This document shows, in pieces, positions 1-64,000 of a stretch of 64,000 bases of DNA. The notes beneath the pieces are model-generated. The model did no database searches. It was not told the origin of the DNA and saw only the letters and a program-made list of their open reading frames with translations. This DNA comes from an uncultured virus (IMG/VR IMGVR_UViG_3300043568_001465) (Duplodnaviria; Heunggongvirae; Uroviricota; Caudoviricetes). Position 1 is the stretch's first letter; each line of letters begins with the position of its first letter. Position numbers and translations under genes: made by a program. The stretch lies in IMG/VR virus record IMGVR_UViG_3300043568_001465; one strand, given 5' to 3'.

Positions 1-1
1 T

Positions 2-1042
2 ACGACATCCACAGCAACAATTAGTGGTGCCCCATTTGAATTCGACACGCAATATTATATTAAACTGACAGATTTGGTTACAAATAGATATATTATTGAA
101 AATATATATATTCACGATAGTAAAGCATACCCATTATATGATACAATTGATTTTGATTTAAGTGCTTCATGTGTTCCACCACCATTAACACCAACAGCAA
201 CACCTACTTTAACATTAACACAAACACCTACACAAACATTAACTGCTAGTATTGGGTTAACACCAACAGCGACACCTACTTTAACATTAACGCAAACACC
301 TACGGCTAGTTTGGCTGAACCATTGCCAGGTTGTGGTGATACATTGACAGGAACTTATATTCCAACAGGTTTTACGATTCAAACACAAGCATTAGATTTA
401 TCTGAAGCTACTGATGAATCAATAATAAGTGTTGGGTACGTTGCGTATGATAGACCAAATAGATTTAATATTTACGGAAATGGGATGTTAATTGAGGATA
501 GCGGATGGGTAGGTGCGGATAACACATATTTTGGACCATGGGGAACTGCGGGAAGTTTAACAGATCCAGATGGTACCGGTTCGTTCACATTTACATATCA
601 AAGTGGAATGTCTTATGAATTACGTGTTGACGTTGGTCCGGCGAATCCACTTGCCGATCCGGCTTATCCTTCTGATGGATGGTCGGTTACATTTACTTGT
701 TTAGGATCACCAACACCAACTCCGACACCGACACTGACAGCATCACTTGGTCAATGTTACACATATCGTGTTGCACAAGCTGCGCCTGTTAGCACAACAG
801 AATATGGTATAAGATACAGATATCCTGGATCACTTTCAACTGACAATCGCCTCGAAACTTTGTATCAAGGGATAGCAACAATTGAGGGTGTTGATTATTT
901 CACATATTCAATATGTAGTTCGGAGGAACCAACGTGGCTTGCGATGACAACCCCTAGTTCGGGAACTGGTACGACAGTTCCAAATGGTGTTTATAGATTC
1001 GGGCCATTAGGAGGATGTAGTGGTAATCCAGAATGTATATAA
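2..1042 (+). CDS. Pro/Thr-repeat structural protein, 5'-truncated by the window edge
   Basis: Frame is open from position 2 (TTSTATISGAPFEF...) into the tracked ORF 74..1042. TPTATPTLT repeats separate Cys-containing beta-rich domains. Confidence 0.6.
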   Translation, partial: TTSTATISGAPFEFDTQYYIKLTDLVTNRYIIENIYIHDSKAYPLYDTIDFDLSASCVPPPLTPTATPTLTLTQTPTQTLTASIGLTPTATPTLTLTQTPTASLAEPLPGCGDTLTGTYIPTGFTIQTQALDLSEATDESIISVGYVAYDRPNRFNIYGNGMLIEDSGWVGADNTYFGPWGTAGSLTDPDGTGSFTFTYQSGMSYELRVDVGPANPLADPAYPSDGWSVTFTCLGSPTPTPTPTLTASLGQCYTYRVAQAAPVSTTEYGIRYRYPGSLSTDNRLETLYQGIATIEGVDYFTYSICSSEEPTWLAMTTPSSGTGTTVPNGVYRFGPLGGCSGNPECI

Positions 1043-1054
1043 TATTTATTAATA

Positions 1055-1345
1055 ATGGCAACATATAATATAACAATATCGAATATAAGCGGAAGCACAA
1101 CACCGTGTAGTGTTTATAACATTTATACCGGAACTACTTGGGAAACAATACCAACAACACCGCTTTTTTCTGATGTTGCCATACCATTAAATGGAAAAAC
1201 ATTTCAAATAATATATTCTGGCGCATCAAAATATGTTTGTGTTTTTGTTGAACATTGCGATGACCATATAACACCAGTACCAAATGCAACGCCTAAAAAA
1301 CAGGGGGGATATCAAATAAGATTAGTGGAATTAATTCCATGTTAA
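1055..1345 (+). CDS. small putative structural protein
   Basis: 96 aa ORF; TATTTAT motif 5 nt before the ATG; lies between structural-type genes. Confidence 0.55.
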   Translation: MATYNITISNISGSTTPCSVYNIYTGTTWETIPTTPLFSDVAIPLNGKTFQIIYSGASKYVCVFVEHCDDHITPVPNATPKKQGGYQIRLVELIPC

Positions 1346-1355
1346 AGATAAATAA

Positions 1356-2861
1356 ATGGCTAAAGGAGTAACAATAAATTTTACAATAGATTCGGATCAT
1401 TCACAATCAAATTTTCCTCAATATGTTTATACTGGGTTAACTGCTGATAATGTGACTGGAACTACAATATGTAATGGGATAACCGCTAGCAGTTGTGCTT
1501 TAACAGGTTTAAGCGACACTTTAACACAAGTTTATGTAAAGATTAATTGCAATGGTTGTGACGACCAAATATTTTTGGTTTCATTAGTAGACCCAACACC
1601 AACAGCTACACCAACACCAACTTTAACAGCGACAGCTACAAATACACCAACAAGTACACCTACTCAAACACCTACAAACACAACAACCGAAGGTGCGACC
1701 CCAACGGCCACGCCAACATTAACGCTAACAGCTACACCGACAAATACAACATCATCGGTTATAGACCCAACTCAAACAAGTACACCAACTCAAACACCGA
1801 CAAATACTCAAACAAGCACACCAAGTGCAACATATGTTTACTATAAACTAAGACCTTGTGAGTATCAAGGATTTACTGGATATTTGGATGGCGATTATGA
1901 TGTTTGGTCATATTCATTAGTTTCTGGAACATTTAGTAGTGGTGACAGAGTTGAAGGTAGTGCGAGTTACTATTATGTTGTTATGGGTTCTCAAATGGCA
2001 ACTACTGACCCAACAGGTGGCGGTACGAAATATACCGTATATGCTGTTGAGGGTGAAACAGGTTGTCCGGCACCACCACCATCAGCAACATTAAGAACGG
2101 CATATTTAACAGCGGCGTGGGCACATGATGGTTCAGTGGGTTATATACAACAATTAGCAGATACATGTGGATTATACCCATACCAAGCATCGTCATTGGG
2201 GTATACAGGTTTAACACAAGGTGGATCAACATCTTTCTATGTTAATGAGGCGTCAATTGTACCAGGAACAATATACACATTATATGATTCAAATATAAGT
2301 GGTGGTGGTAATGTTGTAAATGGTGGTGACAAGTACTACTCAATATTAATATATGGTAGTGGAAGTACATTCAACTATGTTGTTCGTATAAGTAGTTCGG
2401 GAGAATTAAGTGAATGGAATTATTGTACCACACCAACACAAACACCAACTCCAACACCAACATTAACAGCAACACCGACATTAACACCTAGTGCGGCCGG
2501 GGCACCGGGGTCAGCATGTATTCAAATAACAGAATATTCTTCACAAGGTACCACTGAATGTTTATCTAATACTGTACCATATTTCTATACCGTTATTACA
2601 GCATTATTAACTGATGGTAATGGTAATGCAATGAATGCTGTTGGTGATGTATATGCCTATGTTAATGTTACGGTAGATGTCCTTTACCAGCAGGAAAATA
2701 CATATGAATATCCAATTGAAATAAGTAGTGGAACAAGTTCGGGCACGCTTACCATTGATACATCAGTACCTGTAGATAATGGACAAGGTAATTGTGAAAA
2801 TGAAACAAGAGTAATAAATTCTTATAGTGCACAAGTCGGATATAGTATATGCGCACCTTAA
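1356..2861 (+). CDS. Pro/Thr-repeat (mucin-like linker) structural protein
   Basis: 501 aa; long TPT(A/Q)TPT tracts linking small beta-rich domains. Confidence 0.6.
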
Positions 2862-2892
2862 TGATAAAAATAAAAAAAGATATTTATAACAT

Positions 2893-4995
2893 ATGAGCTT
2901 TTTAAACAGTAATAATTCAGAATTTTTAACAGCAAGAATTACCCAAAAAGGTAGAAAATCTATCGCTGAGGGTAATTTTGTAATAAGTTATTTCCAAATA
3001 GGTGATTCTGAATTTGATTACAACTTCACAGGATTCACTGGGAATGGTGTAACACCACATCAAAAAGTGTTGGCGCCAATGGATAAAGATGCTCAAGTAA
3101 AGTATCCATATAAATTAACATCATCTGAAAGTTTAACATACGGTAACCCAATAAAACAAAATACGTTAGATACAATTAAAAATGTTATGGGACCGGCAGG
3201 TTTCGTTTCAGATTACGTTGAATATGATTCAGTGGATTGTACTGGAACAACAATTGCATGTGAGATACAAGAAATATCGTTATCACAAGTTGATGGTACT
3301 AATTTATTAACAGTTTTAACTGGTGCAACATACAATGGTTGTGAATATGTCACAATTCTTTTTAACAGTAGAACCTGCGGTGAGATACCAACATTAACTG
3401 GTGAAACAAATAGTTTGGTTTATAAAATTACAGGTATAACGGGTAATGAATTAGCGTTTGATAGAATTATGCCAAACTTCTCATCATTAAGTGGTTACGC
3501 ACAAGTGATATGTCACAATTGTGATGTTGAGTTTGGGTCTGATACTACAGCAACAACTGTTTGTTCACCATCACCCGTAGATCCATCAGCAGCACATGAT
3601 CCATGGAGAATGGAAATCGTTTGGACAGAAAAACCAGCAGGATTAAATGCATCAAATGAAAGTTTAACAGGATATACTGGGACACAATACGCATCAACAA
3701 AAGAATATTTAGGATATAATAGTATATCAGGTCAAACATTTACAAATTTTACTGGAGGAACACTATCAACACCAACAACATTTGTTAATTCATTTGGTGA
3801 AGAAGTTAATGTTAAACCAGAAGACCAAAGAGTAATAGCAATATTACATTACTCAGAATTAGGAGATTCGGTTAACGACCCTGAAAGATTTTTTAAATAC
3901 GATGATTACATCGCATCTGAAACTGAAGATGATATTTTAAGTTTCGAAGTGTACATTCCGTTTATGTTATATCATAGAAATACTGGTACCACTATTGGTG
4001 CAGTGTTTACTATGGATGAAACAAATTATTATGTAACATCAAGTAAGAACGATAAACCAAATACTAATAATGTTGTATTCAGATATCTTTTAGATGAACA
4101 AGGTTATAAAGTTGGTAAAGTTTTCACAGGTAAAAAGATAATAGTATTTGATGACCAAGAAATTATAGCAGCATTAGAATACAAATCAAATAGAAGATTC
4201 ACACTACCTTCACCAAGAGTTAGTGCAGTTCCGGTGGATTTACCATGTACTGTTGGGGATCAGCCAATGATAACAAGTGGTGAAACAGCATATATCACAT
4301 ATGAATTAGAACTAACAGGAAATACAGCATTAAGTGGGATACATTGTAATTACTATAATAGTGTTACTGGTATATCTGTGAATGCATCAATTAAATTCAA
4401 TACTGATGATTTCAAGTATATGAATAATAATGCCAATTTAGTTGGTAGCACCAGCGGATTTAGAGCAAATAAGTTTAAAGCATTAGTTCAAATAGTTTCA
4501 GGAAGTACACAACCAGAATCAGATTCTTGGACTGTAATAGATTTAACAGACCAAATACCTAACCACACAGTTGGTAGTTTAATTGATCCTGATAATTTAT
4601 GTGACTATCAGTTTGTTATCGGTCAAGATATGTTAGATGGTGGTTCTTTATATTCAATCGGAACAAATACGTCAACAACAGATAATTTAATTGGTTATCA
4701 ACCAACATTAACTAGCGGTGATGCTACACTTCCACAATTTGGTGATAGTCAACCATTTCCAGGTAGTGTTAAGTTAACCAGAGCATCTGATTTAGAGGTT
4801 ATGACGTTTATGATTAACCTACCGTCATCACAATTCACACAAACTCAGAATCCTACGTATATTTCTGGTGCAACTAAAAGAATTACAGAGGTAGCATTAC
4901 TAGACGCAAGTAAAAATGTATTGGCGATGTCAAAAACAGCTAAACCAGTTATAAGGTCTGGAGTACAAGTTTTTGCACTAAAAATTGATTTTTAA
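2893..4995 (+). CDS. putative baseplate/tail structural protein
   Basis: 700 aa; N-terminal ARITQKGRK...ISYFQIGDSE and C-terminal ITEVALLD...LAMSK..KPV motifs resemble large-phage baseplate/fibre-anchor proteins; TATTTAT motif upstream. Confidence 0.5.
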   Translation: MSFLNSNNSEFLTARITQKGRKSIAEGNFVISYFQIGDSEFDYNFTGFTGNGVTPHQKVLAPMDKDAQVKYPYKLTSSESLTYGNPIKQNTLDTIKNVMGPAGFVSDYVEYDSVDCTGTTIACEIQEISLSQVDGTNLLTVLTGATYNGCEYVTILFNSRTCGEIPTLTGETNSLVYKITGITGNELAFDRIMPNFSSLSGYAQVICHNCDVEFGSDTTATTVCSPSPVDPSAAHDPWRMEIVWTEKPAGLNASNESLTGYTGTQYASTKEYLGYNSISGQTFTNFTGGTLSTPTTFVNSFGEEVNVKPEDQRVIAILHYSELGDSVNDPERFFKYDDYIASETEDDILSFEVYIPFMLYHRNTGTTIGAVFTMDETNYYVTSSKNDKPNTNNVVFRYLLDEQGYKVGKVFTGKKIIVFDDQEIIAALEYKSNRRFTLPSPRVSAVPVDLPCTVGDQPMITSGETAYITYELELTGNTALSGIHCNYYNSVTGISVNASIKFNTDDFKYMNNNANLVGSTSGFRANKFKALVQIVSGSTQPESDSWTVIDLTDQIPNHTVGSLIDPDNLCDYQFVIGQDMLDGGSLYSIGTNTSTTDNLIGYQPTLTSGDATLPQFGDSQPFPGSVKLTRASDLEVMTFMINLPSSQFTQTQNPTYISGATKRITEVALLDASKNVLAMSKTAKPVIRSGVQVFALKIDF

Positions 4996-5032
4996 CCATT
5001 TACATTTTTAATATCTATAGTTATTCTTGTTT

Positions 5033-5629
5033 ATGGAAACAAAATTCAAAAACAAATCTAAAATTTTAGGATTAGATATCTCAACCAAAACTATTGGTTG
5101 GGCACTATTCGATTTAGCCGGTAAGAAGTTGTTAGAGTTAACACATTTCTCACCAAAGGTTAAACCCCTACCAGAAGACAAATTAGAGGAATTAATGAAA
5201 AAAGCGGATGCTTTCAAGAAACAACTTGAGGGTTATCGTGATATGGGTATTGTTAAAGTTATCATTGAAGAACCATTATTAAATTCTAATAATATCTACA
5301 CAGTAGGTACATTATTAAGATATAACACAATGATTTGCAAGATAGTATACGATATTTTGGGTATTGTTCCGACATTTATTTCCACATATAATGCAAGAAA
5401 ATTTGCGTTCCCAGATTTAGTTGGTCCAAATGATAAAGGTAGAAATGTTCTATTTGGCGGTTATCCTAAAGATATTGATAAGAAACATGTGGTTTGGGAA
5501 CACGTAAACGCTGTTTGCCCAGAAGTTACTTGGTTATATGGTAAAACCGGTTCATTAAGAAAAGAAAACTATGATATGAGTGATGCTGCAACAGCGGTAA
5601 TCGGCTATATTAACATGTTAAAAGAATAA
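5033..5629 (+). CDS. ruvC: RuvC-like Holliday junction resolvase
   Basis: ILGLDISTKTIGWA, IIEEP and C-terminal YDMSDA acidic motifs of the RNase H/RuvC fold. ATG 5033 preferred over TTG 5027. Confidence 0.75.
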   Translation: METKFKNKSKILGLDISTKTIGWALFDLAGKKLLELTHFSPKVKPLPEDKLEELMKKADAFKKQLEGYRDMGIVKVIIEEPLLNSNNIYTVGTLLRYNTMICKIVYDILGIVPTFISTYNARKFAFPDLVGPNDKGRNVLFGGYPKDIDKKHVVWEHVNAVCPEVTWLYGKTGSLRKENYDMSDAATAVIGYINMLKE

Positions 5630-5672
5630 GGCAACTAGTATTTTGTTATTAATTATTAATAGCGTATATTAG
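5630..5672 (+). promoter_or_regulatory. putative promoter (GGCAAC ... TATATTAG)
   Basis: TATATTAG at 5665-5672 resembles the Bacteroidetes -7 box TAnnTTTG; same architecture and spacing as 8878-8920. Confidence 0.5.
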
Positions 5673-5676
5673 TATA

Positions 5677-5754
5677 CAATACAGCAAATCGGGTGCACAG
5701 AAATGTACATCTGGTTGGTGTTCCCCTGGGGTGGTGTCCAGGGGATTTTTTTTT
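5677..5754 (+). ncRNA. candidate structured small RNA (~78 nt)
   Basis: Promoter-like box, then an irregular hairpin 5681-5721 capped by a GAAA tetraloop, then an intrinsic terminator; no convincing ORF. Confidence 0.45.
5722..5754 (+). terminator. intrinsic terminator
   Basis: TCCCCTGG (5722-29) / CCAGGGGA (5738-45) stem followed by T9. Confidence 0.85.
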
Positions 5755-5781
5755 CTCACATATTTTACATATATTAGGCAT

Positions 5782-6720
5782 ATGCCGGAAACCGAAATCG
5801 ACTATTCAGCTATTGTTGACCTTTTAGAGGACATATTGGGAGAACCACATATGCACAATGACTATAGGTGTCAAATATCTTTTGACTGCCCTGTCTGCTC
5901 GTATGAGTTAAAGGGGTTAGATGAAGGGGATGGTAAGGGTAATTTAGAAATTAACTATCGTTTTGGGGTTTATAAGTGCTGGGCGTGTAGTGAAACACAC
6001 GATACTCACGGTGGGCTATATAAGTTAATCAAAAAATATGGTCGACCTAAACATACAAAACGTTATGAGTTATTGAGACCAGATGATATTGGTGAATTAA
6101 GAAAAGTAACTAAGGTTGCGAGGTTACCAAACGAGTACATTCCATTAAAAGACGCTAGTATGGGTTTAAAATTAACTCATTACTATAAACAGGCGATGAA
6201 TTATTTACGTAGTAGAAATATTACTGACGAAATGATTGAAAAATATCGAATAGGATTTGCATACACTGGTTTATACGCTAGTAGAATCATAATCCCATCA
6301 TATGGGCATGATTTAATGTTAAACTATTTCATTGCCAGATCATATGCCCCAAACACTAAATTAAAATATAAAAATCCAGATGTCAGAAAAGAGGATTTGA
6401 TTTTTAATGAACATTTGCTTGATTGGACTAAACCAATCAACATTGTTGAGGGCGCATTTGACAGTATATTCGTACCAAACTCAATACCATTACTTGGTAA
6501 ATTTGTTAGTGAGTTTGTTTTCAATAAGATATATGATAACGCAACCGGGATTACGATATTATTAGATGGAGATGCGTGGGAAGATGCACAAAGAGTATAT
6601 CATAAATTAAATGGCGGTAGATTATTTGGTAAAGTTTGGATAGTAAAACTAGATATTGATAAAGATATCGCTGACTTACAAGGAAAATTAGAAAATTATA
6701 AACCCTTTCAATTAAAGTAA
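5782..6720 (+). CDS. dnaG: DNA primase (zinc finger + TOPRIM)
   Basis: CPVC...YKCWAC zinc finger, YL.SR.I, RIIIP, IVEGAFD and LLDGDA TOPRIM motifs. ATG 5782 preferred because the GTG start lies inside the terminator. Confidence 0.85.
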   Translation: MPETEIDYSAIVDLLEDILGEPHMHNDYRCQISFDCPVCSYELKGLDEGDGKGNLEINYRFGVYKCWACSETHDTHGGLYKLIKKYGRPKHTKRYELLRPDDIGELRKVTKVARLPNEYIPLKDASMGLKLTHYYKQAMNYLRSRNITDEMIEKYRIGFAYTGLYASRIIIPSYGHDLMLNYFIARSYAPNTKLKYKNPDVRKEDLIFNEHLLDWTKPINIVEGAFDSIFVPNSIPLLGKFVSEFVFNKIYDNATGITILLDGDAWEDAQRVYHKLNGGRLFGKVWIVKLDIDKDIADLQGKLENYKPFQLK

Positions 6721-6721
6721 C

Positions 6722-7579
6722 ATGGATTTAAAAGAAATCTCGTTAGAGATAAATGAATTATTGACTAAAAGAAGAAATGAATTAGAACTCACCTTTGTTG
6801 AGGACAAACACATTTATTATATGAAGGATCTTGATGGTATTGTCAGAGATGACTTCCCATCTGTTTCTAGAGTAATTAAAAGATTTCACAAAGCATTTGA
6901 CGCACCGGCCAAAGCATTAGAAATGTCTAAAGGTGACAGGACGAAACAACAACAATTATTGGGTGAATGGCGAGCGGCTGGGGACTACTCAACAAATATG
7001 GGTAGTCGTGTTCACTATGTTTTAGAGTCGGAGACAATCCAACGTTATGGTGGTTATAAAGAGGTTAGAGAACCAATTTTCAATTGTGATGAAAGTCAAA
7101 TTATTAAAGGCGACAACATGATTAAAGCTGGTAATTCATTTTTAGATTTAATGGCTGAACGTGGAGCAGTTCTATTAGATACTGAAATTATTTTAGGTGA
7201 TAATGAGCTGGGCTATACGGGACAACCAGATAAGGTTTGGTTAATGATGAATAAGGATAACACCAATTACGGAATCGTAATTACTGATTGGAAAACAAAT
7301 CAACCAAAAAACTTCGAGGTTCATCATTATACTGGTAAATTGTATCCACCATTTAATGATTATCATGATAATGCATTAGGTCATTATTTTTTACAACTAC
7401 CTCTTTATGTTCGTTTATTGTTAAAAATGTTAAGTGGAACAAAATATGCCGATTTAAAATTACTAGGTGGTGTAATTGTATTATTAAAAGACGACGGAAC
7501 ATATGTTGAATATAAGGTACCGCCTGTTATTAGTTCAACAATTTTAAGAATGGATTTAAGCAAATACACAAGAAAATGA
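6722..7579 (+). CDS. PD-(D/E)XK (RecB/Cas4-like) exonuclease
   Basis: SVS, GSRVH, TE...GQPD...ITDWKT and YFLQLPLY motifs. Confidence 0.8.
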   Translation: MDLKEISLEINELLTKRRNELELTFVEDKHIYYMKDLDGIVRDDFPSVSRVIKRFHKAFDAPAKALEMSKGDRTKQQQLLGEWRAAGDYSTNMGSRVHYVLESETIQRYGGYKEVREPIFNCDESQIIKGDNMIKAGNSFLDLMAERGAVLLDTEIILGDNELGYTGQPDKVWLMMNKDNTNYGIVITDWKTNQPKNFEVHHYTGKLYPPFNDYHDNALGHYFLQLPLYVRLLLKMLSGTKYADLKLLGGVIVLLKDDGTYVEYKVPPVISSTILRMDLSKYTRK

Positions 7580-8394
7580 TAAAAAAAATAATTCATATCG
7601 CAGATTTACACATCCGTACATATCAAATGCACGAGTTGTATAAAACACAGTTTGATAAGTTAATTGAAGAAGTACGTGAACATGCTGCACAATGGACTTC
7701 AGAAGGTATTCGATGGGAAGAAATTCGCATTGTAATTGCTGGTGACATAGCACATCAAAAGATTAATATATCCAACGAACAATTACTATTAACTAGTTGG
7801 TTCTTAAATCAACTATCAAGTTATGGTATGGTTGTTATCATCCCTGGAAATCACGACTTCTTAGAGAATAACCACGAGCGTTTAGACAGCATAACACCTA
7901 TTATAGAATTGTTAAACAATAAAAATATTGTTTATTATAGAGACATGGGTGTTTATAAAGATGATAATGTTAATTGGGTTGTGTATTCATTATACCAACA
8001 TAATCAACGACCTGAATTTGAAAAAGAAGAAGGTAAACTACACATCGGATTATTTCACGGACCAATTCAAGGATTATCAACTGATTTAGGTTTTGAGTTT
8101 GAAGATGCATATGACCAATTAAATTTTAGAGATTTAGATTTATTACTATGTGGCGACATTCACAAAAGACAAACCTTCACATTACCTAGCGGTGGTAAAG
8201 GTGTAATGATTGGTTCTTTAATACAACAGAATTTCGGTGAGACAGTTAATCATCATGGTTATGGCGTCTATGATGTTAATACAAACACATATGAGTTTAA
8301 AAACTTACAAGTTGAACAACCGTTTTTACATTTTAAAATCACAGACATAAATGATATCGAAGAGCAAAAAGAGCATCTCGTTAATCTTGGATGA
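7576..8394 (+). CDS. sbcD: SbcD/Mre11-like metallophosphoesterase (T4 gp47-like)
   Basis: ADLH, AGD, PGNHD, FHG, GDIH and GSL.Q.NFGE motifs. Confidence 0.85.
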   Translation: MIKKIIHIADLHIRTYQMHELYKTQFDKLIEEVREHAAQWTSEGIRWEEIRIVIAGDIAHQKINISNEQLLLTSWFLNQLSSYGMVVIIPGNHDFLENNHERLDSITPIIELLNNKNIVYYRDMGVYKDDNVNWVVYSLYQHNQRPEFEKEEGKLHIGLFHGPIQGLSTDLGFEFEDAYDQLNFRDLDLLLCGDIHKRQTFTLPSGGKGVMIGSLIQQNFGETVNHHGYGVYDVNTNTYEFKNLQVEQPFLHFKITDINDIEEQKEHLVNLG

Positions 8395-8872
8395 TGATTT
8401 TATACAATACTGCAAACTCAACAATATAGAGGATCAACAATCATTTGCTAAAAGAATATTTAATCAAGGTTTCTCAATCATCAAGTACGGTGAAACCCCT
8501 AATGGGGTACAGGGTAAAGAGAAAATTGTGGAGAAGGAAGTTATCAAAGAAGTAATTGTTGAAAAGATTGTAGAGGTGGTGAAATTAGTAGAAGTCATCA
8601 AAGAAATACCTGTTGAGAAAATTGTGGAAATTATAAAAGAAGTTCCAGTTAAAACGAAAGGGGAAACTCAAATTGTAACTAAAGAAGTTATTAAAGAGGT
8701 CTTTGTAGATAAAATAATCCCAGATGTTGAAAAGGATAAAACAATTCAAAAACTAACAGAGGAAAATCAAAAACTCACAAATGATTTAAATAAAATAACC
8801 ACAGCGTTGAATAAGATGGGTAAAGCCAAGTACCTTAAAAACAGCGACTTAAATGACTTGTATGGCGAATAA
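8351..8872 (+). CDS. hypothetical protein with (V/I)(V/I)(E/K)(K/E) repeats and coiled coil
   Basis: 173 aa; EKIVEKEVIKEV low-complexity repeats. Confidence 0.55.
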   Translation: MISKSKKSISLILDDDFIQYCKLNNIEDQQSFAKRIFNQGFSIIKYGETPNGVQGKEKIVEKEVIKEVIVEKIVEVVKLVEVIKEIPVEKIVEIIKEVPVKTKGETQIVTKEVIKEVFVDKIIPDVEKDKTIQKLTEENQKLTNDLNKITTALNKMGKAKYLKNSDLNDLYGE

Positions 8873-8929
8873 AATCGGGCAACGGTTATTTTTTATTATG
8901 TGGTAAATAAAGTATATTAGTAAAAACAT

Positions 8930-9247
8930 ATGAATATGACATTATTATTTTTCTGGGCTTTTATGGCTTACGGTATGACAACAATAATTGTTTACGGATC
9001 AATATTCGATAAACCTAGGGAGTTCATTAAGAGACACTCAAAATTTTTTGGAGATCTTGTTGGTTGTATGCTTTGTACATCAACTTGGTGCGGATTTTTC
9101 TTATCATTAGTTTTGGGCGGGCTGTCAACTAAAATATTTGACATTAATTGGATTCCAGCAATATTTTTTGATGGTATGTATACGGCCGGCATCGTCTGGG
9201 CTATAAACGGAATAGTTGAATTTTTTGAAGAAAGTAGAATAAAATAA
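8930..9247 (+). CDS. small membrane protein with CxxC (DUF1360-like)
   Basis: Three hydrophobic segments; LVGCMLCTSTW motif. Confidence 0.55.
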   Translation: MNMTLLFFWAFMAYGMTTIIVYGSIFDKPREFIKRHSKFFGDLVGCMLCTSTWCGFFLSLVLGGLSTKIFDINWIPAIFFDGMYTAGIVWAINGIVEFFEESRIK

Positions 9248-9267
9248 TATAAATAAAATAACAAAAA

Positions 9268-10221
9268 ATGACATCAAGTGAATTTGAAGTAAAAAAAATT
9301 AAATGGTTGGAAACTGCTAAAACCAAAAAAGGTATTATAGCACAGTTAGACCCTGACGGATTATATTCCGCGTTTATTATTAGTAGATTAACAGGATTAG
9401 ATGTTGTTGGTGTATCGGATTTATATAACAACATTTATGGTATCGATGAAAACGACAAGTTAAGTGATTATGTTTTTGTTGACGTTGAAATGTTCTTACC
9501 AGATGTATTATCTGTTGGTAATCATAATAACATTACAAGCCCTAAAGTTTACGAGGAAATTAAAGACAGATTGGTTAATTGTTTAAACCCTAACTATCAG
9601 TTTGGTGTAACCGTAAAAGAATATACTGGTAAGTACCCGTTTGGTACCGCACATTATCTAATTGAGTTATATTCAGAAGAATTAAATCTTCCTGAGTTAT
9701 TTGAATCAAAAGAGTTATTACAACTTCTGTATATTTCAGATGCGGTATATAATACGGTAAACAAATACCCCACAAACTTTAAGAACTGGGCAGATAAATT
9801 ATTTAAAAACGATTTATTCCAGGATAAGTTTTTAAAGGTGTTATTTAAAAAATTCAGTTTCTCAAAAGACACAGAACGCTTATTAAACGAAGCAAAAAAA
9901 ATGTTTGGTGGTTATGAATTCTTTAATAAACGTTTAAACAGTAAAAATATTGACGAAGAAACTCGTTTATCTTTGGTAAAAGAGAAATTAAATCACTTAT
10001 CTTTACCATTCCAAAACTTAGGTATGGATTTTACTAAAATAAACATGGATAAGAATATTAAACTTAATAGCCACAAATATGGTGGTTACAGTGGTAATGA
10101 ATTACCAGAAGATATTACGCAAAACCCGGCATCATTATATGAAAATGTGATGACAATTAATTACACAGGACAAAATATCATTTCTTTAACCTATATTCCA
10201 AAGGAAACACAAAATGTATAA
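9268..10221 (+). CDS. hypothetical protein, possibly a divergent DHH-like phosphoesterase
   Basis: LDPDG..SA (DxDG), FVD and GNH in the order of DHH motifs 1-3, but no DHH triad. Confidence 0.4.
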   Translation: MTSSEFEVKKIKWLETAKTKKGIIAQLDPDGLYSAFIISRLTGLDVVGVSDLYNNIYGIDENDKLSDYVFVDVEMFLPDVLSVGNHNNITSPKVYEEIKDRLVNCLNPNYQFGVTVKEYTGKYPFGTAHYLIELYSEELNLPELFESKELLQLLYISDAVYNTVNKYPTNFKNWADKLFKNDLFQDKFLKVLFKKFSFSKDTERLLNEAKKMFGGYEFFNKRLNSKNIDEETRLSLVKEKLNHLSLPFQNLGMDFTKINMDKNIKLNSHKYGGYSGNELPEDITQNPASLYENVMTINYTGQNIISLTYIPKETQNV

Positions 10222-12556
10222 TAACCCTTTTATTAAAGTTGAGTGGGAAGATACTCCAGAGAATCTTACCCAAGAAAGAATCAAACGTGTTAAATCGTAT
10301 TTCCAAAACAAATACAATAGCACGAATGTTAAGATTGTTACAAAGACAATCAACAACTCATCCAATGCGAAGTTGAAATCGTTAGAGGCGTCTGATAATA
10401 TATTGGACCCTCAATATCAAAAAAACTTGGTAAAGGAGTTCTTAACTGAGAACCAGTCAACAATTAAATGGGATTTTATAAATCGTTTAGATGACCGTGT
10501 TAATGGTGAAATTGATAAATTAAATCAGAACAAGGTTAGATATAATAAATGGTTTATTAAAAAGGTTGAATTCTCAAACTTCCTATCCTATGGTGAAGGG
10601 AACGTAATTGATTTTACGGATTTAGACGGCATCACAGTAATTGAATCAACACCTAAAAATTTTGGTGGTAAGTCAACCGCAACTGTTGATTTATTGATGT
10701 TTTTGTTCTTTAATTCAACAACCAAAACAAAAACTAACGGAGAGATATTCAACAAGTTTTCCGATTCAGATGAAGTTAAGGTAAAAGGTGAGGTTACAAT
10801 TGATGGTGATGATTATCTTATCAGTAGAACTATTACTCGCAAAAAAAGTAAGTCAGGTGAATACACGGTTAAAAATGATTTGGAGTTCTTTAAGAAATCA
10901 CCAGAAGGCGAATTGATTAATTTATCTGGTGAACAAAGAAGAGAGACAGAGATATTAATTACATCCGCTATTGGAACTGAAGAAGATTTCTTATCTACAA
11001 TTTTAACAACTGGTTATAACTTAGAAGAACTTATTGAAAGTAAACCAACTGCTAGAGGACAAATCATCACTAAATTTCTTGGGTTAGAATCCTTAAAACA
11101 AAAAGAGGATATTGCTAAAGAAATGTATAGCGAATGGAGTAAGAAGTTGGTTTCAAATACAAATAACAAAACAGATTTAGATGATCAGATTAAAACGTTT
11201 GAAGATTCAATTGGGAATTCTAACACACAAATTACTGATTTAGGGGTTTCTTTAGATGGGTTTAAAGATACATTAAAAAATCTAGAAGATAGACGAGATT
11301 TAATATTGGGTCAAAAAAATAACGACATTGATGATGACCTTATAAGAACTAACCCAACCTTGTTGCAAAGAGAGATTGAGGATCTTAAGCGTCTTCAAAC
11401 ATCTAGCAAAACTCAAGGCAATGATGTAAGTGTTGTAGAACCATCGCAGTATTATTTGGATGAAGAACACGATAAACTAAAAGACAAAGTTAATTCAATT
11501 GTTGTTGATGGTAAGCTCGTGAGTGAAACTATTACACGTAATGAAAATTTAGTTAATCAATTAGAGAAAGGTAGTGTATGTCCAACATGTCATAGAGCGT
11601 TAGATGAGGTTGACCACACTAGTGAGATTGAAAAAATTAAAAAGGAAATTGAGGGTTTAAAGGATAAACAAACAGAACTAAAATCTCAATACACCGAAGC
11701 AAACGACGCTGAAAAGTTATATGCTGCGATTAAAAAAGAATATGACGAATACGAAAGAAACAAACTTCGTAAAAGTAGATTCGAATTAGAGGTTGAACAA
11801 AAACAAGTTGAAATTGATTCTAAACAATCAAAGTTAGACCGTTATGATAGTAACAAATCTAAATTGGAAAACAACCAAAAGATTGAGGCAGAAATCATCA
11901 CTTTAAGAACTAAGATTGAAACAGCAAATGCTGATATCCAACAAACCTTAAATAATATTGAAAGACATAAAAATAATATTACCAATCTTAAAGAAAAGAT
12001 TGAAAACAATATTAAGTTGATTGAAAAAATTAAGGGCGAGGAAGAATACTTACAAGTGTTTAAAACATACTTAATGGTATTTGGTAAGAATGGTATTTCA
12101 AAAGTCATATTAAAAAATATGATACCACTTCTAAATCAAGAGTTGTCTCGATTACTATTAGATAGTTCATACTTCACACTAGAGTTGAACATTAACGATA
12201 AGAACGAAGTTGAATTTATCATGATTGATAATGAAACCAGAGTAGTTAAACCACTTAACTCCGGATCTGGTTATGAAAGAACAATATCGTCACTAGCGTT
12301 AAGAAGTGTATTAACTAAAGTATCCTCGTTACCTAAACCAAACATAGTGGTAATGGATGAGGTATTTGGTAAGATAGCTGATGAAAATTTAGAAATGGTT
12401 GGTGAGTTCTTTAAAAAGATTAAGAATTATTTCGAACATATATTTGTTATCTCACACAACCCATTAATTAGAAACTGGTCGGATAATATTATTATGGTGA
12501 AGAAAGATGATAATATATCATCAATCGACTACATAACACCTAAAATTAATTACTAA
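10214..12556 (+). CDS. sbcC: SbcC/Rad50-like ATPase (T4 gp46-like)
   Basis: FSNFLSYG, Walker A NFGGKST, coiled coils with CPTC zinc hook, SGSGYE signature, Walker B MDE, ISH. Confidence 0.9.
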   Translation: MYNNPFIKVEWEDTPENLTQERIKRVKSYFQNKYNSTNVKIVTKTINNSSNAKLKSLEASDNILDPQYQKNLVKEFLTENQSTIKWDFINRLDDRVNGEIDKLNQNKVRYNKWFIKKVEFSNFLSYGEGNVIDFTDLDGITVIESTPKNFGGKSTATVDLLMFLFFNSTTKTKTNGEIFNKFSDSDEVKVKGEVTIDGDDYLISRTITRKKSKSGEYTVKNDLEFFKKSPEGELINLSGEQRRETEILITSAIGTEEDFLSTILTTGYNLEELIESKPTARGQIITKFLGLESLKQKEDIAKEMYSEWSKKLVSNTNNKTDLDDQIKTFEDSIGNSNTQITDLGVSLDGFKDTLKNLEDRRDLILGQKNNDIDDDLIRTNPTLLQREIEDLKRLQTSSKTQGNDVSVVEPSQYYLDEEHDKLKDKVNSIVVDGKLVSETITRNENLVNQLEKGSVCPTCHRALDEVDHTSEIEKIKKEIEGLKDKQTELKSQYTEANDAEKLYAAIKKEYDEYERNKLRKSRFELEVEQKQVEIDSKQSKLDRYDSNKSKLENNQKIEAEIITLRTKIETANADIQQTLNNIERHKNNITNLKEKIENNIKLIEKIKGEEEYLQVFKTYLMVFGKNGISKVILKNMIPLLNQELSRLLLDSSYFTLELNINDKNEVEFIMIDNETRVVKPLNSGSGYERTISSLALRSVLTKVSSLPKPNIVVMDEVFGKIADENLEMVGEFFKKIKNYFEHIFVISHNPLIRNWSDNIIMVKKDDNISSIDYITPKINY

Positions 12557-13368
12557 TCGTTTAAGTAACGATAAACGGTTAATAAACCTCTTTCAAAAAT
12601 CTCCATCGTGATTTCACAATCTACTACAGCATTGTGAGCACCTTGGAGTTTTTTCTTTAATTGATTTATCTCATCATCAAACCCAGTGGCTAAAGATTTT
12701 AACGCATTTGATTTAGCACCACCTTCTTTGCCTGGGAACTTATCTAGTTTAGCTTGATAATCAGGGTTATCTTTTGATATTGTGTTTAATATTGGGAAGA
12801 AGAAGTTTTTAAAGAAATTGATACTATCTATCATCTCATCGGTGCTATCTTTAAAAATCTCGTGGAATTGAATCCATTTTAAATCAAATGGTGCGTTGTG
12901 TGCAATTAAAGTAACGTTTTCATGTTCTTTTAAAAACTCATCAAACTTTTCTAATGCGTTTCTTTCTTCTTCATATGATTCGCTATTTGCTAAATCATAG
13001 TGATTAAATTTTAGAATGCCCTTTTTAGTGTTAAATAACCATCTTTTATATTCGTCACTTTCTTCATCTTCTGGAGCGTCTGGCTCGGTAGTCATCTGTT
13101 GAAGAGTTTCGTCATTTAATTTAATACCAATATTAAATCTACCTAATTCAAAAAATCTTAATGTCTCACCATTTATTTGAGTCGCAATTGCTGCGATTTG
13201 TGTTAATTGGTTAGCAGGTCTACCTGCTGGGTTACGATCTAAACCGGTGGTTTCGGTATCAAAAAAGACAAAAGTGTGGTTAACTCTTTTTAAAAACCAA
13301 TCTAAAAGTTTTTCACTAGGTAACCCACCAACCTCAATTTCACGTATAATTTTGGACATTTTAATCAT
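12553..13368 (-). CDS. DEDDh 3'-5' exonuclease (DnaQ/epsilon-like)
   Basis: Exo I FFDTETTG, Exo II AHNAPFD, Exo III AHNAVVD. Start placed at ATG 13368, 4 nt after TATTTAT on the minus strand. Confidence 0.85.
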   Translation of the reverse strand: MIKMSKIIREIEVGGLPSEKLLDWFLKRVNHTFVFFDTETTGLDRNPAGRPANQLTQIAAIATQINGETLRFFELGRFNIGIKLNDETLQQMTTEPDAPEDEESDEYKRWLFNTKKGILKFNHYDLANSESYEEERNALEKFDEFLKEHENVTLIAHNAPFDLKWIQFHEIFKDSTDEMIDSINFFKNFFFPILNTISKDNPDYQAKLDKFPGKEGGAKSNALKSLATGFDDEINQLKKKLQGAHNAVVDCEITMEIFERGLLTVYRYLND

Positions 13369-13448
13369 AACAATAAATATTAGAAAAACATTGTTTTTTA
13401 TTACGGGGATTTTTAAGTATATTTGTTCCATACTAAATTAAATCTACC

Positions 13449-14120
13449 ATGACACCCAAAGATTACAAAGATTTCGGTTTGTACGCAAAAGACCGCGGAA
13501 TTAGTTCCTTAAACATGCATTATCATCAAAAAAATATTGAGGGTAGTTTAACTCCATACGTCTTAGAGGAAAGACAACTGAACGTTACACAAATGGATGT
13601 GTTTTCACGTTTAATGATGGAAAGAATTATTTGGGTGGCCGGTGAGGTTAATGATAATATGTCGGTTATAACTCAAGCACAGTTAATGTTCTTGGACAGT
13701 TTAGATACTAATGACATAACTATGCATATCGATACCCCAGGCGGAAGCGTTAAATCTGGTTTATCAATGGTTGATGTTATGGATTACATTAAGTCCGATA
13801 TTAGGACGATTAATACTGGAATGGCTGCATCTATGGGTTCAATCCTTTTAGGGGCAGGAACGAAGGGAAAACGCGGTTCATTGAGATTCTCAAGAACAAT
13901 GTTACACCAATCATCTGGAGGTTTTAGAGGTAACATTCAAGATGCTAAGATTGATATGGTTGAGTGGGATAAATTAAATAACACATTATTTGACCTATTG
14001 GGTGGTTATTGTGGTAAAACAGGTGAACAAGTTAAACAAGATGCGTCTAGGGATCTCTGGTTGAGTTCTGAAGATGCTTTAGCATACGGTATTATTGACG
14101 AAGTTGTCAAAAGAAAATAG
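13449..14120 (+). CDS. clpP: ATP-dependent Clp protease proteolytic subunit
   Basis: MDVFSRL..ERII, AQLMFL, TPGGSV, GMAASMGS (Ser), MLHQ (His), RD..L...AL.YGIID. Confidence 0.95.
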   Translation: MTPKDYKDFGLYAKDRGISSLNMHYHQKNIEGSLTPYVLEERQLNVTQMDVFSRLMMERIIWVAGEVNDNMSVITQAQLMFLDSLDTNDITMHIDTPGGSVKSGLSMVDVMDYIKSDIRTINTGMAASMGSILLGAGTKGKRGSLRFSRTMLHQSSGGFRGNIQDAKIDMVEWDKLNNTLFDLLGGYCGKTGEQVKQDASRDLWLSSEDALAYGIIDEVVKRK

Positions 14121-14150
14121 GGTTAATTTATTCAACATTTTGGTTTCAAC

Positions 14151-14181
14151 AAAAAGGGAAGTTTTTAACTTCCCTTTTTTT
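14151..14181 (+). terminator. intrinsic terminator, possibly bidirectional
   Basis: AAAAAGGGAAG ... CTTCCCTTTTTTT. Confidence 0.85.
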
Positions 14182-14298
14182 ATTTATTCCCTTATATTTA
14201 TTTCTAGACCTTGTGGTTGAAGTCGAAGTGTCCCAGAGGCATTTGAGTTGGAATTGATACCAACGAATTCGGGTTCAAATACAAAAAAATATAAGGAA

Positions 14299-15138
14299 AT
14301 GAACAGAAGAATTTCAGTTAACACAACTGGTCTTGCTGTACCACAATCTTTCATTACTAAAGGTAAACAAAGATTAAAACAGCACATTGACACCGTATAT
14401 CTTAATAACGGTGATGAGTTCGAAATCGAACTTTTTAATCCAACACACAATAAAGTTTTAGCAAAAATTGAGATGAATGGTAATGCCGTTGGTAATGGTA
14501 TTATAATTCGTCCAGGTGAACGCGTTTTCCTCGAAAGATATCTTGATGAGGCAAAGAAGTTTTTATTTGAAACATATGTTGTAAATGGTGATAATTTAGA
14601 AGTACAAGAAGCAATTGCTGATAATGGTGATGTGGTTATTAAGTTCTATAACGAAACGCCTCCACCGACATATTATAGCGGTAATTCAGGCACGTTAACG
14701 ATATCTAACCCAGGTTGGATAAACAACACGGGGACACCATTTACCTACACTACACATAATACTTTAGGTATGAATACATTTAATCCTACTAGTATTACAA
14801 CAACGGGAACAAATGCGGTTTATACTTCCAATTCATCTTTAACAAGTGGAACGTTTAGTACCTCAAATACATTCTTAAACAACCCCGATAAGGTTAAAAA
14901 ATCTAAAAGACAGGTTGAAACAGGTAGAGTTGAAAAGGGTTCCAATTCTAATCAATCCTTTACATACGATAGTACATCTTTCAATAGTTGGGCGTCTAAC
15001 ACAAATTGGTGGAAAATAAAACCCAAATCAACTCAATTGGTAACAATGGATGATTTGGCTACATATTGCACTGAATGTGGCAGTAGAAGGAAAAAAGACA
15101 CATATAAGTTCTGCCCACAATGTGGCACAAAATACTAA
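14299..15138 (+). CDS. hypothetical phage protein with Thr/Ser/Asn linker and C-terminal double zinc ribbon
   Basis: ATG 14299 preceded by TAAGGA; YCTECG...FCPQCG at the C-terminus. Confidence 0.7.
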   Translation: MNRRISVNTTGLAVPQSFITKGKQRLKQHIDTVYLNNGDEFEIELFNPTHNKVLAKIEMNGNAVGNGIIIRPGERVFLERYLDEAKKFLFETYVVNGDNLEVQEAIADNGDVVIKFYNETPPPTYYSGNSGTLTISNPGWINNTGTPFTYTTHNTLGMNTFNPTSITTTGTNAVYTSNSSLTSGTFSTSNTFLNNPDKVKKSKRQVETGRVEKGSNSNQSFTYDSTSFNSWASNTNWWKIKPKSTQLVTMDDLATYCTECGSRRKKDTYKFCPQCGTKY

Positions 15139-15163
15139 TAAACTAATCACAAGGTCTAACTCT

Positions 15164-15186
15164 GAGGTCGCTTTTGCGACCTCTTT
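15164..15186 (+). terminator. probable intrinsic terminator
   Basis: GAGGTCGC-TTTT-GCGACCTC followed by TTTGTATTT. Confidence 0.7.
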
Positions 15187-15209
15187 GTATTTATAATAAA
15201 ACAGATAAT

Positions 15210-15545
15210 ATGAAGATTGATAAAACAAACATCCTATTAGTTTTGATTGCTTGTTTGGCTGGCTATACCATATTTCAAAATCAAGGTATAAAAACTGACG
15301 TTGCGGGTTATAACGCTAAAATTGAATCCTTACAAAAGGAAATTGATTCGGTTTATATTGCAAACAAAGAAATAGACAATCAAATCGAAAAAGTTGATAA
15401 TCACATTGTTAATGTTGATAAAGATATCGACAACGTGACAAAAAACATAACTATTATTAAAAACAACACAGATGAAAAAGTTAATTCTATTACTACTATT
15501 GGTAATGTTGAGCTTGAGCAGTTATTCGCAAACAGATACAACTAA
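15210..15545 (+). CDS. membrane-anchored coiled-coil protein (i-spanin-like)
   Basis: N-terminal TM segment then coiled coil; its 3' end overlaps the next gene by 74 nt. Confidence 0.45.
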   Translation: MKIDKTNILLVLIACLAGYTIFQNQGIKTDVAGYNAKIESLQKEIDSVYIANKEIDNQIEKVDNHIVNVDKDIDNVTKNITIIKNNTDEKVNSITTIGNVELEQLFANRYN

Positions 15546-15897
15546 AGTTATTGTATTAGATACTACTAAAGTTACTATAACAACAAAAGTTGCTAGATTA
15601 GTATTTCAAGATTTGCTTCGTTACGACGGTGCTAAGTTAGAAATTATTGAGTTAAATAAAGTAATAACACTAAAAGACGAACAAATTGGTTTGTTTAAAC
15701 AAAAAGACACTTTAAAAGACCAAAAAATAACAAACTTAGAAGTTATTATTTCTAAGAAAGATGAACAGTTTGGTTTAGAAAGACAAAAATCTGAAAGTTT
15801 ATTAAAAGAACTTAAAGGGCAAAGAACCAAAACATTTTTATATAAAGTTGGAACTTATGTCGGGATAATTGCTACTAGTATATTATTGATTAAGTAA
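15472..15897 (+). CDS. secreted coiled-coil protein with C-terminal hydrophobic segment (spanin-partner-like)
   Basis: MKKLILLLLLVMLSLSSYS/Q signal peptide, coiled coil, hydrophobic C-terminus; no lipobox Cys. Confidence 0.45.
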   Translation: MKKLILLLLLVMLSLSSYSQTDTTKVIVLDTTKVTITTKVARLVFQDLLRYDGAKLEIIELNKVITLKDEQIGLFKQKDTLKDQKITNLEVIISKKDEQFGLERQKSESLLKELKGQRTKTFLYKVGTYVGIIATSILLIK

Positions 15898-15898
15898 T

Positions 15899-16540
15899 AT
15901 GAAAAAACATTTAACAGCCAAGAATTTTATTATTGTTATTTTAATAATTTTATTATTCTTGGCTTTTTACAATCCAGGCGGGCATTTACCAAATAGAACA
16001 ATCACAAGGGTTGATTCAATAGGTTATGCCGTACACGATACAATATCAGTGGATAGTTTAATTGAGGTAGAAATTGAAATTGAGGTTCCAGTTGAGGTAG
16101 AGGTTGAAAAAAGAGTAGAGGTACAGGTATTAACACCAGTTGACACAACAGAAATTTTAAAGATTTATTTTGCGAAAATCCAACATAAAGATGTGCTAAC
16201 ATTACCTAACAATGTTGGGACTATTACGATTATGGATACAATATCTAAAAATAGTATTGTTAACAGAAAGTTTATTAGCGACATTAAACAAATGATTATT
16301 AAAGACACAGTTTACACAAAAGAACCTAAGAAAGGTCAAATGTACTTTGGATTTAATGGTAGTTTAAGTAAACCTGATGTAGTTTCACATCTTGGCACTG
16401 GTATAATGTATAAAACAAAAGAAGATAAGATATATCATCTAGGTATTGGTGTGGCAAACAGAATCTTAGACGGGACGACCGGAAAATTTACCCCATATGT
16501 TGACGGCGGTGTTTATTTTAAGATAAAAACAAGAAGGTAA
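15899..16540 (+). CDS. membrane-anchored protein, possibly lysis-associated
   Basis: N-terminal TM segment, EVEV stretch, C-terminal amphipathic beta strands (YVDGGVYFK). Confidence 0.5.
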   Translation: MKKHLTAKNFIIVILIILLFLAFYNPGGHLPNRTITRVDSIGYAVHDTISVDSLIEVEIEIEVPVEVEVEKRVEVQVLTPVDTTEILKIYFAKIQHKDVLTLPNNVGTITIMDTISKNSIVNRKFISDIKQMIIKDTVYTKEPKKGQMYFGFNGSLSKPDVVSHLGTGIMYKTKEDKIYHLGIGVANRILDGTTGKFTPYVDGGVYFKIKTRR

Positions 16541-16544
16541 TTAA

Positions 16545-17024
16545 TTACTCAATAAAATTCCAAGGGTGTAAGGTAACTCCCACCACAAATAGATGTTCGT
16601 CCAATAATAGGGTGACTCTTTCAATACCTAAATGAACATCCCTACTACCTTCACTATCAACTATATATTCACTCCAATCTAATTGAAGAATGTGTTCAAA
16701 TGTATCTTCGCCATCATCGGTTAATGGTTCAACTTCAATTTCCACTTCAATATCCCTAGGACCGCGCACATTGGTTATTTCAATAGAATCAATCCCCCAA
16801 CCCCTTAAAGTCATATATAGGTCATAGACAATATTCATTTTACCAATTGGGTTAACATTATAAATTCTTTGCCCATCATATTGGCGCGGATGTTCAATTT
16901 CAACCTCAACATCGGTTCTGAAATCAAGTAAATCCTTACCTATACTTTCATTGATAAGTCCTTTAGATAGGTTTTCAGCTAAGTTTTGAACCTGTTTTCT
17001 TTTTAATTTTATTGTTTTTGGCAT
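16545..17024 (-). CDS. hypothetical acidic protein, possible internal head protein
   Basis: ATG 17024; N-terminal KTIKLK...LINES leader; TATTTAT upstream on the minus strand (17046-52). Confidence 0.55.
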   Translation of the reverse strand: MPKTIKLKRKQVQNLAENLSKGLINESIGKDLLDFRTDVEVEIEHPRQYDGQRIYNVNPIGKMNIVYDLYMTLRGWGIDSIEITNVRGPRDIEVEIEVEPLTDDGEDTFEHILQLDWSEYIVDSEGSRDVHLGIERVTLLLDEHLFVVGVTLHPWNFIE

Positions 17025-17067
17025 AAAATTATATACTAATTTATAATAAATAGTTATATTATGTAAG

Positions 17068-17505
17068 ATGGTAACATACATATTGTTTATTTATGCAAAT
17101 TTTGAGGATCACGAGGACGTCGAGTTCTTTTGTACCGAACATTTCTCTCAAATATCTGAAAGAGGAGTTAAATACGTCATTGAAAAGGACGGTAATTGTA
17201 TTATAATATTCGAATCGGATAAAGATAAGGATAAATTAGATTCTGATTTAGAGGATCTATTGGATATTGAGCAAATAAACTTCTATTTTCTATTTGAACG
17301 GGCGTCAGTGGTATCCGTATTTTTACCTGAAACCATCAAAGATTTCATATTTAAACCCCTAGAAAACGAGAATGTTAAACTTAAAATAACGGCTAATCGT
17401 AATCAAAAACACGACCTAGATGACATCTTAGAAAAGATTGAAAATGGGGGGATTGATAGCTTGACACTAGAAGAAAAAAAATTTCTGGATGATTTTGGAA
17501 AATAA
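17068..17505 (+). CDS. hypothetical protein with DUF6576-like C-terminus
   Basis: DLDDILEKIENGGIDSLTLEEKKFL resembles the DxILDKI...G..SLT.EEK.FL motif. Confidence 0.55.
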   Translation: MVTYILFIYANFEDHEDVEFFCTEHFSQISERGVKYVIEKDGNCIIIFESDKDKDKLDSDLEDLLDIEQINFYFLFERASVVSVFLPETIKDFIFKPLENENVKLKITANRNQKHDLDDILEKIENGGIDSLTLEEKKFLDDFGK

Positions 17506-17546
17506 GTGGAAAAATCGTACTATTGCTATACAAAACCCAAAAACGA

Positions 17547-18353
17547 ATGAAAAATACCAGCCCAATGGTTAAAACCGAAGAACTAAAATATTACATCAAG
17601 GATTTAAAAAGAATCCCAGTAATAGAAGCGCAAAGAGAATTTGAAATTTTCATGGCGTTTAAAAACAAAGAGACAACCAAAGAACAAAAAAACGCTTTAG
17701 TTGAAGAATTGATTTTAGGTAATTTAAGATTTGTTATTTCCGTTGCTAAGATGTATCAAAATCAAGGAATGGATTTATTGGATTTAATTTCAGAAGGTAA
17801 TATTGGTTTAATGAAAGCCATTGATCGCTTTGACGTTACTTCTGGTTTTAAATTTATATCATATGCTGTGTGGTGGGTGAAACAATCTATAATGCAGTCG
17901 TTAACGGAAAATTCAAGAACAATAAGAATACCGTCAAACGTTTTGCAAGATATTCAAAAGCAAAAGAAAATAAAAAATGAAGAGGATAGTTACCTTATTG
18001 AATACAATGATAATGTTTTAATCGGTATTCCAACAACAGTTGATTTATATAAAGAAATAAATGAAGATGGTGACACATTAATAGAAGTTATTGCTAATCC
18101 TAATTCAATTGACCCTATGGAATCTATGAATAATCTTGATGAGATTAAGAAAAAGATGAAGTATATGTTAGCAATCCTAGATGACAGAGAGAAAACCATT
18201 ATTGAGGGTTATTTTGGTTTGTGTGGTACCGAAAGAAACCTAGATGACCTAGGTGAAGAATTTGGTTGCACCAAAGAACGTATTAGACAATTAAAAGATA
18301 AAGCAATTAAGAAATTGCGAAACGAGAGTTTTGGACTCCTAAACTATTTATAA
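17547..18353 (+). CDS. rpoD: RNA polymerase sigma-70 factor, Bacteroidetes primary-sigma type
   Basis: NLRFVISVAK.YQNQG..L.DLISEGNIGL.KA..RFD...GFKFISYAVWW (region 2); region 4 HTH TKERIRQ.K.KAIKKLR; no region 1.1. Confidence 0.9.
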   Translation: MKNTSPMVKTEELKYYIKDLKRIPVIEAQREFEIFMAFKNKETTKEQKNALVEELILGNLRFVISVAKMYQNQGMDLLDLISEGNIGLMKAIDRFDVTSGFKFISYAVWWVKQSIMQSLTENSRTIRIPSNVLQDIQKQKKIKNEEDSYLIEYNDNVLIGIPTTVDLYKEINEDGDTLIEVIANPNSIDPMESMNNLDEIKKKMKYMLAILDDREKTIIEGYFGLCGTERNLDDLGEEFGCTKERIRQLKDKAIKKLRNESFGLLNYL

Positions 18354-18370
18354 AAGTAAAAATTAAAGAC

Positions 18371-18664
18371 ATGAAAAAGTTAATTGATTTAATTAAAACG
18401 TATAAACTACAAATACTAGTAGTTTTAACACTTTTTTTCTTCTTTCGCTCTTGTAGTAATTCAAGTAAAGTGACTAAGTTAGAAAAAAATGAAAAGAAAA
18501 ATATTGCGACAATAGATAGTATCAATATTGCACATAAAAATGACAAAATCGCAATTCATAGTTTTTACGATAATTGGATTACACAAAAAGATAGAGGACC
18601 GCAGTTAATGGAATTACATTTTATCGTTAAAGAAAATCTAAAAAAAGAACAAGAATCTAAATGA
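18371..18664 (+). CDS. small membrane protein or lipoprotein
   Basis: Hydrophobic stretch ending FRSC. Confidence 0.5.
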   Translation: MKKLIDLIKTYKLQILVVLTLFFFFRSCSNSSKVTKLEKNEKKNIATIDSINIAHKNDKIAIHSFYDNWITQKDRGPQLMELHFIVKENLKKEQESK

Positions 18665-20205
18665 AACATTGGCTTAGTACACATTATAAAACATTAATTG
18701 TTGCTGCGTTTTTGATACCAATCATAACTGTGGCAATAGTTTCAATATCTCACGTTACCCAATGGTACGGGATATCAAATCCCATTAGTTGGGCAATATA
18801 TCTTTCAATAGGTATTGAGATTGCAGCATTATCGGCATTAGCCGCCATCTCAGCAAACATGGGCAAGAAGGTGTATTTCCCATTTGCAATTGTTACCCTA
18901 GTTCAATTTATTGGTAATGTATTTTTTGCATATTCATACATTGATATTGATTCAAAATCTTTCCAGGATTGGGTGGGTTTAGTTTCCCCGTTATTAGAAT
19001 TAACTGGGGTTGAATCAACTGACTTTGTTGGTCATAAAAGATTTTTAGCGTTTTTTGCTGGGGGCATGTTACCAATAATATCTTTATCTTTCTTACATAT
19101 GTTGGTTAAGTTCACAGAAGAAGATAGAGTTATTCAATCTAAAGAAGAAACTAAACCAGTTGAACCTACACAAACAATCGAACAGTTAAAAGATTTTGTC
19201 GATGAAACAACAAGATTACATTTATCTGAAAATGATTTAAAGATACTTGAAGAGGCATTATTAAATTCACCACCACCAAACGAGGCGTTATTGAAGGCGG
19301 CTGAAGAACACAAAAGAAGAGGTGAGTTATTAAAGGAAATAATGAAGAACGACCAAGAGTTGGGCTTATATGATGAAGAACCTTATGCTGGTGCAAGTAT
19401 GTTCCCTAAAGAAGTGGAGTATACGGATGAATATAGTAAACCATTATATGAAAATCCAATACCAACACCTGTTGAACCACAAGTTGATTTAGAATTGGTT
19501 GAAGAAGAACCAGAAGAAGATATTTCTGATTGGGATGTAACACTAATGGATGGGTTAGAAGATGAAGAACCATTTTTTACTGAAAAAGAAACGGAGAATA
19601 TTTTCCAAGAAGAACCAACAGAGGAAGAAATCCATGTAAATTTTTCCATTATAGAACCTGAAACTGAGAATATTTTCCAAGATAATACCACAGAAACGTT
19701 GGTTCCTGAAGAAGTGATTTCTAATTTATTAAATGAACTTATTGAAGATGTCGATAATCAGGAATTAAGAACAGAAGAACAAGTTCCTGAATTATTTGTA
19801 ATGCCAGAAGAGGTTGAAACTTTTAAAATAGATATTCGAGCAATTAACGAAATATTAAATGACGTTAATGAGGTTATTGATACAGAAGAAGATGATTTAA
19901 AAAAAAAAGATGAACTAGAAATAACATCATCAATTGAAATTGTTGAAACACCTACGCCAACCCCAACGCCTACTGAAACACAATTAAATCGAGATACCGA
20001 TTCATTATATTGGGAATCCGGTGAAAACCCAATCCCATTAGTTGATGATGAATCACCAACACAAGTAACTTACGAAGACAACACAAACGAATCACCAATT
20101 GAAGAATCGGAACAATTTAATCCTTTTGGTTCTATTTTTCCAAGAGGTGGAAGTAAAATAATACCTAGAAATGTTAGAAATACGAAACGTAGAGGTTTTA
20201 GATAA
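18661..20205 (+). CDS. multi-TM membrane protein with long acidic tail
   Basis: About 4 TM segments in the first 150 aa, then an E/D/P-rich disordered region. Confidence 0.6.
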   Translation: MKHWLSTHYKTLIVAAFLIPIITVAIVSISHVTQWYGISNPISWAIYLSIGIEIAALSALAAISANMGKKVYFPFAIVTLVQFIGNVFFAYSYIDIDSKSFQDWVGLVSPLLELTGVESTDFVGHKRFLAFFAGGMLPIISLSFLHMLVKFTEEDRVIQSKEETKPVEPTQTIEQLKDFVDETTRLHLSENDLKILEEALLNSPPPNEALLKAAEEHKRRGELLKEIMKNDQELGLYDEEPYAGASMFPKEVEYTDEYSKPLYENPIPTPVEPQVDLELVEEEPEEDISDWDVTLMDGLEDEEPFFTEKETENIFQEEPTEEEIHVNFSIIEPETENIFQDNTTETLVPEEVISNLLNELIEDVDNQELRTEEQVPELFVMPEEVETFKIDIRAINEILNDVNEVIDTEEDDLKKKDELEITSSIEIVETPTPTPTPTETQLNRDTDSLYWESGENPIPLVDDESPTQVTYEDNTNESPIEESEQFNPFGSIFPRGGSKIIPRNVRNTKRRGFR

Positions 20206-20797
20206 GACACTTTTGAATATCAAAAAAAGAAAATCTAAAAAAACACAAATATTATTACATGATACTCATAGACGGTTAGATGAGTACATTATGATGTTAA
20301 AACATAGAAAGGATGGGAAATATGAAGATATTCCCCATTTTTGTATTGATAAACTAGGTAATATCTATAAAATATTTGAACCAGAATATTCATCAAACAC
20401 ATTTAAGACACCTAAAATAGATAATGGGCAAATTAAAATTGCCATTGAAAATCTAGGTTGGTTAAATAAACATAGTGTAACTGGTATACTTTTTAATTGG
20501 ATTAATAGCCCATATAGAGCCGACCCCTACATTAAGAATTGGCGCAATTATAGTTTTTGGGATAGGTACACCGAACCTCAAATGAATTCCTTGGCGGAGT
20601 TATGTATGGTACTCTGTGTCGAGTACGATATTAACTATCACTGCGTACCATCATCTGGTTATATTGAAAATTGTGAAAAGTTCCGCGGAATATTAAGTAA
20701 ATCCAATTTCTCGAATATTTATACTGATATAAACCCTTCATTTAATTTTAATATATTCGAAGAACATGTCAAACAAGCAGAACTGGGGATACGATGA
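20171..20797 (+). CDS. N-acetylmuramoyl-L-alanine amidase-like protein (Amidase_2 fold)
   Basis: ILLHDT, PHFCID..G.IY, I.IE..G and YTEPQ..SL..L motifs. Confidence 0.65.
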   Translation: MLEIRNVEVLDKTLLNIKKRKSKKTQILLHDTHRRLDEYIMMLKHRKDGKYEDIPHFCIDKLGNIYKIFEPEYSSNTFKTPKIDNGQIKIAIENLGWLNKHSVTGILFNWINSPYRADPYIKNWRNYSFWDRYTEPQMNSLAELCMVLCVEYDINYHCVPSSGYIENCEKFRGILSKSNFSNIYTDINPSFNFNIFEEHVKQAELGIR

Positions 20798-21278
20798 TAC
20801 AAAAAAGATGTTAAACAAACTTAGAACGTTAAACGAATCTAAGTCAAACACATCGTCAATCCTTAAAGAAGATATCCAACAAACTGAACCAACACCAGAT
20901 AATGGGGTTGATTACACAGTAATAAACGACGTTGAGGTGAAAATTCACTCATCCGATGAAAAAGATTTAATTATTTCAGACGAAGAGAAACAAGCAATTT
21001 CACAATTAATTGATAATTTCCGTCAGCAAGTAGCTGAATTAGCAGAATTTGAAGAGGGATTTAACATCACCACAGATGAGGTTAGATTAGACGGTACAAT
21101 ACCAGACAACGACATTAGTTTTGTTTTTGTTATTGGATCTGAGAGTGGTGTCTATGTTAATTGCGACATGACTAAGTTAGATTCGGAAGTTATTCAAGTA
21201 ATGGATAAACTTGAAAAATTCTATCACACATTTAGTGATTCCGCTAATGATTTCATTTTAAATAGAAAAAACAATTAA
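20766..21278 (+). CDS. hypothetical acidic protein, possible head-associated
   Basis: 170 aa; KKMLNKLR.LNES...ILKE leader. Confidence 0.55.
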   Translation: MSNKQNWGYDDTKKMLNKLRTLNESKSNTSSILKEDIQQTEPTPDNGVDYTVINDVEVKIHSSDEKDLIISDEEKQAISQLIDNFRQQVAELAEFEEGFNITTDEVRLDGTIPDNDISFVFVIGSESGVYVNCDMTKLDSEVIQVMDKLEKFYHTFSDSANDFILNRKNN

Positions 21279-21279
21279 A

Positions 21280-21519
21280 ATGGCATTAAGTAACGACGAT
21301 AAGAAGGAAATTGAAAAAATAGCCAAAAAGGAAATCAAGGATTTCTTAGACACAACTAAGGCACACGAAATTGTAATTAAAATCATTCAGAAAGAACTAG
21401 GTTCAAAAAAAATTGATGATAAGATAGTTGAGTTGTCAACTAAAGTTGTTGTTGAGTTATTCAAAACCTTATGGCAAAGAAAAGGTTTCTGGGAATCAGC
21501 ACTTAAAAGCGTTAAATAA
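21280..21519 (+). CDS. hypothetical protein
   Basis: 79 aa helical ORF, translationally coupled to its neighbours. Confidence 0.6.
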   Translation: MALSNDDKKEIEKIAKKEIKDFLDTTKAHEIVIKIIQKELGSKKIDDKIVELSTKVVVELFKTLWQRKGFWESALKSVK

Positions 21520-22409
21520 TGCAGTATACTAAGCCAAATTTAAACCGCGAATGGAATGAAGCACGTAGATACTCATTTTTAAAAAAAATGGGAAAGAAGG
21601 TGTGGGTTGAGTTTGCTAGTAAAAATTTTCAGATTTTAAATTATGAATCAATTAAAGACCAATTAGGTAATGTTGATTTAGATTATGAAAATTTAGATAA
21701 AGATAAGAAAATACGCTTTGAAAGGGACTTTAAGAAAGGTGTTATTGAAATACCGATAGCTGTTAAAATATACGAGGATTATTACGATTTAGTAGGTGGT
21801 AACACAAGGTTAGCCGGTTTGATTAAAAACAACATAAACCCAAAACTATGGGTAATAGATGCGGCGGATAAGATAGATGTTGAAGATCCAATAGAAGAAA
21901 GTAAAAATATTATGAAAAAAGAGAATAAAGAATCAACCGACGCTTCGTCATCTGGAGCATTTTCAGCCCCACTAGGCGCTAAAAACAAAGGTCTTGGTAA
22001 AGTTATAAAGAAACCAATTTCTGGGCTTAAAAACAGCAAGAAATACAATGTTGAGCAAGATATGGACGAAGCTACTGACGCTTCATCATCCGGGGCTTAT
22101 GATGTACCATTCGGTGCTGGCGGTAAATCACCATTAAAGATTGGTGGACCAAGTAGTATTAAAAACAGTAGAGCGGTTAAAGATAAAAATTTTCCTAAGT
22201 GGGGTGGTCCTGGAGGTGTTTATGTTGCGGTAAAGGAAAAATGTAAAAAGTTTCCTTATTGTAACCAAGGGGATATTAATTCACTAGAGTTTATTTCAGA
22301 AGTAGAGGGTTTAAAGGAAGCAATTAACGAAGTTGCAAAAAAACACGGGTTTTCACCTAAAGAAGTTGAAAAATTAGTATTAAATGAAATAAAACAGATA
22401 TTTATTTAG
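21519..22409 (+). CDS. ParB/Srx-like domain fused to repeated TDASSSGA peptides
   Basis: PIAV...LVGGNTRL resembles the ParB-like GxxR motif; two E(S/A)TDASSSGA(F/Y)xxP repeats. Confidence 0.5.
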   Translation: MQYTKPNLNREWNEARRYSFLKKMGKKVWVEFASKNFQILNYESIKDQLGNVDLDYENLDKDKKIRFERDFKKGVIEIPIAVKIYEDYYDLVGGNTRLAGLIKNNINPKLWVIDAADKIDVEDPIEESKNIMKKENKESTDASSSGAFSAPLGAKNKGLGKVIKKPISGLKNSKKYNVEQDMDEATDASSSGAYDVPFGAGGKSPLKIGGPSSIKNSRAVKDKNFPKWGGPGGVYVAVKEKCKKFPYCNQGDINSLEFISEVEGLKEAINEVAKKHGFSPKEVEKLVLNEIKQIFI

Positions 22410-22410
22410 T

Positions 22411-23736
22411 ATGAAAGTTAACGAATTAAAACAGCTAATAGAAAATACCCTTGCTAAAGAGGTTAAAAAAGCAATATTAGAAAGTGCTGACGAAGTATAT
22501 ATAATAAAAAATAAAGAAGGTGAACCTATTGAAATGTGTGCAACTCAAGAAGAAGCAGACGAAAAATTAGATAGCTACCAAAAATCAGGTAAAGAATTCA
22601 TCATCGAAAAAGAACCAAAACCATCCATTGACGAATTAGACGAAATGGGTGAAAATTTAGAAAACATGGAAACAGAAAAACAACCAATGGAAGGAAATGA
22701 GTTCACAGGAGCTCTTAAAGCAGCTAAAGATGCTGGTGAAGAATCATTCACAGTAGATGGTAAAGAATATGATGTTGAAGAATGCTGGTCCAAACAAATG
22801 GAAGAAGATGAGTGTATGGAATGTGGTTCAAATATGAAAGAAGGCGATGACTCTGAACACAGCAAAAAATTTGATATGGCAATAGATACTTCAAAATATA
22901 AGTTTTTAAAGAACATAAATGCTAAAACTTCAAAAGATAAAACACCTGAAGAACATAATGAATCAATGGGCGACTCTGAAGACAAATATTCATTCAATAA
23001 ATTAAAATTTGAACCAAAATCAGAAGAAGGTGAAGTATCAGAAGATGATGCTCAAATGTGCTCTGAGTGCGGTTCTCAAATGTACGAAGGTGTGTGCAAT
23101 GAGTGTGGTGGTGCAATGAATGAAAGCAAGAAAAGAAAGGTTAAATTAACTGAAAGTGAATTAGTTGACTTCATTAATAAAATAGTAAAAGAATCTGTTC
23201 CAGGTTTAAGAATAGCTACTGATATGAAAAGTAAAAGTGGTAAAATTAATACTGATGCAAACAAAGAAACTGGAGATAAAATCAAAAAGTCATTAAATTT
23301 TGAGAATAATAATAATCCAGATTTCCCTAATCAAATAGGTAAAGAAAAAGAAAAAGCAGCTAGAACAAATTCAGAAGATGAAGATGAATATGTTCAAGAT
23401 TGGAGAGGTGGATCTATGTTAGATTTAAAATATGATAGTGAGCCATCAGATCAATTTAAAGATAGATTAAAGAAAGCATTAGAAGGTGACAAAACAACTG
23501 GAAACGCACAAGATGGTGACGTTGCTAATGTAATCAAAAGTGATTTAGGTAAAAAAATAGCGAAAGCGGTAGAAAGAAAAAAAGAAAACGTTAAAAAGAT
23601 GCCATTGTACAAAAAAGATATTCAACCATCGAAAGAAACATCGTCGGTTAATGAATCTTTAAAAACCAAATCAGTTCTTAATGAGGAAATCAAAAGAATG
23701 AAGGATATGGTTCAGTACAATAAAAAAACTCAATAA
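22411..23736 (+). CDS. acidic putative prohead core/internal protein
   Basis: 441 aa, E/K-rich; CxECG repeats; KVKLTESEL..FI.KIVKE and LNEEIKRMK motifs; TATTTAT-N5-ATG. Confidence 0.55.
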   Translation: MKVNELKQLIENTLAKEVKKAILESADEVYIIKNKEGEPIEMCATQEEADEKLDSYQKSGKEFIIEKEPKPSIDELDEMGENLENMETEKQPMEGNEFTGALKAAKDAGEESFTVDGKEYDVEECWSKQMEEDECMECGSNMKEGDDSEHSKKFDMAIDTSKYKFLKNINAKTSKDKTPEEHNESMGDSEDKYSFNKLKFEPKSEEGEVSEDDAQMCSECGSQMYEGVCNECGGAMNESKKRKVKLTESELVDFINKIVKESVPGLRIATDMKSKSGKINTDANKETGDKIKKSLNFENNNNPDFPNQIGKEKEKAARTNSEDEDEYVQDWRGGSMLDLKYDSEPSDQFKDRLKKALEGDKTTGNAQDGDVANVIKSDLGKKIAKAVERKKENVKKMPLYKKDIQPSKETSSVNESLKTKSVLNEEIKRMKDMVQYNKKTQ

Positions 23737-23784
23737 TAACCTTTTAAATTTTCCTTTTATCCGCATATTTTAATATATTTGGGT

Positions 23785-24240
23785 ATGAGAAAACAGGAAG
23801 GGTATTTAGAATTTATCTCCTCGGAAAACTACAAAAATCAAGTGGAGGTTTGGTATCGCGCTTATAATATTATACGCGAAAAGGTTGAATTGTTTCACGA
23901 TTTAATCACAACTTTACACACTATTATCGAAGAAACCTACTTGGGTCCTGATGTTCTAAATGAAGACAAGGATCAAAAGGGGCATTTCGATTGGTGCTGG
24001 AGAAAAACCCTGTCTAATTTCGAGAAAGAGAACATTCATTTTAAAGAAAGTGGTGCCCACTATGACTATTTTTGGGCTTTTTTCCACGAAGCATTCTATA
24101 TAAATGAGGTTGAAGGTAAGAACAATCGAATCAAAGATTATTTTTATAAGTTATTCACATTCAATTACAAAAAAACCAGATCTGAGTTAGATATCCTAAC
24201 TGAAATATACAAGGTATTCGAGTCAAATATCAAAAAGTAA
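23785..24240 (+). CDS. hypothetical protein
   Basis: ATG 23785, 3 nt after TATATTTG. Confidence 0.6.
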   Translation: MRKQEGYLEFISSENYKNQVEVWYRAYNIIREKVELFHDLITTLHTIIEETYLGPDVLNEDKDQKGHFDWCWRKTLSNFEKENIHFKESGAHYDYFWAFFHEAFYINEVEGKNNRIKDYFYKLFTFNYKKTRSELDILTEIYKVFESNIKK

Positions 24241-24306
24241 AAAAAAACCTCGATATTGACTTGTTAAACCGGGTTTTTTTATGTACATTAGTTCAAAATA
24301 ATTACT

Positions 24307-24486
24307 ATGGAAACTTTAAAGAAAATCAAAGAGCTTGTCGAAAAGATGTCTGTTGATACCCAAAAAGTGTTTGAAAAGGGAAATAGAAGTGCATCTATTA
24401 GGGCAAGAAAACATGCACAAGAAATTAAAGCGCTATTAGGTGTATACAGAAAAGATGTTCTAGAAGAAATTAAAAAACATGATTAA
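24307..24486 (+). CDS. histone H1-like (Hc1 family) nucleoid protein, 59 aa, not in the ORF track
   Basis: Manual translation METLKKIKELVEKMSVDTQKVFEKGNRSASIRARKHAQEIKALLGVYRKDVLEEIKKHD; matches the KGNxxAxxRARK...K......RK pattern. Confidence 0.75.
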   Translation: METLKKIKELVEKMSVDTQKVFEKGNRSASIRARKHAQEIKALLGVYRKDVLEEIKKHD

Positions 24487-24658
24487 ACAAATCGAAACAT
24501 TTTTATTGGTACTCAGTTTAGTGTACCTATTAAGGTTTGCTATTGAGTTTCTTCTTAAATTAAGAGATGAAAATCCTAAACCCATAGAGATTGCTAAAGT
24601 GAATCAAGTGTTCATTTATTTAGCAATTTCATATGTGATAACATTTATTATTGTATAA
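24479..24658 (+). CDS. 59 aa two-TM membrane protein, not in the ORF track
   Basis: MIKQIETFLLVLSLVYLLRFAIEFLLKLRDENPKPIEIAKVNQVFIYLAISYVITFIIV; fills the gap exactly. Confidence 0.6.
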   Translation: MIKQIETFLLVLSLVYLLRFAIEFLLKLRDENPKPIEIAKVNQVFIYLAISYVITFIIV

Positions 24659-24659
24659 C

Positions 24660-25133
24660 GTGTACGAACTAATATCAGATTTACGACCATATTTCTTTTC
24701 ATTGCGAGAGATTGAAAAGAATGTCAGCTTAGACCTAAGAATACCAACAAACTGGAGGATAGAACATATCCAAGAAGTTGTGTCGCAATATAAATCAATG
24801 GGGTATAAAGTTCAAGACAAGAACGACAAATACCAATTAGTTTCATTAATTGCATTAGCAACACAAGAGGGGTATAATACTGCAAGGTCATGTGCCATAG
24901 AAATAATTAAATACAATCTTGAATTAGAAGAAAAGGAAATATTATTTAAGGATAAGCAAAGGCAATTGCAAGAAGAATATCAAAACAAGATTAGAGAATT
25001 ACAGGATCAATTTAAAAGCGAACCATTAGATAAATTAAAAGGAATTAATATTCAAAAAGAAGATGGAGAAACGGATAAAACAGGGGCTGGACTGGTTGAA
25101 TCGGGAGATGGGGAAGGACCAGACGGAGATTGA
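24660..25133 (+). CDS. hypothetical coiled-coil protein
   Basis: GTG 24660 immediately after the upstream stop. Confidence 0.55.
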   Translation: MYELISDLRPYFFSLREIEKNVSLDLRIPTNWRIEHIQEVVSQYKSMGYKVQDKNDKYQLVSLIALATQEGYNTARSCAIEIIKYNLELEEKEILFKDKQRQLQEEYQNKIRELQDQFKSEPLDKLKGINIQKEDGETDKTGAGLVESGDGEGPDGD

Positions 25134-25266
25134 TTTGCATAAGCAAAAAGTAATAGAAGAAATAAAAAAAATAGATAAATCAAAATTCTTTCAACCTAAA
25201 CCAAAGAAAAAGATATCTATATTAGATAAGATATTAATGATTTTCGGATATGGAAAAAAAGGGTGA
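25063..25266 (+). CDS. hypothetical protein
   Basis: 67 aa ORF overlapping its neighbours. Confidence 0.5.
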   Translation: MEKRIKQGLDWLNREMGKDQTEIDLHKQKVIEEIKKIDKSKFFQPKPKKKISILDKILMIFGYGKKG

Positions 25267-25483
25267 CTTATTTAATCAATTAGCGATAATATCTGATTTA
25301 GTTGAAAGGTGTAACTTGGTTAGTGTTTCAAGTACAATTGTTTTTGAATTAAACAGAGCAGAGTTTGAAAAAGTTTATACTTTAGTTACTCGTAAAACTA
25401 AAATGAGCGGCGGTATGCCAAAAGACACTTTTAATATTCAAATAGGCGAGGTTAACATATTATTTAATATGAATAATGCCTAA
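25250..25483 (+). CDS. hypothetical protein
   Basis: 77 aa ORF. Confidence 0.5.
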   Translation: MEKKGDLFNQLAIISDLVERCNLVSVSSTIVFELNRAEFEKVYTLVTRKTKMSGGMPKDTFNIQIGEVNILFNMNNA

Positions 25484-26111
25484 ACAATTCATGCCTACTA
25501 AAACCCTTCGTGATTAAAAAATCATAGAGTAGTTTTCTTTGATAGGTTGTGATATCTTTAATGAAAAGAAAGTTCCTTCTTTTCTTCTTATGTAAATCAT
25601 TTTTTACTAATTCAAATAATCTATCAGTATCATGTAGATTTTTGTTGCCAAACACTTTGACATCATTTTCTATTTGAACGAATATTTTATTGTTCAATGT
25701 GAATATCTGACAAATCTCCTCAATCCTATTAAGTTTGAACATCATTTCGTGATAACGGATGTGTTTTTTTTGTTCAAAATCATAGATACGTTCTTCTTCC
25801 CACCAAGGTATTATTTCTTTAACCCTAAACTTAGGATCATCCAAGGACACCTCGATATTTCTACCTAGTTCGTCTTTTTTATATGCTTTATCAGTAGTTG
25901 ACCATCTATTGATGGGGTAAACTAGGAACAATTCAAAATTTAACTTAGTACGCTTTCTACCTCTAATTTCAGCACAGTATGTTGGTTTTCTTTGCGTTTT
26001 ATACTCTGACCAGTAGTCCATAATAGTGCTACGTTTTGCACACTTATGTAGAACTTTCTTCTTTACACCATTTAGATATAAGATTATGAAATACTTAAAA
26101 TTCTGCTTCAT
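25464..26111 (-). CDS. hypothetical basic protein
   Basis: ATG 26111 in ATGA overlap with the upstream small ORF. Confidence 0.6.
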   Translation of the reverse strand: MKQNFKYFIILYLNGVKKKVLHKCAKRSTIMDYWSEYKTQRKPTYCAEIRGRKRTKLNFELFLVYPINRWSTTDKAYKKDELGRNIEVSLDDPKFRVKEIIPWWEEERIYDFEQKKHIRYHEMMFKLNRIEEICQIFTLNNKIFVQIENDVKVFGNKNLHDTDRLFELVKNDLHKKKRRNFLFIKDITTYQRKLLYDFLITKGFSRHELFRHYSY

Positions 26112-26257
26112 ATGAATTTGGTAATTAAAGAATAAATCCCATAAACAGCAAATGCTGACCAGATAACGAGGAACCAAATAGCTGATTTTGTGGTATATTC
26201 GCTAACCTCATCAAACTGTCTTTTTAATTCTTTCTTTTTACAACTTGTACATGACAT
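26108..26257 (-). CDS. 49 aa CxxC + TM protein, not in the ORF track
   Basis: MSCTSCKKKELKRQFDEVSEYTTKSAIWFLVIWSAFAVYGIYSLITKFI; ATGA-coupled to the next gene; TATATTAC 3 nt upstream. Confidence 0.6.
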   Translation of the reverse strand: MSCTSCKKKELKRQFDEVSEYTTKSAIWFLVIWSAFAVYGIYSLITKFI

Positions 26258-26357
26258 AAGGTAATATAGTGGTTTATTATATATATTTCAACCCAATATT
26301 TCTTTTTTTGTTTTTTTTGTAATATATTTAATAATCTAATTAAAAATATTTATTAGA

Positions 26358-26882
26358 ATGGAAAACAAATGGTATGTGTTAAAAGTAACACCAGGAAAAG
26401 AAAGACAAATGAATGAAAATTTTAATACGTTAATCGCATTAGATAGAATGGGTTACGTAAATAGATTCATATGCCCAATGGAAAAGGAGTTTGTTGTATT
26501 AAGAAAAAAGAAGGTTTTAAGGGATAAAATATTGTATAGCGGATATCTTTATTTTGAAACACCAAGAGAATTAAACGATAATGAATTAAAAGAAATCTCA
26601 AGCCATCCTTTTGTTATGTCTATGTTAGGGGATAAGAAACCTAGATTGATGGGTAGACACGATATTGGTAAAATTATTAAAGATGAGATGTTAAATGAAC
26701 ATAAGTATGTAAAATCAATTACCTTTGTAGCAGGTGAGGATGTTGTATTAACAGACGGACCATTTGCTTCATTCAACGGTACCATTATAGAAATTAAAGG
26801 TGACAAAGTGGAATTGCAAGTTAAAATTTTTGGTCGCTTAACACCTGTAACAATAGACATTCAAAATATTAAAAAGATATGA
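26358..26882 (+). CDS. nusG: NusG-family transcription elongation/antitermination factor
   Basis: NGN domain KWYVL.V..GKE...GYLY; KOW domain F..GE.V...DGPFASFNG.I.EI...V.IFGR.TPV. Confidence 0.9.
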   Translation: MENKWYVLKVTPGKERQMNENFNTLIALDRMGYVNRFICPMEKEFVVLRKKKVLRDKILYSGYLYFETPRELNDNELKEISSHPFVMSMLGDKKPRLMGRHDIGKIIKDEMLNEHKYVKSITFVAGEDVVLTDGPFASFNGTIIEIKGDKVELQVKIFGRLTPVTIDIQNIKKI

Positions 26883-27172
26883 GTAACCCAGAAGTTTTAA
26901 TATACGTAGAACGCATTAAACATTTCCTTAAAATAAATGAAGATGCTAGAAACTATTTCATTGTTAATGGTAATGAAGATAAATTTTTCACCCAACTATC
27001 AAACATTTCAGAAAAAAACTTTAAAAAGAACGGAGAACCAGAATTGACAAAAGAGCAAATGGAATCCTTGCGTTTAAATGTTGTGTTAGAAACCGTTGAA
27101 GAAAGACCAAAGTATAGACAAGAAGGTATCTATTTTATTTTTAACGATTATCCACCAACTTCATTGAATTAG
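26879..27172 (+). CDS. hypothetical protein
   Basis: 97 aa, ATGA-coupled to nusG. Confidence 0.6.
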   Translation: MSNPEVLIYVERIKHFLKINEDARNYFIVNGNEDKFFTQLSNISEKNFKKNGEPELTKEQMESLRLNVVLETVEERPKYRQEGIYFIFNDYPPTSLN

Positions 27173-27208
27173 GTTTCACTTTTCACTTTTTTTCCGTATC
27201 TTTAATTT

Positions 27209-28273
27209 ATGAGAAAATTTCCAGTAGAACTAAAAATGTACGATACAACGTATGGTACGGATATCCCATCAGAACAATTATTTTTACTTTATTTTGATTC
27301 TGTGGTCTCAAAAGAGACGGGTAAAGAATATTATAACCCATTTGTTTTTACGCACTTTACGGAGAATGGTTTTGAAATTGAATGTCGTAATGTTAGAAAT
27401 CGTAGACATGACACCTATAATGATAATCTTTTAGTACACAAGGAAAAAGAGATTATGATTAAGATTTCTAGCTGTTCAGAAAAAGATCCTGACTTATACC
27501 AAATAGAGTTTTTCTACAACATTAAAAAGGGTAAAAGGGATGAGCAATTCTCTTTTTTAGATTTGAAAAAATACGAAAAGAAAAAAATTAAAGCAAACAT
27601 TTCGTTGGTTAAAAGTGAGATGGGACATTTAGAAACGCAAGATTATGATTTACCAATACCAGATATTGATTTGGGATTAAACTACGGTAAAGATTTCTTA
27701 AAGGTTCACGATGTTATTATTGAAAAGCTAAATAAACCAAGAGGGAAGGGTATTATTTTATTACATGGTGAACCAGGTACTGGTAAAACATCTTATCTAA
27801 AATACATTACTAAGTTAATAACCGAAAAGGATATTTTATTTATTCCGCCATCATTAGCTGAAGCGTTGTCTGAACCATCAATCATACCATTCTTAATGGA
27901 ACATCGTGACAGTATTTTAGTAATTGAAGATGCTGAACGCGTAATCTCAGATAGAGAGGGTAATGGTTCTCCGGCCGGTGTGTCTAATGTTTTAAACATA
28001 ACAGACGGTATTTTGGGTGATTGTTTGAACATTCAAATAATTGCAACGTTTAACATGAAAAGAGAACGTATTGACCAAGCATTACTAAGAAAAGGTAGAT
28101 TAATTGCTGAACATAAATTTGAGAAACTAGCAATTGAGGATACAAACAATTTATTAAAGCATCTAAAAAAAGATATTGTTTCAGAAGAAGCAATGACACT
28201 TGCGGATATATATAATATAGACATCGAACTTATCAAATCAACAAATAAAAATACAAGTAAAATAGGATTTTAA
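27209..28273 (+). CDS. AAA+ ATPase
   Basis: GEPGTGKT, LVIEDAE, IDQALLRKGRL (SRH), C-terminal KIGF. Confidence 0.9.
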   Translation: MRKFPVELKMYDTTYGTDIPSEQLFLLYFDSVVSKETGKEYYNPFVFTHFTENGFEIECRNVRNRRHDTYNDNLLVHKEKEIMIKISSCSEKDPDLYQIEFFYNIKKGKRDEQFSFLDLKKYEKKKIKANISLVKSEMGHLETQDYDLPIPDIDLGLNYGKDFLKVHDVIIEKLNKPRGKGIILLHGEPGTGKTSYLKYITKLITEKDILFIPPSLAEALSEPSIIPFLMEHRDSILVIEDAERVISDREGNGSPAGVSNVLNITDGILGDCLNIQIIATFNMKRERIDQALLRKGRLIAEHKFEKLAIEDTNNLLKHLKKDIVSEEAMTLADIYNIDIELIKSTNKNTSKIGF

Positions 28274-28579
28274 ATGAAATTAATAACAGCAGAACAATTA
28301 AAAACAAAATTAAATAACGGCGAAAAATTACTAGTGGACTTTTACGCTGAATGGTGTGGGCCCTGCAAGTCGTTAATGCCTAGATTAGAAATATTAGAAC
28401 AAGAATTTTCACATATTCAATTTGTTAAAATAGATGTTGACCAAAATCAATCGTATATGGCGGAGAGCGGTATTAGGTCTGTCCCAACAGTTAAGATTTA
28501 TGATGGTGAAACGTTAATCAATCAATCTGCTGGGGCAAATCCAGATAAGTTTTATATAGAACATTTGGAAAAACTTTAA
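28274..28579 (+). CDS. trxA: thioredoxin
   Basis: VDFYAEWCGPCK, I.SVPT. Confidence 0.9.
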   Translation: MKLITAEQLKTKLNNGEKLLVDFYAEWCGPCKSLMPRLEILEQEFSHIQFVKIDVDQNQSYMAESGIRSVPTVKIYDGETLINQSAGANPDKFYIEHLEKL

Positions 28580-28581
28580 TT

Positions 28582-28854
28582 ATGTATACAGTTAATATTT
28601 TTACATTAAATGGGTGTAGTCACTGCGTTGAATTAAAAAAAATGTTAAAGGAAAACAATATCACATTTAACGAACTTGAAATTTCACAACATAAATCAAC
28701 TTTTGATGAGATTGTTAAATTAACTGGTAAAAACTCATTACCAACAACATATTTACAAAATCCTGAAACAGGTGCCGGACCAATTTTTGTTCCTGGGAGA
28801 GATTATCAGAGCAAAGAAGAACTACTAGAAAAGATACTAAAATACATTAATTAA
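28582..28854 (+). CDS. glutaredoxin/NrdH-like redoxin
   Basis: FTLNGCSHC, SLPT cis-Pro motif. Confidence 0.8.
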   Translation: MYTVNIFTLNGCSHCVELKKMLKENNITFNELEISQHKSTFDEIVKLTGKNSLPTTYLQNPETGAGPIFVPGRDYQSKEELLEKILKYIN

Positions 28855-28866
28855 GATTATTTTAAT

Positions 28867-28893
28867 AAAGGGGATGAAAAATCCCCTTTTTTT
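28867..28893 (+). terminator. intrinsic terminator
   Basis: AAAGGGGAT-gaaaa-ATCCCCTTTTTTT. Confidence 0.85.
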
Positions 28894-28942
28894 ATGTCAA
28901 GAAACATAATAAAAGTATTTATGTTAAAGTACCTAGACATAA

Positions 28943-29734
28943 ATGGCTTTACAACAGATAAATTGGTTACAAATTGATACAGCAAACGTCCCATCGGGGT
29001 CGATTGTTGATTTGGGGGCTATCTCCGGAGCATTGCATGCGGTTTACGCAGATAATTTATATATTTCAGGGCAAACGTTAGCCGAAGTCATTGCTGGATC
29101 AGGAACTGACGAATTAAATTTATATACAGCATCATTAAAAAGTGCTATTGAACTTACTGGTTCAAATGTCACAATCAAGGGTGACTTATTGGTTAAAGGT
29201 ACAACTACAGCGATACAGTCAAACACTGTTAGTATAGGTGATAACATCATTGAATTAAATGGTTCAGCAGCTACTTTTGGTGGTTTATTGATAAAAGACC
29301 CAACTGCGCCAAATACTATCTCAGGTTCATTATTATGGGACACTGTAAATGACCAATGGATTGCAGGCCCTGAAGGGTTTGAGGAAGCGATAATATTACA
29401 AGGTGATTATGACGCTTTTTCTAGTTCAGTTGCAATAGCAATCAATGAAAGCGGTATTTGGAGACCAACTGGCTCATTTTATGCAACAACAAACGATTTA
29501 GAATTAACTGGTTCGTTAACAATTAAGGGTAATTTAAGAGTTGAGGGTACAACTACGTTAATTCAAACCACTGATCCTAATAGAGAATCTTTAATTGTAT
29601 CTGGGGCAATGAATATCGTTAAAAATCAAATAAATTCACAAGTTATTTCCGCATCATTAGCAATACAAGGACTAGGTAGGTTAGCTGACGCTAATCAGTT
29701 TGCAATTTTTGATTGTGGTGATGGATTTTTCTAA
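28943..29734 (+). CDS. tail fibre-like structural protein
   Basis: G.L.V.GTTT..S..V.I.DNIIELN...GGL...D...SLLWD module, shared with the 29776 and 34297 genes. Confidence 0.65.
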   Translation: MALQQINWLQIDTANVPSGSIVDLGAISGALHAVYADNLYISGQTLAEVIAGSGTDELNLYTASLKSAIELTGSNVTIKGDLLVKGTTTAIQSNTVSIGDNIIELNGSAATFGGLLIKDPTAPNTISGSLLWDTVNDQWIAGPEGFEEAIILQGDYDAFSSSVAIAINESGIWRPTGSFYATTNDLELTGSLTIKGNLRVEGTTTLIQTTDPNRESLIVSGAMNIVKNQINSQVISASLAIQGLGRLADANQFAIFDCGDGFF

Positions 29735-29775
29735 TTAAAAATAAAGTATTTATATAAAACAACTAAAATTAAAAA

Positions 29776-32526
29776 ATGGCACAAATAATTAAACACAGAA
29801 GGGGTAGCGTCACACAACTGAAAGATGTTACAGCTAGAATAGGTGAACTGGTTATGGCCACCGGATCAATCGGTGACTTAAACGGACCTTTCCTATTTGT
29901 AGGTGAAACAGAAGGCGCAGCAGGTGCTTACCGCCCAACTTCAAAAATTTATCAGGGTTCAGCCGCCCCAACATTAACTGTTGGTTCACATGGTTCGGTA
30001 CTTGATGGAACACCATTTTATGCGTCAGGAAATGAATCATTGTACGTATTAAGTAAAGACGGTAATAGTAGATTAGATTTAACAGGTAACATCGAAGGAA
30101 ATTTAATTTCTGGTGTAACAATTAACAATTTAACTGGTAGTAACGCCAATTACACAAACCTAACGGGAAACACGTTTACTAGTACTAACGCTAATATTAC
30201 ATCACTTACTGGTAGTAACGCCAATTACACAAACCTAACAGGAAACACATTTACTAGTTTTAATTCTAATATTACATCACTTACAGGTAGTAACGCTAAT
30301 ATTTCAAATATTACTGGAACTACACTTACAAGTACAAATGGTAATATAACATCACTTACTGGTAGTAACGCATTTGTTACAAATATAACTGGTGGAACTT
30401 TAACAGTTACAGGTACAACTAATTTAAATGGTGATCTTTTAATTAGCGGTAATACCATCCAAACAGGATCAATAGATTTAACGGGTAACATCGTTTTAGG
30501 TGGTAACATTACAATTGGTGATCAAACAACAGATATTATCCAATTTGGTGGTGAAGTTAGTTCTTCAATTATACCAATTGTGGATAATTCGTTTGATTTA
30601 GGTTCAACGAATAAAAACTGGAGAAATTTACACGTAAGTGGAACTGCATATGTCAATACTTTAGAAGCACAACAAGTTAATTTTAATAACTTAGGAATCT
30701 TAACTGACTTAGTTGTAAGTGGTAGCACTTATTTAGGTAATGGTGGTGACGTAACCGTTATTAGTGGTTCATTATATAATGATCAATTGACTGAAAAGAG
30801 AATGGTTGTTGTGGGTGCTGATGGTTTATTAACTGATTATAGTGGTTTAACTTTCGATAATGGTAATTTAAATTTATCTGGAGCTCTTGAGGTTACAAAC
30901 ATTCAAGGTACAGGTTCATTATATTTGAAACCCGATTTAAATGACTCTAGATTATTTGAAATTTATAATAGTGCAGGACCTTCAGGTTATACAGATATTC
31001 ATCTTGTGGGTAATGCAGATTTAAATTTCTTCGGTGATGATACAAATTATTTAAAAATAGATGATTATGCACAAACAGCAACACTTGTTGGTGTAAATGG
31101 TGTAATTGTTAGTTCTTCATTACAAGTAACAGGTTCAGTGTTCACTGACAAAATTTTAGGTACTGGTTCACTTTATTTACAACCCGATCAAATCGACGGA
31201 AGATATTTTGAAATTTATAATACCGCGGCGAGTGATGTACACATTAAATCTAATAATGGTTTAAGTTTCTTTGGTGATGATACCAATTATTTATTAATTA
31301 ATGATGGCGCACAAACAGCAACAATTGTTGGTGTAAACGGTGTGTTTATTAGTTCATCATTAAATGTTACAGGTTCAACAACTTTAAATTCAACATTAGA
31401 AGTTAAAGGAGCGGCAGGACTTAACTCAACTTTGGATGTTACAGGTTCAGCAATTTTAAAATCAACATTAGAAGTTCAAGGGGCAACAGGACTTAACTCA
31501 ACTTTGGATGTAACAGGTTCAGCAATTTTAAAATCAACATTACAGGTTGATTCAACATCAGAACTTAAAGGTGCTGTAGGTATGAACTCAAGTTTGGATG
31601 TAACTGGTTCAGCTCAATTTAAATCCACAATTAATGTTGATGGTGAAGCAACTTTATCATCTGCAACAGTTGAAGATTTAACACAGGATAGAATTGTTAC
31701 AGTAGGTGCGGGCGGTTCATTAATTGACAGTTCAGGATTTACATATAATGGCACTCTTTTCAAAATTGGAAATGGCCAATTTGAAGTTGATACAAATGAT
31801 GGTGATATTAGAACATCAGGTTCGTTAACTGTTAATGGTGGACAAACAATTAATGGTAACACCACAATAAATGGTGTACTAACAGTAACAGGTAACACAC
31901 AATTACAAGCAAACCTATATGTTTCAGGTAACTTAGAAGTATTAGGGTCATCCACAGAAGTACACATTCAATCACAAACAATTGAATTAGATGATAATAT
32001 AATTAGATTAAACGCATATTCACCTTTTGAAAGATATGCGGGATTTGAAGTTATGGATTCGGGTTCTTCTGGTGTTTCAGCATCTTTGGTATGGGATTCA
32101 TTAAATGATTATTGGATGTTTGTTTCCGCTAGTGGTCAATCAAGTAAATTGATTGGTACAACTGCTGGAACTTATGGTTCTGAAACAAGTTTAACTAGTG
32201 GTACAATCCCTAAAGCGACTGGTGCCAACACAATTGGTGATAGTTTATTAACAGATGATGGAACAACATTAAGTTATAATACGAATAAATTCCAAGTAAC
32301 ATCAACAAACGGAAATACTTTAATAGCTGGTAATGTTACATTATCTTACTCAGGTGGAACCGATAATGGAACTAAAACATCTGCGATTGTTTTCAAAAAC
32401 AGTTCGAATGTACTTGGTTACGTTTCAACAACTGTTGTTACAGAAGTAACTGATGGTTTATTAGGTTACAAAGTATCTAATGGTGCACTAGTATTCTCCG
32501 ACTTAATTGACGGTGGTTCGTATTAA
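29776..32526 (+). CDS. long tail fibre protein with internal tandem repeats
   Basis: MAQIIKHRRG N-terminus, LTGSNAN and LNSTLDVTGS repeats, C-terminal IDGGSY. Confidence 0.75.
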   Translation: MAQIIKHRRGSVTQLKDVTARIGELVMATGSIGDLNGPFLFVGETEGAAGAYRPTSKIYQGSAAPTLTVGSHGSVLDGTPFYASGNESLYVLSKDGNSRLDLTGNIEGNLISGVTINNLTGSNANYTNLTGNTFTSTNANITSLTGSNANYTNLTGNTFTSFNSNITSLTGSNANISNITGTTLTSTNGNITSLTGSNAFVTNITGGTLTVTGTTNLNGDLLISGNTIQTGSIDLTGNIVLGGNITIGDQTTDIIQFGGEVSSSIIPIVDNSFDLGSTNKNWRNLHVSGTAYVNTLEAQQVNFNNLGILTDLVVSGSTYLGNGGDVTVISGSLYNDQLTEKRMVVVGADGLLTDYSGLTFDNGNLNLSGALEVTNIQGTGSLYLKPDLNDSRLFEIYNSAGPSGYTDIHLVGNADLNFFGDDTNYLKIDDYAQTATLVGVNGVIVSSSLQVTGSVFTDKILGTGSLYLQPDQIDGRYFEIYNTAASDVHIKSNNGLSFFGDDTNYLLINDGAQTATIVGVNGVFISSSLNVTGSTTLNSTLEVKGAAGLNSTLDVTGSAILKSTLEVQGATGLNSTLDVTGSAILKSTLQVDSTSELKGAVGMNSSLDVTGSAQFKSTINVDGEATLSSATVEDLTQDRIVTVGAGGSLIDSSGFTYNGTLFKIGNGQFEVDTNDGDIRTSGSLTVNGGQTINGNTTINGVLTVTGNTQLQANLYVSGNLEVLGSSTEVHIQSQTIELDDNIIRLNAYSPFERYAGFEVMDSGSSGVSASLVWDSLNDYWMFVSASGQSSKLIGTTAGTYGSETSLTSGTIPKATGANTIGDSLLTDDGTTLSYNTNKFQVTSTNGNTLIAGNVTLSYSGGTDNGTKTSAIVFKNSSNVLGYVSTTVVTEVTDGLLGYKVSNGALVFSDLIDGGSY
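30128..30385 (+). repeat. in-frame tandem repeats (about 75 nt period)
   Basis: CTGGTAGTAACGCCAATTACACAAACCTAAC occurs twice 75 nt apart, followed by degenerate copies. Confidence 0.8.
31360..31625 (+). repeat. in-frame tandem repeats (72 nt period)
   Basis: GGACTTAACTCAACTTTGGATGT.ACAGGTTCAGCAATTTTAAAATCAACATTA duplicated, plus degenerate flanking units. Confidence 0.8.
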
Positions 32527-32545
32527 CATAGAATTTCAATAATAC

Positions 32546-32577
32546 AAAAGGGAGAGTTTAATACTCTCCCTTTTTTT
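32546..32577 (+). terminator. intrinsic terminator
   Basis: AAAGGGAGAG-tttaata-CTCTCCCTTTTTTT. Confidence 0.85.
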
Positions 32578-32670
32578 GTTTATATAGTTTATTCAGCTTC
32601 AATCATTTTTAATATGAACTAAGTAAGATAATTTTTCTTGGATTTCGTTTATTTAATCCTAATTTTTATG

Positions 32671-32747
32671 TATTTATAAGAAGACCTACATAGGTCTAAT
32701 TAACCGTGGTACATACCACAAAACATAGGAGAGAACCATATATATGG
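32671..32747 (+). promoter_or_regulatory. TATTTAT promoter plus triple-hairpin leader
   Basis: AGACCT-ACAT-AGGTCT, GTGGT-ACAT-ACCAC and CCAT-ATAT-ATGG (the last contains the ATG). Confidence 0.55.
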
Positions 32748-34213
32748 CACAAATAGTAAAACTGCGTAGGAGTAGTGTATCCGGTCAAAAACCCACTAAC
32801 TCGAATTTACAATTGGGAGAATTAGCATTAAACACTACTGACGGTAAGGTTTATATGGCTAAATCTGGTTCTCTCGGGCCATCGGTTGAGGAATTAATTT
32901 TAACAAACACGGTTAATACAGGTTCAATACATCTTACTGGGGCTGTAACAGCGTCAAACTTTTCAGGTTCATTTATTGGTAATGCTAGCGGATTAACAAC
33001 AGTACCATTTCATATATCTGGTTCAGATATTAGTGGAACAACAGTAAATAAAACATTTACAAAGTTACAATTTGATGATAGTACTGGATTAAATGTTGAA
33101 GAAACAGATCCAGGCACAGCATTCGTTTCAATCGGTTCACACTTCAAAGACATATTTGTGTCTGGTTCATCAATATTAAGAGCAACAGGTTCTGATGCTT
33201 TTGAAATTATTCCGGCAGGTGGGATTGAAATTACAACATCAACTAGTGATACCAATGGTAATGGTTATATTAAAGAATTAAACATTAGCGCGACATCGTT
33301 ATCGTCATCACTAAATGATAGAATTGATATTATAACTGGTTCAATTACTAGTTTATCATCATCTATCATCACAACATTAGATATTATAACAGGTTCCGTT
33401 GATTCTTTAAATTTATTCACATCAAGTGTAGTTTTAACAAGTGAAACAGGATCAATGACCGTGTTAAGTTCATCATATGCCTTAACTGCTTCATTTGCGT
33501 TAAATGCTGGAGGTGGTGCCGAAGGTAGGACAGCTAAACTAACACAATCATCACCTGCAACAACTTGGACATTTAACCACAATTTAGGAGAACAATACCC
33601 AGAAGTTACTGTTTATGACAGTTTAGGTTATGTGGTTATTCCTACCAATATATTGGCATACAGTAATAACCAAATGATTATCACATTCTCAAGTGCACAA
33701 TCTGGTACGGTTACAGCAACAGTTGGTGGTGGTTTGCCGGAAATTAGTGCGAGTTATGCTGGTTATGTATTATCAAATAATGGGACAGTACCTTCTTGGA
33801 AATCTGGAATCGTTAGTGGTTCATTACAAATAACTGAATTTGGTTATGCAATTACTGGTTCAAACACATTTACAGCTAATCAAACAATTAATGGAACCTT
33901 AACCATTAACAACGCAAAAATAGGAACAACTTGTGTGTCTTTAGCGTCAACAACGACTGTTTTAAATTTAAGCACATTTGATGGCGTGAATATAGATTAT
34001 GTTATCAAAAAAAGTGGTAATATGCGAGCAGGTAATGTTATGGGTGTATGGAATGGAAGCACTGTAAAATATAGTGAAACGTCAACAATGGATATTGGAG
34101 ATACTAGCGAATTTACATTTACAATTAACAATACTGGGGCTGTTACAGCCAATTTCACAACTGGAACTTGGGTTGTTGAAATATTTTATAGAGCGATTGG
34201 CGGGTGCTCTTAA
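32744..34213 (+). CDS. tail fibre-like protein
   Basis: IVKLRRS...KP....L.LGELALNT.DGKVY fibre N-terminal motif; TWTFNHNLG..YP.VTVYD module. Confidence 0.75.
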   Translation: MAQIVKLRRSSVSGQKPTNSNLQLGELALNTTDGKVYMAKSGSLGPSVEELILTNTVNTGSIHLTGAVTASNFSGSFIGNASGLTTVPFHISGSDISGTTVNKTFTKLQFDDSTGLNVEETDPGTAFVSIGSHFKDIFVSGSSILRATGSDAFEIIPAGGIEITTSTSDTNGNGYIKELNISATSLSSSLNDRIDIITGSITSLSSSIITTLDIITGSVDSLNLFTSSVVLTSETGSMTVLSSSYALTASFALNAGGGAEGRTAKLTQSSPATTWTFNHNLGEQYPEVTVYDSLGYVVIPTNILAYSNNQMIITFSSAQSGTVTATVGGGLPEISASYAGYVLSNNGTVPSWKSGIVSGSLQITEFGYAITGSNTFTANQTINGTLTINNAKIGTTCVSLASTTTVLNLSTFDGVNIDYVIKKSGNMRAGNVMGVWNGSTVKYSETSTMDIGDTSEFTFTINNTGAVTANFTTGTWVVEIFYRAIGGCS

Positions 34214-34296
34214 AATTAATTATTTAATACCCATTTAATTCGTTTAAAATTAGTATTTATTAGTAACACATTAGTGGAAAGTGAAACTAATAGATT

Positions 34297-37200
34297 ATGG
34301 CAAACGAATTTAAAATTAAGAACGGACTCATTGTGTCCGGCTCTGCGGAAATTGAAAATAATTTAATCGTACATGGTACATTAACAGCGGATTTGGTAAA
34401 CATCTCTCTTGTTAGTTCATCAGTACTTTATGAAAGTGGCTCAACCAAATTTGGTAACACTTCAGACGATTTTCATGAATTTACAGGTTCATTATCTATT
34501 AGTGGTTCGTTAAACATTAACGGAACATCTTATACTTCAGCAACAAGCGGAACATCAGGTACTTCTGGAACGTCTGGAACTAGTGGTTCATCAGGAACTG
34601 CCGGATCTAGTGGTACGTCAGGTACATCTGGAAGTTCAGGAACTGCTGGTACTTCGGGTTCTAGTGGCTCAAGCGGAACATCAGGAAGTTCAGGTTCTTC
34701 AGGGACGAGTGGAAGCTCAGGTACGTCTGGGTCTTCTGGTTCAAGTGGAACATCGGGAACGAGTGGGTCTTCAGGAAGTTCTGGTTCGTCAGGAACGAGT
34801 GGTACATCTGGTACTAGTGGCACGTCAGGTTCGTCAGGTAGTTCGGGGTCAAGTGGAACTTCAGGTTCTTCAGGTTCGTCTGGAACATCAGGAAGTTCGG
34901 GGTCTAGCGGAACGGCTGGTACTAGTGGAACATCAGGTTCTTCAGGTAGTTCTGGAACAAGTGGTAGTTCAGGGTCAAGTGGTACGTCTGGGACGAGTGG
35001 CACATCCGGGTCTTCAGGTTCTAGTGGCACATCAGGTAGTTCAGGTTCATCTGGAACAAGTGGCACTTCAGGTACGTCAGGGTCTTCTGGTTCTAGTGGT
35101 ACATCAGGGTCTTCTGGTAGCTCAGGAACGTCAGGTTCTAGTGGTACTAGTGGTAGTTCAGGTTCTAGTGGAACATCAGGTTCTTCAGGTAGTTCTGGAA
35201 CAAGTGGAACTTCTGGTACATCGGGATCAAGTGGATCTAGTGGAACATCGGGATCAAGTGGATCTAGTGGAACATCAGGTTCTTCGGGTTCAAGTGGTAC
35301 CAGTGGTACATCTGGCTCTAGTGGATCTAGCGGTACTGTAACAATGACTGGAACACAAGATAACGGTATCTTAACACTTAATGGTTCCTCACCAAATGCT
35401 ACAGTTGAAAGTAATCTAAGATTTGATGGCTCATTACTAACGGTTGTCGGCAATGAAACTATATCAGGTTCATTAATTGTTACAAACGACTTTACAGTAT
35501 TAGGTTCTTCTTCAATATTATATGTAACATCATCACAACTTAGAATTGCAGATAATATTATCACGGTTAACACTTCAAATCCAGGCGCCAGATTTGGTGG
35601 TTTAGAGGTATTTGATTCTGGTTCAATTAATAATGCCACCGGATCAATTCTTTGGGATTCTGTTAATAACAGATGGATATATCAAAATTCAAGTGATGCT
35701 GGTTATGGTGGGGGTATGTTTTTATCTGGACCACGTAGTTCAGGGTCTTTAGGGTCTGAATTATCGTTAACAAGTGGTAAAATAGCAAAATCGGCAGGTG
35801 GTGACCATCTTGACGATTCAAATATAACTGATACGGGTACTTTAGTATCAATAAATTCAAATACAGAAATAACAGGTACGTTAAGAGTAACTTCAAATTT
35901 ATTTATTAACGGAACTTCATATACTGCTGCTACTTCAGGTACTTCGGGTACATCAGGTTCAAGTGGTACGTCTGGAACATCCGGTTCATCGGGAACTGCG
36001 GGTTCATCTGGAACATCAGGTTCCTCTGGGTCAAGCGGAACTTCAGGTTCTAGTGGGTCTAGTGGGACATCGGGTTCAAGTGGTACATCAGGTTCTAGTG
36101 GGTCAAGCGGAACTTCAGGTTCTAATGGCTCATCGGGAACATCAGGAACAAGCGGAACCTCTGGTTCTTCTGGCTCTAGTGGTACATCGGGTAGTTCAGG
36201 GTCATCAGGTACTAGTGGAACGTCAGGTTCTTCTGGTAGTTCGGGGTCAAGTGGAACGTCAGGTTCTTCTGGTAGTTCGGGGTCAAGTGGAACGTCAGGT
36301 TCTTCTGGGTCAAGTGGCACTTCGGGATCAAGCGGGTCTAGTGGGACGTCAGGTTCTAGTGGTTCTAGCGGCACATCAGGCAGTTCTGGTTCTTCTGGTT
36401 CATCAGGTACTTCTGGCTCTAGCGGATCTTCTGGCACTTCAGGATCTAGTGGGTCTTCAGGAAGTTCTGGTTCATCGGGAACATCAGGTTCAAGCGGATC
36501 TAGTGGAACATCGGGGTCTAGTGGAAGTTCAGGAAGTTCTGGTTCTAGTGGGTCTTCAGGAAGTTCTGGTTCGTCAGGTTCTAGTGGGTCTTCTGGCACG
36601 TCTGGATCTAGTGGTTCATCAGGTTCATCAGGTTCATCAGGTTCATCAGGTTCATCGGGAAGTTCTGGTTCATCAGGCGCTGCAACAATTAATAGTAATG
36701 TAAACGATTATGTTTTAACAGCAACAGGAACCGCCGGACTAATTCAAGGTGAATCAAATTTAACATTTGATGGTTCAACATTATCAACGAGTAACGTTAC
36801 CGCTACTGGTACGTATAATACAAATGCGTCATCAAGTAGAAACAAATATAACGTTTATTCAACGGGTGCAAGTCCTTATGCTATTGGTATGCAATCGGCA
36901 ATCACTTATGGTGGTTTAAATGACTGGGGAATGACCTTCCAATTTAATAACGACAGCGGTAGAGGATTCTGGTGGGGTGACGAAGGACATTCAACAGCAC
37001 AAGGTGCTATGGCATTAACTACTGACGGTAGATTAACAGTGGCAAATAATGTTAGAATCGGTTATGGTGAATCTGACGTCACAACACCAACACTACCATT
37101 ACAAGTATATGGTTCTGGTGGAACAATTGTTGACATTCAAGGTTCTAGTGGACAGTTATTCTCGGTAACAGATGATTTAACAGGTGACATATTCTCTATT

Positions 37201-37491
37201 TCAGATATATCAGGTATACCATTTATAAATGTTAACACAACGAATGGTACTAGTTTTGGATATCATATATTCCCATCAGTTAACAATACCTATAACTTAG
37301 GTACATCAGCACTTAGATGGGCGAACGTTTATACGAATGACTTACATTTAAGTAACGAAGGCAAAGAGGGTGGAAATGATATTGACGGAACAACAGGTAA
37401 CTGGACAATTCAAGAAGGTGAAGAAAATCTGTATATTGTCAATAATAAGAATGGTAAGAAGTTCAAAATCAATTTAACCGAAATAGAATAA
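34297..37491 (+). CDS. tail fibre/adhesin with two long (Gly-Ser-Ser/Thr)n tracts
   Basis: 1064 aa; SG(T/S) triplet tracts; C-terminal LG....RWANVYTNDLHLSN...GNWTIQEGE..L module typical of phage fibres. Confidence 0.8.
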   Translation: MANEFKIKNGLIVSGSAEIENNLIVHGTLTADLVNISLVSSSVLYESGSTKFGNTSDDFHEFTGSLSISGSLNINGTSYTSATSGTSGTSGTSGTSGSSGTAGSSGTSGTSGSSGTAGTSGSSGSSGTSGSSGSSGTSGSSGTSGSSGSSGTSGTSGSSGSSGSSGTSGTSGTSGTSGSSGSSGSSGTSGSSGSSGTSGSSGSSGTAGTSGTSGSSGSSGTSGSSGSSGTSGTSGTSGSSGSSGTSGSSGSSGTSGTSGTSGSSGSSGTSGSSGSSGTSGSSGTSGSSGSSGTSGSSGSSGTSGTSGTSGSSGSSGTSGSSGSSGTSGSSGSSGTSGTSGSSGSSGTVTMTGTQDNGILTLNGSSPNATVESNLRFDGSLLTVVGNETISGSLIVTNDFTVLGSSSILYVTSSQLRIADNIITVNTSNPGARFGGLEVFDSGSINNATGSILWDSVNNRWIYQNSSDAGYGGGMFLSGPRSSGSLGSELSLTSGKIAKSAGGDHLDDSNITDTGTLVSINSNTEITGTLRVTSNLFINGTSYTAATSGTSGTSGSSGTSGTSGSSGTAGSSGTSGSSGSSGTSGSSGSSGTSGSSGTSGSSGSSGTSGSNGSSGTSGTSGTSGSSGSSGTSGSSGSSGTSGTSGSSGSSGSSGTSGSSGSSGSSGTSGSSGSSGTSGSSGSSGTSGSSGSSGTSGSSGSSGSSGTSGSSGSSGTSGSSGSSGSSGSSGTSGSSGSSGTSGSSGSSGSSGSSGSSGSSGSSGSSGSSGTSGSSGSSGSSGSSGSSGSSGSSGSSGAATINSNVNDYVLTATGTAGLIQGESNLTFDGSTLSTSNVTATGTYNTNASSSRNKYNVYSTGASPYAIGMQSAITYGGLNDWGMTFQFNNDSGRGFWWGDEGHSTAQGAMALTTDGRLTVANNVRIGYGESDVTTPTLPLQVYGSGGTIVDIQGSSGQLFSVTDDLTGDIFSISDISGIPFINVNTTNGTSFGYHIFPSVNNTYNLGTSALRWANVYTNDLHLSNEGKEGGNDIDGTTGNWTIQEGEENLYIVNNKNGKKFKINLTEIE
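34546..35336 (+). repeat. (SGT/SGS)n coding repeat, tract 1
   Basis: 9-nt periodicity with mixed synonymous codons; roughly 85-90 triplets. Confidence 0.9.
35934..36678 (+). repeat. (SGT/SGS)n coding repeat, tract 2
   Basis: As tract 1, preceded by the same INGTSYT.ATSG entry motif; roughly 80 triplets. Confidence 0.9.
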
Positions 37492-37494
37492 TAT

Positions 37495-38127
37495 ATGGCT
37501 TTTAACATTGGTGGTACAACCCTAAGTAGTTCAACAATTACTCCTACAAGTGGATTGTTTACATTATCAAGCACTGAATTATCAGGAACAGGTTATGTGA
37601 CAAAAGGAACAACAAAAGCATTTAGTGCTAATGGTAGTTCTGGTGGTGCTTATAGTAGTGGTTGGCAATATCCTAACAATAGTGGATGGGATGGTGCTGG
37701 CGCTTGGCAAGTATTTACAGGTTCAAAAATTGGTTGGGTAACCGATGCACAACGAGGTAGTGATTTTAGTACTTCAACGGGTCGATTTACTGCTTCAGTT
37801 GCTGGTTGGTATGTCTTTAACACAAGTGCATATGTGTTAAATGATTTAGCATCACCTTATAACACTGGTTCGGGTTATATTCACTTGCAATTTGCTAAAA
37901 ACGGGTCAAGAGATTGGAATAATAGCTATTGCCCATACACAATTTATATGTACGGAGCGGCTGGTGGAAATTCGGGAGCTAGTAGTGGTTATGCCGATGG
38001 GGCGACAGCTTGTGGAGTAATGCAATTGGCTGTTGGTGATTACGTTGAAGTTCATATGTACATAAACGCAAATACTACAAGAGTATATCCACAATATACT
38101 ACGTTTTTTGGTGCACTAGTTGGTTAA
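37495..38127 (+). CDS. C1q-like domain protein (fibre tip/adhesin)
   Basis: AFSA...FSTSTGRFTA.VAG.Y.F...L.VGDYV...F.G.LV. Confidence 0.75.
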   Translation: MAFNIGGTTLSSSTITPTSGLFTLSSTELSGTGYVTKGTTKAFSANGSSGGAYSSGWQYPNNSGWDGAGAWQVFTGSKIGWVTDAQRGSDFSTSTGRFTASVAGWYVFNTSAYVLNDLASPYNTGSGYIHLQFAKNGSRDWNNSYCPYTIYMYGAAGGNSGASSGYADGATACGVMQLAVGDYVEVHMYINANTTRVYPQYTTFFGALVG

Positions 38128-38155
38128 TAATATTTATATTTATAAAAAGTAAAAC

Positions 38156-38446
38156 ATGGTAACATACACAATTACACTATCAGATGCGGAAGACAAGGCA
38201 TTAGGATACGTCGCATTATCACAACAAGATTGGATGGAAAATGCTGTTAAAGCAAGATGTGAAAACGCAATTCAAGAAATCTTCCAATTAGAGGTTGAAA
38301 GAAAGATTGCTGCGGGTGAATCTATAACTGGAACTAAAGAAGAAATTGTTTTAGCTGCTAATATTAGAAGTGCGGCTGAAAGAGCATCTGACCCAACACC
38401 AGACATTTATGGAATAACAAATATAATACCAGATCCTTTCGTATAA
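38156..38446 (+). CDS. small tail-associated protein
   Basis: 96 aa ORF among the C1q genes; TATTTAT upstream. Confidence 0.55.
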   Translation: MVTYTITLSDAEDKALGYVALSQQDWMENAVKARCENAIQEIFQLEVERKIAAGESITGTKEEIVLAANIRSAAERASDPTPDIYGITNIIPDPFV

Positions 38447-39018
38447 TGGCAACATATATTGGTAGTAGCACTTTAACATCATCAACTTACACAGCATCAG
38501 GTAATTCACTTGGCGTTAGTGGAAACCTTGCTATTACTGGAAATGTTAGTATTAGCGGTCAACCAGCGTTTAATGCAAGAGGAACGGGTGGTTTTATTTA
38601 TAACAGTAGTTTTTCAGGTGCTGGATGGGGTGAATTAGGTTCTGGAATGGGTTGGGTGGTAAATCAACAGGGTGCGGGTTCATATGGATTCAGCACTAGT
38701 ACTGGTAGATACACCGCGCCAATAACTGGAAAATATTATTTTCACGCTTCAACACATTATTATAATGATACTAATGCTACAGCAAATTACATACATTGGC
38801 TTTTTGGTGTAAACGGATCACCAAGTTGGAATGTTGGGAACACACCATATAATATTTATGCACACGGAGAAGTCGCTAACTATGCAGATGGTATTAATGT
38901 ATCAGGTGTCATTAGTTTAAGTCAAGGAGATTATGTGAGTTTACGCCCCTATTGGGCTGGTAGTGGTGGTAAAATGTATGGTTATTATACATTATTTTGT
39001 GGGCATTTAATTATGTAA
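38446..39018 (+). CDS. C1q-like domain protein
   Basis: QPAF.A...FSTSTGRYTAPITGKYYF...L..GDYV...FCGHL. Confidence 0.75.
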   Translation: MATYIGSSTLTSSTYTASGNSLGVSGNLAITGNVSISGQPAFNARGTGGFIYNSSFSGAGWGELGSGMGWVVNQQGAGSYGFSTSTGRYTAPITGKYYFHASTHYYNDTNATANYIHWLFGVNGSPSWNVGNTPYNIYAHGEVANYADGINVSGVISLSQGDYVSLRPYWAGSGGKMYGYYTLFCGHLIM

Positions 39019-39021
39019 ATT

Positions 39022-39603
39022 ATGGGAATAAACGTAGGCGGGACAACATACAATGCAACAACATTCACACCAACAGGTGGGATATTAAACGTATCAGGTA
39101 ATTTAACAATTGGTACGGATTTAAAATCATCTGGGCAACCTTGGTTTAATTCTAGAGGTGCAGCAGGTGCTTGGAGATATGCGTCAGATTTTGGTGGTGT
39201 AAATGGTTGGAGGGAAATGGGTTCAACAATGTCATGGACAAATAACCAACAAGGCGCTGGTTCATACGGCTTTAGTAATAGTACTGGTAGATATACCGCA
39301 CCAGTTGCTGGATATTATCTTTTTTACACATCAGATTATTACCATAATGACAGTAATAGTACATCGAACTACATACATTATAATTTTTCCAGAAATGGTT
39401 CTTCTAGTTGGAACGCTAGCCAAAGTAGTCACACAATATATGGTCATGGCACCGTTGCAAATCACGTTGATGGTGTTGTTAACTCGTGTATAATGTATCT
39501 AAACGTTGGTGATTATTGCAGTAATTTAATTTATTGGGGTAGTGGTGGTTCTGGAAGAATATATACTGATTATCACTTATTCTGCGGTATGTTAATCGGT
39601 TAA
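39022..39603 (+). CDS. C1q-like domain protein
   Basis: Close paralog of 38446 (QQGAGSYGFS.STGRYTAP, NYIH, FCG.L). Confidence 0.75.
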   Translation: MGINVGGTTYNATTFTPTGGILNVSGNLTIGTDLKSSGQPWFNSRGAAGAWRYASDFGGVNGWREMGSTMSWTNNQQGAGSYGFSNSTGRYTAPVAGYYLFYTSDYYHNDSNSTSNYIHYNFSRNGSSSWNASQSSHTIYGHGTVANHVDGVVNSCIMYLNVGDYCSNLIYWGSGGSGRIYTDYHLFCGMLIG

Positions 39604-39630
39604 ATAACCAATTTTATTCTATTTATAGTT

Positions 39631-40305
39631 ATGGGTTTATATAGAGGACCAAAAATATTTACTGAAGGTTTAACATTTGCTTTAGACGCTGGAACCACAA
39701 GGTCATATCCTGGTACGGGGACATCTTGGACAGCTATTAGAGGTAATAGTGTTGGTACACTATATAATGGTGTTGGTTACACAACTGCCAAAGGTGGTGG
39801 TTTAACTTTTGATGGATCAAATGACTATGTTGAGTTAGATAGAAATGACATTTTATTAGGCACAAACCCATTTACATTTGAATGCTTTTATACTATAAAT
39901 GCAACTAATGGGGGTGGTGAAATATTTGGAACATATGGTTCAGGATATTCATCATCAAGTTATGTTTGGATATCTGGTGAATATGGATTTTATATTGGGG
40001 GTGCGGTTTATTTTCCCGGATACCCACTTGGTGCTGGAACATATTGCATGACAGTAACCAGAACAAGTTTTGGATACACAGTTTTGTATAAAAATGGCGT
40101 AGCTGTTAGTACCGGAACACTAACTGGAAGTTTAACTGCCGGACCAAATTATAGAATCGGTGCTGACACAACTAGTGCAGGTGGTGTTGGTGGTGAGAGA
40201 TTAAATGGGACTGTTTATTCAATAAAAGTATATGACCGAGATTTTACAGCGGATGAAGTTTTAAATAATTATAATGCACAAAAATCAAGATACGGATTAA
40301 CTTAA
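39631..40305 (+). CDS. LamG/ConA-like lectin domain virion protein
   Basis: GL.F.LDAG...SYPG.G..W, FDGSNDYV, LYKNG, VYDR..TA.EV..NYNA.K.RYGL. Confidence 0.8.
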   Translation: MGLYRGPKIFTEGLTFALDAGTTRSYPGTGTSWTAIRGNSVGTLYNGVGYTTAKGGGLTFDGSNDYVELDRNDILLGTNPFTFECFYTINATNGGGEIFGTYGSGYSSSSYVWISGEYGFYIGGAVYFPGYPLGAGTYCMTVTRTSFGYTVLYKNGVAVSTGTLTGSLTAGPNYRIGADTTSAGGVGGERLNGTVYSIKVYDRDFTADEVLNNYNAQKSRYGLT

Positions 40306-40315
40306 AATTAAAAAT

Positions 40316-40645
40316 ATGTTAGAAAATAGAAGATGGTTAGTAATACCAACAAGCACAACTGGTTCAATAAATTTTGACCAAGTAAAAGAGTCAAGTATCG
40401 ATAGTTTAAGGTTATCTGTCGATGGGTCTAAGACGTTTGTTAAATACGATGTGATGGTTGTTGAAACAACCACAACTGAAACTCAAATAAACGCAGAAAC
40501 TGGCGATGAAATGACAATTACAACTGAAGCTGGAATTTATGGTAGACCAGACATATACTCAGAAGAATATCCTGAGTATACTCATGAAGCAATTTTAGAA
40601 TTATTAAGCACAACTGAATGGACAACGCCAATAGAAAATAAATGA
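40316..40645 (+). CDS. small protein associated with LamG genes
   Basis: INF.QV.E.S..SLR.SVDG.KTFVKY...YTH..IL..L...EWT. Confidence 0.55.
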   Translation: MLENRRWLVIPTSTTGSINFDQVKESSIDSLRLSVDGSKTFVKYDVMVVETTTTETQINAETGDEMTITTEAGIYGRPDIYSEEYPEYTHEAILELLSTTEWTTPIENK

Positions 40646-41871
40646 GTGTAAACATACCAAACATAACAAGCGATGGATTAGTTTTTGGATATGACGCACA
40701 TCCTAGTAGTAGGTTTGCGCCAGGACCTCCATTGAGAAATGTTGCAGCATCAATATCATTTGGTTATGGTAATCAAAATAGTTCACTGTTTAAAAAACAA
40801 AATTCAATATACACGGCGGTAATCCCTAATGTTGGAACAAGAACAGTGTATGCTGTTGAAACATATAATGATTATAATGGTGGATCGGGCAACTGTTGTT
40901 TATCACTTTTTAATTTTGGTGGTGGCGTTAGTGTTTCATCAAGCACACCATACACTTATCAAATAATATACCGTACAAAAAACGATAATGTTGGTACGAA
41001 TTATATGTATCATTATGAATATGGTCCTAGTGGTTACTTAACAGAATATGGTTTACATAGTACAAGTACTAGGACAGCTTTAGGTGATGGATGGTGGCAC
41101 GCTTGGGGTCAATTCACATCTCACGCAAGTGCAACCTCATTTGGTTTATATCTTTTTCATTATGAATATGGTGTACATAATAAAGTTGAGGTTGCGGATG
41201 TTTCATTAACTGCTGGTAGTAGTATTTTAAAACCATCACAATTTCCAACAGTTGGAACAACACGTGCAAGTACTTCGTCGTTATTGGATTTAAAAGGTGC
41301 TACTGCAATTAGTACCGCTGACATTAGTTATAACTCAAATGGGCTACCATTTTTTGATGGGACAAATGATTGGATAAATTTAGATAGTTATGCAACAACG
41401 GTCCCGAATGGTAACATAACTGTGGAGGCGGTTGTTAAATTCACGGCAATGAATGCAAATAAAGTAGTTGTAGCACATGGTGGTAATGGTTCAAATGATA
41501 AAGGGTTTTTGTTCTTATATGAAAACTCAACTTATGGTTTAGCATTTGCAATCTACGACAATCCAAATTTTGGTTGGGCTAGAACCGGTATTGGTAGCCC
41601 TGCAACACAATACGTGAATCAATACATTCATATGGTTGGTACATATGATAATGAATATGTTAGATTGTATATTAATGGTACGTTAATCCAAACAGTACAA
41701 TTTACTGGTGGATTTGAAAGACAAAACACATTTAGGATTGGTAATGAAGTTAATAGAAGTTATTTTATGAGTGGCGAAATACCTGTTGTTAAATTGTATA
41801 ATAAAGCATTAACGGCAACAGAGATAAAAAATAATTATAATGGATATAAAGGTAGATATGGTTTAACATAA
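40642..41871 (+). CDS. LamG/ConA-like protein with inserted carbohydrate-binding-like domain
   Basis: GLVFGYD N-terminus, FDGTND, H.VGTYD...LYING, YNKALTA.EI. Confidence 0.75.
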   Translation: MSVNIPNITSDGLVFGYDAHPSSRFAPGPPLRNVAASISFGYGNQNSSLFKKQNSIYTAVIPNVGTRTVYAVETYNDYNGGSGNCCLSLFNFGGGVSVSSSTPYTYQIIYRTKNDNVGTNYMYHYEYGPSGYLTEYGLHSTSTRTALGDGWWHAWGQFTSHASATSFGLYLFHYEYGVHNKVEVADVSLTAGSSILKPSQFPTVGTTRASTSSLLDLKGATAISTADISYNSNGLPFFDGTNDWINLDSYATTVPNGNITVEAVVKFTAMNANKVVVAHGGNGSNDKGFLFLYENSTYGLAFAIYDNPNFGWARTGIGSPATQYVNQYIHMVGTYDNEYVRLYINGTLIQTVQFTGGFERQNTFRIGNEVNRSYFMSGEIPVVKLYNKALTATEIKNNYNGYKGRYGLT

Positions 41872-43400
41872 TGAATATAGGTCCAAGAAATATTACCAAC
41901 GGTTTAGTTTTCGGATATGATACTGGAGACGATAATAGATTTTATCCTGGTGAACCAACAACAAACTTATTGCCAAGTCCAGAACATAATGGTAGATTTT
42001 CAACAAGTAATGGTTGGGGTTCATATAATACAAACAAATATTGTGGTAACAATGGTTGTGCGGTACATTGGACAATCCCATCAATATCAAGCGTATCAAG
42101 TAATATTATAACAACATCAAGTGCCCATCAAATATTATCATTTGATGTTATTCAACCTAACGCAACTGGAGGCGGTGTAAATGCTGGACAAAATTATGTT
42201 GCTAAAAAAATAAGTGATACACAATTTTCATTACATGAATATAATGGTTCTCAAGATGGTTCACAAGGTTATATAAACCCAACGACTGGATTTTTTAAAG
42301 TACATGATGCATATGCTAATGATACTAGAATATCTGTAAGCGCTTCTGGATTTCCGACTGGGTGGTGGGGTGCGCCACATTTACCAAATTCAGGTTTAAT
42401 TAAAGAAGTAGTTACCGGTGGTGGCAGAATACCCGGAACAAATTGTATGAGATTACATGCTTATAGACCAGATGGTGTGACTGACGGTATGGCATATGGT
42501 GTGTATACTCCGGTAACCGCTGGACAAATAATAACATTATCATTTTGGCATAAAGCAGCGTCACCAACATCTGTTGGACAAAGTCATAGCTGGAGTACAT
42601 ATTTTTATGGATACTCAGCACCAAGTGCGGGTTTCACAACAGGAGAAAAATGGCAAAAACACCAAACTACTTGGACAGCATCACTTACCTGTAGTTTTTA
42701 TTTTTATATGTGGCCTTCGGCTTTATCAACATTTGATATCGCTGATTTACAAGTGGAGGTTAAAGACCACGCAACACCATTTACATTAACATCTAGATCT
42801 AATACAACAGCATTATTAGATATGACAGGGACATGTTCAATTGATGTTTCTAACGCGTCATTTAACATTTCTGGTAGACCTTACTTTGATGGTACAAATG
42901 ATAGTATAATAGTAACAAACAATGCGGTGCTAAAAAATAATGTAACATCCATTGAGTTTATTGTCAAATACAACGGTGCACCTAATGGTGATATTATTCA
43001 AATGGGTGTCGGTAGTGGTTCATATGCACAATATTACTATAGAGCGTATAGTGGTAATTCATATTGGAATTTTTTCCCAACAGGAACATCAGCTTATGGT
43101 AGTATAACAATACCAAATTCAGCATTCACGATTGGACAATATTATCATGTTGTTTTAGTTGGTAGGTCTGATAGTTCGGTTTCGTTTTATATTAATACGG
43201 TTGCGCAATCTGGCGCGGCGGTAAGTGCAACAAGTGCCGTTGGTTCTTGGACCCCAGCAAATCTAACAATTGGCGGTTTTACTTGGGATGGTTATTCAAA
43301 TTCAGAAATACCTGTTGTTAAAATTTATAATAGGGAACTATCAGCGGCTGAAATTAAACAACACTATTACTCATACAAAACCAGATTTGGTTTAAGTTAA
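41871..43400 (+). CDS. LamG/ConA-like protein with inserted domains
   Basis: GLVFGYD..., GEPTTNL, Q.E.K.HATPF, FDGTND, YNRELSA.EI...K.RFGL. Confidence 0.75.
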   Translation: MNIGPRNITNGLVFGYDTGDDNRFYPGEPTTNLLPSPEHNGRFSTSNGWGSYNTNKYCGNNGCAVHWTIPSISSVSSNIITTSSAHQILSFDVIQPNATGGGVNAGQNYVAKKISDTQFSLHEYNGSQDGSQGYINPTTGFFKVHDAYANDTRISVSASGFPTGWWGAPHLPNSGLIKEVVTGGGRIPGTNCMRLHAYRPDGVTDGMAYGVYTPVTAGQIITLSFWHKAASPTSVGQSHSWSTYFYGYSAPSAGFTTGEKWQKHQTTWTASLTCSFYFYMWPSALSTFDIADLQVEVKDHATPFTLTSRSNTTALLDMTGTCSIDVSNASFNISGRPYFDGTNDSIIVTNNAVLKNNVTSIEFIVKYNGAPNGDIIQMGVGSGSYAQYYYRAYSGNSYWNFFPTGTSAYGSITIPNSAFTIGQYYHVVLVGRSDSSVSFYINTVAQSGAAVSATSAVGSWTPANLTIGGFTWDGYSNSEIPVVKIYNRELSAAEIKQHYYSYKTRFGLS

Positions 43401-43435
43401 TTTTTATTTTTAAATAATTTTCATTATATTGTCGA

Positions 43436-44176
43436 ATGGACAATATTGGCTTTGGAATATTCTGCTTTGGCGAAAATTATTATTATAAGGGAACTATTGA
43501 GAAGATGGATAAGATTCTTGATAGCGGGTATTCTTGTTATATTTTAACAGATACCCCCGATTATTTCACCGAGAGAGAAAATTTAACAATATTGACCTAT
43601 CATAGAGAATTTAAATCTTATTATGATAAGATGTTGTTACCCAAGACAATACTAAAAGAAAAAGACATCTGCATCTTACTTGATGCCGACATATATGTTA
43701 AAGATTATTCATTTTTAGAGGAATTAAAAACGTATAATTTTTTACCGGGGATTACCTATGCTGAAACATTAGAAAGACACCCTGGAAAGAAGAAAACGGT
43801 TAACGATATTGGAATGACAGATAGGGAATGGACATCATATAAATTATATGCTGAAAAGATTAGTCCAAACTTTAAAAGTTTTAATACAATATGGGAATAC
43901 ATATTGATAATCAACAAGATAGGATTTCAACAAAAAAGATTTTATAAAGTTTACGAGAAACTGCAAATAGCAAAAGAGTTCTCTGACTTGGAATTAAACA
44001 AAGAAGTTAACGGTGCCGGCGAAGGTGTTTCAATATCAATCGCCGCACAATTATCTAGTAGTGACATTCAATTAGACCCTAAGTTATTTGAAATTGTAAA
44101 AGATAAAATGGTTAGTGTTTCTAGAAGATTTACAAATCCAGAATATTTGCCCGACTTTATGAAAGATGATATCTAA
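43436..44176 (+). CDS. putative GT-A fold glycosyltransferase
   Basis: YILTD.P.YF, CILLDADI (DxD) motif; first gene of the glyco island. Confidence 0.45.
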   Translation: MDNIGFGIFCFGENYYYKGTIEKMDKILDSGYSCYILTDTPDYFTERENLTILTYHREFKSYYDKMLLPKTILKEKDICILLDADIYVKDYSFLEELKTYNFLPGITYAETLERHPGKKKTVNDIGMTDREWTSYKLYAEKISPNFKSFNTIWEYILIINKIGFQQKRFYKVYEKLQIAKEFSDLELNKEVNGAGEGVSISIAAQLSSSDIQLDPKLFEIVKDKMVSVSRRFTNPEYLPDFMKDDI

Positions 44177-44894
44177 TTCCGACTATATTAAACAATATAT
44201 CACTAACAATGATGATACCGCGGTACCTTATCGTTGGACTCATGGTGCCACTGATTTACATTTAGGTGACGGTATTGTCGTTTACTCATTAATACAGCAT
44301 ATGAGGGCTAAGAATTGCGTCTGTATTGGTTCTGGTGGTGGGTTTATACCTAGAATAATCACACAAGCCAGACATGACTTACATAAAGAAGGTATTTTTG
44401 AGGGTGATGATAATTTAAGTTGGGGTGATATTGGGGTTACTTACGTTGTTGATGCGTGTAACGGTATTGGCGGACCCAATGACCTAGAAAATGAAGAATC
44501 TTTTTATAGAAAACACTTTCACCCACGATTTATTAAGGACACATCTGAAAACGCCTTTTATAATTTTTTTATTCTTCAGGATATCAAAATAGATTTTTTG
44601 TTTATTGATGGTGACCATTCATATGAAGGTGTAAAAAAAGATTTCGACCTTTATTCCACAATATTATCTGAAAAAGGTGTGATAGTTATTCACGACACTG
44701 ATGAAAAATACGAAGAATCGTTAATAATTTCAGAAGACGCAAAAAAAGACCATTTCCCCTTTGATGGTCCAGCTAAATTAGTTAAAGAATTACAAAATAA
44801 TTCCGCCTGGAACTTGATTAATCTACATAATTTTCGTATATTACCTACAAAACCGGCATCAACTGGGATTACAATTATTAACAGAAAATTATGA
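44166..44894 (+). CDS. class I SAM methyltransferase (Methyltransf_24-like)
   Basis: CIGSGGG, FLFIDGDHSYEGVKKDF, G.IVIHD. Confidence 0.8.
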   Translation: MISNSDYIKQYITNNDDTAVPYRWTHGATDLHLGDGIVVYSLIQHMRAKNCVCIGSGGGFIPRIITQARHDLHKEGIFEGDDNLSWGDIGVTYVVDACNGIGGPNDLENEESFYRKHFHPRFIKDTSENAFYNFFILQDIKIDFLFIDGDHSYEGVKKDFDLYSTILSEKGVIVIHDTDEKYEESLIISEDAKKDHFPFDGPAKLVKELQNNSAWNLINLHNFRILPTKPASTGITIINRKL

Positions 44895-45742
44895 TTCGAT
44901 TAGTTACAGTTATTGGGCATGGAGTCAAACTGCTACCGCATTTCATTAAACATTATCAAAAACATGTTGATGAAATTAATATTGTTGTATATGAAACAGA
45001 AAACAATAGATTAATTGGTAATGAAGTTAAAGAAATTATTGATGGCTACGAAAAGGTTAATATCGTTAAAGTTGTCAAGGATCGTGTTTTTGATTGGGAA
45101 AAGGTCACCTATCTATACAATAAAACAAAAAACAAACATCCAAATGATTGGTGGGTTATTGCCGATATAGATGAGTTTCATTTATATCCAAACGATGATT
45201 TAAAGATGTTAATAACAAATTGTAACAAATATGGTTGGGATTTAGTCAGAGGTGGTTTTATAGATAGAATTGGTCCTGATGGTGAGTTTGTTGAATTGAA
45301 AGATGATGAATTCATATGGGAACAATATCCAAACGCAGGGTTTTTTAGATATCCAATGAGTAATGCTAATCCTAATAAGATTTGTGTTATGAAAGGGTAT
45401 GTTGAATTAACAAGCGGGCAACACTACGCCAAGTTAGATGGTTTCACAACATGGAAGTGGCAAGGATGGAATCATCCACTAATATATGATTCTGGTGAAG
45501 TACAAGTCCATCATTTTAAATGGGATAAAACATCTATTGATAGAATTAAGGATGTTGCAAATGTTAAGCAAGCATATGCTTACTCTGACGAATATCAAGT
45601 GATGTATGATAAACTAAGAAAGAGTAAATTTAAGATAGATTTAAATAAATCAGAATTTATGTTTGAATTGGGGGTTAAAACACCAGAATATAAAACATAT
45701 AGAAACTGGAATAAACTAATAAAAAAAATAAAAACAATATGA
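44891..45742 (+). CDS. GT2-like glycosyltransferase
   Basis: LPHFIKHY...VD, WWVIADIDEF, G.H, VHHFKW. Confidence 0.7.
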   Translation: MIRLVTVIGHGVKLLPHFIKHYQKHVDEINIVVYETENNRLIGNEVKEIIDGYEKVNIVKVVKDRVFDWEKVTYLYNKTKNKHPNDWWVIADIDEFHLYPNDDLKMLITNCNKYGWDLVRGGFIDRIGPDGEFVELKDDEFIWEQYPNAGFFRYPMSNANPNKICVMKGYVELTSGQHYAKLDGFTTWKWQGWNHPLIYDSGEVQVHHFKWDKTSIDRIKDVANVKQAYAYSDEYQVMYDKLRKSKFKIDLNKSEFMFELGVKTPEYKTYRNWNKLIKKIKTI

Positions 45743-45954
45743 GCAAAGAAGTAACACTTAAAGACGAAAAACTTGAGGCACAACTTTTAGAACAAAGAAA
45801 AGTTAAATCCTTAGAAAAAATTGCAGCGTCATTAGACGCATTAGCCATTTGGTTTGAAGAAATAGATAAGGAAGAATGGAGTGATAGAATACAATATTAT
45901 TTATCTGAATTCCATGGCGTGGTAAAACCAGAAGACCCAACAATAAATGGTTAA
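45739..45954 (+). CDS. hypothetical protein
   Basis: 71 aa, ATGA-coupled. Confidence 0.55.
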   Translation: MSKEVTLKDEKLEAQLLEQRKVKSLEKIAASLDALAIWFEEIDKEEWSDRIQYYLSEFHGVVKPEDPTING

Positions 45955-47338
45955 AAAATTAGGTATTATAGTTCCATACCGAAATCGGTATGAGCATTTA
46001 GAAGTGTTTAAAGAAAAAATACCCGCGTATTTTAAAAAATTAGACATCCCTTATGAAATTATAGTTGTTAATCAGGATAACGCTAAACTTTTTAATCGTG
46101 GTATGCTTTTAAACATTGGATTTAAACGAGCAGAAAAATTAAAATGTGATTATGTAGTTTTTCATGATGTTGATATGATACCGTTAAACGTTGATTATAC
46201 TTACTCCAATGTCCCATTACATTTAGCAAGTAATTTTATAAAACCAAAAGAAACGTTTGATTCTTATTTTGGTGGCGTAACATTATTTCCAATGGATTTA
46301 TTTAAAAAAGTTAATGGTTATTCAAACAAATATTGGGGATGGGGCTACGAAGACACTGATTTACTTTTACGCTGTGTTAAAAAGAATATTTCATTAAACG
46401 AAGTTAAACTAATTAATCAAACACCTAAAACTAAGGCATTAAAATTTAATGGTATTAATTCATACGTAAAAAGTAAAAACAACATTAATTTAAATAAAAA
46501 CCAAACAATTTTTATTTCATTTTACCCTAATAAAACAACATTTGACCACACAAAACCTGTTGATGATTACAATGCATTCACAATTCCAGGTTACGACACA
46601 GCTTTTAGTTATAATTCTTTTCAAAGGTACAATTTTTGTACATTTGATTATAAGAATAATGCATTATATGCTAATTCAAAAATAAAGACGGAGTATAAAA
46701 CAAATATGTGTGTGACGATTGATTTTTATTCAAACGAAATATTGGTATATCAAGACGGTATTTTGGTCGATAAAATTAAAGGGTTAAGGAAGTTAATGAA
46801 TTATAAAAAAGAACCATTTTTTTATTTAGGTGTAGGTGATCCGGAAAGATTGGATAATGCTAAATTTTTTAAAGGTTATATTGATTCATTTGCGATAATA
46901 CCTGAGATATTAAATGAAAAGGAAATATTTGATTTATCACAAAATCCAAGTTATGTTTTGAACAAAGTTCAAGAATCTTTGGACATATATTATGATGCTA
47001 ATTTTATTGAAGGGTATAAATTAGTTGATTTATCAGGTAATGATAATCTTGGTGAAATTGTTAATTGTGAAATTGTTGACTTAGAAGTCGACGAACATAA
47101 ATCACTTAAAATTCCACACAGAAGAGATTGCACATTTTATTTACTAGAACATGAAGAAAATGGATTCCAAGACAATAGATGGAAAACCGATGCCACAAGA
47201 TGGAATCAATTAAGATACCACAATGAAGTATCAATGAATGATGAACTATTAGAAAATGATGGATTATCTGACTTAGAATATATAGAACACGGCATAGAAG
47301 TCGTAGATAACATAACACAAATTAACGTTGGAATATGA
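45947..47338 (+). CDS. GT7 (beta-1,4-galactosyltransferase-like) with inserted LamG-like domain
   Basis: PYRNR..HL, FNRG.LLN.G, FHDVD, YFGGV, NGYSN.YWGWG.ED.DL..R; insert; then H...N..R...DGLSDLEY. Confidence 0.8.
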   Translation: MVKKLGIIVPYRNRYEHLEVFKEKIPAYFKKLDIPYEIIVVNQDNAKLFNRGMLLNIGFKRAEKLKCDYVVFHDVDMIPLNVDYTYSNVPLHLASNFIKPKETFDSYFGGVTLFPMDLFKKVNGYSNKYWGWGYEDTDLLLRCVKKNISLNEVKLINQTPKTKALKFNGINSYVKSKNNINLNKNQTIFISFYPNKTTFDHTKPVDDYNAFTIPGYDTAFSYNSFQRYNFCTFDYKNNALYANSKIKTEYKTNMCVTIDFYSNEILVYQDGILVDKIKGLRKLMNYKKEPFFYLGVGDPERLDNAKFFKGYIDSFAIIPEILNEKEIFDLSQNPSYVLNKVQESLDIYYDANFIEGYKLVDLSGNDNLGEIVNCEIVDLEVDEHKSLKIPHRRDCTFYLLEHEENGFQDNRWKTDATRWNQLRYHNEVSMNDELLENDGLSDLEYIEHGIEVVDNITQINVGI

Positions 47339-48765
47339 ATCATAAATTAGGTATTTGTGTACCATATAGAGATAGAAAAGAACACCTTGATAGATTAATC
47401 CCACATTTATCTAAACATTTAGATTCCCAAGGAATTGATTATAAATTTTATGTTGCACATCAAGTAGATGATAAACTTTTTAACAGAGGTGCAATGAAAA
47501 ATATTGCAGCTAAACACGCATTAGAAGATGGTTGTGATTATATTGCTTGGCACGACGTGGATATGTTGACGTTTGAAGATAGTGATTATTCATATCCAGA
47601 AGAAACTCCGATTCATATTGCAACTATGCTGTCAAAATACAATTATGGTATAAACTATGATCAATACTTTGGCGGAGTAGTGTTGTTTAATAAAGAACAT
47701 TTAGAAAAAACAAATGGGTACTCAAACGACTATTGGGATTGGGGTATGGAAGACGATGATTTGTTTTGGAGATGTTATTATGAAAATTATACAACAGGAA
47801 AAATAAAACGTTCATATACCAATAAACAATACGCGGAATTTAATGGCGTTACATCTAAAATAGAAATACCAAGTACTAGGGAATTAGTTAATTTATTACA
47901 TAATGACCACACAATTTCTATTTTATTTAATGCGGAACAACAACAAGAAAAGGTTCCAATTTGGATGATTGGTGATGAACAAAAGCGCTTCATTGAATAC
48001 CCCATATTTAGAAAAACCGGAGGGTATAATTACGGTTTATCTTTTAATAATTCTAGGGCAGTTACAATGTGTTTGTTTAACGAAAGGAGACAAACAATCT
48101 ACAATTGGCTGAAAAGATTTGAAAACATGTGGACGTGGGTTACACTGACATATAATAAAGAAGAGGAACGAATATTCTTTTATCTAAATGATGAATTTGG
48201 TAGGAATATGAATGGAATCAAAGAAGACGCTTATTTCCCAGCGTTTGGTAAACTTCTTAGGTACAATACAACAACCCCATTTTATTTAGGGCATGATTCA
48301 GACATGAACACATTCTTTAAGGGTAAAATAGCCGAAATTAAGATATATGACAAGTTTTTTCCACACGTTGATATCGGTCAAGTGTTTGATACTGAGAAAG
48401 ATGGATTAATTTTACACCACGATTTCTCAAATAGAGAAAATAATATTATATTTGATAATGTGGATGCTCACGAATGCATTGGAATCGATATTGTTTATGG
48501 TTCAGAGGATGTTGATGTGATTGAAAACGTAGTGCCATTTAGACGAGAGGGTAAATTTTATTGTTTACCACACGTAGATGAGGGGTTTGTTGCTGGAAGG
48601 TGGGCTAAGGGTGAAACCACAGCTAAAAACGAAAAAAGATTTGTTACAGAAATGCAACAGAAAAAAATAAATTACAAAGACGATGGGTTGTCAACATTAA
48701 AATATGAATTGGTTAGCGTTGAAAACTATAGTGACAAATGTGTAATGATAAACACAAAATTATAA
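47335..48765 (+). CDS. second GT7 with inserted LamG-like domain
   Basis: PYRDR..HL, FNRG..KN, WHDVD, YFGGV, NGYSN.YW.WG.EDDDL..R; insert; then H...N..RF...DGLSTLKY. Confidence 0.8.
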   Translation: MNHKLGICVPYRDRKEHLDRLIPHLSKHLDSQGIDYKFYVAHQVDDKLFNRGAMKNIAAKHALEDGCDYIAWHDVDMLTFEDSDYSYPEETPIHIATMLSKYNYGINYDQYFGGVVLFNKEHLEKTNGYSNDYWDWGMEDDDLFWRCYYENYTTGKIKRSYTNKQYAEFNGVTSKIEIPSTRELVNLLHNDHTISILFNAEQQQEKVPIWMIGDEQKRFIEYPIFRKTGGYNYGLSFNNSRAVTMCLFNERRQTIYNWLKRFENMWTWVTLTYNKEEERIFFYLNDEFGRNMNGIKEDAYFPAFGKLLRYNTTTPFYLGHDSDMNTFFKGKIAEIKIYDKFFPHVDIGQVFDTEKDGLILHHDFSNRENNIIFDNVDAHECIGIDIVYGSEDVDVIENVVPFRREGKFYCLPHVDEGFVAGRWAKGETTAKNEKRFVTEMQQKKINYKDDGLSTLKYELVSVENYSDKCVMINTKL

Positions 48766-48766
48766 A

Positions 48767-50182
48767 ATGGCGAAGAAAAAAATCAATAAGGGTGAGAATC
48801 CTTTATATGTTGAAACAAAAGACAAACTAGACAAAATAGGTCCGGGCATGTGTTTGGCAAAATGGACACAAGTTACGATACATTTACAAAATGGTCATAA
48901 CCACTCTTGCCATCACCCTACGACTCATAAAATATCTGATAAGGAAATTATAAGAAACCCATCAGCTCTACATAATACTCGATATAAGAAAGAGAAAAGA
49001 AGAGAAATGTTGGATGGTAAAAGACCTGAAGAATGTGATTATTGCTGGAGCGTAGAAGATAACTCTGATAGATTCTCTGATCGTGTTTTCAAGTCAAGTG
49101 AGAAATGGTCTTTACCACACTATGATGCAATTGCAAATTCTGACTGGAGAGATGACATCAACCCAAAGTATGTTGAGGTAGCATTTTCCAATGCGTGCAA
49201 CTTTAAATGTTCATATTGCGCACCACAGTTCTCGTCACAATGGACGGCTGAAATTGAAAAATTTGGTGGTTACAAAACAAGCACAAAGTTTAATGACCCA
49301 GAGCACATGTTAAGGGAAAACACCAAGCCGTTCTTACATACGGATAGTAATCCATACGTTGATGCTTTTTGGAAATGGTGGCCGGATTTATATCGTGACT
49401 TATATACGTTTAGAATCACTGGAGGAGAACCGCTATTATCAAAAGATACTTGGGGTGTTTTAGATTATATCATAGAACAAAAAGAACCAAATAGAGAATT
49501 GAATTTAGCTATTAATTCAAATCTAGGTGTGCCAGATAAATTGATAGATGAATTTATTGAAAAAATATCAAGAATTACCGAAGAAAATCGTGTAAAAGAA
49601 TTTGTTATTTTCACATCATGCGATGCCTGGGGAGAACAAGCTGAGTACATTAGAAATGGTTTAGTGTTTAACAGGTTTTGGGATAATGTAAACAAAATAC
49701 TTACTAAATGTCCTAGAGTAACTCTAACATTTATGGTGACATATAATGCGTTATCTGTGTTCTCATTTAATAAGTTAATTAAAGGGGTCTATGATTTAAA
49801 AAACCAATATGGTTCCAATCAAAGATATTGGGATTCAGCGGTTTTCTTGGACACATCATACCTAAGATACCCATTCCATCAAGCAGTTCAAGTGTTGCCA
49901 TATCAATTTTCTAATAATGTTTTAGAACAAGCAATTAATGCTGAGTTCTTAGGTACATTGGAATTTACAAATGACTATATTGGTTACACCGATATTGAAA
50001 TTCAAAAATTAAAAAGGACATATGATTGGATGATATCACCACAAGATGCTAATAAACAAATGGCAAATAGAAAAGATTTTCACACGTTTTTTACTGAACA
50101 TGATAGAAGACGTGGGACCGATTTCCTTAAAACCTTTCCAGAACTAGAAGAGTTCTATAACTTTTGTGGAACCATAAAATAA
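48767..50182 (+). CDS. radical SAM protein with N-terminal twitch/SPASM-like Cys cluster
   Basis: CNFKCSYC, TGGEPLL; upstream C...SCH...CDYCW. Confidence 0.85.
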   Translation: MAKKKINKGENPLYVETKDKLDKIGPGMCLAKWTQVTIHLQNGHNHSCHHPTTHKISDKEIIRNPSALHNTRYKKEKRREMLDGKRPEECDYCWSVEDNSDRFSDRVFKSSEKWSLPHYDAIANSDWRDDINPKYVEVAFSNACNFKCSYCAPQFSSQWTAEIEKFGGYKTSTKFNDPEHMLRENTKPFLHTDSNPYVDAFWKWWPDLYRDLYTFRITGGEPLLSKDTWGVLDYIIEQKEPNRELNLAINSNLGVPDKLIDEFIEKISRITEENRVKEFVIFTSCDAWGEQAEYIRNGLVFNRFWDNVNKILTKCPRVTLTFMVTYNALSVFSFNKLIKGVYDLKNQYGSNQRYWDSAVFLDTSYLRYPFHQAVQVLPYQFSNNVLEQAINAEFLGTLEFTNDYIGYTDIEIQKLKRTYDWMISPQDANKQMANRKDFHTFFTEHDRRRGTDFLKTFPELEEFYNFCGTIK

Positions 50183-50187
50183 TAACT

Positions 50188-50922
50188 ATGAATTTAACAG
50201 TTAAACATAAGAAACCGTATTCAATTGTTCCATTAGACAAATACAATATTTGTAAATACACCGCAAACCCTGTAATGAATGAAAAATCTTACACGTTATT
50301 TGTTGATGTTAAAATAAATAAAGATGAGTGTGATAAAGAAGCTGGAATAATTGTTAGACCAGGTATGCACGCTGGGTTTTTATTTGCACAACCTAATCTT
50401 CTAAAGTTTGGTTTCTGGTTTTTTAAAAACGATGAACCAATTTATAAAGAGGTTTTCAAATTATTAACTGACGATGATTTTGATGAACATTTGTTTTGTG
50501 TAGCAACCGATGACGCAGATACAAAGATTATAAAAGTATACGTTAATAGCAATTTAATTGGTGAGATTGATTACAGTGAATATGATAGAAAACACAGCTA
50601 CGTTGGTACACCTTATTATTTTGGTGTTGCTAATCCATTCTTAGTTGCTAGACCTTTTGATTATTATGGTTCATTTAATTATAGATTTGCGGGTTTATTA
50701 GATGTGGTTGTTGACGATATTGAGGAATTAAAACAAATACAGGAGCACATTACAGTACATCCAAGATTAGAATATAATATCTTCAAAGAAGATTATAAAT
50801 ATAAACCAAATTTTGTATTTTACTTTGATTTTGAAAACCAAAGCAATTACAAGGTCTGGGATGTTTCTGAGAACAATAATTTTCTATGCAGGATTTTAGA
50901 TAGAGACAATAATTTAATTTAA
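50188..50922 (+). CDS. stand-alone LamG-like domain protein
   Basis: KVYVN..LIG, YYFGV.NP and YFDFEN....VWD.S.NNN resemble the inserts in the GT7 genes. Confidence 0.5.
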   Translation: MNLTVKHKKPYSIVPLDKYNICKYTANPVMNEKSYTLFVDVKINKDECDKEAGIIVRPGMHAGFLFAQPNLLKFGFWFFKNDEPIYKEVFKLLTDDDFDEHLFCVATDDADTKIIKVYVNSNLIGEIDYSEYDRKHSYVGTPYYFGVANPFLVARPFDYYGSFNYRFAGLLDVVVDDIEELKQIQEHITVHPRLEYNIFKEDYKYKPNFVFYFDFENQSNYKVWDVSENNNFLCRILDRDNNLI

Positions 50923-50930
50923 TATATTTT

Positions 50931-51560
50931 ATGATTAAGAATTTAGAACAATACAAAATTGTTAAAGACCCACAATATACCAAAGAAGATTTGGTTAATT
51001 TTGAAACCTTAATTAGTGAACACTGGGAAGGTGGTAAGATTAGAGGACCAGTGCATTTATCTGACGGTAACGAAGAACCGTTAATTGAAATTTTTAAAAG
51101 AGTAAAAAAAACCGACTGGGTATTTTCAACTTGGCGATCACACTACCATGCATTACTCAAAGGTATTTGTCCTGTTTGGTTAGAAGAAGAAATCTTGGCC
51201 GGTAAGTCAATTACTATTTGTAACATACCAGAAAGATTTTACGCATCAGCAATCGTTGGCGGTATACTACCAATCGCTTTAGGTGTTGCAAAAGGAATTA
51301 AAATGAGTGGTGGAGATGAAAAGGTTTGGTGTTGTATTGGTGATATGACATTTGAAAGTGGATTATTTTATGAAGTCCACAAATACGCTAGACGTTTTGA
51401 TTTACCATTGCACTTTATTGTTGAGGATAATGATAAATCAACCAACACACCTACATTATCAACGTGGAAAGAAAAACGCGAATTACCAGATGATGTGATA
51501 TATTACAAATATGAATCAAAATACCCTCATTATGGAACTGGAAAGTGGATTAACTTTTAA
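50931..51560 (+). CDS. TPP-dependent dehydrogenase E1 alpha-like subunit (short)
   Basis: I.GPVHLS.G.E, STWRSHYH.L.KG, SAIVGG..PIA.G, GDM....G.FYE...FIVEDN TPP motif. Confidence 0.85.
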   Translation: MIKNLEQYKIVKDPQYTKEDLVNFETLISEHWEGGKIRGPVHLSDGNEEPLIEIFKRVKKTDWVFSTWRSHYHALLKGICPVWLEEEILAGKSITICNIPERFYASAIVGGILPIALGVAKGIKMSGGDEKVWCCIGDMTFESGLFYEVHKYARRFDLPLHFIVEDNDKSTNTPTLSTWKEKRELPDDVIYYKYESKYPHYGTGKWINF

Positions 51561-52923
51561 AATAGCTTATGACTATTGGAATCCAATTACAAATATGCCC
51601 TTCCCTAACGGATGGGCAAAATTTTTAAGAGAGGATTTTATTGAAAATGGTAAGCACAACCCACAGTACCAATATTCATCAACACATAGCGAACTTAACA
51701 ATCAGTTTAAGTATAGAAATAGAGAAGACGTTGGTGGAATCCACATCATAACCGAAAAATATGACGAGGATATCACCTATTTCTATTTACTAGAGGGTGT
51801 GGGATGTGATTTCCGCCTTTTCATGGATATTAGTCAGGATAATCGATATAGCACACTCCTTATTAAAAATATGAGCCCTAAGGCGCTTAAAATGGCTCAG
51901 GATGGGCAGTTAAAAATTGTTATTAACTATTCACACGAACCTATAGGTGATGATTTGTTATTTGACCTAATTGGTGAGTTCTGTTCTAGAAATGGAATAC
52001 TAGAAGAAAATATTATGTTTTTCACTGGATGTATGAATATCAATCATTTGTGTCAACAAAGTTTATCAAAATACAAGTTTAAAGTTTATACGGATAATGT
52101 TGTTATGTCAACTTCTGGACAATCACTTAGGAATCTGATGGATGGCGGAAAACATAACGAATTAAACTATGAAACGACCTTAATAACGGAATCTGAAATT
52201 AAAACAGACGTTAGAGATAAACATTTTATTTGTTTAAATAGAAATAGCCATAAAGGACATCGATTAAATCTTGGATTGTTTGTTGAAAGTGAAAATCTAT
52301 GGGATAAATTCTATATTAGTTTTTTAGAGGATCTTAAATCACATGATAGAATCCATAACACCACACACGGGTTTAGAAATATGGAGTTTAGAAATCGATT
52401 ACTAGACGCATTACCTGATTTTATAAAAAAAACACCATTAGAGCTTGATACACAATCACTTAATGATGAACAAAGAATGTGTTTTAGTGTTGTGAGAGCG
52501 TATCGTAAAGATTTATATCTGAACAGTTACATTTACGTGGTTACAGAAACCAAATTTGATAAACATATCTATTTTTCAGAGAAAATCTGTAATCCAATGA
52601 TAGTTCTACAACCGTTTATTGTATTTGGCGCTGCACACTTCTTAAAATACCTTAAAAAACTTGGATTCAAAACATTTAGTCCGTTTATCGATGAGACATA
52701 TGATGATGAAGAAAATGACGAAAAAAGATTGATGTTACTATGTAATTTAATCAAAAAATTAAGTAAATTGGATAGGTTAGAAATACATGAATGGTATAAC
52801 TCTATCAAGGACATATTAGTCCATAATAGAACCTTACTTTATCAAATGTCGTTCAATAATAACTTCGAAAATAGGTTTATAGAAACTTTAAATTATGAAA
52901 AAAATATTAGTAACAGGGTGTAA
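51532..52923 (+). CDS. putative GT-B glycosyltransferase (GT10-like C-terminus)
   Basis: K.F.CLNR...HR; YIYVVTET...FSEK..NP....QPFIVFG; paralog of 58310. Confidence 0.45.
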   Translation: MELESGLTFKIAYDYWNPITNMPFPNGWAKFLREDFIENGKHNPQYQYSSTHSELNNQFKYRNREDVGGIHIITEKYDEDITYFYLLEGVGCDFRLFMDISQDNRYSTLLIKNMSPKALKMAQDGQLKIVINYSHEPIGDDLLFDLIGEFCSRNGILEENIMFFTGCMNINHLCQQSLSKYKFKVYTDNVVMSTSGQSLRNLMDGGKHNELNYETTLITESEIKTDVRDKHFICLNRNSHKGHRLNLGLFVESENLWDKFYISFLEDLKSHDRIHNTTHGFRNMEFRNRLLDALPDFIKKTPLELDTQSLNDEQRMCFSVVRAYRKDLYLNSYIYVVTETKFDKHIYFSEKICNPMIVLQPFIVFGAAHFLKYLKKLGFKTFSPFIDETYDDEENDEKRLMLLCNLIKKLSKLDRLEIHEWYNSIKDILVHNRTLLYQMSFNNNFENRFIETLNYEKNISNRV

Positions 52924-54799
52924 CGGTTTGGTAGGTACACATTTAGTTAAGAAATGCACAAACATGGGCTATGACGTTATTGGTGTAGACATTACCCCAG
53001 TAACCAATTTACAAAATGTAAATAACTTTAAGTTTATCCAAGCGGATTTAACGAAAGGAGATGTCATTGAGCAAATTTTTAATGAAAATAACTTAGATGC
53101 AGTGTTTAACACTTTTGGTGTTAAAGGTTCACCGTTAAAGGCGAAAAATCAGCCAGTATCTTTTTTATATCCATCATTTAAAATTAACACAGAGATTATT
53201 AACCAATGTGCTAAAAAACAAATTTGGTTAGTGTTTGTAAGTTCTGTTGGGGTATATGCACCTGCTGAAAAATTTGTTGAGGATACCGTATGGAGCACTT
53301 TACCATCTGATGCGGATTGGTTCCCATCTTGGAGCAAAAGAATGGGTGAACTTTTATTAGAAGCATATAAGGTTCAATACAATTATAATAATTGGGCTAT
53401 TATTCGCCCAGCAAATATTTTTGGTGAGTATGATGATTTTGAAGGTAACGGAACAGTAATTGCATCCACAATTAAAAAGGTATTTGAAGCTAATAATGAA
53501 ATTGAAGCATGGGGCGATGGTACACCAATCAGAGATTTTGTATATGCTGGTGATGTTGCAGATGCTATTATAGATTTATACTTAAACGACAAGCGCATCA
53601 CAGTTAACTTCGGTGCCGGTGAAGAAATTACTATCAAACAAATGATTGATACCGTTATCAAGGTAAGCGGTAAATCGTTGGCTGTTAAATGGGATTCAAG
53701 TAAACCTAATGGTGATATGAGAAGACAAATGGATATCACCAAACAAAAGGAAAATAATTTATTACCAAAATTAGGTTTTGAAAATGCGATAAGTGAAACC
53801 TATTCACATTATAAAAAAACACAACAAATGATAACTAAAAATTCTAAGATACTAATCACCGGTGGATCTGGATTAGTGGGCCAAAACTTAACCAATAAAT
53901 TAGTTAGTGAGGGCTACAGAGATATTCGCGTAACAATACACAGAAAAATGCCAAGAATACAACATCCTAATGTTGAATATCTAATGATTGATTTAGAAAC
54001 AAGAGAAGGTGCTTTAGAAGCCACTAAAAATGTTGATGCGGTGTTTCATTGCGCGGCATCCACATCTAATGCGGTAGATACTGTTGTTGATCCGTTGGCG
54101 CACGTTACACCGAATGTGGCGATGAATAATTTTCTTATTGACGCCGCCTGGAGAAATAAAGTTAAAAAATATATCTTCTTATCGTCAAATACAATATACC
54201 CACCAAAAGGTGATGAACCAGTGGTTGAAACCGATTTTGTATTCAGTGACATTTACCCAGTTTATTTCCCAGTCGGTTGGATGAAAAGATATGCGGAAAT
54301 TCAATGTGAATTATATTCCAAATACCTACCAGAAAAGATGGTTACAGTTATTGTTAGACCAGCAAATCTTTTTGGACCACATGACAAATATGATTTCAAT
54401 AAATGTCATGTAACACCAGCAACAATCAGAAAGGTTGCAGATAAACTGAATCCAATACCAGTATGGGGTGATGGGTTAGAAGTTAGAGATTTATTATTCA
54501 TTGATGACTTTGTTGACGCGTTATTATTAATCTTAGAGAAACAAGAAACACACGATGTGTTCAATGTTGGTTCAAATAAGGGGTATACCGTAAATGATGT
54601 GTTAACAACAATGAAAAACATTGCAGAATATGATGCACCAATTGAATATGTTCAAGGAAAACCATCAATGATTCCTGTTAGATATATTGATTCAAATAAA
54701 ATTAATAAAGTACTTGGTTGGGAACCTAAAACAGAACTATCTGTTGGACTTAAAAAGGCGTACGATTGGTATTTAACAAATAGAGAAGAATTTAATTAA
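52895..54799 (+). CDS. tandem double extended-SDR (GDP-fucose synthase-like epimerase/reductase)
   Basis: Two complete domains: KILVTGCNGLVG and KILITGGSGLVG (ATG 53828), each with RPAN.FG and WGDG...RD. Confidence 0.8.
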   Translation: MKKILVTGCNGLVGTHLVKKCTNMGYDVIGVDITPVTNLQNVNNFKFIQADLTKGDVIEQIFNENNLDAVFNTFGVKGSPLKAKNQPVSFLYPSFKINTEIINQCAKKQIWLVFVSSVGVYAPAEKFVEDTVWSTLPSDADWFPSWSKRMGELLLEAYKVQYNYNNWAIIRPANIFGEYDDFEGNGTVIASTIKKVFEANNEIEAWGDGTPIRDFVYAGDVADAIIDLYLNDKRITVNFGAGEEITIKQMIDTVIKVSGKSLAVKWDSSKPNGDMRRQMDITKQKENNLLPKLGFENAISETYSHYKKTQQMITKNSKILITGGSGLVGQNLTNKLVSEGYRDIRVTIHRKMPRIQHPNVEYLMIDLETREGALEATKNVDAVFHCAASTSNAVDTVVDPLAHVTPNVAMNNFLIDAAWRNKVKKYIFLSSNTIYPPKGDEPVVETDFVFSDIYPVYFPVGWMKRYAEIQCELYSKYLPEKMVTVIVRPANLFGPHDKYDFNKCHVTPATIRKVADKLNPIPVWGDGLEVRDLLFIDDFVDALLLILEKQETHDVFNVGSNKGYTVNDVLTTMKNIAEYDAPIEYVQGKPSMIPVRYIDSNKINKVLGWEPKTELSVGLKKAYDWYLTNREEFN

Positions 54800-55836
54800 T
54801 GAAATACGTACTAACATCTGGATGCTCATTTACTAGGATAGGTTTCTTTAACGGAATGTCAGTTACTAGTGATTTTAAACAAATCCACAAACAAGGCAAT
54901 CCTAACCTTTTTAAATGGACTGATTGGTTACAAGAATCATTGGGTGAGGAGTATTCTGTAATCAACCTAGCGTCACAAACAAATGATAATGTTACAATCT
55001 CTAGAACAATATTTTATTGGGTTAACGAGTTAATGAGTAAGGGTGTTAACCCAGAAGATATTCATGTGATTATTCAATGGAGCACACCACAAAGAACCAA
55101 TTTTTATGTACCAAAGGATAAATTGCCGAGAGGTAAAGAATACTATGGACATACTAGTCATTATTTAAAAAATGATGACATATATGACAATGGTGTTTTT
55201 TATTTGAGTGGTGGATTTAATTTACAAGATGCTAGTGAGAAGTTTAAAATTAGAGAATTATTAAAGGAGTACATCTATTATTATGGCAGTGATAGAGGTA
55301 TGGTTAATCAAACGCTTGCTTGGTTGGAAAACTGGTCAAATCTTAAATTATTTTTTGATAAACATAAGATAAAAAATAACTACATTTCAATGTGTGATAT
55401 TTTATCTGAATCTATGCAAAGAACTGGTTTTGGATTTTACGCTGGACTTAAAGAGCACGAGTTTGAACGCGCTGTTTTGGATGAGAAACTAATTGCAGAT
55501 ACAAGCAAGGATCAATGTTGGTTAGAACAGAATGAGTTATTTAGACCGTATATAAATAACATAGGGCTATATGATGATTTTTGGTTATTTAAAACGCCTA
55601 CACACAAGTATGGTGGATTATTAGAATGGACAATAAAAAATTATGATAAGGTTAATCTAGAAAAATACGTTAATTTTAACGAACACCAATTAGATGTTAC
55701 AATCTATGAAGAATGTATTCAACAGAAAATTAATGAAAGAGATTATTTAAAATCCGGAAGATGGTACGGACATACATCATCAATAATGGCTAGAAAATTT
55801 GTAATTGAGGAATTACTACCAACATTAAATTTGTAA
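54799..55836 (+). CDS. SGNH-hydrolase-like hypothetical protein
   Basis: GCSFT, W...L....INLA....N..I.R, IIQWS.P.R, C-terminal GH. Confidence 0.45.
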   Translation: MKYVLTSGCSFTRIGFFNGMSVTSDFKQIHKQGNPNLFKWTDWLQESLGEEYSVINLASQTNDNVTISRTIFYWVNELMSKGVNPEDIHVIIQWSTPQRTNFYVPKDKLPRGKEYYGHTSHYLKNDDIYDNGVFYLSGGFNLQDASEKFKIRELLKEYIYYYGSDRGMVNQTLAWLENWSNLKLFFDKHKIKNNYISMCDILSESMQRTGFGFYAGLKEHEFERAVLDEKLIADTSKDQCWLEQNELFRPYINNIGLYDDFWLFKTPTHKYGGLLEWTIKNYDKVNLEKYVNFNEHQLDVTIYEECIQQKINERDYLKSGRWYGHTSSIMARKFVIEELLPTLNL

Positions 55837-55838
55837 AA

Positions 55839-56615
55839 ATGAATACATTAATTGAAAATGGTTACATAATCGAAGATGCTAAAGATTTACTATCTGAAGA
55901 ACATTTTAAAGAATTAGACACGTTATGTGATTCCATCAGTACATCCGAAAAAAAATACACAAAATTCTATGAATTTGAATATTGTTTTACAAAAGAAGAC
56001 ACAAGTTATTTTGGTTTAACTGGCGAAAATTCTAGTGTTAAATTTGTAGATAAAATTGATGTTGGTGATAGTCCAGAAAAAAAATTTTCAGTTAAAATGA
56101 AAAAAAAACTAATTCAAAAATACTTTGATTCGGTGCAAACATATGCTGAAAGTTTTTATGAAATAGATAGGTTTTCTTATTTATGTGATAAAATGTCACA
56201 TGCAATTGCTGACAAATATTATTCACATATTTTTAATTTAGATAATTTTAGAAAAAAAGAAATACACAGCACCACTAAAAGGATTGCAACATATGATGAA
56301 GATTGTCATATTGCTAAACATAAAGATGGTTTTAACAATAAAAGGTTATTTGTTATTTTAGTATACCTAAATAAAGAATGGGAAGATACCAATGGTGGAG
56401 ATTTAGTTATTTACTCTAAAAACAATGATAAAATTTCATTAACACCAAAAGCCCCAAGCGTTTGTGTTTTAGATTTCACAAAAAATAATTTAGAACATGA
56501 GGTGTTAAAAGTTATAGATGGTACAAGATACACATATGTGTCTTTTTATGAGGTGTCAGAATCTTTAATGATAACAGACGAATGGAAAAAACACAAGATA
56601 AAAAAAATGATATAA
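55839..56615 (+). CDS. 2OG-Fe(II) oxygenase (prolyl-4-hydroxylase-like)
   Basis: HKD, LVYLN.EW....GG.L, HEV, RY motifs. Confidence 0.8.
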   Translation: MNTLIENGYIIEDAKDLLSEEHFKELDTLCDSISTSEKKYTKFYEFEYCFTKEDTSYFGLTGENSSVKFVDKIDVGDSPEKKFSVKMKKKLIQKYFDSVQTYAESFYEIDRFSYLCDKMSHAIADKYYSHIFNLDNFRKKEIHSTTKRIATYDEDCHIAKHKDGFNNKRLFVILVYLNKEWEDTNGGDLVIYSKNNDKISLTPKAPSVCVLDFTKNNLEHEVLKVIDGTRYTYVSFYEVSESLMITDEWKKHKIKKMI

Positions 56616-57799
56616 TGACAGAAACATTTTGCCCACTACCATTTATTCATTTTAACGCATATCCAGACAAACAAATTAAACCTTGTTGCTACTCGCAATC
56701 ATTTTTTGAAAATACCACATTAAAAAATCAAGATATTGTTACCGCTTTTAATTCTGAAGAATACCAGAAACTACGAAATGATTTACTAAATGGCGTTGAA
56801 CACAAGTTCTGTGATGTTTGTTGGAAAACAGAAAAAAATGGTGGAGAAAGCCAAAGAATTAAATGGTCAAAATTTTATGAAGATAAAAAAGAAGATATTA
56901 TTGAAAGAACACAAGAAGATGGATATTACCAACCCGACTTTGTTTCGTTAGATTTAAGACCTTCAAATATATGTAATTTCAAGTGCAGAACTTGTACCCC
57001 AGATTTTTCAACAACTTGGATTGATGAGAGAACAAAATTTAGGGAAATTATGGGTAACGATGTTATAGATTATAAAACACAAGTTACATCATTTGATATT
57101 CCGCAAGAAAACATCAATAATCTAGAGAAAATCTATTTTGCTGGTGGTGAACCTTTATATATGGATGATATGTATAAGTTTATTGACAAGATTAAAAATA
57201 AAGAAAAGGTTGAATTATACTTTAACACGAATTTCAGTATAATAAAACATAAAAATAAATCTGTTTTTGATTTATTTAAAGATTTCAAAAAAGTACATAT
57301 TGGAATATCCTGCGATGGATACGGACCTATTGGTGAATATGTTAGAACCAATTTTAAATGGGAAACATTTAAAGAGAATGTGTATAAATTGGGTAATGCA
57401 ATAAACAACGGCGCCAATTTTTCATATGGTTTTCAATATACATCATCAATACTTAATTGTTTTCATTTTTTTGACTTCAGAGATATGTTATATGATATAA
57501 AATTCATATCAAATGATGGGCAATTACAATTTGGTGTTGCTGAGTATCCATTTTGGTTGAATCCAGCACATTTTGATTTAAAAGATGAGGTTATCACATA
57601 TTTTGAGGGTAAAATAGATACGATACAAAATGATTCACTGCGCACCGAGTTGAACAATTATATAATTTACTTGAAAACCTTCAATGACCCTCATTTTTAT
57701 GCCTTGAATTATTTAAAAAATTTCATTAAATTAGGTGATGAGACCAATAACACGGTTTTACCAGAAGAATTAACATATCTAAAAAAATATCTTATATGA
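56615..57799 (+). CDS. radical SAM protein with N-terminal twitch/SPASM-like cluster
   Basis: FCPLPF...KPCC...CDVCW; CNFKCRTC; YFAGGEPL. Confidence 0.85.
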   Translation: MTETFCPLPFIHFNAYPDKQIKPCCYSQSFFENTTLKNQDIVTAFNSEEYQKLRNDLLNGVEHKFCDVCWKTEKNGGESQRIKWSKFYEDKKEDIIERTQEDGYYQPDFVSLDLRPSNICNFKCRTCTPDFSTTWIDERTKFREIMGNDVIDYKTQVTSFDIPQENINNLEKIYFAGGEPLYMDDMYKFIDKIKNKEKVELYFNTNFSIIKHKNKSVFDLFKDFKKVHIGISCDGYGPIGEYVRTNFKWETFKENVYKLGNAINNGANFSYGFQYTSSILNCFHFFDFRDMLYDIKFISNDGQLQFGVAEYPFWLNPAHFDLKDEVITYFEGKIDTIQNDSLRTELNNYIIYLKTFNDPHFYALNYLKNFIKLGDETNNTVLPEELTYLKKYLI

Positions 57800-58317
57800 C
57801 CTACAAAGACGAATTAACTAGAGCCATGACATATATTGGAGAACAAGAAAACAGTGTCTTCATGGGGCAATCTGTGGCTTTCCCTGGTACATCATTATAC
57901 AGTACATTAACAAATGTATCTAAAGAAAAATTAATCGAATTTCCAGTACTAGAAGAAACACAAACAGGGGTTGCGTTAGGTATGAGTTTAACCGATAAAT
58001 GTGTAGTGTCAATTTACCCAAGATGGGACTTTTTAATATTGGCAACTAATCAATTAGTAAACCACATAGATAAGTTTGAATTGATGACAGGACACGCACC
58101 ACACGTAATCATTAGAGTTGGTGTTGGTAGCACAAACCCATTGGACCCAGGACATCAACATAAAGCAGATTATACCGAAGCATTTAAATTATTAATGCAA
58201 CAAGTAGAGGTTGTAAATTTAACTGAAGCAAATCAAGTTTTTGATACGTATAAAAGGGCGTACGATAATAAAAAACCAATAATCATTTGTGAATACCCCG
58301 ACCTATACAATGCATAG
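57796..58317 (+). CDS. TPP-dependent E1 beta/transketolase pyrimidine-binding subunit (no C-terminal domain)
   Basis: FMGQSV, IEFPV.E..Q.G.ALG, PR.DFL..A.NQLVN, GHQH; only 173 aa. Confidence 0.8.
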   Translation: MTYKDELTRAMTYIGEQENSVFMGQSVAFPGTSLYSTLTNVSKEKLIEFPVLEETQTGVALGMSLTDKCVVSIYPRWDFLILATNQLVNHIDKFELMTGHAPHVIIRVGVGSTNPLDPGHQHKADYTEAFKLLMQQVEVVNLTEANQVFDTYKRAYDNKKPIIICEYPDLYNA

Positions 58318-59671
58318 ACCAACTTTTGGATACGATATTATAACACCCAGAGGTGAATTACCTAATGGACTTGATCCTGCTAGGTTTAAATTCATCTATG
58401 ACCAAGTTAAATGGAATTTTAGGGAGATATTATATTTTAATAGTTTAGACACTAATCCAGTTTATTTAGCTGGGCACTTTGACCACAAAATAATTAAAAA
58501 AAGTGTTTATGAAATCCACAAAAATAGACAACAAGGTATAAACGAAGTATGGTATTATACAATAGAACCATTTGGTAATTTCAGAGGATTTTTGGGTCTG
58601 TTAAATGGTAAAGTGGATGATGAATTCACTATACATATGTCAGATATTGCAAAACACGAAATAATCTCAGGGAACGGTCGTTTATTGATCAATTACACTA
58701 TTGATGGGGGTATCGATGTTAATAGAAACACAATAACTAAATTGTTTGAACTTTTAAAAGCAACAAACATCCCATTTCGTAAGATTTACTTTCTTATGAA
58801 TGATATTAATTTTAAAGGTAATCTTGAAAAAATTAGTGGGATTCAAAATTTAAATGTGTTTCATTTTAATTTAGCGTTGATGCAAAAGTCAAATGAAATA
58901 TATAATACATTATTACATGAAGGTCGTTATTTCTTTTGGAAAAATAATACTTCATTTGTTTCCAAAGTTACACGTATTGAAGATTTCGAATTAAATTTAA
59001 CCAAAAAGGATAAGAAATTTTTGATGTTAAATCGTAACTGGAAGATGCATAGATTGGAGTTAATTAAAACACTCAGGGATAACGGTTTATTGGAAGATTC
59101 ATTGGTATCGTGGGATAAGAATATGGTTAGCCACAGCGAAGCAAGAGCATTTATTGAAAAATATGACGATACCGAGTTAATGGAAATCATGAAGAACGAA
59201 TCATCGATTTTAGATTATCCAGATATCGCAAATGTTCATGGTTATGGTTTTGAAACAAAAGAAATATACTTACAAAGTTTTTTTCATATTGTTGGTGAAA
59301 CTATTTATTATCAAGATGACACACCATCTGGATACGTTTCAGAAAAACCGTTTAAACCAATGGCACACTTTCAACCATTTATATTTGCGGGACCGGCCGG
59401 TGTTATTAAACATTTGAATGAATTAGGTTTTAAATCTTTTCATCCATATATTGATGAAACATATGATTCGATTACGGATGATAATGAGAGAATGAAAGCA
59501 ATTAGTAACGAAGTCATTCGTCTAGGTAAACTAACTAAAGATGAGATGATTGATATTACGATGAAATTAAAAAGTGTTTTATACCACAACTATAGGATGC
59601 TATTTAATATTGGGTCACCAAAGCTCCAAGACGATAATAGAAATAACGTAATTGAATTTTTAAATAAGTAA
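58310..59671 (+). CDS. putative GT-B glycosyltransferase (GT10-like C-terminus)
   Basis: KKFLMLNR..K.HR; FFHIVGET...GYVSEK.FKP....QPFIFAG; paralog of 51532. Confidence 0.45.
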   Translation: MHRPTFGYDIITPRGELPNGLDPARFKFIYDQVKWNFREILYFNSLDTNPVYLAGHFDHKIIKKSVYEIHKNRQQGINEVWYYTIEPFGNFRGFLGLLNGKVDDEFTIHMSDIAKHEIISGNGRLLINYTIDGGIDVNRNTITKLFELLKATNIPFRKIYFLMNDINFKGNLEKISGIQNLNVFHFNLALMQKSNEIYNTLLHEGRYFFWKNNTSFVSKVTRIEDFELNLTKKDKKFLMLNRNWKMHRLELIKTLRDNGLLEDSLVSWDKNMVSHSEARAFIEKYDDTELMEIMKNESSILDYPDIANVHGYGFETKEIYLQSFFHIVGETIYYQDDTPSGYVSEKPFKPMAHFQPFIFAGPAGVIKHLNELGFKSFHPYIDETYDSITDDNERMKAISNEVIRLGKLTKDEMIDITMKLKSVLYHNYRMLFNIGSPKLQDDNRNNVIEFLNK

Positions 59672-61350
59672 TGAGTTATATAATTGGGATATCGGCATAC
59701 TATCACGATTCTTCAGCTTGTTTGTTGAAGGATGGCGAATTGTTGTTTGCATGTGAAGAAGAAAAATTCACAGGTATAAAACATGATAGTTCATTCCCAA
59801 ATAAAACCATTGAATACATCTTTAAAAAGTATAATTTAACTAAAAAAGATATTGAGGCGGTATGTTATTATGAAGATTTAGATTTAAAAGTACAAAGAGT
59901 TATTAATAATTCAAAAAAAGTTTTCCTTAAGACACCAATATATTCTATTAAGAGTGTATATAATGTTTTAAAGAACAAAAAAGATGTTAAGAAGAATTTA
60001 GCAAAAATATCTGATAAAGTTTTCTACTCTAAACATCACGACTCACATACATACTATTCATTTTATACATCACCATTTAATGACGCTGTTGTTTTATCGG
60101 TTGATGGTGTTGGTGAAAGTGAAACAATACAAATTGCCACAATCTATAATAATAAGTTATATCAAATACCACACACAGAATACCCAAACTCATTAGGGTT
60201 ATTTTATTCTGCTATGACATCTTTCTTAGGGTTTAAACCCAATGAAGGTGAATATAAAGTAATGGGTTTGGCATCTTATGGAAACCCTAAAAAATATAGA
60301 CAAAAAATAGATTCATTAATTTCATACAAACAAGGGTTTTTAACTTGCAATATGGATTGTTTTGTTTGGGATAGAAGTGACAAGGTTATGTTCAACCATA
60401 ATCTATCAAAAAAATTAGGGATTGAAAATAGATTACCAGATGAAAAACTAACAGTACAACATCACGATTTAGCGGCCGCGGTTCAAGAAACCTACGAGGT
60501 TATTTTAAGTAAAATACTAGAAGAGATATCAATATTAACTAACACTAGAAATTTATGTCTTAGCGGTGGCTGTGCTTACAACGGATCAGCAAATGGAAAG
60601 TTAACAAATAACGGTTGGTTTAAAAATTTATGGATACCTCCAGCACCATCTGATGCAGGATCGGCTATTGGTGCGTGTTTAAATTATCTGGACACTAATA
60701 ATAAACTAACAAAAAAGATTGACACAACACCGTTCTTAGGCCCAGAATACACTAATGAGGAATACTTGTCGGTTATCGATGAAGAAATAGTGAGATACAG
60801 TGAAATAAGTAGAGAAAAACTATTAAAATTAATTTCTACCGAATTATATAATGGCAAAGTTGTTGGATGGTTCCAAGGTAAAATTGAATTTGGTTCTAGA
60901 GCATTGGGTAACAGGTCGATACTAGCAAATCCAATGATAATTGGTATGCAAAAGAAGATTAATCGTGTTATAAAGAAGCGAGAACTTTTTAGACCATTTG
61001 CACCTATGGTGACAAAAGAAAATCAAACAAAATATTTTCTATATGACAAGGATGTGCCATATATGAATCAAGTTGTTAAGGTTAAAAAGGAATACGTTGG
61101 TAAGTTAATAGCAACAACTCACGTTGACGATACAGCTAGAATTCAAACAGTTACAAGTGAAAATAACGTATATGACTTATTAATTGAATTTGAAAAGATT
61201 AGTGGTGTATCAGTATTATTGAACACATCGTTTAACGTTAAAGATAAAACAATGGTATTAACGCCACAAGATGCTATGGATACATTTTTAGACACGGAAA
61301 TGGATATCTTAGTATTAGGTAATAACGTAATTTATAAAAAAACAATATGA
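59671..61350 (+). CDS. O-carbamoyltransferase (NodU/CmcH family)
   Basis: YYHDSSA, EEE.F.GIKH, HH.SH, VDGVGE, SLG.FY, EYKVMGLA.YG, GG.A.N, EFG.RALGNRSILA, FRPFAP, THVD.TAR.QTV, NTSFN. Confidence 0.92.
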   Translation: MSYIIGISAYYHDSSACLLKDGELLFACEEEKFTGIKHDSSFPNKTIEYIFKKYNLTKKDIEAVCYYEDLDLKVQRVINNSKKVFLKTPIYSIKSVYNVLKNKKDVKKNLAKISDKVFYSKHHDSHTYYSFYTSPFNDAVVLSVDGVGESETIQIATIYNNKLYQIPHTEYPNSLGLFYSAMTSFLGFKPNEGEYKVMGLASYGNPKKYRQKIDSLISYKQGFLTCNMDCFVWDRSDKVMFNHNLSKKLGIENRLPDEKLTVQHHDLAAAVQETYEVILSKILEEISILTNTRNLCLSGGCAYNGSANGKLTNNGWFKNLWIPPAPSDAGSAIGACLNYLDTNNKLTKKIDTTPFLGPEYTNEEYLSVIDEEIVRYSEISREKLLKLISTELYNGKVVGWFQGKIEFGSRALGNRSILANPMIIGMQKKINRVIKKRELFRPFAPMVTKENQTKYFLYDKDVPYMNQVVKVKKEYVGKLIATTHVDDTARIQTVTSENNVYDLLIEFEKISGVSVLLNTSFNVKDKTMVLTPQDAMDTFLDTEMDILVLGNNVIYKKTI

Positions 61351-61463
61351 AAAAATTAATTAAATGGTTCTTAGATAAGATTGAAAGAATCAAAAGAGAT
61401 CGTAAACTTAAAAAGAAAATTGCTGAGTTAAAGAAGAGAGACCCATTCATTTATAAACACTAA
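61347..61463 (+). CDS. 38 aa basic peptide ending DPFIYKH (SxtK/DUF5989-reminiscent), not in the ORF track
   Basis: MKKLIKWFLDKIERIKRDRKLKKKIAELKKRDPFIYKH; ATGA-coupled to the carbamoyltransferase. Confidence 0.65.
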   Translation: MKKLIKWFLDKIERIKRDRKLKKKIAELKKRDPFIYKH

Positions 61464-61474
61464 AAACATTACAA

Positions 61475-62596
61475 TTGGAAAACAAGGAAATATTAAAAGA
61501 TTACGTTTGCTTAATGCCATTCTTATCCACCGACGTTCAGCAAGCATCACAATTCGTTTGTTGCCCATCTTGGTGCTTTAAAAGTTTAAGAGTAGATGAG
61601 AATGGCGAAGAAGAAGATTGGGCATCTTACTTTGACACTAGCGCAGACGTAATGAGGAACTGGACATCAACGCCAGCACATGACATTAGAAAATCAATGG
61701 TTGATGGTTCATACAGACATTGCAATCATGTAGTATGTCCAAGATTAAATCAATTAATCAATGGTAGTGAGACCACGCCATATATGTTTATGAAGAAGGA
61801 AGAATTTCAAAAAACCTTTAACATATATAATGAGGACGATTTAAAAAAGTTTGACACGCCACCAGAAGAAATATTGTTTGGGTTTGATAGAAGTTGCAAT
61901 CTTAAATGTCCGAGCTGTAGGGTAAACTTAATACCAAATGACAATGTCGAATCTGAGGATTATAAAAATAAATTACATCTACTAAACTCAATCGAGAAGA
62001 ATTTTGCTAGTAATTTAAAAAGAATAATGATAACCGGTAGTGGTGATCCGTTCTATTCTAAAATCTATCGCGATTACTTAATAAATTTTGACAGTAGTAA
62101 GTATCCCAAGTTAGAAGCGTTACAGATTATAACCAATGGTAACCTATTAAATGAAAAAATGTGGAACTCAATGAAAGCAACTCCACACATTAAAATCATT
62201 GAGATTAGTATTGACGCCGGAACTAAAGACACATATGAGAACAAAACAAGGTTAAATGGTAAATGGGATGTGTTAATGGAAAATCTACGTTTTTTAAGTA
62301 CCCAGAATCACATTATTGAGGAATTTGTGTTATCAATGGTGGTTAGTAAACACAATTATAAAGAAATGTATACGTTCTATGAATTGATAACTGACATATT
62401 TAAAAATTCAAATTTTAAATGGGGACTATCAATCAACTACAGACAATTGGTTGACTGGGGCACATTTTCAAAAGAAACGTTAGAAGAATTACAGGTCTTT
62501 AACACAGAACACCCTGAATATCAAGATTTTATGTCTGAATTAAAAAAGATACACAACCAACCGTTTGTTAATCATAATTTCAACCATCTTCTATAG
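61475..62596 (+). CDS. radical SAM protein with N-terminal Cys cluster
   Basis: VCLMPF...CCPSW...C....CP; CNLKCPSC; TGSGDPF; ITNG; ISIDA. Confidence 0.85.
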   Translation: MENKEILKDYVCLMPFLSTDVQQASQFVCCPSWCFKSLRVDENGEEEDWASYFDTSADVMRNWTSTPAHDIRKSMVDGSYRHCNHVVCPRLNQLINGSETTPYMFMKKEEFQKTFNIYNEDDLKKFDTPPEEILFGFDRSCNLKCPSCRVNLIPNDNVESEDYKNKLHLLNSIEKNFASNLKRIMITGSGDPFYSKIYRDYLINFDSSKYPKLEALQIITNGNLLNEKMWNSMKATPHIKIIEISIDAGTKDTYENKTRLNGKWDVLMENLRFLSTQNHIIEEFVLSMVVSKHNYKEMYTFYELITDIFKNSNFKWGLSINYRQLVDWGTFSKETLEELQVFNTEHPEYQDFMSELKKIHNQPFVNHNFNHLL

Positions 62597-62628
62597 GTTT
62601 TTTGACTTTTTTTAGTTATATTAGTAAT

Positions 62629-63063
62629 ATGATATACTGGTTAACAGGCCAACCCGGCGCAGGAAAAACAACCTTAGCAAAATACTTAGTGGAATACTTT
62701 CCGAAAGATGAGGTTACTCACATCGATGGGGATGACTTAAGGGACATCTTTAAAAACAAGGACTATTCCATAACAGGTAGAAGATTAAACATCCAAAGAG
62801 CACAATACATTGCACAATTTATGCATAGTAAGGGACATAATGTTATTGTGTCCTTAGTTTCACCATATAGAGACCAAAGAGAAGAATTTAAATTTAGTAC
62901 ATCGGTTGTCGAGATTTATGTACATACCACAGAAGATAGAGGTAGAAACCAATTCCATGTTGAGGAATATGAACCACCATTAGAAAATTTTATAGACATA
63001 GATACAACAATAAAAAACGAAACAGATTCGTATTTTGAACTATTAAAAAAATTATCATTATGA
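62629..63063 (+). CDS. cysC: adenylylsulfate (APS) kinase
   Basis: IYWLTGQPGAGKTTLA, IDGDDLR, YS..GR..NI, VSLVSPY...R, EIYV, YEPP. Confidence 0.85.
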   Translation: MIYWLTGQPGAGKTTLAKYLVEYFPKDEVTHIDGDDLRDIFKNKDYSITGRRLNIQRAQYIAQFMHSKGHNVIVSLVSPYRDQREEFKFSTSVVEIYVHTTEDRGRNQFHVEEYEPPLENFIDIDTTIKNETDSYFELLKKLSL

Positions 63064-63575
63064 TGACAAATGGTATTATCATTGACAATTTTTTAGACAA
63101 TGTTGATGAAATAAGAGAGGAAGCGTTGTTATTAGATTATACTAAATCATTACCTGAAAGTGAAGGTTGGAAAGGGTTTAGGTGTTTAAATGGAAACATG
63201 TTGACACTTGATTTACATGAAAAGATTAAAGAAAAGTTAGTTGAAACTAATATAAAATTTGATAATTGTGATATGAGGTGTTTTTTTCATTATACATTGG
63301 AAGAACATAATGTAGGTAAAAAAAACACACATCGTGATTATGGTTTTGATTATGCTGGGGTTTTATACCTAGCACCAAACCCACAAAAAAATTCAGGTAC
63401 GTCTTTTTATAATGATTTAGGTGAAGAAACCGGTTACTTGGAAAACGTTTATAATAGATTAGTAATTTATCCAGCGAATGAGTTACACTCTTTAAAAGAA
63501 TCTTTTGGTAACGATATTAATAATGGTAGATTAACTTTCACGTTTTTTTGTAAATTAAAAAATAACAATATATGA
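63060..63575 (+). CDS. 2OG-Fe(II) oxygenase-like protein (DUF6445-like)
   Basis: IIDNF, HRD...YAGVLYL.P, SGT.FY, N.YNRLV.Y....LHS, GRL..TFF. Confidence 0.7.
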   Translation: MMTNGIIIDNFLDNVDEIREEALLLDYTKSLPESEGWKGFRCLNGNMLTLDLHEKIKEKLVETNIKFDNCDMRCFFHYTLEEHNVGKKNTHRDYGFDYAGVLYLAPNPQKNSGTSFYNDLGEETGYLENVYNRLVIYPANELHSLKESFGNDINNGRLTFTFFCKLKNNNI

Positions 63576-63952
63576 GTAAGAAATATGCAATGTACATCGG
63601 TAGGTGGCAAAATTGGCATAAAGGTCACGAATGGTTGATCCGTCAACAAATGGACCAAGGTAAGAACATATGGGTAGCTATTAGGGATGTTGAAGTTGAC
63701 GAGAACAACCCTAAAACAGCTCAAGAGGTTTTTCAAATGTTAATCCAGGAGCCCTTTTTTAACGAGAATTTTGATAAGATTTTACTATCAATTATCCCAG
63801 ATATCGAATCGGTTAATTACGGTAGAGGTGTTGGTTACGATGTAATTTATCATGAGCCACCGGCGGATGTTGCGGTAATAAGTGGAACTGCGATTAGAAC
63901 TGGACATATGACCGCTGATGGTTCAATAAAATATGACCAAACAAAAGGATAA
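63572..63952 (+). CDS. HxGH nucleotidyltransferase (cytidylyltransferase-like), 126 aa
   Basis: IGRWQNWHKGH, PDIESVNYGR.VGY, ISGTAIR. Confidence 0.75.
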   Translation: MSKKYAMYIGRWQNWHKGHEWLIRQQMDQGKNIWVAIRDVEVDENNPKTAQEVFQMLIQEPFFNENFDKILLSIIPDIESVNYGRGVGYDVIYHEPPADVAVISGTAIRTGHMTADGSIKYDQTKG

Positions 63953-64000
63953 TGATTGTAGAACGTAAACGACATATTGCGAAAACAATATCCTATCGCA
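63952..64000 (+). CDS. DUF2061-like small protein, 3'-truncated by the window edge
   Basis: MIVERKRHIAKTISYR resembles the R.I.K.ISYR start of DUF2061; only 16 codons visible. Confidence 0.5.
   Translation, partial: MIVERKRHIAKTISYR

Follow-up and report, generated by a model that had tools for sequence, protein, structure and literature searches.

What does it mean that the 5' end of a putative single-gene phage transcript is complementary to a segment of its own 3' UTR, and does this complementarity act in RNA, act in DNA, or have no function at all? The question is raised by a unit located in a 64,000-nucleotide stretch of DNA (hereafter, the window) from a huge phage of lake water, which is represented in IMG/VR by a contig of 287 kb and has relatives of 290–330 kb; the DNA runs containing the stretch are freshwater and lake metagenomes. 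The elements of the locus follow each other in the order ClpP-like gene, terminator, TATATTTAT box, 5' arm, 80-nt leader, gene of a 279-aa protein, 3' arm, and terminator.

The upstream neighbour (13449–14120) encodes a ClpP-like protease (PF00574, E-value 2.3e-54) and is followed on the + strand by its intrinsic-terminator-like hairpin with a 13-pair stem and a T-run (14151–14179). The putative promoter of the unit (14169–14204, + strand) carries the −10-like box TATATTTAT at 14193–14201, and in the alignment of upstream regions its −35 region coincides with the 3' half and the T-run of this hairpin. The 279-aa gene (14299–15138, + strand) is followed by a second intrinsic-terminator-like hairpin (15164–15183), which together with its T-rich tail spans positions 15164–15193 of the + strand; the next gene begins 27 nt past the hairpin. 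Terminators on both sides of the unit, proposed in a first-pass annotation made from the sequence alone, are in agreement with these two hairpins. A search of the INPHARED phage collection did not reveal a close relative of the unit's region; the ClpP-like gene alone had matches, in an uncultured phage of 635 kb and in the huge Lak phages of Prevotella. For the phages carrying the element we infer a Bacteroidota-type host.

The 14-bp pairing between the flanks of the gene, with one G-U, is present where it was originally noted: TAGACCTTGTGGTT (14205–14218) is complementary to AATCACAAGGTCTA (15145–15158). The inverted-repeat search detected arms of 14 nt, 93% complementary at the DNA level and 926 nt apart, the single non-Watson–Crick position being G14216 versus T15147, which corresponds to a G-U pair in + strand RNA. 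Although all 14 bp pair in the window, just 12 of them are conserved (14207–14218 with 15145–15156, GACCUUGUGGUU and AAUCACAAGGUC, respectively); the two outer pairs, probably located at or before the transcription start, are kept in roughly one half of the 50 distinct arm pairs. In the window, three extra pairs of this closing helix (helix A) are possible via 14205–14206 and G14219, and its arms extend over positions 14205–14219 and 15144–15158 of the + strand. The core of the 3' arm begins 6 nt past the stop codon, and the terminator hairpin starts 5 nt past the 3' arm of the window (15158) and 7 nt past the conserved core (15156).

The simplest explanation would be chance complementarity without function. 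Among random segment pairs of equal sizes and spacing, 5 of 4000 gave at least 14 bp with no more than one G-U and 15 of 4000 gave at least 11 exact base pairs, so that, for any one gene, the chance of such a pairing is roughly 1 in 800, and about 64 genes were scanned. The flank helix of the 279-aa gene (14 bp) is the longest among 64 window genes, two others having 12 bp and one 11 bp. The energy-based duplex test of the flanks, which is compatible with chance, was not significant (8.7% of 1000 random pairs match its score), and RNAduplex favours a different long imperfect duplex between the flanks; the AT-rich window contains 53 exact 11-mer inverted repeats spaced by 300–1500 nt. On its own, the inverted repeat is suggestive evidence, and the reality of the helix is established by comparative data. 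A repeated element was also considered and rejected: GACCTTGTG occurs four times in the window versus 0.28 expected, and the extra sites (1852 and 39696) lie in coding sequences and have no leader.

The first set of relatives, obtained by a protein-guided scan of viral contigs, comprised 38 loci with identities of 100–40%. Both arms were found nearly everywhere in their flanks, and the leader was more conserved than the gene. For 28 distinct units aligned from arm to terminator, the structure was drawn by hand and pairs were then counted, covariation being evaluated by counts and shuffles. In this alignment 93.6% of the cells were paired, compared with 29–47% when the partner was slid by 1–3 columns, and 13 double-changed pairs were observed versus 4.7 in shuffles, none of the 500 shuffles reaching the observed value. 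The substitutions in helix A include the change of G-C to A-U in three sequences and to U-A in two, while one position is represented by G-U in 23, A-U in two, and G-C in one of the units.

A metagenome scan added 80 loci and brought the total to 118; 106 of these had both ends and provided 50 distinct arm pairs, and 12 were left out because an anchor, a match to an arm or a complete ORF was missing. Some of the loci, which come from two collections (103–106), may be one phage sampled twice. At every position of the 12-bp core, 47–50 of the 50 distinct arm pairs are base-paired. On the protein tree, a quick unrooted FastTree reconstruction, the first core pair has switched from G-C to A-U at least four times; both sides changed together in all four independent contrasts, a number too small for formal significance in a sign test (p of 0.125), and a half-changed first pair was observed in none of the 106 rows.

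More distant relatives were reached by a profile-guided scan. In the far clade (L170 and L174/L180, 38–42% protein identity) a helix AGAGCCUGAAA/UUUCAGGCUCU or AGAGCCUGAC/GUCAGGCUCU occupies the same place next to the same Y-shaped leader; the arms, AGAGCCTGAAA/TTTCAGGCTCT in L170 and AGAGCCTGAC/GTCAGGCTCT in L174/L180, have nearly no sequence in common with the helix of the window, and the far-clade loci differ from each other by compensatory A-U versus C-G. When the longest helix between the flanks was sought automatically, one of at least 9 bp was found in all 103 distinct loci with both flanks, although in four of them (L031, L059, L091, and L162) the helix found was an A/T-rich one with terminator-like runs, longer than the homologous helix. 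The proposal of a closing stem at the RNA level thus passed the check suggested for it in the first-pass annotation, since homologs retain the flank complementarity, with compensatory changes and double changes exceeding those in shuffles. Helix A is very probably a selected RNA-level feature, and the compensatory changes and the different complementary pair in the far clade refute chance complementarity, to which we assign a negligible probability.

Folding predictions are consistent with this conclusion. The duplex energy of helix A is −16.5 kcal/mol for 12 bp and −20.4 kcal/mol for the 15 bp of the window. In the 991-nt transcript of the window, helix A closes both the MFE and the centroid structures (z-score of −4.2, 20 shuffles), and the start region is predicted to be unpaired with or without it. 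When transcripts of relatives were folded (25 of 89 distinct ones), the MFE structure kept all 12 pairs in 19 of them and 9–11 pairs in five. L035, with a C opposite a U in the helix and without a terminator-like hairpin, has no predicted helix pairs, and its gene is intact.

The kinds of mismatches tolerated in helix A bear on whether it is RNA or DNA that covaries. In duplex DNA, G-T and A-C mismatches are equally bad, while in RNA transcribed from the + strand just G-U pairs are acceptable. The core cells of the 50 distinct arm pairs contain 47 G-U or U-G, two A-C or C-A, and four other mismatches, and therefore point to RNA from the + strand as the covarying molecule, rather than to a DNA repeat; G-U pairs are also frequent in helices P2 and P3 of the leader, on the same strand. 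The argument for RNA drawn earlier from the single G-U pair of the window holds and can be generalised.

An inverted repeat acting at the DNA level, as the ends of a mobile cassette or as operator half-sites with a co-evolving protein, deserves consideration in view of the variable genomic context of the unit. Of 38 loci, 9 have the unit between the ClpP-like gene and the next gene; the other 29 have it elsewhere. The search for empty-site alleles, recommended in the first-pass annotation, revealed one, in a 316-kb relative, where the ClpP-like gene is followed by about 66 nt and then by the same next gene (95% identical), the unit of this relative being located about 174 kb away. Both junctions in the window bear a TATTTAT box, and transposon ends "covary" too. 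However, the conservation shared by the different contexts sets in at the promoter, about 37 nt ahead of the 5' arm, so that the arms are not the termini of the moved block. The unit is single-copy in the window and in the records of each of three relatives, and searches of the gene against Pfam and PHROG revealed neither a transposase nor an integrase domain. Terminal inverted repeats of a mobile cassette, another of the early suggestions, are therefore disfavoured, with repeats that are not outermost, one copy, and no transposase domain, unlike a transposable element. Together with the mismatch pattern (47 G-T versus two A-C on the + strand) and the presence of an adjoining leader with independent RNA covariation on the same strand, this makes a DNA-level repeat very improbable. 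Judging from its genomic contexts, the unit has moved as a self-contained promoter-to-terminator cassette.

The region downstream of the 5' arm (14219–14276, + strand) folds into a Y-shaped leader with a three-way junction, as indicated by covariation, RNAalifold, and single-sequence folds. The 5' arm runs without an unpaired base into P2 (14219–14227/14268–14276), in which seven of nine pairs show double changes in the 28 units; two of five pairs do so in P3 (14228–14232/14238–14242), while P4 (14247–14251/14260–14264) is nearly invariant in the main clade, as are the conserved junction strands UUGA (14243–14246) and GAA (14265–14267). RNAalifold applied to the 5' part alone returned the identical three-way junction with 19 pairs, seven of them with double changes, and single-sequence folds of seven leaders gave the Y shape in all, also in the far clade with its P4 of GCGG/CCGC. 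The leader is followed by an A-rich linker (14277–14298, + strand), which is unpaired in the predicted fold and contains the conserved UAAGGA (14292–14297).

A covariance model of the leader had one hit in the window (14205–14282, 101 bits; the runner-up scored 19.8 bits) and a single hit in each of the records of three near-complete relatives. In Rfam release 15, no matches at the gathering score were found for the window, and the search of region 14150–15250 at E-values up to 10 produced 16 weak matches, all of them terminator-like or noise; the best scored 24.7 bits, where the cut-off is 56. The leader is a new structured RNA, absent from Rfam. Several other identities of this region were rejected: a tRNA or tRNA-like leader, as ARAGORN predicted no tRNA or tmRNA genes; the hammerhead-like pattern "UUUGAG-stem-CGAA" has a core that is too short by eye and no Rfam match; and a coding leader is contradicted by the loss of frame in the TTG-started extension from 14248, which is due to the variable length of the A-run among relatives.

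The association of the leader with the gene was also examined starting from the RNA. A scan of viral contigs with a leader word gave more than 118 pattern matches, of which 80 were filtered by the covariance model; 35 of these 80 were leader hits (66–104 bits), the remainder being chance matches. In four of the 35 hits the ORF ran off the locus. Among the same 80 matches, all 31 hits with a complete ORF encode a member of the 279-aa protein family (blastp E-value of 1e-60 or better), and in all 31 a closing helix of 9–16 bp is followed by a hairpin. The leader, the gene, the 3' arm and the terminator therefore constitute one unit.

The promoter region is also conserved. The consensus of 76 distinct upstream 50-mers consists of TTTACA, a spacer of 16 nt, TATACT, and a further 7 nt before the A(−1)G(0) of the arm, with T at −8 in 97%, T at −5 in 96%, and A at −1 in 93% of the sequences; the promoter geometry of the far clade matches by eye. 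The TATTTAT box initially described before the arm is indeed present at 14195–14201, ending 3 nt ahead of 14205. The promoter word TTATAYTTAT is not enriched in the window (52 found versus 53 expected). From this geometry we infer a transcription start at 14206/14207, which would explain the non-conservation of pairs outside the 12-bp core.

Six RNA runs contain small shares of the stretch. The data consist of assembled contigs; those from four metatranscriptome studies match, in the window or in relatives, the leader, the 5' part and some of the 3' part of the coding region, as well as part of the next gene, but not the 3' arm, and a gap in this coverage carries no information. Transcript starts and ends are not visible in assembled contigs, and no back-joint was seen in them. 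The start site at the arm, as originally proposed, is favoured by the promoter geometry, but two RNA-library contigs of relatives (X16 record 2 and X17 record 9) reach beyond the arm into the promoter region, by 38 and 52 nt. These contigs could be due either to read-through from upstream, which would count against a clean start at the arm, or to DNA in the libraries.

At the other end, a terminator-like hairpin begins 0–10 nt (median 5) past the arm core in 90 of 93 distinct 3' flanks, and the terminator stems are represented by 58 distinct sequences among these 93 flanks. In the distant loci L163, L164, and L166, the 3' arm is located 17–46 nt from the stop codon and still adjoins the terminator. 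Upstream of the start codon, the SD-like TAAGGA (14292–14297) had been described as rare; the SD core is indeed found at −20 to −4 in just 2 of 65 genes, but in this unit AAGGA ends 1 nt ahead of the ATG, too near for a classical Shine–Dalgarno sequence.

The 279-aa protein consists of an N-terminal beta-sandwich, a low-complexity middle part rich in T, N, and S, and a C-terminal zinc ribbon, the latter matching Pfam PF13240 with an E-value of 1.7e-4, below the cut-off. No PHROG match was detected. The AlphaFold2 model has a pLDDT of 53.5, and the Foldseek search against the PDB found no fold match at an E-value of 1e-3 or better, returning generic beta-sandwiches only, while a profile search against PDB sequences yielded nothing below an E-value of 0.5. 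No RNA-binding domain was found by Pfam, Foldseek, or the PDB profile. In the ESM Atlas, only clusters of viral "hypothetical proteins" were matched, and the family is virus-only.

The main role of helix A may be end protection or stability of the complete monocistronic mRNA, a function that we propose tentatively by analogy with the hbs mRNA, giving it close to even chances. The leader would fold first, and the fresh 3' UTR would catch the 5' end (about −16.5 kcal/mol, 12 bp) just ahead of the formation of the terminator hairpin. In the finished mRNA, both ends would be gathered in one hub, with helix A stacked on P2 and the terminator alongside. Base-paired triphosphate 5' ends resist 5'-end-dependent decay (RppH-type enzymes, RNase E/G/J), and the paired triphosphate 5' end of this mRNA would be a poor entry for such decay, while its 3' end would be protected twice; the stabilisation would be limited to complete transcripts. 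The A-rich ribosome-loading region would remain open, leaving translation unblocked. With the helix located 6 nt past the stop codon, the terminating ribosome may reach into it, and translation may thus open the helix. If read-through from upstream were common, the 5' arm would be internal and the step of 5'-end protection would fail.

The upstream-extending contigs would be expected of precursors, and helix A, alone or stacked on P2, could be an RNase III-like processing or decay site that frees the gene from read-through or triggers decay. RNase III usually requires about two helical turns, whereas helix A alone has 12–15 bp; the continuity of the 5' arm into P2 would raise this to about 21–23 stacked pairs (12 + 9 bp in the core), but the stacking is a guess and the continuous helix is limited to 12–15 bp. 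The sequence of helix A is conserved far beyond structural need, as though it were itself recognised or subject to another constraint, for which end protection does not account; such conservation would fit recognition by a protein. No RNase III gene was found among 53 window proteins searched against Pfam (12 small ORFs were outside the scan), and a conserved promoter, which directly precedes the arm in all contexts, speaks for a primary 5' end. A precedent for processing is offered by icaR, whose 5'/3' pairing makes an RNase III site according to a review (PMC7821165). On balance, processing at helix A seems unlikely.

The same geometry brings the stop and start codons within about 6–22 nt of the hub, and could serve translation control, either through ribosome reloading from the stop to the start codon or as a platform for a regulator, perhaps the zinc-ribbon protein autoregulating its own synthesis. 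Local reloading could matter in a host group that seems to use Shine–Dalgarno sequences rarely (2 of 65 genes), the near invariance of the junction nucleotides and P4 resembles that of protein- or ligand-binding RNAs, and the leader is tied to one gene family in the 31 complete units recovered from the 80 filtered matches. However, in L163, L164, and L166 the arm is distant from the stop codon but next to the terminator, indicating that it is the arm–terminator adjacency that is conserved, not the arm–stop adjacency. Likewise, the helix makes no difference to the start region, which is predicted to be unpaired in either case, so that no obvious switch can be seen, and an RNA-binding domain was not identified in the protein by the searches described above. 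We consider a translation-control hub rather unlikely. It is quite improbable, but conceivable, that the helix, the Y-shaped leader, and the terminator make the mRNA functionally circular, as a ribosome-recycling closed loop in a host with hardly any use of Shine–Dalgarno pairing, or as a covalent circle produced by cleavage of the stem and sealing by an RNA ligase, with the invariant junction being a docking site for a factor.

Whatever its role, the end-pairing architecture appears to be under selection across more than 100 phage loci, including the full replacement of the helix sequence, and provides the clearest comparative proof we have found that selection can maintain the pairing of mRNA ends as a trait over long times. 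The promoter, 5' arm, Y-shaped leader, open ribosome-loading region, gene, 3' arm, and terminator form a compact natural module; if its role is the stabilisation proposed here, it could be reused to raise expression in hard-to-engineer hosts.

No literature on this element was found among open-access papers and preprints. To our knowledge, end-pairing of bacterial-type mRNAs has few examples, each from a single species (hbs, icaR, RNAIII). Pairing of flanks across a long functional RNA is known for the leader–trailer stems of rRNA precursors, which are cut by RNase III; these stems are much longer and belong to a polycistronic precursor, while helix A has 12–15 bp and a promoter directly before its 5' arm. 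A base-paired 5' end is also characteristic of ompA-type 5'-terminal stem-loops, which stabilise bacterial mRNAs against 5'-end-dependent decay, but the ompA structure is a local hairpin, whereas the 5' arm has its partner in the 3' UTR, at a distance of about 930 nt. The a1/a2 repeats of retrons were considered and rejected: no reverse transcriptase was found among 53 window proteins (Pfam), and the arms enclose an ORF.

Pairing of the 5' UTR with the 3' UTR of the Staphylococcus aureus icaR mRNA was reportedly described by Ruiz de los Mozos et al. in 2013. According to the review cited above, icaR has a 3' UTR that forms base pairs with its own mRNA's 5' UTR, as is proposed here, masking the ribosome-binding site and creating an RNase III site (PMC7821165). 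Unlike in icaR, about 80 nt separate helix A from the start codon (the helix ends at 14218/14219, and the ATG is at 14299), and the linker is unpaired in the MFE structure, so that a 3' UTR of the icaR type, directed against the ribosome-binding site, was rejected.

The closest analogue is the Bacillus subtilis hbs mRNA, in which a 5'/3'-UTR duplex of about 14 nt (−19 kcal/mol) shields the leader from an endonuclease, according to Braun, Durand & Condon 2017 (PMC5737220). It is likewise an mRNA of a single small gene with the 3' partner just upstream of an intrinsic terminator, and the stability of its duplex is similar to the −16.5 to −20.4 kcal/mol calculated here, although its 5' partner is located downstream of two leader hairpins and not at the 5' end (PMC5737220). 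The phage unit shares with hbs the complementary segments in the 5' and 3' UTRs of what the promoter box and the terminator suggest to be one transcript, and the location of the 3' partner just upstream of the terminator (90 of 93 flanks). As for an effect of broken and restored pairing on the fate of the RNA, the natural compensatory changes can serve as a proxy only. The two systems belong to different bacterial groups, hbs to Firmicutes and the phage element to a probable host of the Bacteroidota type. The functional 3' UTR of hbs is not conserved in the orthologous mRNAs of close relatives, as stated in the review (PMC7821165), whereas phage loci with as little as 38% protein identity still retain the pairing, with covariation.

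An empty-site allele of the zinc-ribbon unit, which comprises the promoter, 5' arm, leader, 279-aa gene (14299-15138, + strand), 3' arm and terminator, was identified in L124, a locus on a relative's 316-kb record, where positions 2179-2247 correspond to 14118-15209 of the window. In L124, the homolog of the window gene at 15210 directly follows the ClpP-like gene (13449-14120 in the window), with no zinc-ribbon unit between them; the unit in this record lies about 174 kb from the ClpP-like gene. Both junctions of the unit in the window carry a TATTTAT(AAT) promoter box downstream of a hairpin. Taken together, the sequences of the empty site and of these junctions suggest that promoter/terminator cassettes are shuffled via recombination at TATTTAT(AAT) boxes.

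The viral contig locus L035 is the single clear exception to the pattern of the closing helix, the 12-bp core pairing 14207-14218 with 15145-15156. A G to T change in its 3' arm places C opposite U, none of the 12 closing-helix pairs is formed in the predicted fold, and a terminator-like hairpin is absent after the 3' arm in the 3' flank. The zinc-ribbon gene of L035 is intact (60% identity).

A 5-nt Shine-Dalgarno core at positions -20 to -4 was found in only 2 of the 65 long ORFs of the window, and the mean A content of the 20 nt upstream of their starts is 47%. Between the end of the conserved UAAGGA of the zinc-ribbon gene (14292-14297) and the ATG, the gap is 1 nt in main-clade members and 5-8 nt in the distant clades of this gene family.

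A perfect 13-nt inverted repeat (13654-13666 and 14664-14676) connects the ClpP-like and zinc-ribbon coding regions; it is probably due to chance, since five such exact 13-mers occur in the window. The covariance model of the leader also gave a weak match at 50815-50858 on the minus strand (19.8 bits, E 0.011, 44 nt of the 78-position model), most likely noise.

Elsewhere in the window, the protein encoded at 34297-37488 is 1064 aa long and carries collagen triple-helix repeats (PF01391, E 3.7e-70); its gene coincides with a GC-rich stretch (0.41-0.42 versus about 0.32 elsewhere). An apparent cluster for sugar modification or fibre decoration occupies 39631-63572; this long gene run encodes concanavalin-like lectin domains, family-7 glycosyltransferases, three radical-SAM proteins, a double epimerase/dehydratase, a carbamoyltransferase and an APS-kinase-like protein. 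Since the window also encodes a sigma-70-family protein with regions 2 and 4 (17547-18350) and a NusG-like protein (26358-26879), the use of its promoters and the regulation of elongation may be under the phage's own direction.
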